Shown: positions 1 through 64,000, counted from the first letter of the stretch. The stretch is 64,000 nucleotides of DNA from Candidatus Zhuqueibacterota bacterium (GCA_049322915.1 JBMOPW010000013.1:32001-96000), one strand, 5' to 3'. Notes: generated by a model from the letters alone, not told the origin. Numbers and translations: made by a program.

Positions 1-747
1 GGTAAGCTGGTCGCCGATGGCCTCATGCACCAGCACCGCCGCCACCGATGAATCCACTCCGCCGGACAGTCCGCAAATGACATGCTTCGTCCCGACGATC
101 TCCCGAATGGCGCGGATGGATTCATGGATGAAAGACTTGGGCGACCACAGTCCGTGGCAGCCGGCAATATTGTAGATGAAATTCCGGATAAACTGGTCGC
201 CCCGGTCTGTATGGGCGACCTCAGGGTGAAACTGAAGACCATAAATATTCCGCGTCCGATGTCTGATAATGCCGTACGGTGAATTTGCCGTCGCTCCCAG
301 CACGACAAAATCGGCTGGCAGCTTTTCGACGCGGTCGCCGTGACTCATCCACACCTTCGCGGTCGAGCCGATGTTTTCCAGCAGGGGGTCGTTGCGCGTG
401 ATGTTCAACAAGGCATGGCCGTATTCGCGGTGATCGGCGCGCGTCACTTCGCCACCCATGAGATGGCTCAGCAATTGCAAACCATAGCAGATCCCCAGAA
501 TCGGAATACCCATTTCCAGAATGGCGGTGTCTACCTTCGGCGCATCATTGGCATAGACCGAAGAAGGTCCGCCGGACAGGACAATGCCGCGCGGGGCGAT
601 CTTTTTAATCTCATCGCTGGAAATAGTGAAAGGTTTGATTTCCGAATACACGCCCTGCTCGCGGATTCGCCGGGCAATGAGCTGCGTGTACTGAGAGCCG
701 AAATCCAGAATTAAAATGCGTTCATCGTGAATTGCAGTCGTGGTCAC
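1..747 (-). CDS. guaA: GMP synthase (glutamine-hydrolyzing), N-terminal part; runs off the window
   Basis: Manual translation of the minus strand from GTG at 747: ...RILILDFGSQYTQLIARRIRE... to ...VICGLSGGVDSSVAAVLVHEAIGDQLT. Not in the ORF track because it is truncated. Confidence 0.95.
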   Translation of the reverse strand, partial: MTTTAIHDERILILDFGSQYTQLIARRIREQGVYSEIKPFTISSDEIKKIAPRGIVLSGGPSSVYANDAPKVDTAILEMGIPILGICYGLQLLSHLMGGEVTRADHREYGHALLNITRNDPLLENIGSTAKVWMSHGDRVEKLPADFVVLGATANSPYGIIRHRTRNIYGLQFHPEVAHTDRGDQFIRNFIYNIAGCHGLWSPKSFIHESIRAIREIVGTKHVICGLSGGVDSSVAAVLVHEAIGDQLT

Positions 748-951
748 GTTGGTATCCTCTGGTGAATTGTGAAACAAGAGATGAAGTCACTCCCTCGTCC
801 TGTCCGTTGGGATGCATCATTCTCCCGCGGCGATCGTGCAGCGCAGTCGATTGATGTTCCGTCCGCAATTGGCGCGGGAATCACAAGGACAGGGTTGGTT
901 TAACGAATGATGAAGCAGGGCAGGAAGAGATTCTACGGGTGCCGGTGAGCC

Positions 952-1710
952 TTATTTAGTAATTCCCCACCCTTTCAAATCGTCTAAAAAGCTGTAATTC
1001 GTCAGGTCGAAATGGACCGGGGTTATGGAAATCTTGTTATCCAGAATCGCGCGGTCATCCACGTCCGGATCGGTCTCCAGTTCCACCTTTTGGCCGGTGA
1101 GCCAGTAGTAAACCCGTCGATGGGGATCGACGCGCTTATCGAATTCTTCCTGATACATGGCGCATCCCTGTCGCGTAATTTGAACGCCCTGAATTTCGTC
1201 TTCGGAGTCCACAGCCGGCACATTCACATTCAATAGCGTCCCTTTGGGGAGCCTGTTTTTCAAAATGATTTTGGACAATTTGCCGGCGAACTTCGCGGCC
1301 ACATCAAATTTCGGCTTCACGAACGTCGTCAGCGAAATGGCAAATGAAGGAATGTCGAGGAACATGCCCTCCGTGGCAGCGGACACTGTTCCCGAATAGA
1401 TGATATTGATCCCGGTATTCGAGCCCAGATTGATCCCTGAAATCAGAATATCCGGTTTGATTCCCAGCGCCCAGCAGGCAATTTTGACGCAATCCGCCGG
1501 CGTGCCATTGACGGCGTAGCCGAAAAATTCATCGCTCTTTTTGAAATCAACCACCCGAAGCGGATCGGACAGGGTGATGGCATGTCCCACAGCGCTTTTT
1601 TCACTATCAGGGGCAACGACAAACACCTCGCCGTGTTTTATCATTTCCTTGTGAAGTGCGGACAGCCCCGGCGCGTTAATGCCATCGTCATTCGTCAACA
1701 GTATTTTCAT
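952..1710 (-). CDS. surE: 5'/3'-nucleotidase SurE
   Basis: MKILLTNDDG, GTPADCV, SGINLGSN and YSGTVSAA motifs. Confidence 0.95.
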   Translation of the reverse strand: MKILLTNDDGINAPGLSALHKEMIKHGEVFVVAPDSEKSAVGHAITLSDPLRVVDFKKSDEFFGYAVNGTPADCVKIACWALGIKPDILISGINLGSNTGINIIYSGTVSAATEGMFLDIPSFAISLTTFVKPKFDVAAKFAGKLSKIILKNRLPKGTLLNVNVPAVDSEDEIQGVQITRQGCAMYQEEFDKRVDPHRRVYYWLTGQKVELETDPDVDDRAILDNKISITPVHFDLTNYSFLDDLKGWGITK

Positions 1711-2635
1711 CGTTTTCTGAACTTTCACTATAGTCTATATTATCGTCATTTTCAGTCATATTAACACTGTCAATTTCCCCACCGTCCTCCTCTTTTTCAA
1801 TGCCAAAAAATTCCAGCATGGCGGAGAGCTTTTCTTTCATCTCACTGCGGGGCACAATGATATCGACAAATCCGTGCTGAAGCAGGAATTCCGCGCGCTG
1901 AAACCCCTCCGGCAAATCCTGACCGATCGTCTGTTTGATGACGCGTTCACCGGCAAAACCGATCAACGCGCCGGGCTCCGCAATATTCACATCGCCCAGC
2001 ATGGCGTAGCTTGCGGACACGCCGCCAGTGGTGGGATTTGTGAGAATAGAAATATAGGGCAGGCCATGATCCGATAGTTTGGCCAAAAACGCCGATGTCT
2101 TGGCCATCTGCATCAGGGACAGGGCGCCCTCCATCATGCGCGCGCCGCCGGAGGCCGAGATGATGATGATCGGGCATTTTTTCTCAATCGCCAATTCCGT
2201 GGCCCGGGCAATCTTCTCCCCCACGACAGAGCCCATGCTGCCGCCAATGAAGGAAAAGTCCATGACGCACAGTACGACATTTCTGTTCTCGATTCGACCG
2301 GTGCCGGTGAGTATCGCCTCGTTCACACCGCTCTTTTTAATGGCGTCTTTCAAGCGTTCATTATACCGCTTCTTGTCTTTGAATTTCAGAAAATCGACAG
2401 ACTTGATGTGAGCATTGAACTCATTAAATTTGCCGCCATCGAGCAACAGCTTAATGTACATCCGGGCGCTCATTTTGAAATGATAGCCGCAGCTACGGCA
2501 CACTGACAGATTTTTATCCAATTCCCGTTTATAAATAACCTCATTGCATTTTTCGCATTTCAGCCAGAGACCATCCGGCAAATCCTTCTTCTGTTGCGGG
2601 GCTAGCCCTAACGAATCTCGTTTAAACCAGGCCAT
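1688..2635 (-). CDS. accD: Acetyl-CoA carboxylase carboxyltransferase beta subunit
   Basis: Zn ribbon CEKC...CRSC, FIGGSMG, SGGARMMEG, PTTGGVSAS, GFAGERVI. Confidence 0.95.
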   Translation of the reverse strand: MAWFKRDSLGLAPQQKKDLPDGLWLKCEKCNEVIYKRELDKNLSVCRSCGYHFKMSARMYIKLLLDGGKFNEFNAHIKSVDFLKFKDKKRYNERLKDAIKKSGVNEAILTGTGRIENRNVVLCVMDFSFIGGSMGSVVGEKIARATELAIEKKCPIIIISASGGARMMEGALSLMQMAKTSAFLAKLSDHGLPYISILTNPTTGGVSASYAMLGDVNIAEPGALIGFAGERVIKQTIGQDLPEGFQRAEFLLQHGFVDIIVPRSEMKEKLSAMLEFFGIEKEEDGGEIDSVNMTENDDNIDYSESSENDENTVDE

Positions 2636-3101
2636 AGGTATTCTCCAAGTTTAAGTTACGGCTCAATAACAGAGCGTCTTCTTTTTCGTTTTCATAATAT
2701 CCTTTTCGGATACCGACAAGTTCGAAATGATATTTTTTATAAAGCGCTATCGCTGATTTGTTGCTCTTTCTCACCTCAAGATACACATACTGCGCGCCCA
2801 ATTCTGAGCCCACCAGCAGCGACAGCCAGAGCATCGTTTCACCGATTTTCTTTTTTCGGAATTCCTGCTGAACCGCCAGATTGCTCAGATGAAATTCATC
2901 GAGCACGAAAAAAGATACGGCGTAAGCGACAACCGCACCGCCGACCAATCCGACCAGCGATATATTGAAATGGCGCCTGTCCAATTTGTATAAAAATCCT
3001 TCCTCTGTCCACGGCGAACTGAATATCTGATGCTCCAGTTGGCATACAGCCGGTACATCGTCGGCAACCATGCGCCGCACATGCAGGGCTGTCCTGTCCA
3101 T
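2622..3101 (-). CDS. rimI: RimI-like N-acetyltransferase (start uncertain: 3101 or 3185)
   Basis: SPW, NLAV, LEVRKSN..AIALY, RKGYY, EDA motifs; lies downstream of tsaB. Confidence 0.85.
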   Translation of the reverse strand: MDRTALHVRRMVADDVPAVCQLEHQIFSSPWTEEGFLYKLDRRHFNISLVGLVGGAVVAYAVSFFVLDEFHLSNLAVQQEFRKKKIGETMLWLSLLVGSELGAQYVYLEVRKSNKSAIALYKKYHFELVGIRKGYYENEKEDALLLSRNLNLENTYGLV

Positions 3102-3201
3102 CAGTTGAATGTCCAGCCCCTGTTCCACTTGATCGTACCAACTGGCGCAGTTCACATTGGCGGTTAAAAACGGCAGTTCCGGCATGGATTCGTGTCTGAT
3201 C

Positions 3202-3885
3202 TCAGAGTCCAATTTTTTTCTTCGCTTTGAAATCCTTGAGGTAAAATGGCTCCAGCGTATCGATATTTTCCAACTCGCGCCTGGTGGCTTTTTCGTAACC
3301 CAACAGGGCAACGGCATAGCCGGAGGATAAACTGAATTCGGGCGGAGCGATGGTGACCTGTTCAGCCACTTCCCCGCGGATAAAGTCGGATACCCCCTTC
3401 ATGCCGATATTGATCAGCAACGTCCTTTCTTCGATAACCTGATTCAGGTCTTTGAGCGTGATCAGTCGAAACTCTTTACGCCGAACGAGCCTGTTTTCTT
3501 CGAACCGGTACAATGCGGTGTAGGCTTCATCAGCCTGCGCTTTGACGAGGGGACAGATATGCCCTGGCCAGAATCGGGACTGATACGCAAACGCGTCGAG
3601 CGTCGGTACAGAGACGACTGCCGCGCCCGTCGAAAAGGCCAATCCTTTCACGGCAGCCAGTCCGATGCGCAGTCCGGTGAACGAGCCCGGCCCGACAGCA
3701 ATCGCGAGACAATCGATCTGCGCCACCGTCAAATGAGCCTGACCCAGCACCCAATCGATGGAAGGGATCAATTTCTCGGCATGCGCCCGTTTGATATTCG
3801 ACCGAAGTTCAGTGATAAGCGTTTTGTCCTCCGTCACCGCGAGGCTCAGTACTTCAGTCGATGTGTCGATTGCCAGTATTTTCAT
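3202..3885 (-). CDS. tsaB: tRNA t6A biosynthesis protein TsaB
   Basis: MKILAIDTS, GPGSFTGLRIG, LEPFYL. Confidence 0.93.
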   Translation of the reverse strand: MKILAIDTSTEVLSLAVTEDKTLITELRSNIKRAHAEKLIPSIDWVLGQAHLTVAQIDCLAIAVGPGSFTGLRIGLAAVKGLAFSTGAAVVSVPTLDAFAYQSRFWPGHICPLVKAQADEAYTALYRFEENRLVRRKEFRLITLKDLNQVIEERTLLINIGMKGVSDFIRGEVAEQVTIAPPEFSLSSGYAVALLGYEKATRRELENIDTLEPFYLKDFKAKKKIGL

Positions 3886-3938
3886 TCGTCGCGACCGTGC
3901 TCCTGCGTTGCATGCATGATGCGCTCGCCGTTCTTCGC

Positions 3939-4367
3939 TCAGCGCTCCATGCGGATTTTTCGGATGTGTTCCTGACCGGGCTCGAAAGAACCCTCTAAAA
4001 ATATATCGATACGTATCGCCGGCAGCAGCCCGGCAATTCGCTCTGCCCATTCGATCAGGCAGACGCCGTCGCCGTTAAAATATTCTTCGTAACCCAGGTC
4101 GTAAATTTCCCGCTCGGATTCGATCCGATACAGGTCGAAATGGTAGACCGGAAATGTGCCGCTGTACTCATTGATCAGCGTAAAAGTGGGGCTGGATACC
4201 TGCTCGAAACAACCCAGTCCCCGGCAAATGCCCTGCACTGTTCGGGTTTTGCCGCTGCCCAGATCCCCGAAAAAAGCGACGACATCGCCGGGCCGCAGGG
4301 AGCGGCTGATTTTTTCGCCCCAGGCCATTGTCTCGGCGTCGCTGTATGAAACGAACAACTCCACCAT
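3939..4367 (-). CDS. tsaE: tRNA t6A biosynthesis ATPase TsaE
   Basis: GDLGSGKT, VSSPTFTL, HFDLYR, LIEW. Confidence 0.95.
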   Translation of the reverse strand: MVELFVSYSDAETMAWGEKISRSLRPGDVVAFFGDLGSGKTRTVQGICRGLGCFEQVSSPTFTLINEYSGTFPVYHFDLYRIESEREIYDLGYEEYFNGDGVCLIEWAERIAGLLPAIRIDIFLEGSFEPGQEHIRKIRMER

Positions 4368-4374
4368 GCTGCTG

Positions 4375-5934
4375 TTATTTCGCCTCCAGTTTGATGACCG
4401 GCAGGATCATTTCTTCCATCGAGACTCCGCCGTGCTGGAAACTGTCTTTATAATAATTCAAATAATGATGGAAATCGGTTGGGTAAACAAAATAGTAATC
4501 CTCTTTGGCGATGAGGTAATTGGTATTGATGCCGCGCGCCGGCAGCTTGTACTCTTCCGGTTTTTTGATATTGATGGCATACTTGGGATCGCATTTCAGG
4601 CTGCGACCGTATTTGTAGCGCAGATTCGTCGATGTTTCCCGGTCGCCGATCACTTTGGCGCCCCGCATGCTGCGTATGCTGCCGTGATCCGATGTGATGA
4701 TGACAGTTTTGCCGGCCGTGGAAAGCCTTTGTAAAATTTTCAACAAAATGGAGTGCTCGAACCAGGACTGCGTCAGCGACCGAAACGCGGATTCGTCCGG
4801 GGCAATCTCTTTCAGCACTTCAGAATCACTCCGGCTGTGCGCTAAAAAATCGATGAAGTTGAACACAATGGCGAGCAGCGGCGTGCTGGCTAACATCGAA
4901 ATATTTTTCTGCAAATTTTTCGCTTCCTTCGAATCGAGCACCTTGACATATTTGAGCGGCTGAGCCAATTGAATCCGGCGTCGCTCAAGTTGTTTCTCCA
5001 GGAACTGGTGCTCGTAGCGATTGCGGCTGAATTCATCCTCCTCGCCCTTCTCCCACAATTCGGCATGCTCCCGACTCAGTTCCGCCGGAAACAGGCCGGA
5101 AAATATGGCATTGCGCGAATACGGCGTGGCCGTTGGCAAAATGGAAAAATAATAGTCTTTTGAAATTTGATAATAGCTGTACAACAGCGGCTCGAGCGTC
5201 AGCCATTGATCGAGACGGAGATTGTCCATCACGATAAATACAACCGATTTATGTTGTTCCAGGAGCGGAAGAACATGGCGCCGAATGACGTCCGTGGACA
5301 GCAACGGCCGCTCTTCGCTCTCGATCCAGCGGCAATAATTCCGCTCGATGAATTTGCCAAATTCAATATTACAATCGCGCTTCTGGTCGAGCAGCGTCTG
5401 GCGGAGGCCCAGGTCAGGATGGCCGTCCAGTTGCACTTCCCACTCGGTGAGCTGCAAGTAGATATCGACCCAATCCGTCGCCTGCAGCGGATTCATCAGC
5501 CGCCCGGCGATGGTGCTGAATCCCTGCACATAATCCCGCGAAAGTTTTTCGCTCTCAATTTTTTTGATGTCCAAAATCCTCTTGCACGACAACAGAATCT
5601 GGGACGGGTTCACCGGCTTGGTCAGATAATCATCGATCTTGCCACCGATGGCCTGATCCATCAACTGCTCTTCTTCATTCTTGGTAATCATGATCACCGG
5701 CAGCGACGGATTGATCTCCTTGAACCGGGTGAGCGCGGTGAGGCCATCCATGCCGTTGAGCATCTCGTCCAATAAAATCAGATCGAAGCTCTGCTCCTGA
5801 ATCAGCGAGATGGCGTCTTCGGCGTTGGTCACCGGGGTGATGCGATACCCGCGCTCTTCGAGAAACATGATATGCGGCTTCAACAACTCGATTTCATCGT
5901 CAACCCAGAGGATTTGTTTATATGTCTCGGTCAT
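4375..5934 (-). CDS. porX: PorX-type response regulator with C-terminal PglZ/alkaline-phosphatase-like domain
   Basis: ILWVDDE receiver; MDNLRLDQW, SILPTATPYSRNAIFSG, TSDHG, FQHGGVSMEEM; immediately upstream of tsaE. Confidence 0.88.
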   Translation of the reverse strand: MTETYKQILWVDDEIELLKPHIMFLEERGYRITPVTNAEDAISLIQEQSFDLILLDEMLNGMDGLTALTRFKEINPSLPVIMITKNEEEQLMDQAIGGKIDDYLTKPVNPSQILLSCKRILDIKKIESEKLSRDYVQGFSTIAGRLMNPLQATDWVDIYLQLTEWEVQLDGHPDLGLRQTLLDQKRDCNIEFGKFIERNYCRWIESEERPLLSTDVIRRHVLPLLEQHKSVVFIVMDNLRLDQWLTLEPLLYSYYQISKDYYFSILPTATPYSRNAIFSGLFPAELSREHAELWEKGEEDEFSRNRYEHQFLEKQLERRRIQLAQPLKYVKVLDSKEAKNLQKNISMLASTPLLAIVFNFIDFLAHSRSDSEVLKEIAPDESAFRSLTQSWFEHSILLKILQRLSTAGKTVIITSDHGSIRSMRGAKVIGDRETSTNLRYKYGRSLKCDPKYAINIKKPEEYKLPARGINTNYLIAKEDYYFVYPTDFHHYLNYYKDSFQHGGVSMEEMILPVIKLEAK

Positions 5935-5977
5935 GTTTCCTTTCGATGGTTCGTTCGTGCGACTTATAACGCGCAGA

Positions 5978-6006
5978 AAAATAACTATTTTTTAGTTGAA
6001 TGTCAA
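5978..6006 (-). promoter_or_regulatory. Putative sigma70 promoter for the porX operon
   Basis: TTGACA-17 nt-TATTTT on the minus strand. Confidence 0.5.
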
Positions 6007-6087
6007 TAATTTTGATAGAAATATTGATGCGGTCAGTCCGTCGCCTCAAAACGGACGCGCTGCCGGCATCCATTAAACCGCAGCGCA

Positions 6088-6519
6088 TCACGCTGACATC
6101 AGCGCCTGTTCGTATTGCTGAATGGCCTGGACAAAAGCCGGCGGCAGTTTCTTGATCTGACGATTTTTATAATCGAAGCCCGCCATCTTTGTATACCCGC
6201 TGGCAACCAGCAATCCCTGCTCATCGTCCCGAAACATCAGATAGTCCATCATGAATTTCACGCCCTTCAATTCCGAAATCCGCACGTACACAATCAGCCG
6301 ATTGGCCCAGAACACCTCGGCTTTGAAGTCGACATGCGCGCTGCTCATTATCAGACTGGTATCGTCGCCGATATTCATTTCAGAAAAGTTGAACTGAGCC
6401 AGATAGCGCAGACGCGCTTCTTGAAAAATGGACAGGTAGCGGTCGTTGCCCAGATGCCCGCCGTAGTTGATATCCCCGATGGTCACATCCAGTTTAGTTG
6501 AAAATTTGAAGTTTTCCAT
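6088..6519 (-). CDS. Thioesterase family (hot-dog fold) protein
   Basis: DINYGGHLGNDRYL..FQEAR motif of 4HBT-like thioesterases. Confidence 0.85.
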   Translation of the reverse strand: MENFKFSTKLDVTIGDINYGGHLGNDRYLSIFQEARLRYLAQFNFSEMNIGDDTSLIMSSAHVDFKAEVFWANRLIVYVRISELKGVKFMMDYLMFRDDEQGLLVASGYTKMAGFDYKNRQIKKLPPAFVQAIQQYEQALMSA

Positions 6520-6685
6520 GTGCCTCATTTCCTGGTTTGAAGCATCACCCTGCTTGCGAATCATTCGCACAGACCAATTTCAATTTGGTGAATATACAAA
6601 ATTATAACCATAAATGCCAAGCTAAAATTTCAGAGCTGGCCGGAACAGCAACGCATCACGATGAAAGCAGATTTAAAATTTTCGC

Positions 6686-6713
6686 TTGACTATTGGCAGA
6701 AAAAAACTATATT
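6686..6713 (+). promoter_or_regulatory. Putative sigma70 promoter
   Basis: TTGACT-16 nt-TATATT upstream of the ORF at 6842. Confidence 0.4.
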
Positions 6714-6841
6714 GTAACATATCTTTATTTCTCCAAATGAAACACCTCGCCGGGTCACAGGTGCGCTTCATATTTACATATTAAAAAGTGATACTATCGA
6801 TTCGACATCACTGATTCATCATCAATCATCAGAGGGAGGGT

Positions 6842-8122
6842 ATGATGAACGCACTGTCTGGATTTGTGGCGGGAATTGTGGGCCTTTTGTTCAGCGCTCA
6901 ATTCGCCATTGCGGGACAGCCGGAAACCGCCACATTCAACAGATCGGTGTCTTTGTGCCAGCGCTATTTAGCCCAGGACGGCTTCGAAAATATTCAGATC
7001 AAAATTGGGCTCGAAAACACAGTCTGGATCTACTACGAAAATCACCGCTACCGCAATGAATTGGCCGCACTCGGCGTTGTGCTTGGCTATGCCGCCGGGT
7101 GTTTCAAAAATGCGGATTCATTCATCCTTGTCCCGCGCCTGCGCCGGGTGGCCATCTGCTACATCACCATCAATCCCAACGACGCGCGCCTGTTCCTTCA
7201 GAACCGGATCACGCCGGACGAGTTCATCGATCTCTGGCGCATTGCGAACACGGAACCAGACCAGCCGCTTCGTGGCTATGAAACACCCTCCATCCGCTCA
7301 TCTTTATTCAATCTCGATTGCAGCGTTCTGCCGGGCGTCAAAACCCAGTTCGCCCGACCCGGCGATCCGGTCCAGATGCAATTCAATTTTCTGGCGAATG
7401 TGACATCCACCATCGCCACAGGCGCTCAACTCTATGGACAGTTGATCACCCCCCTGTACAATGAATTTCAGACCGATGAAAACAATTTCCGAATTGGGTC
7501 TCTGTACATCAATCAGCTTCTCCGGCTGAAATCGGCTACATACATTTCCCTGAGCGCCGGGCTTTTTGAATATTCCTATGCCGGCATTTCGACCATGATG
7601 CAGCGCTATTTTTTCGGCAATCGCGCCAGTCTGTCGGCGCGGTTGGATTATTTCGACAATAGCCTGTTCCGCGATCCGGCGTTTGCGCCGGGCGATGTTC
7701 GGAATCATCGATCGTATCTGGTGCAGGCGCATTATTATTTCGAGCAGGTCGATTTCCGCGCCTCCGTCACCTGGGGCCGATACGCTCTGGGCGACGAAGG
7801 CTGGCGCGTGGATTTGACGCGCACGTTTCACGAACTGGAACTGGGCGTGATGGGCGTGTGGAATGAATCACTGGAATTTTTGACCGGCCTTCACGTCCGC
7901 GTGCCGTTCCCGGTGATACGCCATGCAGCGCCGTCGCGGGTGAGGCTTCGCGGCCCGAATTTCATGGAGTGGAATTACCGCTATCTTCCCTGTTACGATG
8001 GGCAGATCATCGAGTCCGGGGTGGAACACGCCGACATCCTGCGGCAATTTTCGCCGGGGTTCCTGGACGCAAACGCGCACCAGTTGCGCACTGCCCAGCG
8101 ATTTGTGAGAGTGAATCCATGA
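6842..8122 (+). CDS. YjbH-like outer-membrane protein (central/C-terminal part)
   Basis: Signal peptide, YENHRYRNE, GRYALGDEGWRVDLTRTF resembling the YjbH C-terminal barrel; RBS GGGAGG. Confidence 0.6.
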   Translation: MMNALSGFVAGIVGLLFSAQFAIAGQPETATFNRSVSLCQRYLAQDGFENIQIKIGLENTVWIYYENHRYRNELAALGVVLGYAAGCFKNADSFILVPRLRRVAICYITINPNDARLFLQNRITPDEFIDLWRIANTEPDQPLRGYETPSIRSSLFNLDCSVLPGVKTQFARPGDPVQMQFNFLANVTSTIATGAQLYGQLITPLYNEFQTDENNFRIGSLYINQLLRLKSATYISLSAGLFEYSYAGISTMMQRYFFGNRASLSARLDYFDNSLFRDPAFAPGDVRNHRSYLVQAHYYFEQVDFRASVTWGRYALGDEGWRVDLTRTFHELELGVMGVWNESLEFLTGLHVRVPFPVIRHAAPSRVRLRGPNFMEWNYRYLPCYDGQIIESGVEHADILRQFSPGFLDANAHQLRTAQRFVRVNP

Positions 8123-8200
8123 GAAGGAAAAACTGTCCGACTTAACGCAAGGTGACCACCGATTAAACCGATACCGATCTATTTCGCATTCCTGCTGCTT

Positions 8201-8899
8201 ATGCTACTGACGACGACGACGGCCCATACCGGCATTTCGCTCGCCGGAACGAGCGGGCTGATCAACATTCCAACGGCTGAAGTGATTCGCGACCAGCAGG
8301 TGATGGTGGGATTCGGCATTGTGAACCGCCATGGCGCGTATCTGCAAACGCACCGCTGCGACAACTTCCCATTCTACATCGTCATCGGTTATCTGCCGCG
8401 ACTGGAATTCAGCGCCGGGGTCACGTTCGTCCCCGGCCAGCAAAGCTACGACGGCAGCAATACCTACAAAGATGGCGTGGTGAGCGTGCAGTACGTGCTG
8501 GTCGAGGAAAGGCCCCTTTTCCCTGCCATTGCCCTGGGCGCGCGCGATATTTACAGCTTCATCCTGCTGAATACCACGTACATCGTCGCCAGCAAAAATA
8601 TTGTGCGACAGTCCAATACCCGCGTTCGATTTCATGCCGGCTACGGATCTGATGTCATCGACCGGCACCTGGGCGTGCCCAAAAGCGATCGCGGCTACCC
8701 AGTGGGACACACCATTCTCGGCGTGTTCGGCGGAATGGAAATCAACTGGAAAGACTGCATCGTCTACATGCTGGAATATGACACGCGCTTCGTGAGCACA
8801 GGGGTTCGTTTCCGACTCAACCCATTTTTGCACTTCGATTTTCACCTGCTGAATATGGAGCATGCCAGCGGCAGTTTGAATCTGTCATTCAGATTATGA
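8201..8899 (+). CDS. YjbH-like beta-barrel protein (N-terminal-type module); start may lie slightly upstream
   Basis: GTSGLINIPTA, LPRLEF, PAIALGARD, YIVASK, EYD motifs; ends in LSFRL. Confidence 0.6.
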   Translation: MLLTTTTAHTGISLAGTSGLINIPTAEVIRDQQVMVGFGIVNRHGAYLQTHRCDNFPFYIVIGYLPRLEFSAGVTFVPGQQSYDGSNTYKDGVVSVQYVLVEERPLFPAIALGARDIYSFILLNTTYIVASKNIVRQSNTRVRFHAGYGSDVIDRHLGVPKSDRGYPVGHTILGVFGGMEINWKDCIVYMLEYDTRFVSTGVRFRLNPFLHFDFHLLNMEHASGSLNLSFRL

Positions 8900-8949
8900 A
8901 ATGCAGCGCCCTGCTTCTCTGGCCTCCGTGAATCATCCCAAAAAAACGA

Positions 8950-9098
8950 GTGACATTTCATTAACCTGATAGCGCTGGATATCTATCCAGCGCGGGCAAT
9001 GGCCAGGACGTATGTCCCCGAATAGGCGCACCGTTCGGGATGAATATTCCTGACGATTAGTTGGTAGTCTTTTGTACTACAAATGACTGAAACGTTAC
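8950..9098 (+). mobile_element. MITE-like element, family A copy 1
   Basis: Imperfect terminal inverted repeats GTGACATTTCA / TGAAACGTTAC; flanks AAAAAACGA (8941-8949) and AAAAATCGA (9099-9107); three internal hairpins; homologous to 60399-60530. Confidence 0.7.
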
Positions 9099-9107
9099 AA
9101 AAATCGA

Positions 9108-9135
9108 TTGACATTTCATTATTTTTTGGTATATT
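9108..9135 (+). promoter_or_regulatory. Putative sigma70 promoter
   Basis: TTGACA-16 nt-TATATT, with TG two bases before the -10 box. Confidence 0.5.
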
Positions 9136-9173
9136 TAGTACAACTAAATTTCACGATGGGTGAGAAAAGAATC

Positions 9174-10583
9174 ATGCGACACACTATCCTGTCAAAAAAG
9201 ATTTTCATTTTCTGGTTGCTTCTCACGATACAGCCGCTGCCGGCTCAGGACCAGTTCACGCTGTTCACGGTATTCGATCAACTTCACTGGGCTCCCGGCC
9301 GCACTCAGGTCGCGTTTCGCTGCCTGCTGCTGGATGAATCGCAGCCGAGCCGGATTCAGGCCAATGTATTGCTGAAGGATATTGCCGGCGATAAGCTCAT
9401 GTGCCTCAATCCCGCGGCCGAATCGTTTGCCATTTCCTCCGATAAAAAATGGCTGCTCTTCTCCGGTGTCTACGGGCTGTATCTGATGGAGTTAAACAGG
9501 CCCGGCTCGGCGGCGCACATCTATTTCCGAAATCCGGCCTCGCCGTGGATTTTTCAGGACTTCGGCTTTTTTGATGCTGAAGCGAAAATCTTCATCAACC
9601 GCTACCATCCTTCGGAAGAAAAAACGATTGCCGAAGTCTTCGAGCTTCAGCCCGTTCAATTTGAGGCGAACCGCATGACGGCGTGTTCGCTGGAGACGGT
9701 AAAAAAGAAGCGCTCCTGGCGCCCATCCAATCTGGTCGTGAATCGCATCGGAGAGCGCCGGCCGGACGCCTGGCGCTTCAAAGGCCGAACGCTCCGTTTT
9801 CAACCGTCGCCGGATTCGCCCGATGAATTTCACCTCATCGATCAGGCCGATGAAAATTCATCCCGGACCAGCAGGCTGCTGGATGCATGTCGGCCCCAAC
9901 TGGTGAGTCAGAGCCCAAATCGCGAACATGCCGTATTCTCCGTGCTCCGCGAGAATCATCACGTGAGCTATATTTATTCCGCCAATCAGGGCAGGTTGAC
10001 GCAACTGCTGTCTGAACGGCTGACTTCAATGGCCTGGGTGAATTCAACCTCTTACCTCTGCATCAACGAACACGGCCTGTTCCTGAGAGATATTCAACTG
10101 AATGTCAATCGGCGACTGGATGAATTTGAATTGCCGGCCTGGTGCCAAGGCATCGAATTGGAATTGCCGAGATACGAACTCCAGGTTGGATTTGAAAACG
10201 ATCGCGCCAAAGCCGATCACATGGCGTCCCGGCTCCGCGAACTTGGGTTTGATGGCCGGTTGATTTTTCACAAAAACCGGTTTCAAACCGGCTACGACAT
10301 CCGCGTGGGTGGCTTTGTGACGAAAAAGGCGGCCCGGGCGGAACGCGACAGGCTGGAGCAGCACGGCTTCACATGCCGCGTCGATTCAATTTCCGATAGC
10401 TACGATTATTTCAATCGGCCCTGGCCGGAAGAAACCAAAACGTCCGGCGATTACGTGGCTACGATCCAATACGCCCACGACGGATATCTGCGCTCGAGAA
10501 TTATGCTGCGAACAGGGAGCCGGTCCCGGCGCATTTTAGTCGATGAAATGAACACCATTCCCAATCGCGCGGAATGGAAATAA
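9174..10583 (+). CDS. Secreted protein with propeller-like N-terminus and SPOR domain
   Basis: Signal peptide MRHTILSKKIFIFWLLLTIQPLPAQ; YELQVG and YDIRVGGF..KKAA SPOR-like repeats. Confidence 0.65.
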   Translation: MRHTILSKKIFIFWLLLTIQPLPAQDQFTLFTVFDQLHWAPGRTQVAFRCLLLDESQPSRIQANVLLKDIAGDKLMCLNPAAESFAISSDKKWLLFSGVYGLYLMELNRPGSAAHIYFRNPASPWIFQDFGFFDAEAKIFINRYHPSEEKTIAEVFELQPVQFEANRMTACSLETVKKKRSWRPSNLVVNRIGERRPDAWRFKGRTLRFQPSPDSPDEFHLIDQADENSSRTSRLLDACRPQLVSQSPNREHAVFSVLRENHHVSYIYSANQGRLTQLLSERLTSMAWVNSTSYLCINEHGLFLRDIQLNVNRRLDEFELPAWCQGIELELPRYELQVGFENDRAKADHMASRLRELGFDGRLIFHKNRFQTGYDIRVGGFVTKKAARAERDRLEQHGFTCRVDSISDSYDYFNRPWPEETKTSGDYVATIQYAHDGYLRSRIMLRTGSRSRRILVDEMNTIPNRAEWK

Positions 10584-10621
10584 TGCAGGCAGAGACAGAA
10601 ACGGAAATTACAGGAGTTGGC

Positions 10622-11698
10622 ATGCAACCGACTGTGTATTTTATCGCTACGAAAAACGATGATAGCACCAACATGGTGCAGCAGAAATTCATGCAGTTGT
10701 ACAGGGAGTCGCGGGCGCACACCTGTTCCGAGTCAGGCGATCTGGCAGCGCTCAAAATTCATTTCGGCGAAGAGAAGAACACCACCCATATTCAGCCGGA
10801 ATTATTGAAGCCATTCATCGCTGAATTGAAGCGCAACGGGGTCAAGCCATTTTTCACCGACACCTGCGTGCTTTATCGCAGCCAGCGCTCCGACGCGGTC
10901 AGTCATTTGCTGCTGGCTGAAAAACATGGGTTTTCCATGCAGCATACCGGCGCTCCGGTCGTCATCGCGGACGGGCTTCGGGGACGGAACGAAATCGATG
11001 TGGCCATTCCCGGCCAACTGTTCACCAAAGTCTCCATCGCCACCGAAGCCGTCATCAGCAACGCCATGTTCGTTTTCACGCATGTCACCGGGCACATGGC
11101 TTCCGGACTTGGCGGCGCGCTGAAAAATCTGGGCATGGGGCTCGCCAGCCGCAAAGGTAAATTGCGCCAGCACTCCTCCGTAAGCCCGTCCATCGACGTG
11201 GCCAAATGCAATGGCTGCGGACAATGCCTGCTGTGGTGTCCGGAGAACGCCATCACCATGAACGGGAGCGTTGCGGTCATCAATCGAAAAATCTGCATTG
11301 GCTGCGGCGAATGCCTCACCGTCTGCCATTTCGGAGCGGTGAAATATAACTGGCAGACATCCAGCCAGGATCTTCAGCGGAAAATGACCGAGCATGCCCT
11401 CGGCGCGATTTACAACAAGAGAGATAAAACCTACTTCTTCAATTTTCTGACGAACATTACCAAAGATTGTGATTGCATGACCAGAGCCCAGCGCCCGATG
11501 ATGGACGACATCGGGATATTAGCCGGCAGCGACCCGGTGGCCATTGACAAAGCCAGCCTGGATTTGATCGAGCGCCACGCCGGCAAATCACTGGTCAGCA
11601 TGACCTACGATTCCCTCGATCCGCTCATTCAAATGCAGCACGGCGAGCGCATCGGGCTGGGCAGCATGACCTATCGGCTCGTTGAATTGAACCAATGA
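10622..11698 (+). CDS. DUF362 domain Fe-S protein
   Basis: KIHFGE, GGALKNLGMG, two ferredoxin-type Cys motifs, CDC, DPVAID; RBS AGGAG. Confidence 0.88.
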   Translation: MQPTVYFIATKNDDSTNMVQQKFMQLYRESRAHTCSESGDLAALKIHFGEEKNTTHIQPELLKPFIAELKRNGVKPFFTDTCVLYRSQRSDAVSHLLLAEKHGFSMQHTGAPVVIADGLRGRNEIDVAIPGQLFTKVSIATEAVISNAMFVFTHVTGHMASGLGGALKNLGMGLASRKGKLRQHSSVSPSIDVAKCNGCGQCLLWCPENAITMNGSVAVINRKICIGCGECLTVCHFGAVKYNWQTSSQDLQRKMTEHALGAIYNKRDKTYFFNFLTNITKDCDCMTRAQRPMMDDIGILAGSDPVAIDKASLDLIERHAGKSLVSMTYDSLDPLIQMQHGERIGLGSMTYRLVELNQ

Positions 11699-11711
11699 AA
11701 GCGATGGGAGA

Positions 11712-12269
11712 ATGGACTTTTTTGAAATTCTGAAACAGCGACGAAGCGTGCGGAAATACATCGATCAGCCGGTGGAGCCGGAGATTTTGGAACAGGTGAT
11801 GACCGCCGCTCAGAGCGCTCCGTCGTGGAAAAATGGCCAGTGCTGGAAATTCGTCGTGGTCACTGATCCTGAAATTAAAAAGCAGGTCATCGGTTTCACT
11901 GGCGTGTTCAACCAATCCTGGCTGAGGACCGAATACACCATCATCCTCGCGTGCGGCAATCCGGACGAAAGCGGCTATCGAAATGGGCAGCATTACTATC
12001 TGGTCGACGTTGCCATTGCCCTGCAAAACCTGGCGTTGGCGGCGACTGCCCTGGGTCTCGGCACCTGTTGGATAGGCGCTTTCGAGGAGGACAAGTTGAA
12101 ATCCCTGCTGAGAATCCCGGACGCGTATCGCATTGTCGCCATCACGCCGCTGGGCTATCCGGCAAAGAGCGAAGGGCTTGTGGGCAACATCGCTAAAACC
12201 GTTGTCCGCCGGGACACCCGGAAACCATTGTCCGACATTTTTAGTTACAACGGATGGGAGTCGCAATGA
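11712..12269 (+). CDS. Nitroreductase family protein
   Basis: RRSVRKY, APSWKNGQ, GLGTCWIG, LGYP. Confidence 0.9.
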   Translation: MDFFEILKQRRSVRKYIDQPVEPEILEQVMTAAQSAPSWKNGQCWKFVVVTDPEIKKQVIGFTGVFNQSWLRTEYTIILACGNPDESGYRNGQHYYLVDVAIALQNLALAATALGLGTCWIGAFEEDKLKSLLRIPDAYRIVAITPLGYPAKSEGLVGNIAKTVVRRDTRKPLSDIFSYNGWESQ

Positions 12270-13012
12270 CAGATCGAAACGAAATCGTCATGTTTTTGAA
12301 TGACCTGCTTCAGGTCAATGAATTTGAGGATTACTGCGTGAACGGCATGCAGGTCGAGGGAAAACGCGACGTCCGCAGCGTCGTGTTCGGTGTCAGCGCC
12401 AGCAAACGGCTCTTTGAAGCGGCCATTCAGCAGGGCGCGGATATGATTATCGTCCATCATGGCCTGTTCTGGAAAAGCGATCCCTCGCCGATGCAATTGA
12501 CCGGCACGCTGCGGGAACGGGTGGCGCTGCTCATTAAAAATGACATCAGCCTGCTCGGCTATCATCTTCCGCTGGACGCGCATCCGGAGTTGGGCAATAA
12601 CGCTCAGATTTTGAAGCGCCTCAATCTCGAACGCATCGCTCCGGTGAATGTGGGATTTCTGGGACAGCTTCCCCGGCCGGCGCCAATGGAGCAATTCGCC
12701 CGCATCGTCGAAGAGTCGCTGGAAACGAGCGCTCAGATTTTTCCGTACGGGCCGAACCTGGTTCAGCGCGTGCTGGTGATTAGCGGGGGCAGCTCGCAGC
12801 AATACAAAACAGCGGCGGTCATTGGCGCGGATACATTCATCGGTGGGGATATTCGGGAGAACATTGTGCGGGAATTGGAGGAGGTCGGATTGAATTTCAT
12901 TCATGCCGGCCATTACAACACGGAGAAATTCGGAGTGCAGGCCCTGGTTCAGGTCATCGCCAGCCAGTTCAACATCCCGTGCCGGTTCATCGACATTCCT
13001 AATCCGGTGTAG
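12266..13012 (+). CDS. Nif3-like dinuclear metal centre protein (YbgI family)
   Basis: NGMQVEG, VHHG, YHLPLDAH..GNN, GHYNTE, C-terminal NPV; ATGA overlap with the previous gene. Confidence 0.92.
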   Translation: MTDRNEIVMFLNDLLQVNEFEDYCVNGMQVEGKRDVRSVVFGVSASKRLFEAAIQQGADMIIVHHGLFWKSDPSPMQLTGTLRERVALLIKNDISLLGYHLPLDAHPELGNNAQILKRLNLERIAPVNVGFLGQLPRPAPMEQFARIVEESLETSAQIFPYGPNLVQRVLVISGGSSQQYKTAAVIGADTFIGGDIRENIVRELEEVGLNFIHAGHYNTEKFGVQALVQVIASQFNIPCRFIDIPNPV

Positions 13013-13141
13013 CGTTCACTATTTTACAGGAAAGAAATGTCGCGCAAAAATTTCTCTTGACTTTGAAGAATTATTTTTATATTTATGGGTCGGCTCTAAT
13101 AAGCCTTAAAAGGCTTTGATACGTTGGTAATGATATCTTTT

Positions 13142-13259
13142 CCACGTCATAAATGACGAGGCAATTCAATTGAAAAAATCAAAAGTTTGATAAATTGAAT
13201 AGCCCCGACTTTTAAGTCGGGGAATAGAAATTCACCTCTGATTTTGGGTCTTCAGCCCC
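13142..13259. repeat. Inverted pair of REP-like palindromes (REPIN-like)
   Basis: 13142-13170 (reverse complement ATTGAATTGCCTCGTCATTTATGACGTGG) aligns with 13194-13222 (ATTGAATAGCCCCGACTTTTAAGTCGGGG); followed by GGGTCTTCAGCCC. Confidence 0.6.
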
Positions 13260-13421
13260 TTTTTCGAGTGGACTCATTTATCAATGAATAATAAGACCAA
13301 TCTCAACGGCCATCCCGCGAAATCGTGAGGTGAGGGGTTTTTCCACTGCGACGAGCGGTGAAGTCGTTGAATTCATAGTCGCACCGTACCGGTGCGTAAT
13401 TTAAATTCGGGTGAAAATCCC

Positions 13422-15443
13422 ATGAATGACATTCGTCTTTTATTGGCTGACAAAAATTTATCGTATCTCGAAATAGCCAGAAAAATGCTTCGGTTTCACA
13501 ATGAAGCTTATCAGGTGGATGTAGCCACTACCGGTGACGAATGTTTTCAGAAGCTATTTGAAAATGAATACGATCTGCTTCTGCTGGACTATGACATCGA
13601 TGAGAAAAAGGGCTTGGAGATATTGCCCCGAATCATCAAATCCGGTCTCGATGTGCCGGTGGTGATGGTCATCGAAGAAGGCCAGGAAGACATTGCATTC
13701 AAGGCCATTGAGCTCGGCGCCTACGATTACATCATGAAAGTGCGCGGCTACCTCACGGCGCTGCCCTTCACCGTCGGCAAAGTGCTCGAAAAACGAAAAT
13801 TTAAAACGACCAAACCTCCCCAGGAAATTCAGGAGCAGGCGCCGCAAGTAACTCCGGAAGAAGAGCCGCCGCTCACATTTTCCCCGGCAGATGAGACGCT
13901 CTCCAACGAAGCTTTTTATATTCTCGACCGCAAGGGCCGATTCCTCTCGGCCAATCAGAAATTGCAGGAGCAGTTGAATTTCAGTGAAGAAGAACTGCTG
14001 GAACTCACGCTCAGCGATTTGTTGCCGGCGGACCAGGACCGAAGTTTTTACCAGTGGTTAGCGCGGGTGGACATGGGCGCGTCCGATGAATCCTTTGTCA
14101 CACAGATTCTCGGCAAGCATGGCGCGAGGATGCCAGTGGAATTATCCATTTCGCCCATGCGCAATAGAAACAGCGAAGTGATTAGCTACAAGGGTCGCAT
14201 CAAATTCTCCCCGAAGAAAGAGGAGAAAATCGCCCCATCCAATGGCTATTTTGACCAGAGCCGCATGATTCACGAACTGGTCAAATTGATCCATCAGAGC
14301 TATGACGATTCGTTCAATCATCTGCTGGAGCGCATCAGCCAGCTTGTCTGCCAGATTTTTCAATTCAAACGCAGCACCCTGGCCCTGCTGGATCGGCGCA
14401 AGAAAATATTTGTCAAACAGATTTTGATCGGCTACAGCAATGGCGTCCCGGCGGAGAAAAAGCGAATCATGGAAGTGCCCCAGGACGTCATCGAAAAAGT
14501 GTTCTCCAGCCAATATAAAGTGCGGGTCATCTATCACGACCAAAATTTCAACGGCAGCGCGCCCTCGCGGATGAATGAGCGACGTTCGCAGCCGCGACGC
14601 GAGGACAAAAACTGGCACCCCCAGGATTTGATCATTTTCAATCTCACGGATAGCAATGATCAGACCTTTGGCTATATTTCCGTGGACAACCCCATCGAAG
14701 CGGTGGCGCCCTCCCGGGATATCTTCAAAAACATGGAGATTTTCACCAGCATGGTCTCGCTGGCCATCGAAAATTTCTATCGATTCGCCTCCGTGGAAAA
14801 ACGCAATCGCCGGCTCAAACAGCTCCTCGTCACGAGTAATATTTTCAAGCTGCACCTGAGCATCGCAGAAATGATGAAGGAAATTGTGTGGGCGGTGAAA
14901 TTTTCGATGAACTACAACCTGGTGCTTTTAGGGCTCATCAGCAGAAAGACGCGGCGACTGGAGTTCAAATCCGTTGCCTGCGACGATCGCATCAAAACGA
15001 TTCAGTTGAAGGAAGAATCCATTCCCATCGAAGTGCTGCGCACGATTTTCAAAAAGGAATACCAGCGAGGCAAGTCCTATCTGGTGACGCGATCCGAACC
15101 GGCGCTTCGCAAGCTGAAAGATTTGTATTACGACACGAAAGTCGAAGCCAGCGGCGATCGCTACTGGCCGTGGTGGTCGATGCTCATCGTTCCCATCTAT
15201 GAACGACAGGGGAAAATTATCGGATTCATCATCGTGGACGATCCGGCCGATTGTCTGTTGCCCGGCAAGGAAGACATTCACACCCTGGAAATTTTGGCCA
15301 ACCAGGTCTCGGTGGCCATTGAAAACCGGCTGACTTATTTGCAGTTGCAGGACAGGGCATTCGACCGCAGGCCAACGTCCCAGCGCGACGACGATAAAAA
15401 CGAAGGCAGCATCAAGAAAATTGTCGATATGTTTTTCCGATGA
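13422..15443 (+). CDS. Signalling protein with REC-PAS-GAF-GAF domains and no recognisable output domain
   Basis: Receiver (DLLLLDY, GAYDYIMK), PAS (ILDRKGRFLSAN), two GAF-like segments ending SLAIEN and SVAIEN. Confidence 0.8.
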   Translation: MNDIRLLLADKNLSYLEIARKMLRFHNEAYQVDVATTGDECFQKLFENEYDLLLLDYDIDEKKGLEILPRIIKSGLDVPVVMVIEEGQEDIAFKAIELGAYDYIMKVRGYLTALPFTVGKVLEKRKFKTTKPPQEIQEQAPQVTPEEEPPLTFSPADETLSNEAFYILDRKGRFLSANQKLQEQLNFSEEELLELTLSDLLPADQDRSFYQWLARVDMGASDESFVTQILGKHGARMPVELSISPMRNRNSEVISYKGRIKFSPKKEEKIAPSNGYFDQSRMIHELVKLIHQSYDDSFNHLLERISQLVCQIFQFKRSTLALLDRRKKIFVKQILIGYSNGVPAEKKRIMEVPQDVIEKVFSSQYKVRVIYHDQNFNGSAPSRMNERRSQPRREDKNWHPQDLIIFNLTDSNDQTFGYISVDNPIEAVAPSRDIFKNMEIFTSMVSLAIENFYRFASVEKRNRRLKQLLVTSNIFKLHLSIAEMMKEIVWAVKFSMNYNLVLLGLISRKTRRLEFKSVACDDRIKTIQLKEESIPIEVLRTIFKKEYQRGKSYLVTRSEPALRKLKDLYYDTKVEASGDRYWPWWSMLIVPIYERQGKIIGFIIVDDPADCLLPGKEDIHTLEILANQVSVAIENRLTYLQLQDRAFDRRPTSQRDDDKNEGSIKKIVDMFFR

Positions 15444-15594
15444 CAGGAGCCAGCCATCGCGCCCGCCTGATTTCAGTCATTCGAATTTCCTCCCTCCATT
15501 TCCCATGAAACCTGTCTACGGCTTTTTCAGACATTGACTCCGGCGATCGCTCCGTTTTCAGCTATCCATTAAAAATAGCGGCCTGCATCAACCC

Positions 15595-16854
15595 TCAAAT
15601 TTCATCTTCACAGACCACATCTTCATCCCATCGTTGCACAAGATAATTTCTATTCTGCTCAAACGCTTCGGCCTGACGTTCAATCACCTCTTCTGCCTGC
15701 GCATCGTTCAAGTCCCGGACCTCATTCACCAGCGCTGCGACCCGGGCAAAATAGAGCGGGGTCATTGAATTCACCAGGCGCTGCTTCTCCCCTTTGCAGT
15801 GATGAAATGCCGCTGCAAAGTCGTAGACAATTCCCGACCACTGTTCCGGCCCCATTGAAAATTCGGTCTCATCCGCCCGCGATAGCTTTTCAATGATCTG
15901 CCAGTTTTCACGGGCCAGAATTTTTTGCCACGTCCGACGATGGCTGAAAAATCCTGCTTTGAAATCCCCCACCAGTTTCGCGAGATTAACGGTGAACGGC
16001 CTGGGCGTGATGCGCTCGGAAGGCCCGAGCATCGGAACAGGAGCACTTTGCTGAGCCAGTTTCCAGACCGGCGCGTGTACTTCCATTCGGGACAGGAGGG
16101 TTGAAACAACCTGGTTGAGCATGGGTCCCAGCGATTCCGCCGGATCTTTCACATCGTGTATTTTCGCGCCCAGATTGACCTGAGCAACCCTGGCCCCGTG
16201 CGCCAACGCCGTGGTCGTCAGCCAGATATCAATGCCGAACCGGGCGACATCGGTCTCCCAGACATTCTCAGTCATATAGCGCTGAATCATCGGCCGGGAA
16301 AAAGCAAAATCGCCGCCAATAGGCTGTCGCACGCGATGGCCGAACAGCGCCCTGATGATGGGATACACAATGGTATTGGTGATGGTGCCATCGTATTTGA
16401 AGCGCGAGTAGTAAGGTGCGACAAAATCGTAGGCGTCGCTGAGGATGGCATCCGCCATGTATTTCACCCACTCCGGCGAGATGGAGCGGAGATCGGCGTC
16501 GAACAAGGCGCACACATTCGCCTTCATCAGATCTGCCGCTTCAAGAATGGATCGGACGGCCGTGCCTTTGCCGGGGATTCCCCTGTAAATGGAAACAATG
16601 CGATGCACCCCGGGATTGGGCAGCGCTTCCATGGCGACCTCCCTCGTATCGTCCACAGAACCACCATCGGCCAGAAAAACCGCGCCGGTGAGGTGCGGAA
16701 AATGCCGCGTCAATCCGGATTCCACGGCGTTCAGGACGTGCGCGATGGTCGATTCATTGTTGAAACAGGGCACTCCCACCAAAATATCCACCGCGCCAAT
16801 GCGCTCAATCTGCTGCCGAATCGATGGGCGCAAGGCTGTGCTGTAGTGTTTCAT
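15595..16854 (-). CDS. GT-A glycosyltransferase, glucosylglycerate/mannosylglycerate synthase-like
   Basis: GVPCFNNE, DGGSVDDT, PGKGTA, DADLRSI, KYDGTITN, RQPIGGDF, FGIDIWLT, KIHD, PLYFARVA. Confidence 0.75.
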   Translation of the reverse strand: MKHYSTALRPSIRQQIERIGAVDILVGVPCFNNESTIAHVLNAVESGLTRHFPHLTGAVFLADGGSVDDTREVAMEALPNPGVHRIVSIYRGIPGKGTAVRSILEAADLMKANVCALFDADLRSISPEWVKYMADAILSDAYDFVAPYYSRFKYDGTITNTIVYPIIRALFGHRVRQPIGGDFAFSRPMIQRYMTENVWETDVARFGIDIWLTTTALAHGARVAQVNLGAKIHDVKDPAESLGPMLNQVVSTLLSRMEVHAPVWKLAQQSAPVPMLGPSERITPRPFTVNLAKLVGDFKAGFFSHRRTWQKILARENWQIIEKLSRADETEFSMGPEQWSGIVYDFAAAFHHCKGEKQRLVNSMTPLYFARVAALVNEVRDLNDAQAEEVIERQAEAFEQNRNYLVQRWDEDVVCEDEI

Positions 16855-17137
16855 ACTCTCCCCAAAGTGATAGTGATGCGTCAAATAGGCTGGTGACTTT
16901 CGTTGAACGAACTCGGTAAATCGGGATCGGCTCTGATTCAGCTATTCGAAGCAATGCTTCCGCAATGTGACCGCAAAAAAAATTATCGGCGCTATCGAGT
17001 TGTTTGCAGAGGCGCTGCGATGCACGAAGACTTCACTGTCCTGATTCATCTGAAACGTCATTCGGACGATATCGGGCGACATTCTGATGAGCGGGTACGG
17101 CCCCTGCCATTGCGCGTTTCGGAAAAAGCCGAGCCCC

Positions 17138-18025
17138 TCATGCGCCGGCCGGTTTCTCCTGCCCGCCTGGCTGGCCGGTGTCCTCCTGTCCATAGACCTG
17201 CACCGGAAACGGTCGTGACATAGATCCGGCGTACAGCGACAGATGCCTGAATGCGATTTCGATGTTCTCTTTTTCAAAACGGTTTTTGATATCTTCGGCG
17301 ATGCTGTTTTTCAATTTCAGCCAGTTGGATTTCTCGGCCCAGACCCAGAGGATGAGTTCGTACGACGAGTCGCCGAACTCGTTGAAATATACAAATGGCT
17401 CCGGCTCTTTCAGACACAGCGCATTTTTATCGGCGACATCGAGGAGCGCCTGGCGCACGCGGCCGATGTTTTCGCGGTAGACAATGTTGAGATTGATATC
17501 CACGCGCCGGATGGGAAAATGCGTCATGTTGATGACATCCGTTTTGATGATGGTTTCGTTGGGAATGCGGATGTACTGGTTGTCGAACGTCCGCAATTTC
17601 ACCGAGAGAAAATCGATGGAGAGAACCACGCCGGTGTTGGTTCCCACGGTGATGATATCGTTCACTTCGAAAGGCTTTTCAGCCAGCAGAAAAAGACCGC
17701 TGATGATGTTGGAAACACTGGTTTGCGATGCAAAGCCGATGGCCAGCGTGGCGATGCCTGCTGCGCCCAACAGCGTTGTCAATTCGAATCCGACTTCGCG
17801 CAGGGCCGAGAACAGGATGAAGGCGATGCCGGTGTAGAGCACGAATTTGCCCAAAATCATGCTTTGCTGCGCTGAAAATTTTTTGACTGAATATTTCTTA
17901 ACTGTCCGGCTGAGAAAGAACACGATGGGGAGACCAATGATCAATACCAGCGCCAATCTCACGATGGATTCAATTTTCGCGGCTGTGAAAAACGTGGCGA
18001 AACTGAAGGTATTCAAAAAGTCCAT
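17138..18025 (-). CDS. mscS: Small-conductance mechanosensitive channel
   Basis: GAAGIATLAIGFASQ..SNIISG, PFEVND, IPNE, FGDSS. Confidence 0.92.
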   Translation of the reverse strand: MDFLNTFSFATFFTAAKIESIVRLALVLIIGLPIVFFLSRTVKKYSVKKFSAQQSMILGKFVLYTGIAFILFSALREVGFELTTLLGAAGIATLAIGFASQTSVSNIISGLFLLAEKPFEVNDIITVGTNTGVVLSIDFLSVKLRTFDNQYIRIPNETIIKTDVINMTHFPIRRVDINLNIVYRENIGRVRQALLDVADKNALCLKEPEPFVYFNEFGDSSYELILWVWAEKSNWLKLKNSIAEDIKNRFEKENIEIAFRHLSLYAGSMSRPFPVQVYGQEDTGQPGGQEKPAGA

Positions 18026-18035
18026 ACTGTCCTCC

Positions 18036-18851
18036 TTAGATTGTGGGGATTCCCAGGCCGGGCAAATCTTTGATCGAAGAAAACGTCTTGGCGAATAAAT
18101 TTTTCCGCTGAGGCATGCGCGGCAAGGCGATCAATGCCGCCGATTTCGCGTCATCGGGCGGAGAGCCGCTCGCTTCAACCTGGCTGACTTCCTGCTCTCC
18201 TGTGTAATAAATACGATTCAGATCCGACCAGAGCTGGCCTTCATGAATGAATAGCGAAAGGTTGGATACCCGAAAGCAGATTTTTTCGACGAGCAGATCT
18301 TCCTCGGAATTATTGATGAGTTCGAGCGGGCAGACTGCCAAATAGGGTCGGGTTGGATCCGGCTCTCCTTTTCGCGCGGCATTGGTCGCAATCCAATAGG
18401 ATACTTCGCCTTCATAAAAATCGCCGAACCAGGTCGTGGCCAGGCTGACGCTGGGAATTTCGGCCAGCGGTTTGGTCTTTTTCCGCTCGGACAAATTCAC
18501 CTGCAGCCACACCGGGATGCGGACGTAGATGGTGGCTTTGATATGGCGCGTCAGCCAGAATCGCGAATTAAATTTCAGGACAACGGAACGATCAGGCAAC
18601 ATGGGCGTCAGTTCAATTTTCCTCAGCCGCGCGTCCACAGCCCAACGCGTCCAGCGCACCGTGTCCGGGACTGCCGGAAGAGACGGCGTCTGTTCATCCG
18701 CGTGATGGAAACAGGCCAGTTGAATCTCCTTCTCACATTTCCGGCACCAGAGCTGCAATATCCCCAACCGCCAGGTCTGGATGGAATTCTCTTTCACTTC
18801 ATGCTGTCCCCACAGTGTCTGTGAGACATGATTATCACTGTGTCGTGCCAT
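18036..18851 (-). CDS. DUF432-like protein
   Basis: PMLPDRSVV, YVRIP, TWFG...GEVSYW, VCPLELIN; adjacent to mscS. Confidence 0.65.
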   Translation of the reverse strand: MARHSDNHVSQTLWGQHEVKENSIQTWRLGILQLWCRKCEKEIQLACFHHADEQTPSLPAVPDTVRWTRWAVDARLRKIELTPMLPDRSVVLKFNSRFWLTRHIKATIYVRIPVWLQVNLSERKKTKPLAEIPSVSLATTWFGDFYEGEVSYWIATNAARKGEPDPTRPYLAVCPLELINNSEEDLLVEKICFRVSNLSLFIHEGQLWSDLNRIYYTGEQEVSQVEASGSPPDDAKSAALIALPRMPQRKNLFAKTFSSIKDLPGLGIPTI

Positions 18852-18879
18852 GCGCTCTCCCTGCTTTATATTTTCCCGG

Positions 18880-19455
18880 TTAACCCTCCGGCGTAATTCT
18901 CCGGTAGATTTCCTTCGAATTCACCGGGACGAAACTCTTGCTCACAAAGCTAATGTTCTCGATGGTATAAAACGCCTGGGGATTATAATCTTTTATGATA
19001 TTGACAATCTTTTGAATATTCTTCCGTTTAATAATGGTGAAAATAATTTTCACTCTGCCGGTCACCCCTTCCGCATCCACATTGGTGACGGTGTAGCCAT
19101 CGGATTTCAATCGCTCCACCAATTCATCGGCTTCCATCCGCGTGATGACTCGGATCATGACCATTCCCATGGCAATTTTATTTTCGATGAAAATGCCCAC
19201 GAAATTGCCGAACGAGAAGCCCAGGGCAAAGGCGATGAAATTGGCCGGGTTATCCAGATTTTTCATCACCTGGGTGATGGCCAGCAGCCAAATATTCACT
19301 TCAATGAAACCAAGCAGCGGCGCCAGCAGCTTCATATTCTTGGCAAGAAATATGATGCGAATCGTGCTGATTGTGACATTCAAAATCATCGCCAGGAAAA
19401 TCAACAGCGGCGTGACGAACCAAATATCCAACATTGAACTCATTGACATCTCCAC
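18880..19455 (-). CDS. DUF2179/UPF0316 membrane protein, paralog 1
   Basis: GFIEVNIWL, ALGFSFGNFVG, GYTVT..AEG, NPQAFY. Confidence 0.85.
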   Translation of the reverse strand: MEMSMSSMLDIWFVTPLLIFLAMILNVTISTIRIIFLAKNMKLLAPLLGFIEVNIWLLAITQVMKNLDNPANFIAFALGFSFGNFVGIFIENKIAMGMVMIRVITRMEADELVERLKSDGYTVTNVDAEGVTGRVKIIFTIIKRKNIQKIVNIIKDYNPQAFYTIENISFVSKSFVPVNSKEIYRRITPEG

Positions 19456-19537
19456 TTTTTATACAATTCCTCTAACATCGATATGATTTATGAATCATTG
19501 AAGCGACCAGTCAAAAATGCTTCGCCCGCACCGTTTT

Positions 19538-19604
19538 GATCGCGCTGGATATTCATCCTGCGCGGGCAATGGCGGGGACGGCTGTCCCGGAACTGGCGAA
19601 CCGT
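19538..19604 (+). repeat. Degenerate family A repeat, copy 3
   Basis: GATCGCGCTGGATATTCATCCTGCGCGGGCAATGGC...GGCGAACCGT aligns without gaps to 8968-9034. Confidence 0.7.
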
Positions 19605-19643
19605 CATGGCGACAATCAAAGCAGGGCTGCCATCCTCTGCCGG

Positions 19644-20708
19644 TCAGCGAAGGCTGAATCCCAGACCGGGAGCGTCATGGGGATAGAGCGTACCATCTTT
19701 GAGAATCACAGCGCCGGCAGCCGGATCGTCCACGAGATCAAAATGGCCATCCAGGTCAGCGCAGACCACATTGGGCCGGGCCAGCGCAAAGTGCAAGCCG
19801 GCAGCAATGGCCAGCGCGGACTCATCCATGCAGCCGACCATGCTGGTCATCCCGGCCGCGCGCGCCACACTATCGACGTGCTGCGCCTCGGAAATTCCGC
19901 CCACTTTCATGAGTTTGATATTGATCATCGCCGCCCGCCTCCGGCACGCCAGGTCAAGCGCATCGCGCACCGTCATCAGACTCTCATCCGCCATGATCGG
20001 GACCGGTGAGGCTTCAGTGACCTGGCCCAGCAGCGCTGGATTTTCCCGGGCCGTGGGTTGTTCAATGAACTCCAAACCCGTTGACTGAGTTGCCGTTGCA
20101 AACAGGACGGCCTGTTCCACCGAAAAGCCCTGATTGGCATCGAACCGAAGTCCCACCTGCCGGCCAACGACCTCGCGCACCCGAAGGACGCGCTCAATAT
20201 CTCGGTCCACGTCAATGCCGCCTTTTATCTTCAGGGACGTGAATCCACGGGCCACAAACTCCCCGGCTTTACTGACAGTCTCCGGCAGGGGCAAAATGCC
20301 GATGGTGATGCTCGTCGGAATGCAGTCACGGAATCCGCCCAACATTTTCCAGACCGGCGCGCCGCAGGCTTTGCCCAGGAGATCGAACAGCGCCATATCC
20401 ATTGCCGCCAATGCCGACGGATGGCGCTCCATCGATGGCCTCAGCCGCCCGATGAGACTGGCGAACCGAAGCGGGTCCGCGCCGATGATCTGCGGCTTGA
20501 CCACGTCGTCCATCACCTGCATGACTGTCGCTTCGGTCTCTCCGGTGACCTCCAAATCCGGAGCGGCGCAGCCAAATCCACAGAGGCCGGTATCGGTTTC
20601 AATTTTCAGAAAGACATTCACCGTCGAATCGATCGTTTCGTAGGCAATGGTGTAGGGTTCTGCCAGACGCATAGCCACCGGCCATGCTTCCACTCGTTGT
20701 ATTTTCAT
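19644..20708 (-). CDS. Dipeptide epimerase (L-Ala-D/L-Glu epimerase / DgcA-like), enolase superfamily
   Basis: KIK, DANQG, EQP, ADES, NIKLMKVGG, GCMDES, DLDG. Confidence 0.88.
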   Translation of the reverse strand: MKIQRVEAWPVAMRLAEPYTIAYETIDSTVNVFLKIETDTGLCGFGCAAPDLEVTGETEATVMQVMDDVVKPQIIGADPLRFASLIGRLRPSMERHPSALAAMDMALFDLLGKACGAPVWKMLGGFRDCIPTSITIGILPLPETVSKAGEFVARGFTSLKIKGGIDVDRDIERVLRVREVVGRQVGLRFDANQGFSVEQAVLFATATQSTGLEFIEQPTARENPALLGQVTEASPVPIMADESLMTVRDALDLACRRRAAMINIKLMKVGGISEAQHVDSVARAAGMTSMVGCMDESALAIAAGLHFALARPNVVCADLDGHFDLVDDPAAGAVILKDGTLYPHDAPGLGFSLR

Positions 20709-20748
20709 CGCCCTGCCTCAAATGAAATGTTTATTTGGCCATCCTTTG

Positions 20749-20819
20749 ATTGTCGGGGATACTCATTCCGGATGGTGCGCCTCGGCGACATTCGCGCCGG
20801 AAACATCTCCGGCGCGATC
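20749..20819 (-). repeat. Degenerate family A repeat, copy 4 (middle hairpin missing)
   Basis: GGGATACTCATTCCGGATGGTGCGCCT and CGCGCCGGAAACATCTCCGGCGC match 60446-60473 and 60504-60526. Confidence 0.65.
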
Positions 20820-20865
20820 AGGCCTCATCTTTCCGGGTTCATGCTCCCTGCAGACAGGTCCCGGC

Positions 20866-21945
20866 CTACTTTTTCAAATACGTCTCGAGCGCGGCAATCA
20901 CCTTCCGGGGGCCATCCACAAGCACATCGCTGGCTACGCAGCCGGCGGCTTTTTCGATCTCCGCATAAATGGGAGCAAGGTCGTCTGGTTGCAACGACTC
21001 ATGATTGATGGTGATAGCGACGACCGGTTTCTCGGAGATAATTTCGATGGCCTTTATCTGTCTGTCCAGCGGATGAATGCGGTAGCCGGGAAAACCGTCG
21101 TAATCCACACGGGCTGGCGCGTGCTGCAATACCACGACATCAGGGCGGGCGGCCGCCAGAATTTCGTAGCCGCCGGGGTAAGCCGGATTCATCAGGCTGC
21201 CCTGGCCTTCGATGACAATGACGTCCGGTTTTTTATCGTTCCACGCCGACCACACGGCAAATTCGATTTCGCCGGAGACAAAATCATTGATGAGCGAATC
21301 CAGAATGAGCGAGTATTGCGCGCCCTGCATCCAGGCGGTCTGTCCAGTCCCGACCATTTCCGCAGTGTAGCCGGCGGCCCGAAATCCTTCCACCAGAATC
21401 CACGCTGTCGTCCGTTTGCCAATGGCGGAATCGGTGCCCAGCACAGCGATTTTCAACGATGTGACCTGTTCGATCCGGCCATCGAAGAAATGCAATTTGT
21501 CCCGCGTCGGTGTTTTTCGAACATCGCGGAGTGTGATTCGATGCTTAACCGCCAATCCGGAAATTTCAGGATCATCCGACAGAAAATCGTGGAGACCGCA
21601 ATCGACATTCAGTCCCAGTTCAATCGCTCGTTTCACATCCTGACGCGCCCGTGGATTGAGCCTGCCGCCATCCGGGGCAAGGCCAATGACCAGATGGGTG
21701 GCGCGGCGCTGCTGACGGGCGGCGTGTTCAACGGCCTCGGCTACATCGCCAATGATGGGTATATTTTTCGGCGCGCCGTCCAGCACCAGGCCAGCGTCTT
21801 TGCCGGCATAGGTGGAATCGACCACTGATAGCACCGAATAGCGGGCCGTCTTTCGAACCAGCCCGTGCGCCGTTTTGCCATTGGGCGTATTAAACGCATC
21901 CTGACAATAGACAATGGCATTTCCTTCCGGAAAATTTTTCATCAT
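20866..21945 (-). CDS. DUF1611 P-loop protein (DgcN-like)
   Basis: GKTAHGL, GLHDFL, GTDSAIGKRTT, TGQT, DFVSG, EGQGSL. Confidence 0.88.
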   Translation of the reverse strand: MMKNFPEGNAIVYCQDAFNTPNGKTAHGLVRKTARYSVLSVVDSTYAGKDAGLVLDGAPKNIPIIGDVAEAVEHAARQQRRATHLVIGLAPDGGRLNPRARQDVKRAIELGLNVDCGLHDFLSDDPEISGLAVKHRITLRDVRKTPTRDKLHFFDGRIEQVTSLKIAVLGTDSAIGKRTTAWILVEGFRAAGYTAEMVGTGQTAWMQGAQYSLILDSLINDFVSGEIEFAVWSAWNDKKPDVIVIEGQGSLMNPAYPGGYEILAAARPDVVVLQHAPARVDYDGFPGYRIHPLDRQIKAIEIISEKPVVAITINHESLQPDDLAPIYAEIEKAAGCVASDVLVDGPRKVIAALETYLKK

Positions 21946-22434
21946 TCAACTCCGTCTCAAAAAATAAGCCCGTCTGATTCTTCCCGACCGCACGTGTGCC
22001 AGTGGAAACGACCTCCTTCGCCACCTCCGGCCTCAGCTATTTGAATTGGCAATGTAATTGATTTATTTATAAATTTCAAGTCAATTTCTAAAATGAATAG
22101 TCTTGTACAAGCGTGTATAAAAAATTCAACACGCTAATGTATCGGCAGCAGACGGTCGCGACCGTCCTCTCCGCCTATGTCCAATAATAATCTATCGAAG
22201 TAGACTTCCAAACAAATCATAGAACGCAGATGACACTGATTACACGGATTTGCACGGATAAATTTTTTTTAAGTTAATAAACTGAAAAAATTTTCCTTCA
22301 AGTTGATTTCAAATTTTCCAGAAAATCGAGAACAAAATTCACGGTTTTCGGGTAGTAAAAATTTAGCCGACCGTAATTCTGTAAAATGGGTCCCGTAACG
22401 GGTAATTTAAAATCAGGATCAGAGGCGCAGGTTG

Positions 22435-22582
22435 GTAACCGTTCACAGGTTCATTGTTCAGGGTTCAAGGTTAATGATAACGGCCAGTTGATGACGGACT
22501 ATTTGAGCTCAAAAAATGTTTCTGGTGACTATATCCAAAACCCCAGCAGGGAACGCTGAACCCGGAACCTATGAACGGCTAC
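22435..22582. mobile_element. MITE-like element, family B, with heptamer-repeat terminal inverted repeats
   Basis: 32-bp inverted repeats at 22435-22466 and 22551-22582 (26/32 match by manual alignment); flanks GCAGGTTG (22427-22434) and GCAAGTTG (22583-22590). Confidence 0.7.
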
Positions 22583-23066
22583 GCAAGTTGAGGCGACATC
22601 TTTTGCAGGACACAGGAAAGGCAATCCAGAGTATTGCAGCGAATCGCCTAATCCAAACAGAACAATCGGAGTTGCCTTGTCGAATTCAGGAAGGCATCGG
22701 AGCAGCAGCGATCCGAAAACAGAATTGCGATGACGATTCTCGTTTCGAAAAAATGAAAATGGAAGAGCGGAAAGATCCTCAGCTCTTCCATTTTGAAAGC
22801 GTGTTCGCCCGAATCACAAAATACGACCAGGGCGGCCTGGCAGTCGCTCTGAAAATTGAGCGCAATGGCCACATTCCCGGCTTGATTCCTAAAGTCAGGG
22901 AGAAGTTCCCGGCGCATCACGCCCATCGCTGATACAACGCCGCCACCGGGATATGCTGAAATGCACATCAAAGCAGATTCGGGCACCCGGGCAATCATTC
23001 TGCTGGACAGGGGTGAATTCGACGTCCTTGTCCAGCGCCAAGGTATTCGTCATTTCTGAACCGGAA

Positions 23067-24209
23067 TTACATCATCAGTGATTCATCAAACTCGAAGCAG
23101 GGTGTTTTCTCTTCACTTTCAACAATCTGCGGCACTAATTTTTCAGGTTTGGGATGTTTGCCATTCCTATTTTTCGTCTGCGCGTATCGATAAATTTTCC
23201 CTTTGTAATTCCGCAACACCACTTCTTCATCCGTGATTCTGACGACATATTCGGGCAGCAAGGGAATCTTGCCACCGCCGCCGGGGGAGTCGATCACAAA
23301 GTGCGGCACAGCCAAGCCAGACGTCCAGCCCCGAATGGCTTTGATGATCTCCAGCCCTTTCTCGACGCGGGTTCGGAAATGTTCGGTCCCATAAACATAA
23401 TCGGCCTGGTAAATATAATAAGGACGAACGCGCGCCAACAGCAGCTTTTGCATCAATTTTTTCATGACTTCCGGGTCATCGTTTACACCTTTCAGCAGCA
23501 CGGTCTGGCAGCCAAGCGGAATGCCGGCATCGACCAATTTCCCCAGAGCCTTGACGGCAATCGGCGTCAATTCATCCGGATGATTGAAGTGAACGTTCAT
23601 GTAAAGAGGGTGATATTTCTTGAGCATGTTGGTTAATTTTGTGGTAATCCTTTGTGGGAGGAAACAAGGGACACGTGTCCCAATGCGGATAATTTGGACA
23701 TGTGGGATACGCCTGAGCTTGTGAAGGATATACCGTAACCAATCATCGCTCAATAATAATGGGTCGCCTCCGGACATAATGACGTCTCGAATTTCAGGAT
23801 GCTGCTCAATATACTCGATCCCTTCATCAATAAACTTCGGGCTAATTTTGCTCGGATCGCCTACTTTTCGCTTACGGGTACAGAAACGACAGAACGATGC
23901 ACAATCATGGGAAACTAAAAATAAACAACGATCGGGATAACGGTGAACAATGCTTTTCACCGGGGAGTCTCTATCCTCGGACAATGGGTCAAATGACAGT
24001 CCATCATTGTCCAGCTCTTTCAAATCAGGAACAACCTGTTTATAAATCGGATCGCCTTTCGCTTTAATCAGCGACAGGTAATACGGATTAATTTTTATAT
24101 CAAATTCATGCTGTATCTTTTCTACTTCGGCTAAAGGTATATCGAATCTCTCTGAAATCTCTTTAGCGCTGGTCAAACTTTTTTGCAGAATCTTCTGCCA
24201 GGTTTCCAT
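23067..24209 (-). CDS. kamA: KamA-family radical SAM protein, lysine 2,3-aminomutase-like
   Basis: HRYPDR, CASFCRFCTRKR, SGGDPL, HFNHP, PYYIYQAD, FVIDSPGGGGKIP. Confidence 0.88.
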   Translation of the reverse strand: METWQKILQKSLTSAKEISERFDIPLAEVEKIQHEFDIKINPYYLSLIKAKGDPIYKQVVPDLKELDNDGLSFDPLSEDRDSPVKSIVHRYPDRCLFLVSHDCASFCRFCTRKRKVGDPSKISPKFIDEGIEYIEQHPEIRDVIMSGGDPLLLSDDWLRYILHKLRRIPHVQIIRIGTRVPCFLPQRITTKLTNMLKKYHPLYMNVHFNHPDELTPIAVKALGKLVDAGIPLGCQTVLLKGVNDDPEVMKKLMQKLLLARVRPYYIYQADYVYGTEHFRTRVEKGLEIIKAIRGWTSGLAVPHFVIDSPGGGGKIPLLPEYVVRITDEEVVLRNYKGKIYRYAQTKNRNGKHPKPEKLVPQIVESEEKTPCFEFDESLMM

Positions 24210-24297
24210 GGTAAAAACATACCTCCTACGTGTTTGTTATGGTTGTTAATTTGAACAGATGCGACAGGTCCTCATCCAATGGAGCGTGCCACATGTG

Positions 24298-24774
24298 TTA
24301 TAAACGTTTCACAAAAATCAAGCGATCATCGCCGATTCGATAAAAGTCCTTAATGCGGGCTTCCACGACATATCGGTTTCGAAGGTAAAAATCCTGTGTT
24401 GGTTTGTATTTCGGTTGAGATGACGTTTCAATAATGATCATACGGCCTTTGAGGCGTACAACTTCTTGCTCCGTGAAAATCAATAATTTTTTTCCAACCC
24501 CTTGATGCTGCACCACTGGTGAAACCGCGATCCAGTATAAATCAAATGTGCCTTCAGTGGCAGGTGTGGGGCCGTAACATACGTATCCAACAACCTCCTT
24601 CCGTGCATCTTCTGCAACGTAAATGATATAATCCTTTTGATTTTTGTTATTTAAAAAAATATCAACCAATTCCATCGCAACGGCGACTTCTTCTTCAGTG
24701 AACATGTCCGTGTGAACGAGAATCTGATGCACCGCCTCTCTATCCTGAGACGCCATTTTTCTAATCGTTACCAT
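24298..24774 (-). CDS. GNAT family N-acetyltransferase
   Basis: DLYWIAV, QHQGVGKKL, IETSS, FY..DD. Confidence 0.88.
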   Translation of the reverse strand: MVTIRKMASQDREAVHQILVHTDMFTEEEVAVAMELVDIFLNNKNQKDYIIYVAEDARKEVVGYVCYGPTPATEGTFDLYWIAVSPVVQHQGVGKKLLIFTEQEVVRLKGRMIIIETSSQPKYKPTQDFYLRNRYVVEARIKDFYRIGDDRLIFVKRL

Positions 24775-25807
24775 TCCATTTCCTTTTCAATGCTTCGTGA
24801 ATCAACAGATCGACAAACGATTCGTAACTAATTCCAGCAGCAGTCAATGCTTTGACATAACCCGCATCCGGCGAGATGTCCGGATTGGGATTGTATTCCA
24901 GCACAAAAATATTTTCATCATCATCGACGCGGGTATCGACGCGACCATAATCCCGGCCATTGATCGTCTGATACACTTGCAGCGCTACATCTTCGAGTCG
25001 TGCCCGGAGACTGTCGCTTATCTGAGCCGGACAAATCGCTGGCGTCTTTTGATAGAGCGGATGATCGGGCAGCCATTTGGCTTCGTAACTTGTGATATGA
25101 GGCGTCTCCTCACCCAGCGCCGCAAAACTGATCTCAGAAATGGCGATGACTCGCGCCGGACCATTCCCCAATACGCTGACATTGAATTCCCGGCCCTGAA
25201 TGTACTGCTCCACCAGAATGGGCTGGTTGTATTTTTTCAACAACGCTGTGACTCGCTTTTTCAACCCATTCAAATCATGAATAATCGCATCGCCATGCGT
25301 AATGCCCAGACTGGCATCCTCCCGTGACGGCTTTGCAATCAGCGGATACGAAAGTATTGTATCGCGGGGTGCTTCGGAATAGACCTGAAACTTTGGGGTT
25401 GGTATGTTCCTGGCTTCGAACAACTGCTTTGTGAGCACCTTGTCCTGCGCCAGCCCTAATGTCAACGGAGAATTTCCGGTATAGGGGATTTCTAACAATT
25501 CCCATACACCTGCAATAAACATCTCGAAGCGAGCTTTGCCCTGGTAACCTTCGCATAAATTAAAAATCAGGTCTGGGGAAACCTGATTTATCTCCTGGAA
25601 AATCTGGTCAAGGCTTTTAACCGGAAAGGAAATAGGTACGTGGCCGGATTCCAGGACAACTCGCTGAACAATTTCTGCTTCGTCCTTCACCGCAGCTTCA
25701 GAAATAAAATCCAAATCCTGATCCGCCTTTTGAATCGGCTCATTATAGGCAATAAGAATATTCAATTTCTTCGAATCAGACTTCATGTTATTCATCGGAC
25801 GAGTCAT
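24761..25807 (-). CDS. D-Ala-D-Ala-ligase-like ATP-grasp protein B
   Basis: FNLCE, PYTG, KPSREDASLGI, VEQYIQGREF, YEAKW, RVD, LEYNPNPD. Confidence 0.85.
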   Translation of the reverse strand: MTRPMNNMKSDSKKLNILIAYNEPIQKADQDLDFISEAAVKDEAEIVQRVVLESGHVPISFPVKSLDQIFQEINQVSPDLIFNLCEGYQGKARFEMFIAGVWELLEIPYTGNSPLTLGLAQDKVLTKQLFEARNIPTPKFQVYSEAPRDTILSYPLIAKPSREDASLGITHGDAIIHDLNGLKKRVTALLKKYNQPILVEQYIQGREFNVSVLGNGPARVIAISEISFAALGEETPHITSYEAKWLPDHPLYQKTPAICPAQISDSLRARLEDVALQVYQTINGRDYGRVDTRVDDDENIFVLEYNPNPDISPDAGYVKALTAAGISYESFVDLLIHEALKRKWNGND

Positions 25808-25842
25808 CGCAAAAATTAATTTTTGCTCCTCATATTTAAAAA

Positions 25843-26880
25843 TTAAATACCATACCTTTTTCTGGCAAACTCAATGACCTTATTGATCATTGCGGTGTAA
25901 CTATAGCCTTTGGTTCGGGCCGCCTTGGGGAAACAGGAATTATCTTCCGGATTAGGCAAAATCCCCGGCAGCGGATTCAGCTCCAGGATGTGCGCCACAC
26001 CCTGATCATCCATACGGATGTCAATTCGGCACCAGTCCCTGATATGCATCACGCGGTAGGTATCCCGCACGACATCTTCGATATTTCGCTGCTGTAAATA
26101 GGTCAATGGCGCCGGGCATTTAAATATTTCAAGCGGCTTATCCGGCGTGTCCCAGATCCATTTTGCTTCATACGAATAAATCGGCCGAGCGCCTTCAGGC
26201 AGGTCGTCATAACTGATCGCGACGATGGGCAGCACGTCGACCTCTTTTCCATTGCCCCAGATGGCCACCGTATATTCATCTTTTTCTAAAAATTTCTCGA
26301 TCATCACCGGTTCATTGTATCTGGCGAGGATCTCTTCAATCTTCTTCCTCGCCTGCTTCGGGTCTTCCACTACCGAGTCATTGAAAATTCCTTTGCTGCT
26401 TCCCTCGGCAATGGGCTTGACAATCGCTGGAAAATAAAAATCATTCAACTCAATTTTTTGGAGTGGATGCAGCACCCGAAAAGGCGGTGTGGGAATCGAA
26501 TGGTAATTGAGTATTTCTTTGGTTCGGGCCTTATTCAGACAAATAGCCAGCGTCAAAGGATCCGATCCGGTGTACGGCAGTCCCAATCGCTCGCAAACCA
26601 GAGGGATGTACGACTCGCGAAAGTCGCCAAATAAACCTTCGGCTATATTGAACACCAGCTCCGGCCGAAGATTTTCCAGGGTGGCTGGCGCTGTATCATC
26701 CGCTTCAACGCTGAAAACTTCGTGCCCACCGCTTCGTATCGCATCCAACACCGAATTGATCGTGTCTACGCTATCACCCTCTGCGAAAAAATCAGGCGGA
26801 ATATCCGTGGTCTTTTGATAATGCTTTTCATATTCTTTGAGTAATCCAGTTTTGCTGCTGTACGCAACTGCTATTTTCAT
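25843..26880 (-). CDS. D-Ala-D-Ala-ligase-like ATP-grasp protein A
   Basis: FNIAEG, PYTGS, KPIAEGSSKGI, YSYEAKW, RIDIR, LELNPLPG. Confidence 0.85.
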   Translation of the reverse strand: MKIAVAYSSKTGLLKEYEKHYQKTTDIPPDFFAEGDSVDTINSVLDAIRSGGHEVFSVEADDTAPATLENLRPELVFNIAEGLFGDFRESYIPLVCERLGLPYTGSDPLTLAICLNKARTKEILNYHSIPTPPFRVLHPLQKIELNDFYFPAIVKPIAEGSSKGIFNDSVVEDPKQARKKIEEILARYNEPVMIEKFLEKDEYTVAIWGNGKEVDVLPIVAISYDDLPEGARPIYSYEAKWIWDTPDKPLEIFKCPAPLTYLQQRNIEDVVRDTYRVMHIRDWCRIDIRMDDQGVAHILELNPLPGILPNPEDNSCFPKAARTKGYSYTAMINKVIEFARKRYGI

Positions 26881-27019
26881 AGTCACAATCTCAAATTCAA
26901 ACCATCGTGAGCTAATATAAAAAAATCTCTAACGCATAGAGATGTCCCTGGAAACATGTACACCGGATTCTGATTTCAAAACAATATTCACTGTTTATAA
27001 AAAATTGAACATGAATTTG

Positions 27020-27034
27020 GCAATAATTATGCCA
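27020..27034 (-). promoter_or_regulatory. Sigma54 (-24/-12) promoter for the ligase-ligase-GNAT-kamA operon
   Basis: TGGCAT-AATTA-TTGC on the minus strand with exact GG-N10-GC spacing, about 140 nt upstream of ligase A. Confidence 0.75.
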
Positions 27035-27097
27035 CAATTTTCAAGTGCTAATTTTTCAATGAAGTAAGTCGGTTTTAATGATAATGCCAATTCTAAA

Positions 27098-27171
27098 AGC
27101 GAACTGACAATTCCGATTTTGGGGGATGAAGCCGAAAAATAGGGGCAGGAAATTGGAATTTAAAATTCCGA
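27098..27171. promoter_or_regulatory. Candidate upstream activator sequences for a sigma54 activator
   Basis: Imperfect palindrome TTGGAATTTAAAATTCCGA (27153-27171) and related AGCGAACTGACAATTCCGA (27098-27116), 55 bp apart. Confidence 0.45.
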
Positions 27172-28572
27172 TTATTTAAAATCTTCTTTCAGGATTCCGT
27201 AGCGATGCATCAGTTTATTCAATTGCCTCTCTCCAATCCCGGCTTCTTTGGCGGTGAGATTGATTTTTCCATGATGCCGGGTGAGGAGGTCGATTATATA
27301 TTGTTTCTCCACCCGGTCGATTTCGCGCTGCCGAACCTGTGTCAAAGTCAATGTGCTTTCAGCAGCCATCACTTTGCTCTTCTTCTTGCCATTTTTGAAT
27401 AGCTCAGCCGGGAAGCTTTTCGGCATCAGAATAGAGGACGACTCCAAAATATAGGCGCGCTCGATTAAATTTTCCAGTTCCCGGATATTGCCGGGCCAGG
27501 CGTAACATTGAAACGCCTCCAGCACATCGGGATGAACGTCGTTGATGTGCTTGGCATTGGCTTTATTGAGTCGCTTCAAAAAATTTTCGACCAGGATGGG
27601 AATATCTTCAATCCGCTGCTCAAGCCGTGGCAGTTCGATGGGGAAAACATTGAGCCGATAAAACAGATCGTTTCTGAAGGTGCTCAATTCGACCATTTTC
27701 TGCAAATCGGAATTTGTGGCCGCCAGAATTCGGACGTCGGCTTTGATGACATTCTCTCCGCCCACTCGCTGAAATGTCCTATCCTGCAACACCTGCAGGA
27801 GCGCAATTTGCATCGAGGAGGAGATGGTGCCGATCTCATCCAGAAAAATGGTCCCGCCATGGGCTATTTCAAACTTGCCAAGCTTGCGTCGGATCGCTCC
27901 GGTGAAAGCGCCTTTCTCGTGGCCAAACAGCTCGCTCTCCAGCAATGACTCGATAATGCCGCCGCAATGAACGCTGATGTATTGCTTCTCACTGCGCTTG
28001 CTGTGCTGATGCAACAATCCGGCAATGACGCTTTTGCCTGTTCCTGTTTCGCCTGTGATCAATACTGTGCTTTCGGTCGGAGCGACCGCCCGAATTTTTG
28101 AAAATACTTCTTTCATCAGCGGGCTGTTGGAACGAAGCACGGATAAATACTCGCTGCGCCAGAACCGATCGCGCAGATAATTGAGCTCGGAATTCATGCG
28201 CGAGTATTCCTGAAGGCTATCCACGATGTATTTGATCTCATCTGGATTGAGGGGGTACATCAGGTAATTGCTGGCGCCGGCCTTCACGGCATTGACCGTG
28301 TCGCGAACCATTTGCGGCGTTGAGAGCACGATAATATCCACATCCGAGGTGCCTCGCCAGAATGGCAAAAACTGGACTTTGTAGTCCACGTCGCTCTTCG
28401 AGTTCTTCAATATCTCGATATCAATGAAAAGAAACTCATATCGCTTTTTAGAAAATAATTCTTCGCCGGCCTCAAGTGTCTGCGCGTAATCGATTTTATA
28501 TCCGGATTCAAAACATTTCTGGATAGTCTCCACTGCTTCCTGATTTGTTGTGGTGACGAGTATACTTTTCAT
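27172..28572 (-). CDS. Sigma54-dependent NtrC-type activator with atypical receiver domain
   Basis: GETGTGKS, ELFGHEKGAFTGA, FLDEIG, WPGNIREL, C-terminal Fis-type HTH. Confidence 0.93.
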   Translation of the reverse strand: MKSILVTTTNQEAVETIQKCFESGYKIDYAQTLEAGEELFSKKRYEFLFIDIEILKNSKSDVDYKVQFLPFWRGTSDVDIIVLSTPQMVRDTVNAVKAGASNYLMYPLNPDEIKYIVDSLQEYSRMNSELNYLRDRFWRSEYLSVLRSNSPLMKEVFSKIRAVAPTESTVLITGETGTGKSVIAGLLHQHSKRSEKQYISVHCGGIIESLLESELFGHEKGAFTGAIRRKLGKFEIAHGGTIFLDEIGTISSSMQIALLQVLQDRTFQRVGGENVIKADVRILAATNSDLQKMVELSTFRNDLFYRLNVFPIELPRLEQRIEDIPILVENFLKRLNKANAKHINDVHPDVLEAFQCYAWPGNIRELENLIERAYILESSSILMPKSFPAELFKNGKKKSKVMAAESTLTLTQVRQREIDRVEKQYIIDLLTRHHGKINLTAKEAGIGERQLNKLMHRYGILKEDFK

Positions 28573-28573
28573 C

Positions 28574-29488
28574 TCAGCCTTTGATTTTGTGTTGGACATA
28601 ATCAACAATATGGTTCACAATATGATTAACCACGGGTTCCGGCACACCATCCCGGTGGCTCGATTTCAATCGCATGTCGCAGATTTCGTTCACATAATCA
28701 ATCACAATAAATTTCCCATATTGATCGACTGCGATTTCAGTGGAAAAAAAGTTCAACTTGATTATCCTGGATATTTGCTCAACAATATGGAAGAGACTCT
28801 CCAACTGATACATTCTTACGGACTCCTGGCTCAGGACTTCGTAGATGTGGGTTGAATCATCCCACCAACAGCACTCGATATATCCGCAGCAATAGAACAC
28901 CCGAAACCAGAATCGTTTCTCATCCTTTTCGACCGGGTTTACCTTTTCCTGCAGCAGATATTTATCGGTCTCGTAGACCTGTCTGGCAATGAGAACGTCG
29001 TGCAGCGTCTCAGCGCCATTGACCACACCGATACCGCCGCCGGTGGTATTTGCTGGTTTAATGATGAACGGCCGCCCCAGATTTGCCAGATCTGCGATGG
29101 ATAATAAGACGTTTTTCGTTTTATTGAATGGCGGAATGATGATGGTGTGCGGCGTGACCAATCCATGTGCGATAAATTCCAAATGCATGGTCGCCTTATC
29201 AGACGCCCACTTCAATTGTTCCCATGAATCCAATACCGGCACGTGGTGATTCAGCATCAGTGTGTGGAGCTCCAGGAATTCCGTGGACGAATCAGAACCC
29301 CGATCATAAAAGAAGTGAAACTGCACCTCTCCCTTGCGAACTCGCTCAATGGTCTCCTGAAGATTAAACGCCTCCACCAGAAAGGTTGTCATGTTATATT
29401 TTTCATGGGCTGCGCGTTCAATCATGTGAATAAATTCTTTGTCATATTCCCAGTCGGTTGCCACACAAAAATCATAACACTGCGTCAT
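28574..29488 (-). CDS. ATP-grasp (RimK/GshB-like) protein of unknown function
   Basis: DKATMH, PFIIKPANTTGGGIGVV, YLLQEKV, FRVFY, VIDYVN. Confidence 0.7.
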   Translation of the reverse strand: MTQCYDFCVATDWEYDKEFIHMIERAAHEKYNMTTFLVEAFNLQETIERVRKGEVQFHFFYDRGSDSSTEFLELHTLMLNHHVPVLDSWEQLKWASDKATMHLEFIAHGLVTPHTIIIPPFNKTKNVLLSIADLANLGRPFIIKPANTTGGGIGVVNGAETLHDVLIARQVYETDKYLLQEKVNPVEKDEKRFWFRVFYCCGYIECCWWDDSTHIYEVLSQESVRMYQLESLFHIVEQISRIIKLNFFSTEIAVDQYGKFIVIDYVNEICDMRLKSSHRDGVPEPVVNHIVNHIVDYVQHKIKG

Positions 29489-29783
29489 TCTTCACCTGTA
29501 GCTTTCTCCCCTCTGCTTTCCGTAAGGCATTTCCTTTGCATGATTTATTCATCACCGCAGAACCGCGTTCGCCTCCGCAATAAAATGAACTCCTCCTGAA
29601 TCTTCGAACATTGAGTCTGTTTCAAAAGGGACAGTCGTGAACATGATATCGGACTGATAACCGCTGGAATGGTCCGAGTGCAATTCTGATTTTTCATTGA
29701 TTTTTCTAACACGGCGGATAATAACATGCGCCATCCTTTTTTTTGCCGGACGTTCTTGCAGTGTTTTCAGTGAGGCCGGGCGC

Positions 29784-30851
29784 CTAAAGCCATCGCTTTC
29801 TCTGAAAGTAGAGCAGCATGATTCCGGCGATGATGGCCATAATCAGCACAATAAGCGGATAACCCATGTGCCACTTCAATTCTGGCATGAAATTAAAATT
29901 CATCCCATAGATGCCAGCGATAAATGTGAGCGGAATGAAGATCGTGGAAATAATCGTCAGCACTTTCATAATTTCATTCATTCGGTTGCTGTTCACAGAA
30001 AGGTACATTTCCAGCAGCCCGGCTGCAATATCCCGATAACTCTCAATTGTATCAATGGCCTGAATCGTATGGTCGTAAACATCCCGGAAGTAGGGGATGG
30101 TTGTTGTATGAAACAATTTGGATTCTGACCGTTCCAGCCCGCCAACAACTTCTCTCAATGGCCAGATGGACTTGCGCAACGATATTAGTTTTCGCTTCAA
30201 CGTATGAATACTGTGCAATGTCTCGGACGTGGGCTGCTCCACCAGCTCTGCCTCCAACACCTCGATGTAATCGCCAAGCTTTTCCAGGATGACGAAATAA
30301 TTGTCTACCACCGCGTCGATCAGGGAATAGGCTAAATAATCGGATTTGCTCTGCCGAATGCGCGAATGGCCAACCCGTATCCTCTCGCGCACTGGATCGA
30401 ACTCATCGCCTTCCCGCTCCTGAAACGTGATGACAAAATCTTTACCCACGATCAGACTGAGTTGCTCGTCGATAATTTCATTTCTAAGCTCGTCGTACAG
30501 CAACATTTTCAGCACGACGTACATGTAAGTACCGAGGTCCTCGAATTTCGGGCGCTGACCGGTATGAAGAATGTCTTCCAGGATGAGCGGATGGATTTCA
30601 AATTTTTTCCCGAGTTTGTCCACAATGCTGACATCGTGGAGGCCATCGATGTTGATCCATGTCAGACTGGGCTTTTCATGATACGGGTAACAGTCCTCTA
30701 CGCGCTCGACTTCCTTTTCCTCGAGATTCGTTTCATCGAAATCGAAAACAGAAATACGGGTCTTCTCGGTCTTTTTTTCGCCCACGTGGATGAGCGTCCC
30801 CGGCGGAAGTCCCACTTTTCGGGACGCTTCTTTCATGTATCTCGTTGCCAT
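29784..30851 (-). CDS. corA: Magnesium/cobalt transporter CorA
   Basis: GLPPG, HPLILEDI..QRPK, YGMNF..MPEL. Confidence 0.95.
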   Translation of the reverse strand: MATRYMKEASRKVGLPPGTLIHVGEKKTEKTRISVFDFDETNLEEKEVERVEDCYPYHEKPSLTWINIDGLHDVSIVDKLGKKFEIHPLILEDILHTGQRPKFEDLGTYMYVVLKMLLYDELRNEIIDEQLSLIVGKDFVITFQEREGDEFDPVRERIRVGHSRIRQSKSDYLAYSLIDAVVDNYFVILEKLGDYIEVLEAELVEQPTSETLHSIHTLKRKLISLRKSIWPLREVVGGLERSESKLFHTTTIPYFRDVYDHTIQAIDTIESYRDIAAGLLEMYLSVNSNRMNEIMKVLTIISTIFIPLTFIAGIYGMNFNFMPELKWHMGYPLIVLIMAIIAGIMLLYFQRKRWL

Positions 30852-30976
30852 ACGTCTCCAATTTGATGGCAATACTGATTCGGGTGAATTCTGTCAATGC
30901 TCTGTCCGCACGACGCTCGCATGAATATTCAATTGTGACAAGCGGCGAATGAACCTGGCGGCGCCGAATAATGGCT

Positions 30977-31168
30977 TCACCTTTTCTTCGATTTTGCCGC
31001 AATGTAGCCCAGGATGAATCCAATGATTAAAATCATCGGGATGAAAATAATGCGGGACATGGTTAAATCCCAGAGCAAGAACCGCAACGTCACCACACTG
31101 ATATTTTGAATGACGATGATCAGTATCAGCGCGATGAGCACCAGAGCGAGCACCATTTTTGCTTTCAA
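30977..31168 (-). CDS. Small membrane protein, LapA/DUF1049-like
   Basis: TM-QN..V.LRFL.W-TM(GFILG)-basic tail; RBS GGAGGG. Confidence 0.7.
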   Translation of the reverse strand: MKAKMVLALVLIALILIIVIQNISVVTLRFLLWDLTMSRIIFIPMILIIGFILGYIAAKSKKR

Positions 31169-31198
31169 ACTTTCCCTCCGTGTCTCGTTTGTGAACCA

Positions 31199-31885
31199 TC
31201 ACTTTTCTGATTCATTTTTTTTGCTGATGGTGTGGATTTCAACACCGACAGCGCTTATCTCCTGGCCGATTTTATCGGAAGTCCTGGCTATTCCACTTTT
31301 CAGTCGACTCGCCAGATCGCGGGAATTCTGAATCAGGCGCTCGAATCCCGATTCCACGCGATCCCCGGCCCATCTGGCGGCATGCTTCAGATTATCGGAC
31401 GTCTCTTCCAACTCCTGCCCGGCCTGCGCGTAATTTTTCTGAGCCCAGGATTGCACCGCTTTTTTCTGGTACATAGTTGAGAAATACAGGTACACATTCG
31501 CAAATGATTTTCTCAAACGATTGATGCTTGTAATAGTTCCATTTTCGATGTCGTCGGCCAGGCGGGACAGACCTTCGCGCGTGGCTTGCAGCGCTTCCAC
31601 CTCCTCCGGAATAAGCTGCACTGATGGCTTCAACGCTAGAGCGCTTTTTCGAATCTCCTCCGCAGCTGATTTTCTGTCCCCGGCTTCGAACCGGGCTTCG
31701 GCCTGCAGGAAATGTTGTTCCATCGTATCGGCGCTGGCAGGTGTGGCCGGTGCTGTTACGGAATCAGGAGAATGCATCGTCTCCTGTGGCAGTTCAGAAT
31801 TGTTCAGCCGAAACAGGACAATTACCAGGACAATGATGACTATCGTCAGGATCAGCGCGCGTCGCGACGATTTTCTTTCACTCAT
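31199..31885 (-). CDS. Hypothetical helical protein with N-terminal membrane anchor
   Basis: 228-aa ORF, RBS AAGGAG, single N-terminal TM segment. Confidence 0.7.
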   Translation of the reverse strand: MSERKSSRRALILTIVIIVLVIVLFRLNNSELPQETMHSPDSVTAPATPASADTMEQHFLQAEARFEAGDRKSAAEEIRKSALALKPSVQLIPEEVEALQATREGLSRLADDIENGTITSINRLRKSFANVYLYFSTMYQKKAVQSWAQKNYAQAGQELEETSDNLKHAARWAGDRVESGFERLIQNSRDLASRLKSGIARTSDKIGQEISAVGVEIHTISKKNESEK

Positions 31886-32062
31886 AAATCTCTCCTTTCG
31901 ACCTTAACCCCGAGCTATCGGCGGTGATCCCGCACCATCCATCGCTGCAACAACGTCCCAATCTTCATTTCATCCCGTCGCCCCGCTTCGAATCTCACTC
32001 AACGTCAGGCAGCAATCACCCGCTCCGGGGAACTGCATTTTTTCGCTGAAAAATATTACAGG

Positions 32063-32091
32063 AAGATAGTAAAATTTGAAACCGTTGTCAA
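32063..32091 (-). promoter_or_regulatory. Putative sigma70 promoter
   Basis: TTGACA-17 nt-TATCTT on the minus strand. Confidence 0.55.
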
Positions 32092-32176
32092 TGTAAAATT
32101 AGAAAAATTATATCCCGAGACCGAGTCAGCCAGCATGCGTCAGTTGGCTGGCGCCATCATTTCAGAGTGGAGAAAA

Positions 32177-33241
32177 TCACTGCGCGGAATTTCTGTCTCG
32201 CACCAGCGGCTTCCAGACAACATCCCGGCGAATCGACAGCTTCGTCAAAAACCGTCCGACCACTTCCGTTTCCAATCGTTCCCATTCCTGTTCATTTTCT
32301 TCCGTGCAGGGAATCTGACCGCCGGCCATGCGCGGATGTCCCCCGGCAGAGCCCATCGTGCCGACGATCTGCTTGAGCATTTTTCCGGCGTGAGCCTGAG
32401 GATGGTTGCAGCGCATCGAAATGAACAGTTGCTCATGATAACGCCCGGTCACCAGCGACCAGCCCATGCGCTCATGCCGCAGTAGCAGATCGGCGATCAG
32501 CGCGACAAATTCGGGCGAGGCAACTTCTTTCAAATGGACATGAATGAGGTGCTGGAAAATCTTTGCCTGTTGAAGCGCCGTAAACAGCATCGAATAATAC
32601 TGGTTCGGCAGACTGGGGTGAAATATTTTTGCCAGTTTGTGCTTGTTGGCTTTCTCGTAGACCGATAAATAGGTATCGATATCCGCCTGGGAGACATCCC
32701 GACCCAATTCCTGAGTTTCCGTGCGAATGGCGTAAGTCACCGCTGTGGCAATATCGACGAGGATTTCCAGGCCGGCAGCGTGAAGATATTCGATCAGCAT
32801 GGTGGCGCTGGCGCCGTATTCCGGACGCACGTCCGCCAATTGCACATGTGCCAGGTCGCCGCCCCGATGGTGATCAAAAACCATGGCAGGAACAAGCTGT
32901 CGGGAGAGACTGTTATTGCCAAAACCAGGCTGGGTATCCACCATGGCGATCAAACTGTGTTTATCCAGCCGAACTCCGGAAATGGGTAAGACGTGGAGTT
33001 TCAGTTGCTGAACCATGGCCCGATTCTCCGCTCGCGTGATGACGCCTCCGTAGACAATCCGGGGACGGACCCCGTATCGGTTTCGCACCAGATAGGAAAG
33101 AATCATCGCGCTGGCCAGCGCATCCGGGTCAGGATAATCATGCATCACGATGGTGAGAGTCTCTCGTCCGTGGATTATGCGATCGAGTCGCTTCAGATTC
33201 TGACCTGCAACATCTCCTGATTTGTTCACCGTGATGAACAC
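32177..33241 (-). CDS. DHH/DHHA1 family phosphoesterase
   Basis: HDYPDPDALAS, VD, DHH, GGH..MAGG. Confidence 0.88.
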   Translation of the reverse strand: MFITVNKSGDVAGQNLKRLDRIIHGRETLTIVMHDYPDPDALASAMILSYLVRNRYGVRPRIVYGGVITRAENRAMVQQLKLHVLPISGVRLDKHSLIAMVDTQPGFGNNSLSRQLVPAMVFDHHRGGDLAHVQLADVRPEYGASATMLIEYLHAAGLEILVDIATAVTYAIRTETQELGRDVSQADIDTYLSVYEKANKHKLAKIFHPSLPNQYYSMLFTALQQAKIFQHLIHVHLKEVASPEFVALIADLLLRHERMGWSLVTGRYHEQLFISMRCNHPQAHAGKMLKQIVGTMGSAGGHPRMAGGQIPCTEENEQEWERLETEVVGRFLTKLSIRRDVVWKPLVRDRNSAQ

Positions 33242-33353
33242 CTCCGAAATTATGTGGAACCGAATGAGACGCCTGCATCCGGCCGACCAGCCCTGCCCAC
33301 TCAGGTTTCCCTGATTGAGCGCCAGCTATGAGCTGGCGAATGAAACGCACCGC

Positions 33354-33950
33354 TCATTTGCCGTTCTTTTCAAATTTCAATTGACTCCAAAACCTGAGCC
33401 GATTTTTTTCACTGGTCAAAGGAAAGACTGTCTCCCGCGCCATTCGCACGTCTTCCACGGAATAGAACGCATTGGGACTGAATCGATTCACCATGCCCAG
33501 GACGGTCTGAAGTTCTTTCCGTTGTATCACCGTGAAAATAATTTTGACGACGCCGGTCAATCCCTCGCCATTCACGATAGTCACGCCATAGCCTGCTTTT
33601 TTCATGGCGGCAATTAATTCGCTCGCATCCCGGCGCGTAATGATGCGCACAACCTGAATGCCAATGGCCAGCTTCTGCTCCAGCGACATCCCGATGTAAC
33701 TGCCGGTAGCAAATCCCCCGGCATAGGCCAGATAGCACAACGAGTTATTGAGATTATTGAATATCTGCCGAATTGCCAGCAGCCAGATGAGCACTTCGAC
33801 GAATCCCAGACAGGAAGCCAGTCTCCTTTTTCCGCGCGAAACGTACATGATTCGGAGCGTGCCCATGGATACATCGATAATTCGCGCAGAAAAAATGAGC
33901 ATCGGGAGAACCACCCAATTGAAAACGGTCGAGTCCATTAATAAATCCAC
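33354..33950 (-). CDS. DUF2179/UPF0316 membrane protein, paralog 2
   Basis: ARIIDVSMGTLR, GFVEVLIWL, GGFATGSYIG, PNAFYSVEDVR. Confidence 0.88.
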   Translation of the reverse strand: MDLLMDSTVFNWVVLPMLIFSARIIDVSMGTLRIMYVSRGKRRLASCLGFVEVLIWLLAIRQIFNNLNNSLCYLAYAGGFATGSYIGMSLEQKLAIGIQVVRIITRRDASELIAAMKKAGYGVTIVNGEGLTGVVKIIFTVIQRKELQTVLGMVNRFSPNAFYSVEDVRMARETVFPLTSEKNRLRFWSQLKFEKNGK

Positions 33951-34009
33951 TGCTCTTCACCTCACGTGTGAGTCGATTGATTGTTCATTTGTCCAGGGGG
34001 ACATACGTT

Positions 34010-34043
34010 AAAAAAAAAGAGTAACCCCCCGCTATGGCTACTC
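34010..34043 (-). terminator. Rho-independent terminator
   Basis: GAGTAGCC-loop-GGTTACTC followed by a T run on the minus strand, downstream of 34081-34446. Confidence 0.7.
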
Positions 34044-34080
34044 CTCGATTCTGTCCATTCTGCCGCTCATCGCGTCGTCG

Positions 34081-34446
34081 TTATTCTTCTTTGAGAACTT
34101 TGAATTCACGCACTGAAATGATGAAAACCCCATCGTCATCCTTCACGACGATGCCGGTTGCCAGGACGTCCCGCCCGACAAAGTTCGTCAATTCCTTGCC
34201 TTTCTTGTTTTCAGTAACCAGATAATCGATGACGTATTCCTCCTCTGTGGTGTCCCCGGGAATGACCGTCACGGAGATGGCGATGGAAATGACGTTATCA
34301 TTCTCATCCCACTCCGTCCCGATGACCATCCCCTCGATGGTCGTCTCCTTCGCTTTTTCCTGGCTATAGACATCGCTGGACAGGATGGCCAATGCCAGCA
34401 GCGTAACACTCAAAAGCCCGACTAAGTAACTGCACTGTGTTTTCAT
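34081..34446 (-). CDS. Small secreted acidic beta-rich hypothetical protein
   Basis: Signal peptide, RBS AAGGGA, own terminator. Confidence 0.7.
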   Translation of the reverse strand: MKTQCSYLVGLLSVTLLALAILSSDVYSQEKAKETTIEGMVIGTEWDENDNVISIAISVTVIPGDTTEEEYVIDYLVTENKKGKELTNFVGRDVLATGIVVKDDDGVFIISVREFKVLKEE

Positions 34447-35083
34447 TTCATATCCCTTTCAAATGGACGATGCGATCAAATTCAGCTTTAGTAAATGCGA
34501 ACTACCGGCTCAGGACAGCCTCAGTGTTTGCGCTCCAACCTTCTTTCAAATCGATGCTACGCTCCAATCGATTTGAATTTCTGTGTCGTTACTATCGACG
34601 ATTCAACCTCAATGAAGTGCTGCAACCCTGATCTCAGGCGCAGTGACACCCTCCCCATGCTGCTCTGCGGGAAGGAGATTTTCGGATCCGATGCGTTGTA
34701 TTAAAATGAGTTGCAATTCATATCGAATAAAAAGGACATGCTCGCCCGTATCCATGCCCGTTAAAACTTTACAAAGACAATTCATTTGAAGAAAAAACTA
34801 CCGGGTTAATATACACTTTGTACAACAAAATGCAAGTACGATTTTTCATAGACCAATAAAATGATGATTCCACGCATCTCAGCGCCAATCGACCGCAGAC
34901 TGATTCCCGGGTGGGCGTCATGGTTTGCCGGAATTGATGTCGCCAGGGCCTCGTCATCTCCCAGACACATCTTCAATGGCTAAATTGTCAGCGGTGATTG
35001 ATCGAACCGCGGCAGGATTTTCAGAGGATTCTCCTTCCGCGCGGTTCCCGGAAATCGACGGGCGCGGAAGGAGTTTCACATAT

Positions 35084-36910
35084 CTATTCCAGGTAATCGG
35101 AAAATTGCTTCCTGAAATCCCTTTCGATGAAGATGTCCCACCATAGCGTTAACAGCAACAAGTTCAAGAGTTGATTTCCCCGAATCTGATCGAACCAGAA
35201 CCAGTAACTCCCTTTGTCGGACGACGCGTCGAACGCCTCGAAAAATGCATTCAGGAATTTCGGATTGAACATGGCGCGGGCGGCCTCGGACTCCCTGATG
35301 TACTGAAATAATTTATGACGCAGCGCGTTATCCGCGAACATAACGCCCAGAGGTGCAAATCCCCCCTGTTTCTTTCGGCCCGACACTTCCGCCGGCAGTT
35401 TTGATTTCACGGTCTTCTTGAGCAAAAATTTGCTCACGCCGCGCCCCTGCATCAGTTCTTTCAGCGAGCCCTTTGTCTTCAACTGGCGCGGCAGTCGCGT
35501 CAGGAACCGATACATTTCCAGATCCATGTACGGGAACGTCAATGGCACACCGTGCAATTCCGACATGCGCGCTGCTTTGTACAGAATGGCCTCATTGGCG
35601 ATTGTCCGGATATCGATGTAAAAATTCCGCAGATTGTACAGCTCATCAAAATTGTGATACTTCCTCCAGCCGTTGGCATCGTCCTTCATCTTCAGATTGA
35701 GCAGTTGTCCGATGTGCTGCTGGGAAAATCCAAAATTTTCCCGGTCGAGCACGTCCAGAATGGCGCGATTATGGAAGCGGAACCGGAACAGCACATTATC
35801 TTGCTGGAAAAAAGACAGATGAGACAGCGACTGCGCCATCCTCTGCACCAACTGGAAACCATATTTTCTGCCCAGGAAATGCAGGGCGATCTGCTGCGAT
35901 GCTGTCCCAAAGAGCTGGTCATTGCCATCGCCGCCCATGACTACCGGCAGCGTGGGATCCACAGATTTCATGGCCATATAATTGATGAAAAATCCCTGTT
36001 CCGCGAACGGTTCACCAAAATGTCGTACAATTTCCGGCAGGTAATCAATCTCAGAACCATCCAGAAGATAGGCATTGAATTCAGCGTCGAAGGTCTCCGC
36101 CATTTTCTTGGCAAATGGCAATTCCGACCAGGGATTATCCCTGAAGCCGATGGAATAGCTTTTGATTTTTCCACCGTAAACATCGCGCAGCGCGGCAATG
36201 ACTCCGCCGGAATCATACCCGCCGCTCAGCAAAACTCCGACTGTCGAATGGTCTTTGATGCGCCGTTGAATCGCCCGGTGCAGCAGCGATATGTATTGCT
36301 CCGCAGCCTCGTCCTCGGAGATGGCCATTTTCTGCTGGTTGAAATCGCTGTAATCGAACAGCGAATCGACCGTGATGGTCTTATCCCGATAAATGAGAAC
36401 ACCGCCCGGGCTGAGTTTTCTGACTCCCTGAAAAATCGTCCCCGGGGAAATGACAAAACAGCCGTACAGAAACGACGACGCTGCATCCATATCAATTTTC
36501 GGGCTGAATGACTGGAATGCCTGCAACTCGTCCATCGAACTGGCAAAGTACTCGTTGGTGAAAAAGAATCGCGGGCCAATGCCGTTCTTGTCCCGCAGAA
36601 CATACATGCTCGATCCGTCCGAAATAATCACCAGAAATTTTCCATCGACCTGTTTGAAGCCATCCAACCCTTTGGTCAGAAACAGGCGCAGCAACAGTTT
36701 CTCAGTGGGTACGCCGGGGGATGCCAGTGCTTTCTCCAAATCCGGCGCGTTGTAAATTTCGCCCCAGAAGAACAATTCGGCCGAATCTTTATTTGCAAAG
36801 CAGCAGTTGTTAGCCAGGATATTTCCTCTGGATTGGCTGAATGCGTCCGGCTGGTTCACCGATCCAGCCACATCACGATGCCTGTCGAAATGGCCAATAA
36901 ATGAATTCAC
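35084..36910 (-). CDS. Asparagine-synthetase-like protein lacking the N-terminal Cys
   Basis: GEIYN, RD..G, LLSGGYDS, GDGNDQLFG, KFLLK, RKKQG. Confidence 0.85.
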   Translation of the reverse strand: MNSFIGHFDRHRDVAGSVNQPDAFSQSRGNILANNCCFANKDSAELFFWGEIYNAPDLEKALASPGVPTEKLLLRLFLTKGLDGFKQVDGKFLVIISDGSSMYVLRDKNGIGPRFFFTNEYFASSMDELQAFQSFSPKIDMDAASSFLYGCFVISPGTIFQGVRKLSPGGVLIYRDKTITVDSLFDYSDFNQQKMAISEDEAAEQYISLLHRAIQRRIKDHSTVGVLLSGGYDSGGVIAALRDVYGGKIKSYSIGFRDNPWSELPFAKKMAETFDAEFNAYLLDGSEIDYLPEIVRHFGEPFAEQGFFINYMAMKSVDPTLPVVMGGDGNDQLFGTASQQIALHFLGRKYGFQLVQRMAQSLSHLSFFQQDNVLFRFRFHNRAILDVLDRENFGFSQQHIGQLLNLKMKDDANGWRKYHNFDELYNLRNFYIDIRTIANEAILYKAARMSELHGVPLTFPYMDLEMYRFLTRLPRQLKTKGSLKELMQGRGVSKFLLKKTVKSKLPAEVSGRKKQGGFAPLGVMFADNALRHKLFQYIRESEAARAMFNPKFLNAFFEAFDASSDKGSYWFWFDQIRGNQLLNLLLLTLWWDIFIERDFRKQFSDYLE

Positions 36911-36941
36911 GCGTTTCCTCTCCTTTTATAATTTTTTTCAA

Positions 36942-38123
36942 TCATGCCCGGCTCGCCCGTTCCCACAGTACCGATTGCCTGCCCCGGGCCCATCTGAAAA
37001 ATCCGAGCACCGCTGCTGCATTCATCATGGAAAAATAGAACGGCACAAACAGCGGTTTGACCTGGATATTTTTCGTCTCGAAGTACCAGTTTAACAGCGT
37101 CATGCCATAGAACAGAATCTGCGCCCAGAACAGCACAGTGTATAGCCCGCCCCGGTGAATCATGAGCGCATAATTGGCCGGGAGTAAGGCGATGAGCAGA
37201 AACGGATCCACTGCCCAGCGCAACACGCGATGCGAAATATATTGAAAACTGAGCATGCCATACTTCAGCGGATTGAGCAGGGCTTTGAGCCGCGCAATCG
37301 ACTGGAATCCGCCGGCGCTGATTCGCACTTTGCGTTTCATCTCCTCTTTGATGGATGCCGACGGCGTTTCCAGCGCATAGGCATTGGGCTCATAGACAAC
37401 CCGGTAGCCTTTCCCTGCGATGCGCAGCGAAATGATAAAATCATCCAGAATGGTATCGCGTTCCACTTCTTCAAAGAGCTCGGTTCGAATCGAAAACATC
37501 TCTCCAGCCGCGCCAACAATGGAGTACAGGTCAGAGTCCAGCTTTTTCAGGAAGGACTCATATTTCCAGTAAAGCCCTTCGCCAGCACCGCTGGAAGAAT
37601 CTGCGCCTATTTGTTTGATCCGCTTTTCCCCGGATACTGCGCCCACGTTGGGGTTCTGGTAATGCTTCACCAACTCTTTGATGGCCGTCGCGTTGAACAT
37701 GGTGTTCGCGTCCGAGAAAACAACGATGGGAGTGTCCACAAATTTCATGGCGCGATTGATGGCCCCTATCTTCCCCGCCCGTTTATCTTCGTGCAGCACC
37801 TGGATTCGCTCGTATTTTCGCAATTCAGCCGGCGTGCCATCGGTCGAACCGTCCGTAATGAACAGCAGCTTCAATTTTTCTTTCGGATAATCCAGAGCGA
37901 ACGAATTGGCCACCTTTTCGGCGATGCATTCCTTCTCATTGTAGGCGGCAACGAGCAAGGTAACTGCCGGCGATTCGGAGTCGCTGTCTGCAATCTGGCC
38001 TGGCTTTTTGCCTGAGATCGCCGCTTTCATTTTGACCAGAACAAACGCCACCACGCCATACCCGATGTAGGAATAGAACAGGATGGCCAAACTCACCCAG
38101 AAAAAGATCGCTAATAATTCCAT
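36942..38123 (-). CDS. GT2 glycosyltransferase (IcaA/cellulose-synthase-like)
   Basis: AAYNE, DGSTD, SDAN, YWKYE, DDF, RKVRISAG. Confidence 0.9.
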   Translation of the reverse strand: MELLAIFFWVSLAILFYSYIGYGVVAFVLVKMKAAISGKKPGQIADSDSESPAVTLLVAAYNEKECIAEKVANSFALDYPKEKLKLLFITDGSTDGTPAELRKYERIQVLHEDKRAGKIGAINRAMKFVDTPIVVFSDANTMFNATAIKELVKHYQNPNVGAVSGEKRIKQIGADSSSGAGEGLYWKYESFLKKLDSDLYSIVGAAGEMFSIRTELFEEVERDTILDDFIISLRIAGKGYRVVYEPNAYALETPSASIKEEMKRKVRISAGGFQSIARLKALLNPLKYGMLSFQYISHRVLRWAVDPFLLIALLPANYALMIHRGGLYTVLFWAQILFYGMTLLNWYFETKNIQVKPLFVPFYFSMMNAAAVLGFFRWARGRQSVLWERASRA

Positions 38124-38524
38124 CGATCATGTCCTTTGCTGTAAGTCACTTCCCGCGCCATTCGTCGTGTGATTGCATTGACTTTAGCTATTAGGTACGA
38201 CATATCCACCGGCTTTTCCAGGTAATCATCGAACATGCGACTGAGCCCCTTCATTTTCAGCTCGTTCGACCCTTTGCCTGTGATGACGATGAATGGCGTC
38301 TCTGCTATTTCAGCATGATCCCTCACGGCTGCGCAGAATTGCTGACCGTTCTGGATGGGCATTTCGAAATCAGAAATGATCACGTCCGGGCGTTTCTCCA
38401 GCGCCACCTTCAACCCTTCGATCGGATTCTGTTTCACAAACACTTCGTAGCCGGCTTTGCGGAGATTGTACTCCAGCAATCTGCACATATTGATATCATC
38501 TTCCACGACAAGCACAGTGTACAT
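38111..38524 (-). CDS. Single-domain response regulator
   Basis: VEDD, ISDFEMP, ITG, DDYLEKP. Confidence 0.9.
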   Translation of the reverse strand: MYTVLVVEDDINMCRLLEYNLRKAGYEVFVKQNPIEGLKVALEKRPDVIISDFEMPIQNGQQFCAAVRDHAEIAETPFIVITGKGSNELKMKGLSRMFDDYLEKPVDMSYLIAKVNAITRRMAREVTYSKGHDRWNY

Positions 38525-38540
38525 AATTTGCTCCCACGCG

Positions 38541-39188
38541 TTATTTTAGTTTTTTGATTTCTTTAGCCGGCACACCGCCGACCAGGGTATAGGCTGGTAC
38601 ATCCTTCGTCACCACCGATCCGGCCGCCACCACAGCGCCTTTGCCAATTCGTACGCCTTTCAGCACAATGACGCGCGTGGCCAGCCACACATCATCTTCG
38701 AGAGTGATCGGCGATGGCTTTTCAACGGTTTCACGATCCGACACGCCGTGGAAATCGCTGTCCATGATGACTACCTGGGTGGCAATCTGGCAATTCTTGC
38801 CAATGGACACTCCATAGCGCACCGAGATCACAGTGCCGCAATTGATGAAGGCGCCGGCGCCAATGCTGAGGGTGCTGCCCTTCCCCACGGAAATGTGCGT
38901 CTTTGAAACGTGCGACCAAATTTTCACCCGATCTCCCAGGATAATTTCGCCGCTGCCCTCGATTCGGGGATGGCCGCGCACTGTCACAAGGCGACCGACT
39001 TTCTTACATCGCCACAGATAAATTTTCGCATTGATCACCCGTCCCGCGCCCTGCAGCAGTCGCAGCGCCAGCGCGCCGGCCCGACGTGCCTTGTCGCGCC
39101 CTGGCATACCTTCGGCGTCGGCGGTGTTCCCGGCGACTGGATTCAATTCCGACCATACACGCTGTTTCAATCTGGCTGTTCTCGACAT
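38541..39188 (-). CDS. Hexapeptide-repeat acyltransferase
   Basis: [29 protein letters not shown]. Confidence 0.9.
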
Positions 39189-39204
39189 TCCAATTTCCCG
39201 TCCT

Positions 39205-40230
39205 TCATTTTAATGCATGTACTTTTTCCAGCAACACCTCTTCGGCAATCGATTGCCCGTCCAATCTCGCCTCCTGCGTCATCACGGTTATCCACGATTT
39301 GCGCGACAGGTTCCAGAAGAAGAACTTCGCGTACACGTCGAAGCCGCTTTTCAATTCGGCATAGCGCTTCGTATCTTTCGGCGCCACCAGCGATGGGAGG
39401 CCGTATCGAATGAGCCACAGCGCCGAATAGAATGTGGTGCGCAGCCGATAGAGCCAGTACGAATATAAGGGATAACTTTTCTTCAGAAAGATAAATGCAC
39501 TCTTGTAATTTTGAATGAACATCTCAATTTTCCGCTGGCTGGAAGCCGCCTTGCCGTAATGGATGATTCGGGCTTCCGGCAGATACATGATTTTCCAGCC
39601 GGCCTTTTTAATGCGCCAGCACCAGTCCACTTCTTCGCCGTAGATATAAAATTGCTCATCCAGCAGCCGGATCTGCTCAATCACCTTGCGTCGAACCATC
39701 ATCACAGCGCCGCGCGCCCAGTCGATTTCCCGGAGCGAAGCATGGTCCCAGAATGCCACGAATCGTTTTGCGAGAAATGCGCTGTTGGGAAAGAGCGTCG
39801 GGAAGATACGGTTCTCCAGCAATGTCGCCCAGAATGAATAGAAATTGCCCACGTTTTTTTGCAGCGAGCCATCGCCGTTCAGCAATTTCGAGGTGACCGC
39901 CCCGACCTCCGGGGCCGAGTCCAGATAGGCCACCAGCGTATCGATGGCGCGATCCAGCACTTTGGTATCCGGATTGAGAAGCAGCACGTACTCGCCGCGG
40001 GCTAAATGAATCGCCTGATTGTTCGCAGCAGCAAAACCGCGATTGGTCGTGTTGGCGATGAGCTGCACCGTTGGGAAATCCGCCCGCACCATGCCGGCGC
40101 TACCGTCCGGCGACGCATTATCCACGACAAAAACTTCGTACGACGTCCGCGTCTCCTGCATCACCGACTCCAGACACTTTTTGAGCAGTTCCCGCGTGTT
40201 CCAATTGACAATGATAATGGATAGTTTCAT
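39205..40230 (-). CDS. GT2 glycosyltransferase (WbbL-like)
   Basis: IIVNWN, VDNAS.DG, GFAAANN, LLNPD, YGEEVD. Confidence 0.9.
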
Positions 40231-40357
40231 AATTCGTCCAATCGATTTTCCAGCGAACTGGAGTCTATTTCAATCACGAGAAAGAGGTAACAGGCATCGC
40301 GTCGTTTGGCGCATCGGTTGAATCAAACCTGCCACTGCGTCGGCTCCACCAGCCCTC

Positions 40358-41092
40358 TCATTTCTTCCCATTCAAATGGGACGTCATAAACTCAATGCCG
40401 ATTTCCACCGAGGCCATGAACACGCTGAGGACCTCCTTTGCGATGGATTTTGGTCGGAACATCGTGTCAATCTGATCTCTGCTCCATCGTCCCATGAAAT
40501 ACGAGCGCAGCGCCGGGTCCTGTGGATCAATGACATAGTCGATGGCATCTTTCCACTCGTGGCGCACTGTCAGCAGGTCAGGATAGGTTTTTATCAGGAT
40601 TCGGAATCCAAGGGATTTCTGTCCCATGTTGTACAATAATAAATCGCCAAAATCGATGGGGAACTTCAGCCCGATTTTGTCTTTTTCCACCATGGTGATT
40701 TTCCCATCCAGTTCCAGAATCGCCCATTTATGGGAGTCCTTTGGAATGAGGTATTCGCCGATGAGGGACGGCGTTTCGATGTAGCCCCTCGGGGCAACGC
40801 GGGCGAACTCGCTGAAGAAGTTGGCCGGTCTCTCCACATGTTCCAGCACATGATTGCTGATGATGTAATCGAACGCCTTATCCTTGAACGGCAGGAATTC
40901 AGCGTCGGCGATGCAGAAATGCTGCTTCTTGAGCACTTTGATATTCCCGCCCCGGTGGTAATTGCTCTCGTAAAACTTGTCAACAACGACATTCGACCGC
41001 GGGTGCGGATTGTGACCACCCCCGACTTCGAGCACCCAATCGCTTTTCTTCACGGTGATATCGAATCGGGATTTTGGATTTCGGGTTTTCAT
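40358..41092 (-). CDS. Class I SAM-dependent methyltransferase
   Basis: VLEVGGG, LPFKDKAFD, HVLEH. Confidence 0.85.
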   Translation of the reverse strand: MKTRNPKSRFDITVKKSDWVLEVGGGHNPHPRSNVVVDKFYESNYHRGGNIKVLKKQHFCIADAEFLPFKDKAFDYIISNHVLEHVERPANFFSEFARVAPRGYIETPSLIGEYLIPKDSHKWAILELDGKITMVEKDKIGLKFPIDFGDLLLYNMGQKSLGFRILIKTYPDLLTVRHEWKDAIDYVIDPQDPALRSYFMGRWSRDQIDTMFRPKSIAKEVLSVFMASVEIGIEFMTSHLNGKK

Positions 41093-41293
41093 TTTCGCTC
41101 CGGTAGCAGATTGTAATTCATAATGTGTTATAAAAAGATGATGTTATAGAAGTGTTAGAATTGTCTTCTATGGCTCATTGTCATTCTGGAAAATTCAATT
41201 TCATTTCGAAAACCAAATTCAGCCTTGTTGAGGCTGGAAAAACAGCGCCATCGCCCTGCCCGGGTAGAACTACCGGACTGCGATGCCTCGCTC

Positions 41294-42832
41294 TCACGGA
41301 CAGTCCGAACACGATGGATCGGTCAGCTCCTCAGGCTTTCGCGCGGCCAGGCGATCTTTCATCTCCTGTTCAATCTGGCTGCCGCGATTGATGATAGCCG
41401 CCGCCACCCAGAACAGGAGACTGGTCGGCAACTGCTTGGTCGCCTCCTGGGGATAATTGACGACGAACAGGCTGAACAAAACGCACATCATGGCCAGTAC
41501 TATATTTTTCATGGCCGGATCGCGTATCGTGAAATAGCTATTGATGCCCTGCCTGAAAATTGCCAGCCAGAGGGCAAAATAGAGGGTCAGGCCGACCCAC
41601 CCCAATTCCACTGCCACGCGCACATAACCGCTGTCCGGCGGGAATCCTGCCAGAAATGAGTGCGGCGCAAATCGTTCTCCCCACACGCCGGTTGCGCCCA
41701 ATCCTCCGCCGAACGGATGCTTCCAGACCCAGGGCCGGATGCGTCGCTGGTTCTCGATTCGCTGCAAATACGATGGATCATCCGACGGCTGAAACGCTGA
41801 CTTGAATCGCTGAAACGTGGAATTGATATGAATGGGCAAATTGATCAATCCCACGAACAGGATACCCACGATCACTGTGGAGTAAATCAATTTTCGCTTC
41901 TTCGTCACCATCACGTACAGGAACGCGCCGATCGGAAAAATCACAAATGCAGCGCGTGTACCTGACGCCAGCATGGCCTGGAACATGATGAACGATGTGA
42001 TGAATAAAATCACCTTGTTCCGGCGCGATGTTTTCCCCAGCGCAAGCAGCAAGGCCAGCAGCGCTGTGTAGCCGATATGAATGCCGAAATCGGCCGGACC
42101 GGCCAGAAACGAAAATTTTCTCAAATGCCCCCACTGAAACATGAGCCAGAATCGTTTCGGATCCGCGTGCACCCAGGCGTCCTCGAAAGCAGCAAGCCCA
42201 AAATATTCCTGCTTCAGTCCGTACAGCGCCGCCAGCAGCGACAGGAACAGCCACAGTTTGATGAACATCTTGATGTGCGCTTTGGTCTTTATCACAAATG
42301 AGATGATGAAAAACATGACCATGTAGCCAGCCATGGATCGGATGGTGTAAATGTAGCACATTTTATTTCCGATCGGATTGGCCACGCTCGCGAACACATA
42401 TCCCATGTACACGAGCACCATCCTGGCGATGGGGCTGCGCGCGAAGGACCAATTCTTGATATATAAATTTTTATAAAACACGCCGAACGCGAGGAATACA
42501 ACCATAAAATCGACCACCAGTCCCAGCGGCACATCCGGCAAGGCGCGATTGACCCCGGCTAGAAAATAGGCGATGGTGATGACCGTGAAAATGCCAAAGA
42601 ACGGATTGAAAATCGTGGCAAACACCGCAGGCAGACTGATGATGAGCATAATCAACATCATGCCGAGCGGCATTCCCCTGGCGCCAAATACATAGGCAAA
42701 TGCCACGCCTCCCAGCACCGCGTACACAACGCCGAACCAGTTACCCAGCCGATCTTCCACAACCAGTTTGCGCAGGTACTGAATTGTGGAACTCTGTCGT
42801 CTGAAGCATTTAGCGAATAGCGTGGAATCCAT
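41294..42832 (-). CDS. O-antigen ligase / Wzy-type polymerase
   Basis: Many TM helices, SGTR, HPFGGGLG, DSGY...VELG. Confidence 0.85.
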   Translation of the reverse strand: MDSTLFAKCFRRQSSTIQYLRKLVVEDRLGNWFGVVYAVLGGVAFAYVFGARGMPLGMMLIMLIISLPAVFATIFNPFFGIFTVITIAYFLAGVNRALPDVPLGLVVDFMVVFLAFGVFYKNLYIKNWSFARSPIARMVLVYMGYVFASVANPIGNKMCYIYTIRSMAGYMVMFFIISFVIKTKAHIKMFIKLWLFLSLLAALYGLKQEYFGLAAFEDAWVHADPKRFWLMFQWGHLRKFSFLAGPADFGIHIGYTALLALLLALGKTSRRNKVILFITSFIMFQAMLASGTRAAFVIFPIGAFLYVMVTKKRKLIYSTVIVGILFVGLINLPIHINSTFQRFKSAFQPSDDPSYLQRIENQRRIRPWVWKHPFGGGLGATGVWGERFAPHSFLAGFPPDSGYVRVAVELGWVGLTLYFALWLAIFRQGINSYFTIRDPAMKNIVLAMMCVLFSLFVVNYPQEATKQLPTSLLFWVAAAIINRGSQIEQEMKDRLAARKPEELTDPSCSDCP

Positions 42833-42833
42833 G

Positions 42834-43076
42834 TTAAAAAAAACCCAGCATAACTTTTTGCCAGAAATAGCATCCGGCGACTACAATGAAAATGAAAGCC
42901 GCCCGCCTGAAAAATGCATCCGCTGTGCTCTCGAACGGTTTGCGGCAATGCGGACACTCCGCCGGGAACAGCTCTTTCACCTTCCGCTTGCAATAGCGAC
43001 AGCGCTTGACCACATTGAAATCATCCACGTCGCGGGCTGTGGGGATGTACAATTTTTCTTCATGCTTTTTTTTCAT
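42834..43076 (-). CDS. Small zinc-ribbon protein with C-terminal TM helix
   Basis: MKKKHEEK...CRYC-x10-CPHC...hydrophobic tail; exactly fills the gap between the acyltransferase and the polymerase. Confidence 0.65.
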   Translation of the reverse strand: MKKKHEEKLYIPTARDVDDFNVVKRCRYCKRKVKELFPAECPHCRKPFESTADAFFRRAAFIFIVVAGCYFWQKVMLGFF

Positions 43077-43704
43077 GCGACTTCGCCGCCACCCATTTCT
43101 TCTGCTTAAAATCCCACTCGCGGACAACTTTGGCCGGATTGCCCACCACCACCGAGTACGGAGGCACATCATCGACGATCACGGCGTTGGCGCCGATGCG
43201 GCTGTATTTGCCAATGGTCAGCGTCTCCCCATTCTTCTTGCCGAGAATCACGGTGCCGGTCCCGACAAACGCGTCCTCTTCAATCACAATCGGCGCGCGA
43301 AAACAGGGCTGAAAATGATGCGGCTCGCCGACGTCCAATCCGTGATGCATGCCATTCACCCGCACGTATTGCGCCAGCGTGACGTGCTTGTGCATTTCCA
43401 GCGGGCCCAGCAGAATGCAGCCGATGCCGGTATGCACTTCTTCGTGAATGATCACATCGCCCATGCCATTGGCCACCACAGTCCCTTTTTCGATGCGGGA
43501 GTTCTTCCCCAGCTTGAACTTGTGAAACGGGACCAGATCCAATCGCGCGCCGGCAATGATGCCATGATTGAAATAGCGCGGAAAGATCGTGAACAGCCAG
43601 ATGAACCGCCGGACGCGCGAGGAATTGGGGCGGCGCCTGAACAGCAGCCATAGCATTAATTTTTTCAACTTCGGATTTTGTTTCAATGAGCTTTGGAATC
43701 CCAT
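43060..43704 (-). CDS. Hexapeptide-repeat acyltransferase
   Basis: IEEDAFVG, IGANAVIVDDVPPYSVVVGNPA. Confidence 0.88.
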   Translation of the reverse strand: MGFQSSLKQNPKLKKLMLWLLFRRRPNSSRVRRFIWLFTIFPRYFNHGIIAGARLDLVPFHKFKLGKNSRIEKGTVVANGMGDVIIHEEVHTGIGCILLGPLEMHKHVTLAQYVRVNGMHHGLDVGEPHHFQPCFRAPIVIEEDAFVGTGTVILGKKNGETLTIGKYSRIGANAVIVDDVPPYSVVVGNPAKVVREWDFKQKKWVAAKSHEKKA

Positions 43705-44918
43705 GATGCTGCTCCCTTTTTATGAAGCCATTCTTCCAGCAGCGTTGCAAAGGCCTGTCCGCGAGCCTCCCACGTATTGTCGCGCGCAACGGCCAGGCGC
43801 TGCTGTATTTTTCTTTCGGAATTTTCATGTAACTCTTTTTGAATCGCGCGCGCAAATTCCCCGGCAGTCGCGGCGACGGACACCACATGTTCCAGCGGCC
43901 CGATGACATCCGGGTTGAACGGAGTGGTGACCACCGGCTTGCCGGCGCCCAGGTATTCGTAGAGCTTCAGCGGAAAAATGGTGCGACTCACATGATCCAC
44001 TTTGAATGGAATAATCGCCACGTCAAAGCCCTTCAGGAATCCGGGCATGGTTGCGTAGGGCCGGGGGCCCAGCGTCGCCACATTGGGAATTTTCCCGAAC
44101 CAGTCCGGGAAATAGGTGCGGTCAATGGGACCGACCAGAGCCAATGTCCATTCCGGATGCTGCTCCAGAACCTGCTTCAACAGATCGTAATCGATGCGGC
44201 GTTCGATGTTGCCGAAATAGCCGATGATCGGTTTTTTCAACGGAGAGAGCGCGGCAGGGATTTCCGTTTCCGGGGCCAGGGCTTTGGCGCTGTGGGCGAA
44301 GTTCGCAGCGTTGGGAATGAAGTAGCTGTTCGGATTGAATGCCGCTTTGTTCTCCATCAATGCCCGGGATGTGCTCACCACCAGATCCGCGTTCCGAATG
44401 GCCCGCGGTTCCAGATATTCGCCGTGCCGCAGCGTGTACGGCTTGATCATGGCATCGACGCAATGATAGACCGAAAGGCTGGGTTTCAGTAACCCGACCA
44501 TATCCGGGTAGAGAAAATTCCATGAGTTGATGTAAACGAAGTCCCGCATCTTCAAACGCCGTGCTGCTCTCTTGATTCTCCGCGCGATCAGTCCATGATT
44601 GAATCGGGACATCACATCGTACATCGCGCCTCTGGGCAATGGATTGATTGGCAAAATTGGCGGAAGAACCAGAATGTGCAGCCGGATACCGTCTTTCTCA
44701 TAAGGCAGCAGCCCATTGGAAAACGGCAGGAATTTCAACCAGCGTTTTTTGACTTGGGCCGATCTCACATTCTGAAGCACATCTTTCATCGTGAATGGAT
44801 TATCAACGAAAATCACCCGGTTTTCCTTTGCCAGTTCCAGAGAGATATTGAAACTGGTGGACTCGTATTCGCCATCGAAACGGGGTAGCGCCAGAACGAT
44901 GATATTCTTATCTTTCAA
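43683..44918 (-). CDS. GT4-like glycosyltransferase (TuaH-like)
   Basis: YHCVD, IGYFGNI, DVAIIPF, PLKLYEYLGAGKPVV. Confidence 0.88.
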   Translation of the reverse strand: MKDKNIIVLALPRFDGEYESTSFNISLELAKENRVIFVDNPFTMKDVLQNVRSAQVKKRWLKFLPFSNGLLPYEKDGIRLHILVLPPILPINPLPRGAMYDVMSRFNHGLIARRIKRAARRLKMRDFVYINSWNFLYPDMVGLLKPSLSVYHCVDAMIKPYTLRHGEYLEPRAIRNADLVVSTSRALMENKAAFNPNSYFIPNAANFAHSAKALAPETEIPAALSPLKKPIIGYFGNIERRIDYDLLKQVLEQHPEWTLALVGPIDRTYFPDWFGKIPNVATLGPRPYATMPGFLKGFDVAIIPFKVDHVSRTIFPLKLYEYLGAGKPVVTTPFNPDVIGPLEHVVSVAATAGEFARAIQKELHENSERKIQQRLAVARDNTWEARGQAFATLLEEWLHKKGAASWDSKAH

Positions 44919-44983
44919 ATTTTAGTCTCCGCGGTATGCTATTTTATCGGAAGAAAATCCTCATCCCGTAATGGGTGTTAAAA

Positions 44984-46222
44984 TCATTTTATATCTTTCA
45001 GCGACACTTCTTTGCTGTGCGCGGTGTGAATGAATTTGCCCTGAAGCTTTTGCGTCATGCTCCGGATCGCGGATTTCACCATGCTCCCAATGAACAGGGG
45101 GCTGGACGCAAGCGCGCGGTACACCGGGGCAGGGGCCTTATCCAGCAGTAGAAAGAAAATAATACTGGCAAAATAGCCAATTGAATAGGACGCCCAGACG
45201 GCTGCCGAAATCATGCTCGCGCGCGGGAAGAGCAACGCCCACACTATCCAGCCGCCAAGCCCCAGCACATGTAGCGCCCGGGGAATTTTGAACAGGGTGA
45301 TGGCGTAATCGATGGGATCCCATTGTCGGCGCTGCAATCCCAGCCGCAGTAATTTGAAAAAATTATGTTTGAATAAATAAAACTGCCCGCCGATCCAGCG
45401 GGTGCGCTGCTGGGTGATGGCCTGATACGATTCCGTTTTCTCTTCGAACAGGATCGCTTCCGGCTCATAAAAGACATGGATATTCATTTTGAGCAGTTCC
45501 AGGAAGAACGTTTTGTCGTGAACCGGCGAGCGGGCATCCACCCCGGAAATGGCGCGCTTGTACACATTGAAATCGAACGCCATGCCGGAGCCGCTGACCT
45601 CGGCGGAAAGTCCCAGCGCCGATTTCGCTGATCGAAGCATCTGGTCGTTCATGGTCTCGGAGATATAATCGAAGCAGGCCGCATTGGTATCCAGATTGAA
45701 CGGCCGTCGTCGGCCCTGAACAGCGAGATACCCCTCCTGTAACCGCTGGTTGATCTTAGTCAGGAAATTGTCCTGAAGCAGATTGTCCTTATCAATCAGC
45801 ACCACCGCATCGTACGGCCGGTTGCCGGCATGGCGTTGAATGGATTCAATGAAAAAATTCAATGCGAATAAATAAGGATTGCCGGGGCTATCGTCGAATG
45901 TCTTCTCGCAGACATGGGCGCCTCTGGCCCGCGCCGTCTGAACCAGTTCGGCTGAGCAATGCTGCGCCAGCACAAATACGTCATATTTTTCAGCCGGATA
46001 CTTCTGCGCAAAACAGGCGTCGATCACATGAAGTAGCTGATTGCTCGCTTTGTAGGCCGGCAGCATCAGGGCGAATCGCTTCCTCTTCTCCCCGGCGTCT
46101 TCCGCCGGCCGGTAACGCAGTTTGAAAATGACCGCGCAAACGACCGTGAAAAACATGAACCAGGTATAAAAAACGAAATAGAACTGGGGAATCGCCAGCG
46201 CATATTTTAGTAGATCTATCAT
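44984..46222 (-). CDS. GT2 glycosyltransferase, membrane-associated
   Basis: LPAYK, IDKDN, GSGMAF, QRTRW; ATGA overlap with the flippase stop. Confidence 0.85.
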   Translation of the reverse strand: MIDLLKYALAIPQFYFVFYTWFMFFTVVCAVIFKLRYRPAEDAGEKRKRFALMLPAYKASNQLLHVIDACFAQKYPAEKYDVFVLAQHCSAELVQTARARGAHVCEKTFDDSPGNPYLFALNFFIESIQRHAGNRPYDAVVLIDKDNLLQDNFLTKINQRLQEGYLAVQGRRRPFNLDTNAACFDYISETMNDQMLRSAKSALGLSAEVSGSGMAFDFNVYKRAISGVDARSPVHDKTFFLELLKMNIHVFYEPEAILFEEKTESYQAITQQRTRWIGGQFYLFKHNFFKLLRLGLQRRQWDPIDYAITLFKIPRALHVLGLGGWIVWALLFPRASMISAAVWASYSIGYFASIIFFLLLDKAPAPVYRALASSPLFIGSMVKSAIRSMTQKLQGKFIHTAHSKEVSLKDIK

Positions 46223-47565
46223 ATTTTCTTCCCGACTGTTTTCTGTCGTGATACACTGCGGATGACCTTTTTGAAGCCATCCCGGTAAAACACCCACATG
46301 TAAATGAACGGGTGATGCGTCTTTGTCCGGATCAATCGAACGAGCAAAATCTGCTGGGTGGCCGTTCCGATCACCGTCGAAATGAACGTGGCGACAATCG
46401 CTCCCATAATGCCGTAATGAATGATGAAGATCCAGTTCAGCGCGAAATTGATGATCAATCCGACAATCAGGATATAGGAATTGTAATTGGGATAGCCGAT
46501 GCTGTCCAGGATCGTGCCGCCCTGTCTTCCGAAGGGCTTCACAAAGGACATAATGGCGAACAATTGCAGCACAGGCACTGCAGCGCGGTAATTTTCGCCG
46601 GCAGTCCACACCACAATGGGCTCGGCGAACACGATCATCGCCAGGGACGCCGGGATGATCATTGCCAGCATGATGCCGACCGAGCGCTCGTACAAATAGC
46701 GGACGTTATCCAGCCCCATCTCCTTGACGCGCAACGCCGCCTGCGGAAAGACCACAGTGGCGAGAGAATTCATCGGCACATCCACGTAATTGCCAATGCG
46801 CGTGGGAATATTGTAAATAGCCACAGCAGTTGGATTGAGGAAATAGCCGATCATCATCAAATCCATTCGATTGAACAGCATCGATGAGAACGCCGATGCA
46901 ATGACGAATTTGCCGTAGCCAAAAAGTCGGGAAACCCACTGCCAGTCGATGGCGCGGCTGAGTTTGATGTACTTTCCCCCGGAAATCGCAATCACCAGGA
47001 GCCCGACAATCGCCGCCGAAGTCTGCACGAGTGGAATTTCGATCAATTTCAGTCCGCCGCGGAAATGGTTGATGGCTACGATGAAGACGAAGTTGGCGGC
47101 ATTGAAAGCCAGCGTCGAACAGAACTGCGAGCGAAAGTCCAGATTGGCCATGGATAAAAACTGAAAGAATGCCAGCGGAATGTAGAACGCGCTGTACAGC
47201 CCATACATCCATAGCACATTGCGCAGGTCAGGCACGTTCCACACGCGGCTCAACAGCGGCGCCAATGCCGTCACCAGCCCCACGCCGATCAACCCGGTGA
47301 CACAATGGATGAAGAACGACGCTGTGGTGATTTTCCGATAATCCGCCGCCTTGCCGCCTTCGAGATGTTTCACCAGTGCATTCTGGGTAATGCCGGTGCG
47401 CAGAATTTCCGGGAACGTGGTCACTGTCAAATACAACACCCACACGCCGAACTCCTGCTGGGGAAGGATTCTCACCAGCACCAGAAATGTCAAAAAGGCG
47501 AACACCAGGATGGAGCCGTTGGACAGCAGGGAGAACATCCCCGAAGTGATCCAGTATTTTTTCAC
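46219..47565 (-). CDS. wzx: Polysaccharide flippase
   Basis: Multi-TM, EFGVW, D.MMIGYFL...VAIY, YGIMGA. Confidence 0.85.
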   Translation of the reverse strand: MKKYWITSGMFSLLSNGSILVFAFLTFLVLVRILPQQEFGVWVLYLTVTTFPEILRTGITQNALVKHLEGGKAADYRKITTASFFIHCVTGLIGVGLVTALAPLLSRVWNVPDLRNVLWMYGLYSAFYIPLAFFQFLSMANLDFRSQFCSTLAFNAANFVFIVAINHFRGGLKLIEIPLVQTSAAIVGLLVIAISGGKYIKLSRAIDWQWVSRLFGYGKFVIASAFSSMLFNRMDLMMIGYFLNPTAVAIYNIPTRIGNYVDVPMNSLATVVFPQAALRVKEMGLDNVRYLYERSVGIMLAMIIPASLAMIVFAEPIVVWTAGENYRAAVPVLQLFAIMSFVKPFGRQGGTILDSIGYPNYNSYILIVGLIINFALNWIFIIHYGIMGAIVATFISTVIGTATQQILLVRLIRTKTHHPFIYMWVFYRDGFKKVIRSVSRQKTVGKKI

Positions 47566-47596
47566 GCAGTATTCCCTCAGTTATTCCACGAAAAAG

Positions 47597-48892
47597 TCAG
47601 CGCGCCGGCCGGTCAGCCGCCACTGCATCATGGGCGGCCAGGACATTTTCAGCAGGTTGATTCAATTTAATCGGCCCAATGCCCGAACTTCCCGGCGAGC
47701 GCTTGCCCACCAATTTCTGATAAAGCTGCTCCGTCTTCCCAGCGATGAGCGACCACTGGAAATCCGATTCGATCCGCTGTCGTCCGCGACGACCCATCTC
47801 GCGGGCAGCCTGGCGATCCGTCAACAGCCGCTTGATGGCGTCGGTCAGGGCCGGCACATTTTCTATTTCAACGAGAAATCCTTCGACACCAGAGGTGATC
47901 ATTTCATTGACCCCGCCGATATTGAATCCGACTACAGGCAGACCGCACGCCATGGCCTCCATGAAGACGATGCCCTGGCTTTCGCCCAGCGAAGGCAGCA
48001 CAAAAATCTCCGCCTGCTGGTAATGGTGGAGCAGCGCCTCGCCGCTTTTGTTGCCGACGAGAAATACGACCTCCTCCAACCCGGCCTCGCGGATGCGCTG
48101 CTCCAGCACCGGCCGGTGATTGCCCTCCCCGGCAACATGCACCGTGAGCTGCGGGAATTGCGCGACCAGGGTTTTCGTCGCTTCGATCAAGAAGCGCAGG
48201 CCTTTTCTCGGATCCAGCCGCGCCACCGACGCGATGCGGAACGGGATTTTCGCTTCCGGCGCCGGCCAGTAGTCGCTCACATCCAGACCATTGTAAATAA
48301 TGTCGACATCCTCGCGGCCATGTTGAAATTCTTCTTGCATCACATCGGACATTTTTTTGCTGACAGCGATGACGCCGTCGGCGTTGGCCAACAATCCGCG
48401 TTCGATGCCGGACGCGTAGCGCTGCACCAACTTCAACTCCCAGCGACGCCGGAACGATATTTTCTTGTCCGTCAATGCCGCGTCATTTTCATTTTTCATC
48501 GTCCCGTGAAACGTGACCACGGCCGGGGGATCGCTCTCTTTTTTGAATCGGGGGTAAAGAAATCCATTGCGCCCCTGAAGATGAACGACATCGAACCGAT
48601 GAGGCTGCCCGGCAATCATTTTTCTCAGACGCTGCAGCACCACGTAGTTGAATGAAAATTCATCCAGCGCAAACAAATGAAAGAAGCCCAATTGCCCTGA
48701 AATGTACGGCACAGGTATCACCTCAATGCCTTCATCCATGAACGGCTGTCTGGGCCTGAGAAAGTTCTGAGCGATCATGACCGTCACGCGGTGACCGCGC
48801 TTCACGAGTTCCCGGGACAGCTTCCACACATGGGTCTGAATGCCGCCGGTGTACGAATAGTGCAGCGATTTCGAAATCATCAAAATATTCAT
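47597..48892 (-). CDS. GT4 glycosyltransferase
   Basis: GG.Q.H, ARL..RKG, ESQGIVFMEAMACGLPVV. Confidence 0.9.
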   Translation of the reverse strand: MNILMISKSLHYSYTGGIQTHVWKLSRELVKRGHRVTVMIAQNFLRPRQPFMDEGIEVIPVPYISGQLGFFHLFALDEFSFNYVVLQRLRKMIAGQPHRFDVVHLQGRNGFLYPRFKKESDPPAVVTFHGTMKNENDAALTDKKISFRRRWELKLVQRYASGIERGLLANADGVIAVSKKMSDVMQEEFQHGREDVDIIYNGLDVSDYWPAPEAKIPFRIASVARLDPRKGLRFLIEATKTLVAQFPQLTVHVAGEGNHRPVLEQRIREAGLEEVVFLVGNKSGEALLHHYQQAEIFVLPSLGESQGIVFMEAMACGLPVVGFNIGGVNEMITSGVEGFLVEIENVPALTDAIKRLLTDRQAAREMGRRGRQRIESDFQWSLIAGKTEQLYQKLVGKRSPGSSGIGPIKLNQPAENVLAAHDAVAADRPAR

Positions 48893-50955
48893 CGTCTCTC
48901 CGCATTGCTTTTGAAATACAAAATGAACACCGCCTGCCCGGCATTCAGCTCGGTCAGTTCCACCAGCCGTCCTTTCCAGGCGGAGTAAAATCGTTTCCAG
49001 ACGCCGCTCTCCTGCAACTCCGCATTTACGGAGAGCAATTCGTACAGCGAGACCTCGCCGGTAACGACGGCTTTGATGAGGCCATAGCCCCATTTTTCCG
49101 CCTCGGCGCGGGCAGCCTGTTCCGCCTGTTCGGCGTCGAGCCGGGCCATGGATTTCACGCGATCGCCGCCGGCGCCGTAGCAGACATCATATTTGAGCGC
49201 GGCCAATTGCACCAGATCAATGATTTTCTGAAGCTGCGCCGGCGAAGCGAATTTATCCACCGCAGCCTTTTCGACCTGGTTTCCCGCGCGATTGTAGAGC
49301 ACGACGATTTCCACGCGACGATTCTTTTGCCTGTTTTCATCCGTCGTGTTGGGCGCAATCGGCTGGGTCTCACCGAATCCCTGAGTCTGTAATTTATCCG
49401 GATCGAAACTGATATACTTCAGCAGATAGTTTTTCACGGCATTGGCCCGCGCCACCGACAACTGCATGTTGTACTCGTTGGTGGCCAAATCATCGGTGTA
49501 ACCGCTGATGATGACGCTGGCGTCCGGGTAATTTTTCAGAAATTCCACGACTCTATTCAACAGGAATTCATTCTCGGGCCGAATGGTAGCGCGGTTCACA
49601 TCGAAAAGAATATCGCCGAGCGTGAATGTCTTTTTCTCGGGAATCACCAGAGGCGCTGGCTGCGCAACTGGGGCTATTTTTTTTGCTGCCGCCACAGTGA
49701 CAATCCCCCGCTCTTGCAAGGACGAACGGTCAGTTCCGCAATAGACGGAAAAAACGTATTCAAACATGCCGGCGCCGACAAATCCGCCGCTGTCACTTAC
49801 ACCGTACCAGGTCAATTCTTCCGGCAGTCCGTTGCTGCCCTTCCATGTTTTCACCGGATTGCGGGCGGAATCCAGTATTTTCAATTCCCAGCGCTTTATC
49901 GATTGGCAATTCTGAGTCTGAATATGAAACCGGCACAAATCATCGACGCCGTCGTTATCCGGCGAAATGGTCGTCGGCTTGACCCTGACATGTAGTTCCG
50001 GGATGGCCTTTTTCACGAAGGAATAGATGAGCGAAATGCGATGGCTGTTGCCCAGAATCCCCATGGGATTGAAAGCATAATCGAGTGAAAAATTCTGAAG
50101 GCGAATGCCGACGCCAGTGGCCAGCCCGGCAGAGCGGCTCAATTCCTGGTTCATTGGGCCAAAGGAATAGCCCCCCCGCAATGCCAGCAATTTGACCGGC
50201 GAAAGCTCCACGCCCACTTTCGCGACAAGCTGATTGTCCGCCGGTTTTTCCAGTTCCGCGGCAACGAGCGCGTACTGCTGAATCTGACAGGATCCGCCGC
50301 AGGAAAAAATGAACGGCAAATTGAACGCTTTTTCGTTGAGCGCCAGTCCCGGCCCCAGATTCCGCACGGCCAGACCCAGACAAAATCCGCGGTAGGCGTA
50401 CAACCCGCCAAAATCGAAGGAGAGCGTCTGTCCATTGTACATATCGATCGATTCGAAAATGGGCTTGATGCTGACGCCAAGACTGAGCCGATCGAAAGCC
50501 CGATAGGCGGAACTGATGGTCGGAGAAAAATCGGATGCGCTGAATGTGCCGCGCTGGACAAATTCTCCGGGAGCGGTGCGTTCTGTTTTGTCCAGGGAGC
50601 CGGCGTTGAAATACGAGAAGGCGAGCGCGAATGTCCACTCCGGGCTGATGTGCGAAGTGAACACAGCCACTTCGTGCGCCATGCTCTGCACGTAGCGGTG
50701 ATGCATAAATCCCAATTCGGTATTCGCAATGAAACCACTGATCGCCGGATTCCAGTGAATGGACAGGGCATTGCCTTTCATCCCGACGCCGGCCCCGGCC
50801 ATTCCCAGCGAACGGGCGTCCACGCCAATTTTGAGATAGTTGGCGCCGGTCGTGCCGGTGTTATCTGTCTGCCCGGAAAGCGGCGGCGCGAGAATTGCCA
50901 GCGCCACCAGCACGGCTCCGCTGTAACCGATCAGGTTGAAAACCAGTTTGTTCAT
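48889..50955 (-). CDS. PorV/UPF0164-like barrel + FlgD-Ig-like domain + OmpA-like domain fusion
   Basis: YLKIGVDARSLGM, WNPA, DYAF...LGNSHRISL; ISPDNDGVDD; ILFDVN, GYTD, YN..LS.ARA.AV, NRRVEI. Confidence 0.8.
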   Translation of the reverse strand: MNKLVFNLIGYSGAVLVALAILAPPLSGQTDNTGTTGANYLKIGVDARSLGMAGAGVGMKGNALSIHWNPAISGFIANTELGFMHHRYVQSMAHEVAVFTSHISPEWTFALAFSYFNAGSLDKTERTAPGEFVQRGTFSASDFSPTISSAYRAFDRLSLGVSIKPIFESIDMYNGQTLSFDFGGLYAYRGFCLGLAVRNLGPGLALNEKAFNLPFIFSCGGSCQIQQYALVAAELEKPADNQLVAKVGVELSPVKLLALRGGYSFGPMNQELSRSAGLATGVGIRLQNFSLDYAFNPMGILGNSHRISLIYSFVKKAIPELHVRVKPTTISPDNDGVDDLCRFHIQTQNCQSIKRWELKILDSARNPVKTWKGSNGLPEELTWYGVSDSGGFVGAGMFEYVFSVYCGTDRSSLQERGIVTVAAAKKIAPVAQPAPLVIPEKKTFTLGDILFDVNRATIRPENEFLLNRVVEFLKNYPDASVIISGYTDDLATNEYNMQLSVARANAVKNYLLKYISFDPDKLQTQGFGETQPIAPNTTDENRQKNRRVEIVVLYNRAGNQVEKAAVDKFASPAQLQKIIDLVQLAALKYDVCYGAGGDRVKSMARLDAEQAEQAARAEAEKWGYGLIKAVVTGEVSLYELLSVNAELQESGVWKRFYSAWKGRLVELTELNAGQAVFILYFKSNAERR

Positions 50956-51009
50956 ATCAGGCACAGTCTTTTAATTCGTTGTGTCCGTGATCCGATGGAT
51001 CAACTCGAT

Positions 51010-54000
51010 TCATCGGACAATCGCTATTTTGCCAAATTCGTCCAGGGAAACGCCGCCCGCCCGGGCCACAAAGCGAAACATGTACACGCCGCTGGCCAGC
51101 TCGTTGCCGGCTTCATTCGTTCCGTCCCAGGCGATTTCCGCAGTGCTGCCCCGGGTGTAGCGTCCCTGCAATTGAATCACGCGCTCCCCGGAGACGGTGA
51201 ATAATTCAATTTCGATGTCCGCATCTTTGGTCAGCGTGTGAATGAAATAAGTCGATTCTGAAAAGGGATTCGGCGCCACGCCGAGCGTCATGATCCGAAA
51301 TTCTGTATTTGAAAAATCCATCTGTCGGATGGACGAAGCCGATTGCTTCCTGTCCGCAGCAAATGAATTGTCAAAATCATTGTCATAGGCAAAAACCTGG
51401 CAGATGAAAATATCGCCTTCCTGCAATGCATCGATGGCGCTGACCGTCCGGTAGCGATTGTCCCGGAGCCACTCCAACTGAATTTCCGCGGCGGACTGGT
51501 CCAATTCTCCGTCGCGATCCCATCGCAGGTACACGCCCTGGCCGTCGGAGCCGGTCGCGTCGTCGAACACGCCGGATGAGTCGAATATGTCGCATTCGAC
51601 GAAGAACGACCTGCCGGTCTGTATTTGTGTCGGTTCAAAATTGGTGAAGATGGGTCCTTCGGAGTCATCATCGCGGAGATAAATCGATTGGGCGAGACTG
51701 ATGCCGAGCTTTCGGTCGGAGAACTCCTGGTTGTCAAAATCATCATCATAGGCGAAAATCTGGTACACGAGACTCTTGTTCAAATCCGGGATGCTCAGCT
51801 TTTGAGCCGTGCGATACCTGTTTTTTCCCGCATGGTGCATTTCAATCTCATTGGCGTCATTGGAAAGTTCGCCATCCGTATCCATGAGCAGATGCACGCC
51901 AAATCCGTCACTGCCGGTCTCGTCATCGTAAATTCCCGAGCTGTCAGAGATGGTGCATTCGATATAAAATTCGCTGGAATCATAGACCTCCAGGGGACTG
52001 AACAGCGCGAATTCCGGCGGTTCCTCATCATCGTCGAGAATCCGAACCACCTGCGCCATGCTGATTCCCAGCGATAAATCGTACGCGCCATTATTGGTAT
52101 CATTGTCACGCGCGAAAACCTGGTAGACAACATCCACGTCCGCCGGCAATGCCGGGATGGAATCCACGGTCTGGTACATATTGCCGGAAACAAATTCAAC
52201 CTGCTTTTCATTGGCAGAGCAGGTCAGTTCGCCGTCGGTGTCCCAGAGCAGATAAATACCGTTCCCATCAGAACCGGTGGCGTCGTCGTACACACCGGAA
52301 GGATCAAATATCTCGCCGGTAATCAGAAACGACTCATCATCGTATCTGAGCAAAGGCTGCCAGTTGGAAAACGTCGGACCCTGGATATCTGTGTCGCCCC
52401 CGGAATAGATCACGATATTCCTCACCTGATTGGCTACCGGCAAACGGTCCGCGGCCACAGCATTATCGAAATCATCGTCATACGCCACGATCTGGAAGAC
52501 GAACTCCGAGCCAGCCGCTAATCCGGGCAGCGTATTTTCAACGACAAACGTATCGCCAGCGGATTGCGTCATCGCTGTCTCGTTCGCGGAAAGAAGCAGC
52601 TCGCCGTCCACGTCCCAGGTGACATAGACGCCAAATCCGGCAGAACCGCTGTCGTCATCAAAAACGCCGGAACCATCGCGGATGACCGATTTGATCAGGA
52701 ATGGCGTGTTGACAGGGACAAAGGTCGGACTGGTTTCGATGATCACCGGCGGCGCAGCATCATCGTCCAGAATGGTCACCGTCGCAGTGGGCGACTGACT
52801 CCCTTTTCTGTCCAGAGGGTCGTTGTCATCGAAATCATTGTCACAGGCAAAAATCTGGAAAACAAAATGGCTCCCCCAAAATTGCGATGGGATCGCTGCG
52901 TCGCTGACGAACAGGTCCCCGGCTGCGCCGGACATTGTTTGCTCCTGAAAATCGATATTCAGCTCACCGTCGATGTCCCAGCGAACATGCACGCCCTGGC
53001 CGGCAAAACCGGTATTGTCGTCAAATACGCCTGAGGCATCAGTAATTTCAGCCTCGATGAAAAAATGGGTCGTATCGTAGACCTGAGCCGGCGCCGTTTT
53101 GATGGCAGAAATCGTCGGGCCGGTCGCATCATCGTCGTCCCCTGTCTGATTGAGCCGCACATACACATGACGGATGGACGAAATGCCCTGCGCCCGATCC
53201 GCTTCATTCAGGTTATCAAAATCATCATCAAATATGGAGACCTGATAGGCAATGGTGGCTCCGCCAGACTGGCCCGGGACAGGGTTCATGCTCCGAAACA
53301 GGTCTTCGGAAAATTTGTTCAATGCAACCTCGGAACTGGTTGCGCTCAGTTCACCATCGCTATCCCAGCGCAAATAGGCGCCCTGGCCATCGGATGTGGT
53401 TTCATCATCATAACAGCCACTCTGGTCGGCCAGACCAACCTCTATGTAAAACGACTGGTTCTCATCCACCGAGTCCGGCGAGAAAAAGATGAATGTCGGG
53501 GCGTCGCTGTCATCATCCAGAACATCGATGCGATACAGTGAACTGACGCCGGCATTCTTTGACACGGTATTGTTGTCTTTGGCATACACCCGAAACACAC
53601 ATTCCGAATCTTCGGACTGCGCCGGAATTGCCGTCACGGTTCGGAATGTATCTCCGGCGACTCGATCCAGCATCAGTTCATTGGCTGAGGTTGTCAGCTC
53701 CCCGTCGTTATCCCAGCGCAGATACACGCCGGATCCATCAGAACCGGTGTCGTCATCGTACACGCCATCGTCATCGGTAATGACTCCCCGAATGAAGAAA
53801 GCAGTCGTATCGTAAACAACGCCAGGCTGGAACGATGAGAACGACGGTCCCTTGTCGTCGTTGGGCGCGGACTGGTTCAGGTACAATTTCAGGACGCCGC
53901 TCTGCTCGCCGACAATCAAATCCTGCCGGCCATCGCCGTTGATATCGTGCACTTTGGGGATTGGGAACCAATCGATATCAAAATTAATTTCCTGAAAAAA

Positions 54001-55605
54001 TTCAGTGTTGACTTCCCAGATGGGATAACTCGCATCTCCGACATTTTCGAACAGATTCAGATAGCCCTCATATTCACCCACAATCAGATCCAGATCGCCG
54101 TCATCATCGATGTCCATGAATGCCGGGGTTGAATTGCTGCCAATGTCGATATTGCCATAAATGCTGGTGTCGGTTTCGATGATGTCAAATTGCGGGGCCT
54201 GTACTGTGCCGCGATTCCAGAAACAGGCCAACCGGCCGTTTTCTTCACCAACCGTCAGGTCCATGTCACCGTCCGCGTCCAGGTCTGCGAACTCCGGGAT
54301 GCTGAAATTCCCAATATCGATGCCGAGGAACAGCAGCGGCCGGTATTCCCAGACCGGCGCGCTCCTGTCGCCGATGTTCACGTAACAATAAATCCGACCG
54401 TCCCAGGCGCCGGCCACAAATTCTTCGTCGCCATCGCCGTCCAGATCGACGAATTCCGGCGCAACGAAACGATCGAAAATATTCTTAATCTCCGGAAACG
54501 CAGTCGTGTTTTCGTTCCACACCGGCGCAGTCGCTGCGCCCTGGTTCAGATAGGTGTAAAGCGGTTTTGTCAGGGACGACTGCTTATGGCCGATCACCAC
54601 ATCCAGCAGCCCGTCATTGTTCACATCATAGATCGCCGGCGCGCTGTTAAAGCCAATGTCCATTCCGGCAAAGGCGGTCACGTCCCGTGTCCACACCGGC
54701 CGGGTCACTGAACCGGTATTTTCAAAATAGAAAATCCCATAATCCCAGTTGCCGATAATCAGGTCGCTGTCGGCGTCGCCATCCAGGTCGACCAGCGTCG
54801 GGTTGGAATTGGCCCCCACATCGATACCGGAAAAAAGCTCGGTATCTTCAATGAATTGGGGCGCATCGGCGCTGCCCTGATTTTCGTAATAGGTCAGCGT
54901 GCCATCCCCGGCGCCGATGAGCAAATCATAATCGGCATCGTTGTCCATATCCGCCAGAGTGGGACTGCTATTGGTGCCGACATCGATGTAAATCGGCGAC
55001 AGGAAAAACGTCACTTCCTCCACCCAGTCCGGATTTTTGGCGTCGCCGATATTCTGGTAGTAATGCAATGTGCCGTCGATATCGCCGATGACCATGTCCA
55101 GATCTGCATCGTCATCCAGATCGACCAGAAACGGGACGGCCATTTCACCCTCGGAAATCTGAATGATGGCGTTCTCTTCCCGCCAGGATGGTTCTTCGGG
55201 CGTGCCGGTATTTCTGAAGAAGTAAATGTCGTTCAACGTGGAACTCCCGCGAACGCCGACGATGAGGTCTAAATCGGCGTCAGCATCCACATCGGCCAGA
55301 ACCGGCGTGGAAAACGGCGGGCCTGAAATAGGCGGGATGATAATGTCGTCCAACAAGAATAACTCCTGTGTCCATTGCGGCGCAATGGACGAACCGGTAT
55401 TCCGGTAAAAAAGCAGCCGACCCTGGTATTCGCCGACAATCATGTCGAAATCGCCGTCATTGTCCAGATCGCCGAAGGCAAACCGATGGTTCGGTACCGA
55501 TTCAACCAGAGATGGATTGAAAAACCCAATCTGCTTTGTGAATTGTCCCTGCGACGGCAAGGCCGTTAGCAGCAGTAAAATGCCTGTGAAATACCATTTA
55601 TTCAT
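51010..55605 (-). CDS. Large secreted FG-GAP/VCBS-repeat protein with seven acidic ~120-aa repeats and FlgD-Ig/T9SS-type C-terminal domain
   Basis: Signal peptide; ten D-x-D/N-x-D-x-x-x-D/E...G repeats; repeat motif DDxxxxxGxGxxxxWDxDGEL; C-terminus APNPF...WDG...LASGVY...KIAIVR. Confidence 0.85.
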   Translation of the reverse strand: MNKWYFTGILLLLTALPSQGQFTKQIGFFNPSLVESVPNHRFAFGDLDNDGDFDMIVGEYQGRLLFYRNTGSSIAPQWTQELFLLDDIIIPPISGPPFSTPVLADVDADADLDLIVGVRGSSTLNDIYFFRNTGTPEEPSWREENAIIQISEGEMAVPFLVDLDDDADLDMVIGDIDGTLHYYQNIGDAKNPDWVEEVTFFLSPIYIDVGTNSSPTLADMDNDADYDLLIGAGDGTLTYYENQGSADAPQFIEDTELFSGIDVGANSNPTLVDLDGDADSDLIIGNWDYGIFYFENTGSVTRPVWTRDVTAFAGMDIGFNSAPAIYDVNNDGLLDVVIGHKQSSLTKPLYTYLNQGAATAPVWNENTTAFPEIKNIFDRFVAPEFVDLDGDGDEEFVAGAWDGRIYCYVNIGDRSAPVWEYRPLLFLGIDIGNFSIPEFADLDADGDMDLTVGEENGRLACFWNRGTVQAPQFDIIETDTSIYGNIDIGSNSTPAFMDIDDDGDLDLIVGEYEGYLNLFENVGDASYPIWEVNTEFFQEINFDIDWFPIPKVHDINGDGRQDLIVGEQSGVLKLYLNQSAPNDDKGPSFSSFQPGVVYDTTAFFIRGVITDDDGVYDDDTGSDGSGVYLRWDNDGELTTSANELMLDRVAGDTFRTVTAIPAQSEDSECVFRVYAKDNNTVSKNAGVSSLYRIDVLDDDSDAPTFIFFSPDSVDENQSFYIEVGLADQSGCYDDETTSDGQGAYLRWDSDGELSATSSEVALNKFSEDLFRSMNPVPGQSGGATIAYQVSIFDDDFDNLNEADRAQGISSIRHVYVRLNQTGDDDDATGPTISAIKTAPAQVYDTTHFFIEAEITDASGVFDDNTGFAGQGVHVRWDIDGELNIDFQEQTMSGAAGDLFVSDAAIPSQFWGSHFVFQIFACDNDFDDNDPLDRKGSQSPTATVTILDDDAAPPVIIETSPTFVPVNTPFLIKSVIRDGSGVFDDDSGSAGFGVYVTWDVDGELLLSANETAMTQSAGDTFVVENTLPGLAAGSEFVFQIVAYDDDFDNAVAADRLPVANQVRNIVIYSGGDTDIQGPTFSNWQPLLRYDDESFLITGEIFDPSGVYDDATGSDGNGIYLLWDTDGELTCSANEKQVEFVSGNMYQTVDSIPALPADVDVVYQVFARDNDTNNGAYDLSLGISMAQVVRILDDDEEPPEFALFSPLEVYDSSEFYIECTISDSSGIYDDETGSDGFGVHLLMDTDGELSNDANEIEMHHAGKNRYRTAQKLSIPDLNKSLVYQIFAYDDDFDNQEFSDRKLGISLAQSIYLRDDDSEGPIFTNFEPTQIQTGRSFFVECDIFDSSGVFDDATGSDGQGVYLRWDRDGELDQSAAEIQLEWLRDNRYRTVSAIDALQEGDIFICQVFAYDNDFDNSFAADRKQSASSIRQMDFSNTEFRIMTLGVAPNPFSESTYFIHTLTKDADIEIELFTVSGERVIQLQGRYTRGSTAEIAWDGTNEAGNELASGVYMFRFVARAGGVSLDEFGKIAIVR

Positions 55606-55713
55606 GTTGCCAGTCCTGATCCGAACATCGTTGCTTCACCTGTAATTTAACTTTCAGTCACTCATTCTGTATGACCCGAAGCTTAACCACGAAAAAATCA
55701 ATCCGTGCAGCGT

Positions 55714-58023
55714 TCAGTCGTCATTCTTGCGCAGCACTCGCTTCTTCAGATTTTTCATCACCACGGAGAACTGCCGCATCACGAGCCGTTTCATCAGCAC
55801 ATGGACAAAACTTCGCGGCTTTTCGATTTCTCCGAAAATGGGATCGAGAAAATCCCAACCCATTTCATTCAGAACCACTCCCACATAGCGGGCGCGCCCA
55901 TTTTTCAGAATTTGCAAATGCCGGTCATCGGCTTCCTGAAATGTATTGCCGGACCTGATGATGAACAGGGAAAGGTCTGCCTCATTCATAATTTCGAATG
56001 CATCGGCAAATTCGTTCATGCCCGGCGTGTCGAACAAAACGACGTCGAACATCGCCTTCATCTCTGCAATGAACTCGCGCAGCCGAACCGGGCTGGCGAT
56101 TTCGAGCAATGAAAGATAGGATTCCCGGGCGCACAGCGCGCTCAGATTATCGATGCCGGTCGCTGTCGCGCTCCCGGCGAGCGTAGCTCTCCCCTGCAGC
56201 ACATCCTGCACCCAATGCGTTGCCGTCACCTCCAGCAGAGCCTCCAGAGACGGATGCTTTAAATTGCCATCCACAAGCAATGTCCGATGATGGGCCAGGG
56301 CGAATAGAATTCCCAGCGTCGCTGTCACCAGGCTCTTGCCCTCCGCAGGTTTGGAACTTGTGATGACGATGACCTTGTTGTTGCCCTCGTGGCCGGCGAT
56401 ATGATTTCTAAGACTGCGCAGGGATTCTTTGAACAATTTCTGTTCGTTGTTTTGCGGTCGGCTCAGCAGGTTGAAATCATTCTCAGGATCGATGTGGATT
56501 TTCGGAATGCCTGCTATCACCGTGCTCTCGGTGAGGCGCTCCGCCTGCTTGATGCTGCGAACGCTCACATCGAAATATTCCAGGATGAAAATCGAAACGA
56601 CGCCAAAAATGAAGCTGCCCATGCCCGCCATGATGACCAGCATCTTCCGTTTCGACGCCATCGGATATTGCGGCGGAAATGCCCGCTCCACAATCTTCAG
56701 ATTGGTGGACGACATGGAATTACTCTCATAGGCCCTCGCCAGATTCAGTTTTTCGAGCATCTCCAGATATTCCTGCTCCGCCACCTGGATGTCCCGATTC
56801 AACTGGGCATAGGTCGCTTCCATCGGCGCGAAATTATTGGAAAAAGTCCTGAGCCGATCTACTTCCCGCTGAATCACATCGCGCCGCGCCTTCGTCATTT
56901 CCAGTTCGATCTGGTCATTGAGCAGACGGGAGGACATCTCCTGCCGCGACACCTGCGGATCGACGTGCTGTCCCAACCATTTCTCGTGGACTAACTTCCT
57001 GATTTTCTCCCGCAGTTGTTCAATCTGCGTTTCCAGATCAACGACGTCTTCCGCGCCCTGCTCGTAGCGCCGGATTAAAAACTCTTTCTCCAACGTCTTC
57101 AGTTGCTCTGTCAGGGAGACGATTTCCGCATTGGTCACCATCAACTCTGAGGACGCTGATGGCGTACTGACATCGGATAGCTTGCTCTCAATCTTCCAGA
57201 TCGACGCCTTGAGCGTCTCAATGGTCTGTTCGTTTTCATCCAGCAGATTTTCGTACTTGCTCAACTGGCTCACCACGCCCTTGATCTGCTCGGACAGCAT
57301 GACGATATTGTTCTGCTCTTTGAACGTCTTCAGTTCCTGTTCTTTGTTATGCAAATGCTGCGCAGCTTTATTCACCTGATTTTCGAAGAACTCCCGGGAA
57401 CGACCGCTTTCCCCGGCCACCAGCATTCGATATTTTTCAATGAACACAGCCGTCAATGTATTGAGCGCAAAAACAATGTACTCGGGATTCTGGTCATCCA
57501 GCATGATGCGAAGAAAGTCGCTATCGCCGATCTGATAAATCTTGAAGCTCCGCGCCAGCGACAAAAAATCATAGCCGCGATCTTTAGCCAGCTTTTTAAC
57601 GAGATAATTTTCCTCGCGGCTGAGGCTGACAATTGAGGTATCGCTCAACATTTTATCGATCAAAATCACCGCGGTATTGATGTCGTGAAATGAAAAGTTC
57701 GGATTATCCAACGTGCTGATTCGAAACGGCCTGTCCGACACCAGATCGTGGCGCAATAACCGAAATCCCAATTCTTCATACACCGAGCGCGACCGCGCCA
57801 ATTCCAGCATGTTCATCGTCTGTTTCATTCGCTCGAACGCTTTGGTCGATGCATCGAGGGTCACGCTGCCACCGGTCAATCCCATGGAAATCATCACATA
57901 GGACGAGTAGGTTTTCGGTTGATTCCTCGTTGCGTAAATTGTGAGCGGCACTGCCACCAATGGCAATATCGCCAGAATCAAAATCCGCTTGCGGAGGATG
58001 CGTATAAAATTCAGAAAGTCCAT
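55714..58023 (-). CDS. wzc: Wzc/GumC-like polysaccharide co-polymerase with ATPase-like domain
   Basis: N-terminal TM, long coiled coil, second TM, TSSKPAEGKS Walker A, VLFDTP Walker B, GVVLN. Confidence 0.85.
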   Translation of the reverse strand: MDFLNFIRILRKRILILAILPLVAVPLTIYATRNQPKTYSSYVMISMGLTGGSVTLDASTKAFERMKQTMNMLELARSRSVYEELGFRLLRHDLVSDRPFRISTLDNPNFSFHDINTAVILIDKMLSDTSIVSLSREENYLVKKLAKDRGYDFLSLARSFKIYQIGDSDFLRIMLDDQNPEYIVFALNTLTAVFIEKYRMLVAGESGRSREFFENQVNKAAQHLHNKEQELKTFKEQNNIVMLSEQIKGVVSQLSKYENLLDENEQTIETLKASIWKIESKLSDVSTPSASSELMVTNAEIVSLTEQLKTLEKEFLIRRYEQGAEDVVDLETQIEQLREKIRKLVHEKWLGQHVDPQVSRQEMSSRLLNDQIELEMTKARRDVIQREVDRLRTFSNNFAPMEATYAQLNRDIQVAEQEYLEMLEKLNLARAYESNSMSSTNLKIVERAFPPQYPMASKRKMLVIMAGMGSFIFGVVSIFILEYFDVSVRSIKQAERLTESTVIAGIPKIHIDPENDFNLLSRPQNNEQKLFKESLRSLRNHIAGHEGNNKVIVITSSKPAEGKSLVTATLGILFALAHHRTLLVDGNLKHPSLEALLEVTATHWVQDVLQGRATLAGSATATGIDNLSALCARESYLSLLEIASPVRLREFIAEMKAMFDVVLFDTPGMNEFADAFEIMNEADLSLFIIRSGNTFQEADDRHLQILKNGRARYVGVVLNEMGWDFLDPIFGEIEKPRSFVHVLMKRLVMRQFSVVMKNLKKRVLRKNDD

Positions 58024-58187
58024 TTAACCTGAATTATCCATGAATTCTCTCATAACCCAACTCAACATCCTTTTTTTATAAGGTGTGAATATATATGTAA
58101 AATCAAACTCAGTTTTATATGCGAATTTTAAATTTATGCACCATTCAGGTTATCCCGCTTCCTTAAAAATACGATGAATAAGGCGGG

Positions 58188-58859
58188 TTAATTGTCTACC
58201 AATTTCATCAAGGACGCTTTGGCGGCATGCACGTTCAGCTCGGCGCGGAGCAAATCCTCCAGCGCTTTTGATTTTTCATCAACCGCTTTTGTATAATCTT
58301 CCAGGGCCATTTCACCATTTTTGAACTTTTCCACGGCAACGCTGAATTTGTCCTGCGCGGCCTGGAAATACTCCAACTGGACATGGTGCGACTCAATGGC
58401 CTTTTTGAATTCGACAAAGAGTCGCAGCAATTCGTATTTGAGATTCGTCCGGGAACTCAGATACGCCTGTTCCGATTTGCGCAGTTCGATTTTCGCCTGG
58501 CGAATTTTACTGGGAGTCGTGAAAATGGATTCAAAATCCAATTGAATATTGAACCCGAATTCCGGCACAATGCCAATGGCATTCTGCGTTGCATCCGTGG
58601 CCTGATTGAATTGGAAGCCAAGTTTTAAATTTCTGAGAAACGACACTTTGCTCTGAAAAAGATGCTCTTCGCTGAAGGCGATCTCTTCCTTTTTGGTCAA
58701 CAGCATCGGATTTTTCGCCGCCACTTTTGTCCACAGCGAATCGAAGCCTGTGGTATCGATGCGGGCCATGTATTGGCTGGCGCCCTTTTCCGGCGTTGCC
58801 ATAACTACGGCAACCAGCAAGACCAGCCAGACACTACGTTGAAGGTTGAATTTCATCAT
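58188..58859 (-). CDS. Short TolC/outer-membrane efflux family protein (single repeat)
   Basis: Signal peptide, NP.L, beta hairpin, helical region with FKNGE; about 220 aa. Confidence 0.7.
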   Translation of the reverse strand: MMKFNLQRSVWLVLLVAVVMATPEKGASQYMARIDTTGFDSLWTKVAAKNPMLLTKKEEIAFSEEHLFQSKVSFLRNLKLGFQFNQATDATQNAIGIVPEFGFNIQLDFESIFTTPSKIRQAKIELRKSEQAYLSSRTNLKYELLRLFVEFKKAIESHHVQLEYFQAAQDKFSVAVEKFKNGEMALEDYTKAVDEKSKALEDLLRAELNVHAAKASLMKLVDN

Positions 58860-59031
58860 GTTTTTCGTATCATATCGGCCATTGTCGTTGGGGTAAAAAA
58901 TCAGCGCGCAACGCCGTCCGTTACCACCAGGCAACGATGACAGCATTGCGCTTCGATACAGATTCAGAGCGTGGCCGGAGGTTGATGCGCATCCGCCATC
59001 GCTATGCTATGTCTTGCGCCTGACGCGGCGC

Positions 59032-59871
59032 TCACACATCCTCACTCTGCATGAGCGCGGGAATCGTCCGGGCAATGATTTTCATGTCATTCCAGAATGA
59101 ATAGGAGCGCGCGTACTGATTGTCCAGATCGATGCGCTCCTCTTCTGACATATCCTTTTTTCCGCGCTTGGTCACCTGCCATAATCCGGTGAGCCCGGCC
59201 GGCGCCATGAATCGCTCGGCCCAGGAATCCTGGGTTAATTTCTCAGCTTCGTAAAGCGGCAGGGGCCTGTTGCCAACCAGCGACATGTCTCCTTTGAAAA
59301 TGTTGAATAACTGGGGCAGTTCATCGATGCTCAGTTTGCGCAGTATTCTTCCGACCGAGGTGATTCTGGGATCATTGGCGAATTTGAAAAACGTATCATT
59401 GCTCGCCGCCTGGCGCTGTGAAAATTGTTCCTCGGCAATCTTGCCCGAATCGCCGAACAGGTAAACCGTATCGGAAGAATCCAGGTCCGACTGATCCCAG
59501 GCGATGAAGCCATCGGCTCCGTCGGATTCTGCTTTACCCGGACTTTCTTTGGCGTACATATTCAGATGCGCCAACTCCTTCAGCCGTTTATCGGCATCCA
59601 TGTACATGGTGCGAAATTTTATCAATTCAATGATATCGTACCCGGTGCCGGTGCGCCGGGATCTATAAATGATCGGGCCCTTCGAATCGAGCTTGATAAT
59701 AATGGCCACCACCAGCAGCAGCGGTGATAAAATGAGCAGCGCTGTCGCCGAGACCAGAATATCAAAAACACGTTTCGCGACCGGCATTTTGTATTGCCGA
59801 TTCTGATTCTTTTTCGAGTCCGCCAATGGCTGACCTTGCTGAATGGTTGATGCTTCCACCTGACGTTTCAT
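59032..59871 (-). CDS. Priming sugar (phosphoglycosyl) transferase
   Basis: KRVFDI, KFRTM, DPRIT, DELPQL, GDMSLVGNRP, GLTGLWQV. Confidence 0.93.
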   Translation of the reverse strand: MKRQVEASTIQQGQPLADSKKNQNRQYKMPVAKRVFDILVSATALLILSPLLLVVAIIIKLDSKGPIIYRSRRTGTGYDIIELIKFRTMYMDADKRLKELAHLNMYAKESPGKAESDGADGFIAWDQSDLDSSDTVYLFGDSGKIAEEQFSQRQAASNDTFFKFANDPRITSVGRILRKLSIDELPQLFNIFKGDMSLVGNRPLPLYEAEKLTQDSWAERFMAPAGLTGLWQVTKRGKKDMSEEERIDLDNQYARSYSFWNDMKIIARTIPALMQSEDV

Positions 59872-60003
59872 TTTTCTGCCTGCCTTGTTAAATCGATATT
59901 CTGCCGCATGTCAATCTGCACTGAAACCGCCGATCCGTGAGAAACCCGCCTGCCGGCGATACGCTCCGACTATCCCGGCGCAATCGTGACCCATCTCCCC
60001 GGC

Positions 60004-60381
60004 TCAATTGGAAAGACGACGAAGGATATTTTCGATGCGAATGACGAGCTCCTCCGGATTAAAAGGCTTCACCACGTAATCTTCCGCCCCCAGTTTCAGC
60101 CCTTTTATTCGGTCCGTGCTCTGCGCTTTTGCCGTTAAAAAAATGACCGGGATGTGACTGTACCCTTTTCTGGCATGGAGGCTCTGGATGAAGCCATACC
60201 CATCCACCTTGGGCATATTGATATCCGCCACGATCAAATCCGGCTTGTTTCCGTCACAAATCAAATCCAGCGCCTGCTGGCCATCTTCGGCTGTGGTCAC
60301 ATCAAATTTCTTCCCCAGATTGTACTCCAGCAGCCTGCGCATGCTTTGATCATCGTCCACAATTAAAATATGCTGTTTCAT
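60004..60381 (-). CDS. Single-domain response regulator
   Basis: IVDDD, DINMP, FLTA, DYVVKPF. Confidence 0.92.
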   Translation of the reverse strand: MKQHILIVDDDQSMRRLLEYNLGKKFDVTTAEDGQQALDLICDGNKPDLIVADINMPKVDGYGFIQSLHARKGYSHIPVIFLTAKAQSTDRIKGLKLGAEDYVVKPFNPEELVIRIENILRRLSN

Positions 60382-60398
60382 TTTTCTCTCCAGAAGTA

Positions 60399-60530
60399 GT
60401 AACTGTTTAGCCATTTGTAGTACACAAAGGCTGCCACGGATCGTTCGGGATATTCATCCCGAACGGTGCGCCTATTCAGGAACATACGTTCCAATCCATT
60501 TACCGCGCCGGATACATATCCGGCGCTTTC
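60399..60530 (-). mobile_element. MITE-like element, family A copy 2 (one end degenerate)
   Basis: Shares the exact 28-mer GAATAGGCGCACCGTTCGGGATGAATAT and the 13-mer TGTACTACAAATG with copy 1; ends in ...CAGTTAC. Confidence 0.7.
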
Positions 60531-60597
60531 TCTACGGTATTAATATCTACTGCCGGTTGGTATTTTGCTTTATCGTTTGGCAATGGCAAACTCCCGG

Positions 60598-60987
60598 CTA
60601 TCGTCCCGGCCGCTGTTTCAACCATGATCTCACTTTTTCAATGAGCAATGCCGGCTCGATCGGCTTGGTCAGATAATCATCCGCCCCCATTGCATTGCCC
60701 CGAAGAATATCCGCCGTCTGCGCCCGCGCCGTGAGAAAAATGAACGGAACATTCAGCAGCCGTTCATCTTCTTTGATCCGTTTGAACAGTTCAAAACCAT
60801 TCATGCACGGCATCATCACGTCGCTGATAATCAAATCAGGCACATGAGTGGAACAAAACTCGATCGCCTTCTCGCCATTCTCGAACGCATCGATGTGAAA
60901 GCCCTCTTTCTCAAGATTGTGACGAATCAGGATGCTCATCACGCGCTCGTCTTCAACCAACAGAATATTCGGAACTTGTTTATCCAT
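60598..60987 (-). CDS. Single-domain response regulator
   Basis: VEDE, SDVMMP, FLTA, DDYLTKP. Confidence 0.92.
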   Translation of the reverse strand: MDKQVPNILLVEDERVMSILIRHNLEKEGFHIDAFENGEKAIEFCSTHVPDLIISDVMMPCMNGFELFKRIKEDERLLNVPFIFLTARAQTADILRGNAMGADDYLTKPIEPALLIEKVRSWLKQRPGR

Positions 60988-60988
60988 A

Positions 60989-62101
60989 TCATTCCCCTGC
61001 CTCGTCGAGCGGCAGCAGAATCGTGAATCGCGTGCCTTTGCCTTCGGCGCTGGTCACTTCTATTTTTCCTTTGTGGTATTCAATAATGTCTTTTACAATG
61101 GGCAGTCCCAGACCGGTGCCCTGAATTTCCATGCCCGGCCGATCGACGCGGTAAAATTTCTGAAAAATCCTGGACAGGTCTTTTTCCGGAATTCCCAGGC
61201 CGTGATCTTCCACTTCCAGCGCCGCATATTCGCCATTACGGGTCAGAGCGATTTTCACAAAGCCATTGACCTGCGAAAATTTCACGGCATTGCTGACCAG
61301 GTTCAGCAGCGCCCGTTTTATGGCATCGCGATCGGCGGTAATTGTGGGGACATGGTTTTCAATGGTATATTCGAACGTGATCCCCCTGGCGTCGCACTGA
61401 ATTTTCTGAGTATCGTACACCTCTTTGACAATCTGGTCAAGCTGAATGGGCTTGGGAGTATAGGCCACGGTCCGCGATTCGATTCGGGAAATACTCAGCA
61501 CATTTTCAATCAGATTGGATAGACGGAGACTTTCATCATGAATAATTTTGAGGAACTCGTTTCTGATGTCCTCGCCCATCTCTTTGTCGCGCAGGATGGT
61601 GCTGGAAAAACCGAGAATGGACGCCAGCGGCGTTCTCAACTCGTGGGACACGCTGGACACGAAATCGGATTTCAGGCGGCTATTCTCCAGCAGCGATTCC
61701 TCGTATTCCCTCCGTTTGATATTCACATTGACCCGGGCCAATACCTCTTCCGGCAAAAATGGCTTTGTCACGTAATCCATACCGCCAGCTTCGAAGGCTT
61801 TCAACTTGCTGTTGGAGTCCGTCAACGCCGTAATGAACAAGACCGGAATATCTCTGGTGCTCTCATCGCTCTTGAGCTGTTCGCACACTTCAAAGCCGCT
61901 CATCTCCGGCATCATGATGTCCAGCAGGATCAGATCGATTTTTTTCTTCCGGACAAATTCAATCGCTTCTTTTCCGCTTTTCGAAAGCACCACTTTATAG
62001 CCGTTTCGCTTCAGCAAACTCCCCAATACCTGGAGGTTCGTCGGCGTATCGTCCACAATCAGAATGAGCGATTGGTTATTTGGAGCTTGTGATATTTCCA
62101 T
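60989..62101 (-). CDS. Hybrid REC-histidine kinase
   Basis: IVDD/LLDIMMP receiver; SHELRTP, NLVSNAVKF, DHGLGI, GTGLGL. Confidence 0.93.
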   Translation of the reverse strand: MEISQAPNNQSLILIVDDTPTNLQVLGSLLKRNGYKVVLSKSGKEAIEFVRKKKIDLILLDIMMPEMSGFEVCEQLKSDESTRDIPVLFITALTDSNSKLKAFEAGGMDYVTKPFLPEEVLARVNVNIKRREYEESLLENSRLKSDFVSSVSHELRTPLASILGFSSTILRDKEMGEDIRNEFLKIIHDESLRLSNLIENVLSISRIESRTVAYTPKPIQLDQIVKEVYDTQKIQCDARGITFEYTIENHVPTITADRDAIKRALLNLVSNAVKFSQVNGFVKIALTRNGEYAALEVEDHGLGIPEKDLSRIFQKFYRVDRPGMEIQGTGLGLPIVKDIIEYHKGKIEVTSAEGKGTRFTILLPLDEAGE

Positions 62102-62195
62102 TGGAGCACCGCATTAAATTCGCATTTCTTCCAATTTGAATTGAGCCTTATCGCTGAGCCGACTGCCAGGGAAACGCCCCCGACGCAGACGCGAC

Positions 62196-63998
62196 TCATG
62201 AGGTGGGCATCTCCGACCTTTTTCCGGAATGATCGACCGCCTTCAATAACATATCGGTCATTTCCGGGAAGGAATTTAACAATGTTTCGATCTCGGCGAT
62301 ATTAAAATTCTGGACTGCTTCGTTCAAAATCTGTCCGAACGAGACCAATCCGCTGACCTGAAATTTCTCGCCGGTCTGAATGAGTCGATCCGCGAACAGT
62401 TCGACCAGCTCCATCTCTTTGGCACCTTGCAGGGAATGCCAGTCCGGTAATAACGTCCCCTGAATCGCCTCGGTAAACGCTGAAGCGTCCAGACCGTCGC
62501 CCGGGCGCAGGGATTCCGTGCTCAGTTGAATTTTACCCACCGATGACGGCGCCGGCGCCGCTCGCCGATGTTCCAGGAACTTTGATAATTCAGTGAACAG
62601 GCTGATAATATTGATCGGCTTGAACAGAAATCCATCAAATCCAAATTCCAATAAATTAATCTCATTGTGCCGGGTGGCCGAGGCGGTCAACGCAACGATT
62701 TTCAGATGCCTGGTCCGGTCATCTTTACGTAGAATTCGCGTGGCTTCGAAACCATCCATGCCGGGCATTTTCAAATCCATCAAGATGATCTCAGGATGAA
62801 ATTTTTTCGAGAAGGCAATGGCCTCGTCCGCGGATTTCGCTTCCAATACCTGCAAGCCGGCCAGGGTCAGCCACTCATTCAATAATTTTCGGTTCGAATA
62901 CACATCATCCACAATGAGCACGCACGCTTTTTGGAACGAAATCTGCCGGGGGTCGAGCAGTTCCTTGTCGAAACTGATGGTAGGTACTACCGTTGAAACA
63001 TCCACTTCCCGCAGCTTCACCTGAAACACACTCCCCTTACCGACTTCGCTCTGAACCGCGATCTGACCATTCATCATTTCCACCAACCGACGGGTGATGG
63101 TGAGCCCCAGACCTGTGCCGCCATATTTCCGATTGCTCTGTCCGTTCTGCTGCATGAATGCATCGAAAATTCTCTGCTGCTCGTTTTGCGAAATGCCAAT
63201 TCCGGTATCGGCCACAGAAATGATCAATTCGATTTTGCTGCCATCCTGATCGATATTCAGTTTGTGAGCCGTCAATTTGATATATCCCTTTTCCGTGAAT
63301 TTCACGGCATTGCCAACCAGGTTCAACAGCACCTGACGAATCCTCATCTCATCCAGCAGCAGCGAGGCAGGCAACTCCGTGTCAATCTCCGTGATGAATT
63401 CCAGCTTCTTCTCCGAAAACTTCATTTCAAAGACCTGTTTGATTTCATTGAAAATGTAGAAAAGATTGACCGGTTCGTACATCATTTCCAACCTGCCGGC
63501 TTCAATTTTTGACAGGTCTAAAATATCATCAATCAACGTCAGCAGGCTTTTCCCGGCGATTTGAATGGACTGCAGATACCCCTTCTGCTTTTTATCCGTG
63601 ATGAGTGTGGCAAGCAATTCGCTGAAGCCGATCACCGCGTTCATCGGTGTGCGTATTTCATGGCTCATATTAGCGAGAAACTCGCTTTTCGCCCGATTGG
63701 CTGTCTCCGCCAATTCCTTGGCTTCCTTCAACTTTTCCTCGGCTTGCTTCCGACCGGAGATGTCGCGCAGGGTGCCGACCAATTTTACCGGGCTGCCGGT
63801 TTCACTTTTTTCCAAACGGCCAGAAAAAGAGCACTGCACCTGATTGCCATCCGCATGCACAAGCACCATTTCATAATCATAAACGCTATCATTCTCCGCA
63901 AACAATTCCATCAGACGGTAGTGCTGTTCCGGACCTGCGTAGAAATCGAAGATCGTCCGGCCCAGCGCATCCTCCCGATTGTAGCCGCCAACATATTT
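62196..63998 (-). CDS. PAS hybrid sensor histidine kinase; 5' end lies outside the window
   Basis: Frame is open to the window edge (KYVGGYNREDALGRTIFDF, PAS-like); SHEIRTP, NAVKF, GGTGLGL, receiver LMDLKMP. Confidence 0.92.
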   Translation of the reverse strand, partial: KYVGGYNREDALGRTIFDFYAGPEQHYRLMELFAENDSVYDYEMVLVHADGNQVQCSFSGRLEKSETGSPVKLVGTLRDISGRKQAEEKLKEAKELAETANRAKSEFLANMSHEIRTPMNAVIGFSELLATLITDKKQKGYLQSIQIAGKSLLTLIDDILDLSKIEAGRLEMMYEPVNLFYIFNEIKQVFEMKFSEKKLEFITEIDTELPASLLLDEMRIRQVLLNLVGNAVKFTEKGYIKLTAHKLNIDQDGSKIELIISVADTGIGISQNEQQRIFDAFMQQNGQSNRKYGGTGLGLTITRRLVEMMNGQIAVQSEVGKGSVFQVKLREVDVSTVVPTISFDKELLDPRQISFQKACVLIVDDVYSNRKLLNEWLTLAGLQVLEAKSADEAIAFSKKFHPEIILMDLKMPGMDGFEATRILRKDDRTRHLKIVALTASATRHNEINLLEFGFDGFLFKPINIISLFTELSKFLEHRRAAPAPSSVGKIQLSTESLRPGDGLDASAFTEAIQGTLLPDWHSLQGAKEMELVELFADRLIQTGEKFQVSGLVSFGQILNEAVQNFNIAEIETLLNSFPEMTDMLLKAVDHSGKRSEMPTS

Positions 63999-64000
63999 TA

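Follow-up and report, generated by a model that had tools for sequence, protein, structure and literature searches.

The window, a 64,000-nt stretch of DNA from a Candidatus Zhuqueibacterota bacterium, carries a four-gene cassette encoding two Ddl-fold ATP-grasp ligases (LigA and LigB), a GNAT acetyltransferase, and a KamA-family aminomutase. In our judgment, the chances are about even that this cassette makes a small, ribosome-free N-acetylated β-lysine di- or tri-amide in the cytoplasm via an ATP-grasp pathway. LigA (25843..26886, 347 aa; PF07478; likely start codon the ATG at 26880) is followed by LigB (24761..25807, 348 aa), which has an acidic acceptor site, by the GNAT (24298..24774, 158 aa; PF00583/PF13508), and by the radical-SAM/PLP enzyme KamA (23067..24209, 380 aa). 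The tight, co-directional packing described in the first-pass annotation was confirmed, all four open reading frames (ORFs) lying on the minus strand with 35 nt between LigA and LigB, a 14-nt overlap between LigB and the GNAT, and 88 nt between the GNAT and KamA. The reported absence of mur/dcw genes nearby also stands, as no such family was matched in the ~50 longer window ORFs scanned, the cut-off in one of the passes being E 1e-12. An MscS gene lies ~5 kb downstream of the cassette. The downstream DUF1611/epimerase pair was rejected as a cassette member, being linked in 1/80 loci and separated by a 1.1-kb gap.

The four-gene synteny, on which the first-pass annotation had staked its proposal, is conserved: identical gene order was found in 72/80 related loci from Calditrichia, KSB1, Marinimicrobia, Lentisphaerae, Aminicenantes, Ignavibacteria/Bacteroidota, and Desulfobacterales, and six of the remaining eight loci end at contig edges. 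In a sample from a second phylum, all four functions were present at 26/40 GNAT loci, often in the order KamA-LigA-LigB-GNAT, and the GNAT was found in 62/201 genomes of that phylum. Within the window's own phylum (121 genomes), all genomes with a close LigA also carry a close KamA (26/26). The cassette is widespread, a single GTDB scan giving at least 533 confirmed LigA-like matches. Several loci encode LigB and the GNAT without LigA, and LigA and LigB are sometimes kilobases apart. The idea that GNAT-alone loci are unrelated was rejected, as 5/5 of those tested, out of ten, encode LigA and LigB elsewhere. LigB is fused to a 2R7H-family GNAT in 7/40 of the second-phylum GNAT loci; among the best 150 representatives, this fusion occurs in 5, a fusion of LigB to a RimJ/SpeG-type GNAT in 11, and a tandem two-ligase fusion in 22. 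Fusions of the GNAT to a deacetylase also exist. The 100% complete genome G064 encodes LigA-LigB-GNAT with no KamA-family match anywhere in the genome, and in its family the trio lacks a following KamA in 4/5 loci, the fifth ending at a contig edge. Because of G064, KamA is a usual but not obligatory partner, and the core of the cassette is LigA-LigB-GNAT.

KamA is the sole member of its family in the window's genome and, judging from its sequence, is most likely a lysine 2,3-aminomutase (LAM), with arginine as a possible substrate. It scored 290.3 bits against TIGR00238, above the cut-off of 199.2. Its best specific model was TIGR03820 (ablA), at 466.8 bits, below the 525.4 cut-off, and the glutamate (413.7 bits), arginine (340.6 bits), and EpmB (228.4 bits) models all scored lower than the ablA model. 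The radical-SAM CxxxCxxC motif is formed by C103/C107/C110, the PLP lysine is K314, and the C-terminal zinc region is absent. In LAM, Asp293 and Asp330 are ligands of the side-chain amine of the substrate. The acidic residues that the first-pass annotation had pointed out in YQAD and VIDSP are present and align to these two positions of the Clostridium enzyme (PDB 2A5H). Overall, R112/D270/D307/K314 correspond to LAM R134/D293/D330/K337 and are retained in 68/68 sequences; we take Arg134 and the PLP lysine, Lys337, to be functional sites of the Clostridium enzyme. In a quick tree, the partner KamAs came from several separate KamA clades, all of which keep the D293/D330 equivalents. The enzyme does not fit EF-P β-lysylation (EpmA/EpmB): it scored 228.4 bits against the EpmB model, whose cut-off is 369.3, and the tree places it far from EpmB, while neither efp nor epmA turned up among the window ORFs scanned.

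LigA and LigB are 33% identical to each other, and both miss every Ddl/Van NCBIfam cut-off, including those of NF002378 (172.9 and 147.4 bits, respectively, vs 243) and TIGR01205 (139.3 and 127.4 bits vs 245.65). In a quick IQ-TREE analysis of 33 rows with six Ddl/Van references, LigA, LigB, and Ddl/Van each split off as their own branch (SH-aLRT 93, 96, and 99), which agrees with the earlier view that neither ligase is a true Ddl. A canonical Ddl is encoded on another contig of the genome (C2). The AlphaFold model of LigA (pLDDT 92) found its best fold matches among Ddl enzymes, and that of LigB (pLDDT 92) superposed on DdlB with a Z of 34 and an rmsd of 2.2 over 295 residues.

Active-site positions were mapped by alignment and read through the roles ascribed to the residues of E. 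coli DdlB. The equivalents of Lys97, Lys144, Glu180, Arg255, Asp257, Glu270, and Asn272 are invariant in both ligases and cover all ATP-binding and acyl-phosphate positions. His63, which we take to line the D-Ala1 pocket of Ddl, is replaced by Glu in LigA (E83, 44/44) and LigB (E86, 48/48), and Tyr216 is replaced by Trp in both (W243 in LigA). LigA retains Ser150 (S163) and Ser281 (S317) in 44/44 sequences. In LigB, Gly149 and Gly276 have become Asp (D164 and D310) in 48/48, Ser150 is Ala or Gly in 48/48, and Ser281 is Ala in 44/48. Ser150 and Tyr216 are given as markers of D-Ala-D-Ala-only ligases in PMC7691350. The claim that both ligases lack the N-terminal GGxSxE signature was half right: the GGxS part is gone, but the Glu is kept behind an insertion, where E36 of LigA and E37 of LigB fall in the alignment column of the SxE Glu (the Glu15 equivalent) of the six Ddl/Van references, in 44/44 LigA and 43/48 LigB sequences. 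YEAKW in place of YEAKY, another early observation, is present in both ligases but is typical just of the subgroup to which they belong, the type II LigA proteins having YSYxNKE instead.

The GNAT profile matched PDB 2R7H at E 2.3e-48, with the next match at 3.3e-7; therefore, a solved structure of one component of the cassette exists. The 2R7H protein, presumably a product of Desulfovibrio G20 structural genomics, was labelled by its depositors as a 'putative D-alanine N-acetyltransferase of GNAT family'. Our literature search found no publication on its activity or operon, and the cassette genes are not mentioned in the text or one supplement of the Desulfovibrio G20 fitness paper PMC4001038.

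Directly upstream of the cassette, also on the minus strand, lies the gene of an accessory NtrC/AtoC-type sigma54 activator (27172..28608; receiver, AAA+, and HTH domains). Beyond it, on the same strand, is that of an accessory third ATP-grasp protein (28574..29488) of an unnamed family, with weak RimK/LysX matches and putative ATP-grasp proteins as its atlas neighbours. Homologues of the activator are found near 26/180 ligase-bearing loci, mostly close kin. The RimK-like protein accompanies the cassette in some lineages, occurring near 19/180 loci, upstream or downstream and in both gene orders, including one PdaD locus. A candidate sigma54-like promoter site (27019..27034, minus strand) matches 9/11 consensus positions ~140 nt upstream of LigA, and its edge, 27034, is the end coordinate of the first-pass finding. 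This score is reached by ~2% of shuffled 350-nt upstream regions, and rpoN is encoded in the genome. Conserved sigma54 control as a general feature was ruled out, as such a site was found in only 1/16 relatives with an upstream activator gene and in 5/62 other relatives, all close kin. Upstream matches to sigma70 were at chance level (15 observed vs 10.0 ± 3.8).

Read together as a pathway, KamA would very probably convert L-lysine to β-lysine. Each ligase would activate the carboxyl of a basic or β-amino acid as an acyl-phosphate, the extra amine of the donor being held by the Glu that replaces His63 of the D-Ala1 pocket, and LigA, in which Ser150 and Ser281 are kept, would use as acceptor an amino acid bearing a free carboxylate. 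More tentatively, LigB, which has two extra Asp and neither of these serines at the acceptor side, may couple its donor to an amine that is positively charged: most probably the ε-amine of a β-lysine unit or, in some lineages, a diamine. The GNAT, coupled to LigB, would acetylate a remaining amine, lowering the charge, and the acetylpolyamine-amidohydrolase-like partner, where present, could strip the acetyl group for turnover. The window's genome has no fused deacetylase, with only a 37% domain match. The predicted product is possibly a stress solute or a nitrogen-rich reserve. The case for an osmotic function is thin and consists of sporadic Na/Ca exchanger or Trk neighbours and the downstream MscS.

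ATP-grasp small-amide pathways with Ddl-like or amine-accepting ligases include MysD, glutathionylspermidine synthetase, and carnosine synthase. Like these, the cassette would need neither ribosome nor NRPS to ligate non-standard amino acids or amines, but its families and partners differ; to our knowledge, none of the three is paired with a KamA, a second Ddl-fold paralogue, and a 2R7H-family GNAT. A full-text literature search, with most subscription papers outside its reach, found no description of the cassette. Its novelty is conditional, because key papers (Iyer et al. 2009 and those on the LAM structure, glutamate aminomutase, and AblAB) were outside this search; the first of these, on ATP-grasp amidoligases, may reportedly have noted such neighbourhoods. 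More distant ligases of the group adjoin other makers of β- or diamino acids (SbnAB, an EctB-like transaminase, PanD, or KamA), and a sister clade occurs with γ-glutamyltranspeptidase (GGT), a 7TM membrane protein, a porin, or CapA. Ligases of rhizobial symbiosis regions (the ATP-grasp and CapA genes of pNGR234a; KamA, GGT, 7TM, and ligase genes of Bradyrhizobium) share the Ddl fold, are 33–40% identical to LigB, and lie beside KamA, PanD, EctB-like, or SbnAB genes. Unlike the cassette ligases, they form a separate clade with membrane- or export-type partners and no 2R7H-family GNAT within the regions examined; they are likewise uncharacterised.

It is most unlikely, and we disfavour the idea, that LigA and LigB make cell-wall dipeptides as variants of Ddl, or are bystanders of a plain AblAB operon producing N-ε-acetyl-β-lysine. 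They do share with Ddl/VanA the fold (TM 0.74–0.76; Z 34), the ATP and acyl-phosphate residues, and the Glu15 equivalent, and the depositors' label on the GNAT homologue fits a D-alanine substrate. However, their separate clades, their scores under all cut-offs, the His63 and Tyr216 replacements, the altered acceptor site of LigB, the lack of dcw context, and the canonical Ddl already in the genome argue against a cell-wall role. The AblA/AblB route is known from methanogens and from Pelobacter carbinolicus Pcar_1401/1402 (PMC3543383), and KamA plus AblB is an established osmolyte route (PMC3543383, PMC11201294). As in that route, a LAM-type enzyme adjoins an acetyltransferase, and the likely inputs are β-lysine and acetyl-CoA. 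Yet the cassette KamA is under the ablA cut-off and in a clade separate from the AblA reference, two ligases are included, and the GNAT follows the ligases rather than KamA; it fuses to LigB and never to KamA at the loci examined. The GNAT also differs from AblB, as the first-pass annotation had maintained: it has 158 aa vs 282 aa, matches no AblB model, and gives an hhalign probability of 16.5% over 32 columns against annotated AblB, so that a family relation is undetectable.

A stronger competitor, though an unlikely one, is that the trio produces conjugates of polyamines, its substrate class being a four-carbon-spaced diamine (putrescine, agmatine, or homospermidine) and β-lysine being one interchangeable source or an acyl donor onto a polyamine. 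Glutathionylspermidine synthetase puts glutathione onto a polyamine, and the two amines of β-lysine are also four carbons apart. An arginine decarboxylase (PdaD) adjoins the ligases in 8/180 loci, several of which also have an agmatinase and a DHS-like gene, and near 20/180 loci there is a deacetylase whose best hits among solved structures are acetylpolyamine amidohydrolases (E 3.5e-71). These partners point to diamine chemistry, and the accessory genes to polyamine-like diamine chemistry as much as to a salt solute; the acidic acceptor site of LigB, its fusions with SpeG/RimJ-class GNATs, and the KamA-free trio of G064 are in line with this. Against it, 5/5 PdaD-linked genomes tested keep a KamA elsewhere, and the window's copy has no flanking polyamine genes. 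PdaD is thus not simply a substitute for KamA, because these genomes retain one, three of their KamAs grouping (98) with operon-linked KamAs. Still less probable is that LigA and LigB form a heterodimeric or alternating synthetase of a β-lysine oligo- or polyamide, a cyanophycin-like store or a polycation whose chain is ended or masked by acetylation. Ddl-fold enzymes are dimers, tandem ligase fusions are frequent among the best representatives (22 of 150), and the sister clade with GGT, 7TM, porin, or CapA resembles poly-γ-glutamate capsule systems, but LigB and the GNAT occur without LigA, the two ligases can lie kilobases apart, neither an exporter nor a dedicated hydrolase belongs to the cassette, and the amino-terminal Glu anchoring a free amino-acid donor is kept in both. 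We give little weight to the ligases adding β-lysine to a protein, lipid, or wall polymer, with the GNAT and deacetylase as an AcuA/AcuC-like acetylation switch on the enzymes or their target. The RimK-like ATP-grasp at 19/180 loci and the GNAT-deacetylase fusions would suit such a scheme, but the active site of a Ddl fold is closed and built for small molecules, the deacetylase most resembles hydrolases that act on polyamines as small molecules, and no conserved target gene flanked the cassette in the neighbourhoods surveyed.

An N-acetylated β-lysine amide remains our preferred product. A broader reading is possible, if doubtful: LigA and LigB may be founders of a widespread Ddl sister group, marked by the His63-to-Glu replacement, that builds amides on four-carbon-spaced diamines (β-lysine or polyamines derived from agmatine) and has its own cycle for adding and removing acetyl groups. 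A related branch, found on symbiosis replicons of rhizobia, would export a β- or diamino-acid polyamide. If true, this would reveal that anaerobes make a class of polyamine-peptide metabolites that has gone unrecognised. Source databases routinely label the cassette ligases 'D-alanine-D-alanine ligase', a label that conceals an uncharacterised pathway and leads to too many cell-wall annotations. Once identified, the product would be a new β-amino-acid metabolite of uncultured anaerobes, and a GNAT left orphan by structural genomics would gain a function; the cassette could also supply biocatalysis with ligases that accept β- or diamino acids.

The four co-directional ORFs of the first-pass annotation were all recovered at the same positions on the minus strand of the window: LigA (25843-26886), LigB (24761-25807), GNAT (24298-24774) and KamA (23067-24209), with spacings of 35 nt, -14 nt (an overlap) and 88 nt, respectively. 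As that annotation had noted, no mur/dcw genes were found nearby among the longer window ORFs scanned. The next gene after KamA, across a 1.1-kb gap, encodes a DUF1611 protein. This DgcN-like gene and an L-Ala-D/L-Glu epimerase-like enolase-family gene (19644-21945, minus strand) resemble a D-glutamate acetylation/racemisation pair, which adjoins the cassette in the window and in one of the best 80 of at least 533 relatives (locus L006). At 15595-19455 (minus strand), genes for DUF5698/DUF2179, DUF432, MscS and a glucosyl-3-phosphoglycerate-synthase-like GT2 follow consecutively in a possible osmotic-stress neighbourhood, and such a GT2 also lies downstream of the cassette in locus L004. A large exopolysaccharide-type cluster (35084-63911, minus strand) contains an asparagine-synthase-like amidotransferase, glycosyltransferases, a flippase, OmpA, an FG-GAP repeat protein and two-component genes.

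A GTDB scan with LigA confirmed at least 533 relatives, and the best 80 of these were taken for synteny. The expected conservation was borne out, as the order LigA-LigB-GNAT-KamA is complete in 72 of these best 80; in six of the remaining eight the sequence ends within 1.7 kb of LigA, and in two KamA is missing despite room for it. The window's copy is thus typical of the cassette. Record titles of the relatives name Calditrichia, KSB1, Marinimicrobia, Lentisphaerae, Aminicenantes, Ignavibacteria/Bacteroidota and Deltaproteobacteria. In the 121 genomes surveyed from the window's own phylum, which are kin and not an independent test, a close KamA is present in all 26 with a close LigA, and a 27th adjoins a LigB-like gene. 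In the phylum of a Desulfobacterales locus, the GNAT occurs in 62 of 201 genomes sampled, and 40 of these loci were retrieved. All four functions are present in 26 of the 40, mostly ordered KamA-LigA-LigB-GNAT; the other 14 comprise KamA with a LigB-GNAT fusion (1), the trio of ligases and GNAT behind an arginine decarboxylase (2), LigB with GNAT (1) and GNAT alone (10). For five of five GNAT-alone loci tested, LigA and LigB lie elsewhere in the genome.

Both ligases (33% identical to each other) match Dala_Dala_lig_C by Pfam, and their AlphaFold models (pLDDT 92 each) have Ddl structures as best matches. The earlier view that they are not cell-wall Ddl enzymes is nevertheless upheld: both score below every NCBIfam Ddl/Van cut-off, both fall outside the Ddl/Van branch, and the one other Ddl-like gene in the 6.25-Mb genome (96% complete), on contig C2, has all the canonical motifs. 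In a 33-row tree built by a quick method with no bootstrap, each of three sets (LigA, LigB and the six Ddl/Van references) occupies one side of a branch (SH-aLRT 93, 96 and 99), so the A/B split is old and has been maintained across both gene orders.

In E. coli DdlB numbering, with residue roles taken from that enzyme, the residues for ATP binding and for the acyl-phosphate do not vary in either alignment, so LigA and LigB are probably both active. The N-terminal GGxSxE signature, reported as absent, is only partly so: GGxS is missing, but its Glu (Glu15 equivalent) is retained in 44/44 LigA and 43/48 LigB sequences. His63 is replaced by Glu in all 92 aligned LigA and LigB sequences, and Tyr216 by Trp. 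LigA retains Ser150, Gly276 and Ser281. At the corresponding LigB positions, Gly149-Ser150 has become Asp-Ala, Gly276 is Asp and Ser281-Leu282 is Ala-Gly. Ser150 and Tyr216 are described as markers of D-Ala-D-Ala-only ligases (PMC7691350). We infer from the alignments that the donor for both ligases would be a basic or beta-amino acid, and the acceptor an amino acid for LigA and a cationic amine for LigB.

KamA scores above its family cut-off, and its top specific model is lysine 2,3-aminomutase, but under that model's own cut-off. It lacks the zinc region found at the C-terminus of the clostridial enzyme, and the Arg134, Asp293, Asp330 and Lys337 equivalents are retained in 68/68 sequences, confirming that both lysine-type acidic residues are kept. 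Lysine 2,3-aminomutase interconverts lysine and beta-lysine (PMC3958899). No second KamA was found in the window's genome. Cassette-linked KamAs spread over several separate clades, as expected if the need is for the product and not for one particular protein. Counting against a strict need for KamA, the trio occurs without it in four of five loci retrieved from a single family within the window's class (the fifth ends at a contig edge), and genome G064 (100% complete), which has the trio, gave no KamA-family match.

As had been proposed, the GNAT differs from the AblB acetyltransferase: compared with an annotated AblB of 282 aa, it shows no real resemblance. The sole close solved structure in a profile search was PDB 2R7H (E 2.3e-48), which carries only the putative name 'putative D-alanine N-acetyltransferase'. 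The GNAT is linked closely to LigB: their genes overlap or almost touch in most loci and are fused in 7 of the 40 loci retrieved from the Desulfobacterales-locus phylum. Of the best 150 LigB representatives, 22 are tandem two-ligase proteins, 11 carry a fused RimJ/SpeG-type GNAT and 5 a fused GNAT of the cassette's type. LigB therefore appears to depend on a partner for acetylation, and to have gained one more than once.

In the likeliest reading, KamA would supply beta-lysine, LigA and LigB would each form a different amide bond, and the GNAT would cap an amine; the outcome would be a small, acetylated amide of beta-lysine made in the cytoplasm, and we put the chances of this at about even. 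A polyamine conjugate is less likely. Accessory partners were counted in 180 ligase-bearing loci that are not independent: a GNAT-deacetylase fusion, with acetylpolyamine amidohydrolases as top solved matches, is found at 20/180 loci, and a pyruvoyl arginine decarboxylase at 8/180, often together with agmatinase and a gene resembling deoxyhypusine synthase. Arginine decarboxylase as a replacement for KamA was not supported, KamA still being carried by five of five decarboxylase-linked genomes tested. An oligo- or polyamide is rather improbable. Modification of a macromolecule is more doubtful still, and a cell wall role or a plain AblAB route is very improbable, set beside the ligase tree and the AblB comparison.

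A third, RimK-like ATP-grasp (19/180 loci) and a sigma54 activator (26/180 loci) lie directly upstream of the cassette in the window. The RimK-like gene (28574-29488, minus strand) belongs to an unnamed family for which neither Pfam nor PDB gave a match, and it overlaps the start of the activator gene. A sigma54-like site at 27019-27034 (minus strand) has 9/11 consensus positions and is mostly not conserved; one related group of loci (L028, L030, L032, L033 and L035), which has no adjoining activator gene, carries near-perfect sites (10-11/11) at 230-240 nt upstream of LigA. The GNAT-acetylpolyamine-amidohydrolase fusions of three loci (L008:9340-11082, L240 and L243) put opposing activities on one chain, and two cases are further fused to the cassette GNAT (~750 aa).

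More distant ligases carry fused methyltransferase or peptidase domains, or occur with gamma-glutamyltranspeptidase, 7TM and porin genes. Such loci include methyltransferase-ligase fusions of ~660 aa (L082, L086, L100, L101), a ligase-peptidase S58 fusion (L084) and ligase-M20-like fusions followed by gamma-glutamyltranspeptidase and N-formylglutamate amidohydrolase (L085, L087, L088, L098). A separate system (L089, L090 and L096 in genomes G001 and G075; L267 on Bradyrhizobium plasmid NZ_CP088281.1) combines a Ddl-fold ligase, 7TM, gamma-glutamyltranspeptidase and a divergent KamA-like enzyme without the Asp293/Asp330 motifs; the G001/G075 loci also have an alginate-export-type porin. This apparently uncharacterised system resembles a poly-gamma-glutamate-capsule-like pathway for an exported polyamide. 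LigB-like ATP-grasp genes lie near CapA, PanD or EctB-like genes on rhizobial plasmids including pNGR234a (L266, L269, L270, L271), and on a Thioflavicoccus plasmid (L268) one belongs to the same operon as diaminobutyrate transaminase and SbnAB, and a KamA faces it. A NifA-dependent symbiotic-plasmid 'D-alanine-D-alanine ligase' (PMC8305402) and differentially expressed Bradyrhizobium KamA and GGT genes (PMC8632152) are tabled, and may not be the genes matched here. Since distant ligases on rhizobial and Thioflavicoccus plasmids adjoin KamA, PanD, EctB-like or SbnAB genes, the wider ligase group accompanies makers of beta- and diamino acids.

We found no description of the cassette in the full-text literature searched; an earlier paper may have predicted such neighbourhoods. 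ATP-grasp synthesis of small amides is a known kind of system, of which the cassette's enzyme set and its product would be new members. By analogy with AblAB (PMC3543383, PMC11201294), and from a few ion-transport neighbours, an osmolyte role for the product is plausible.
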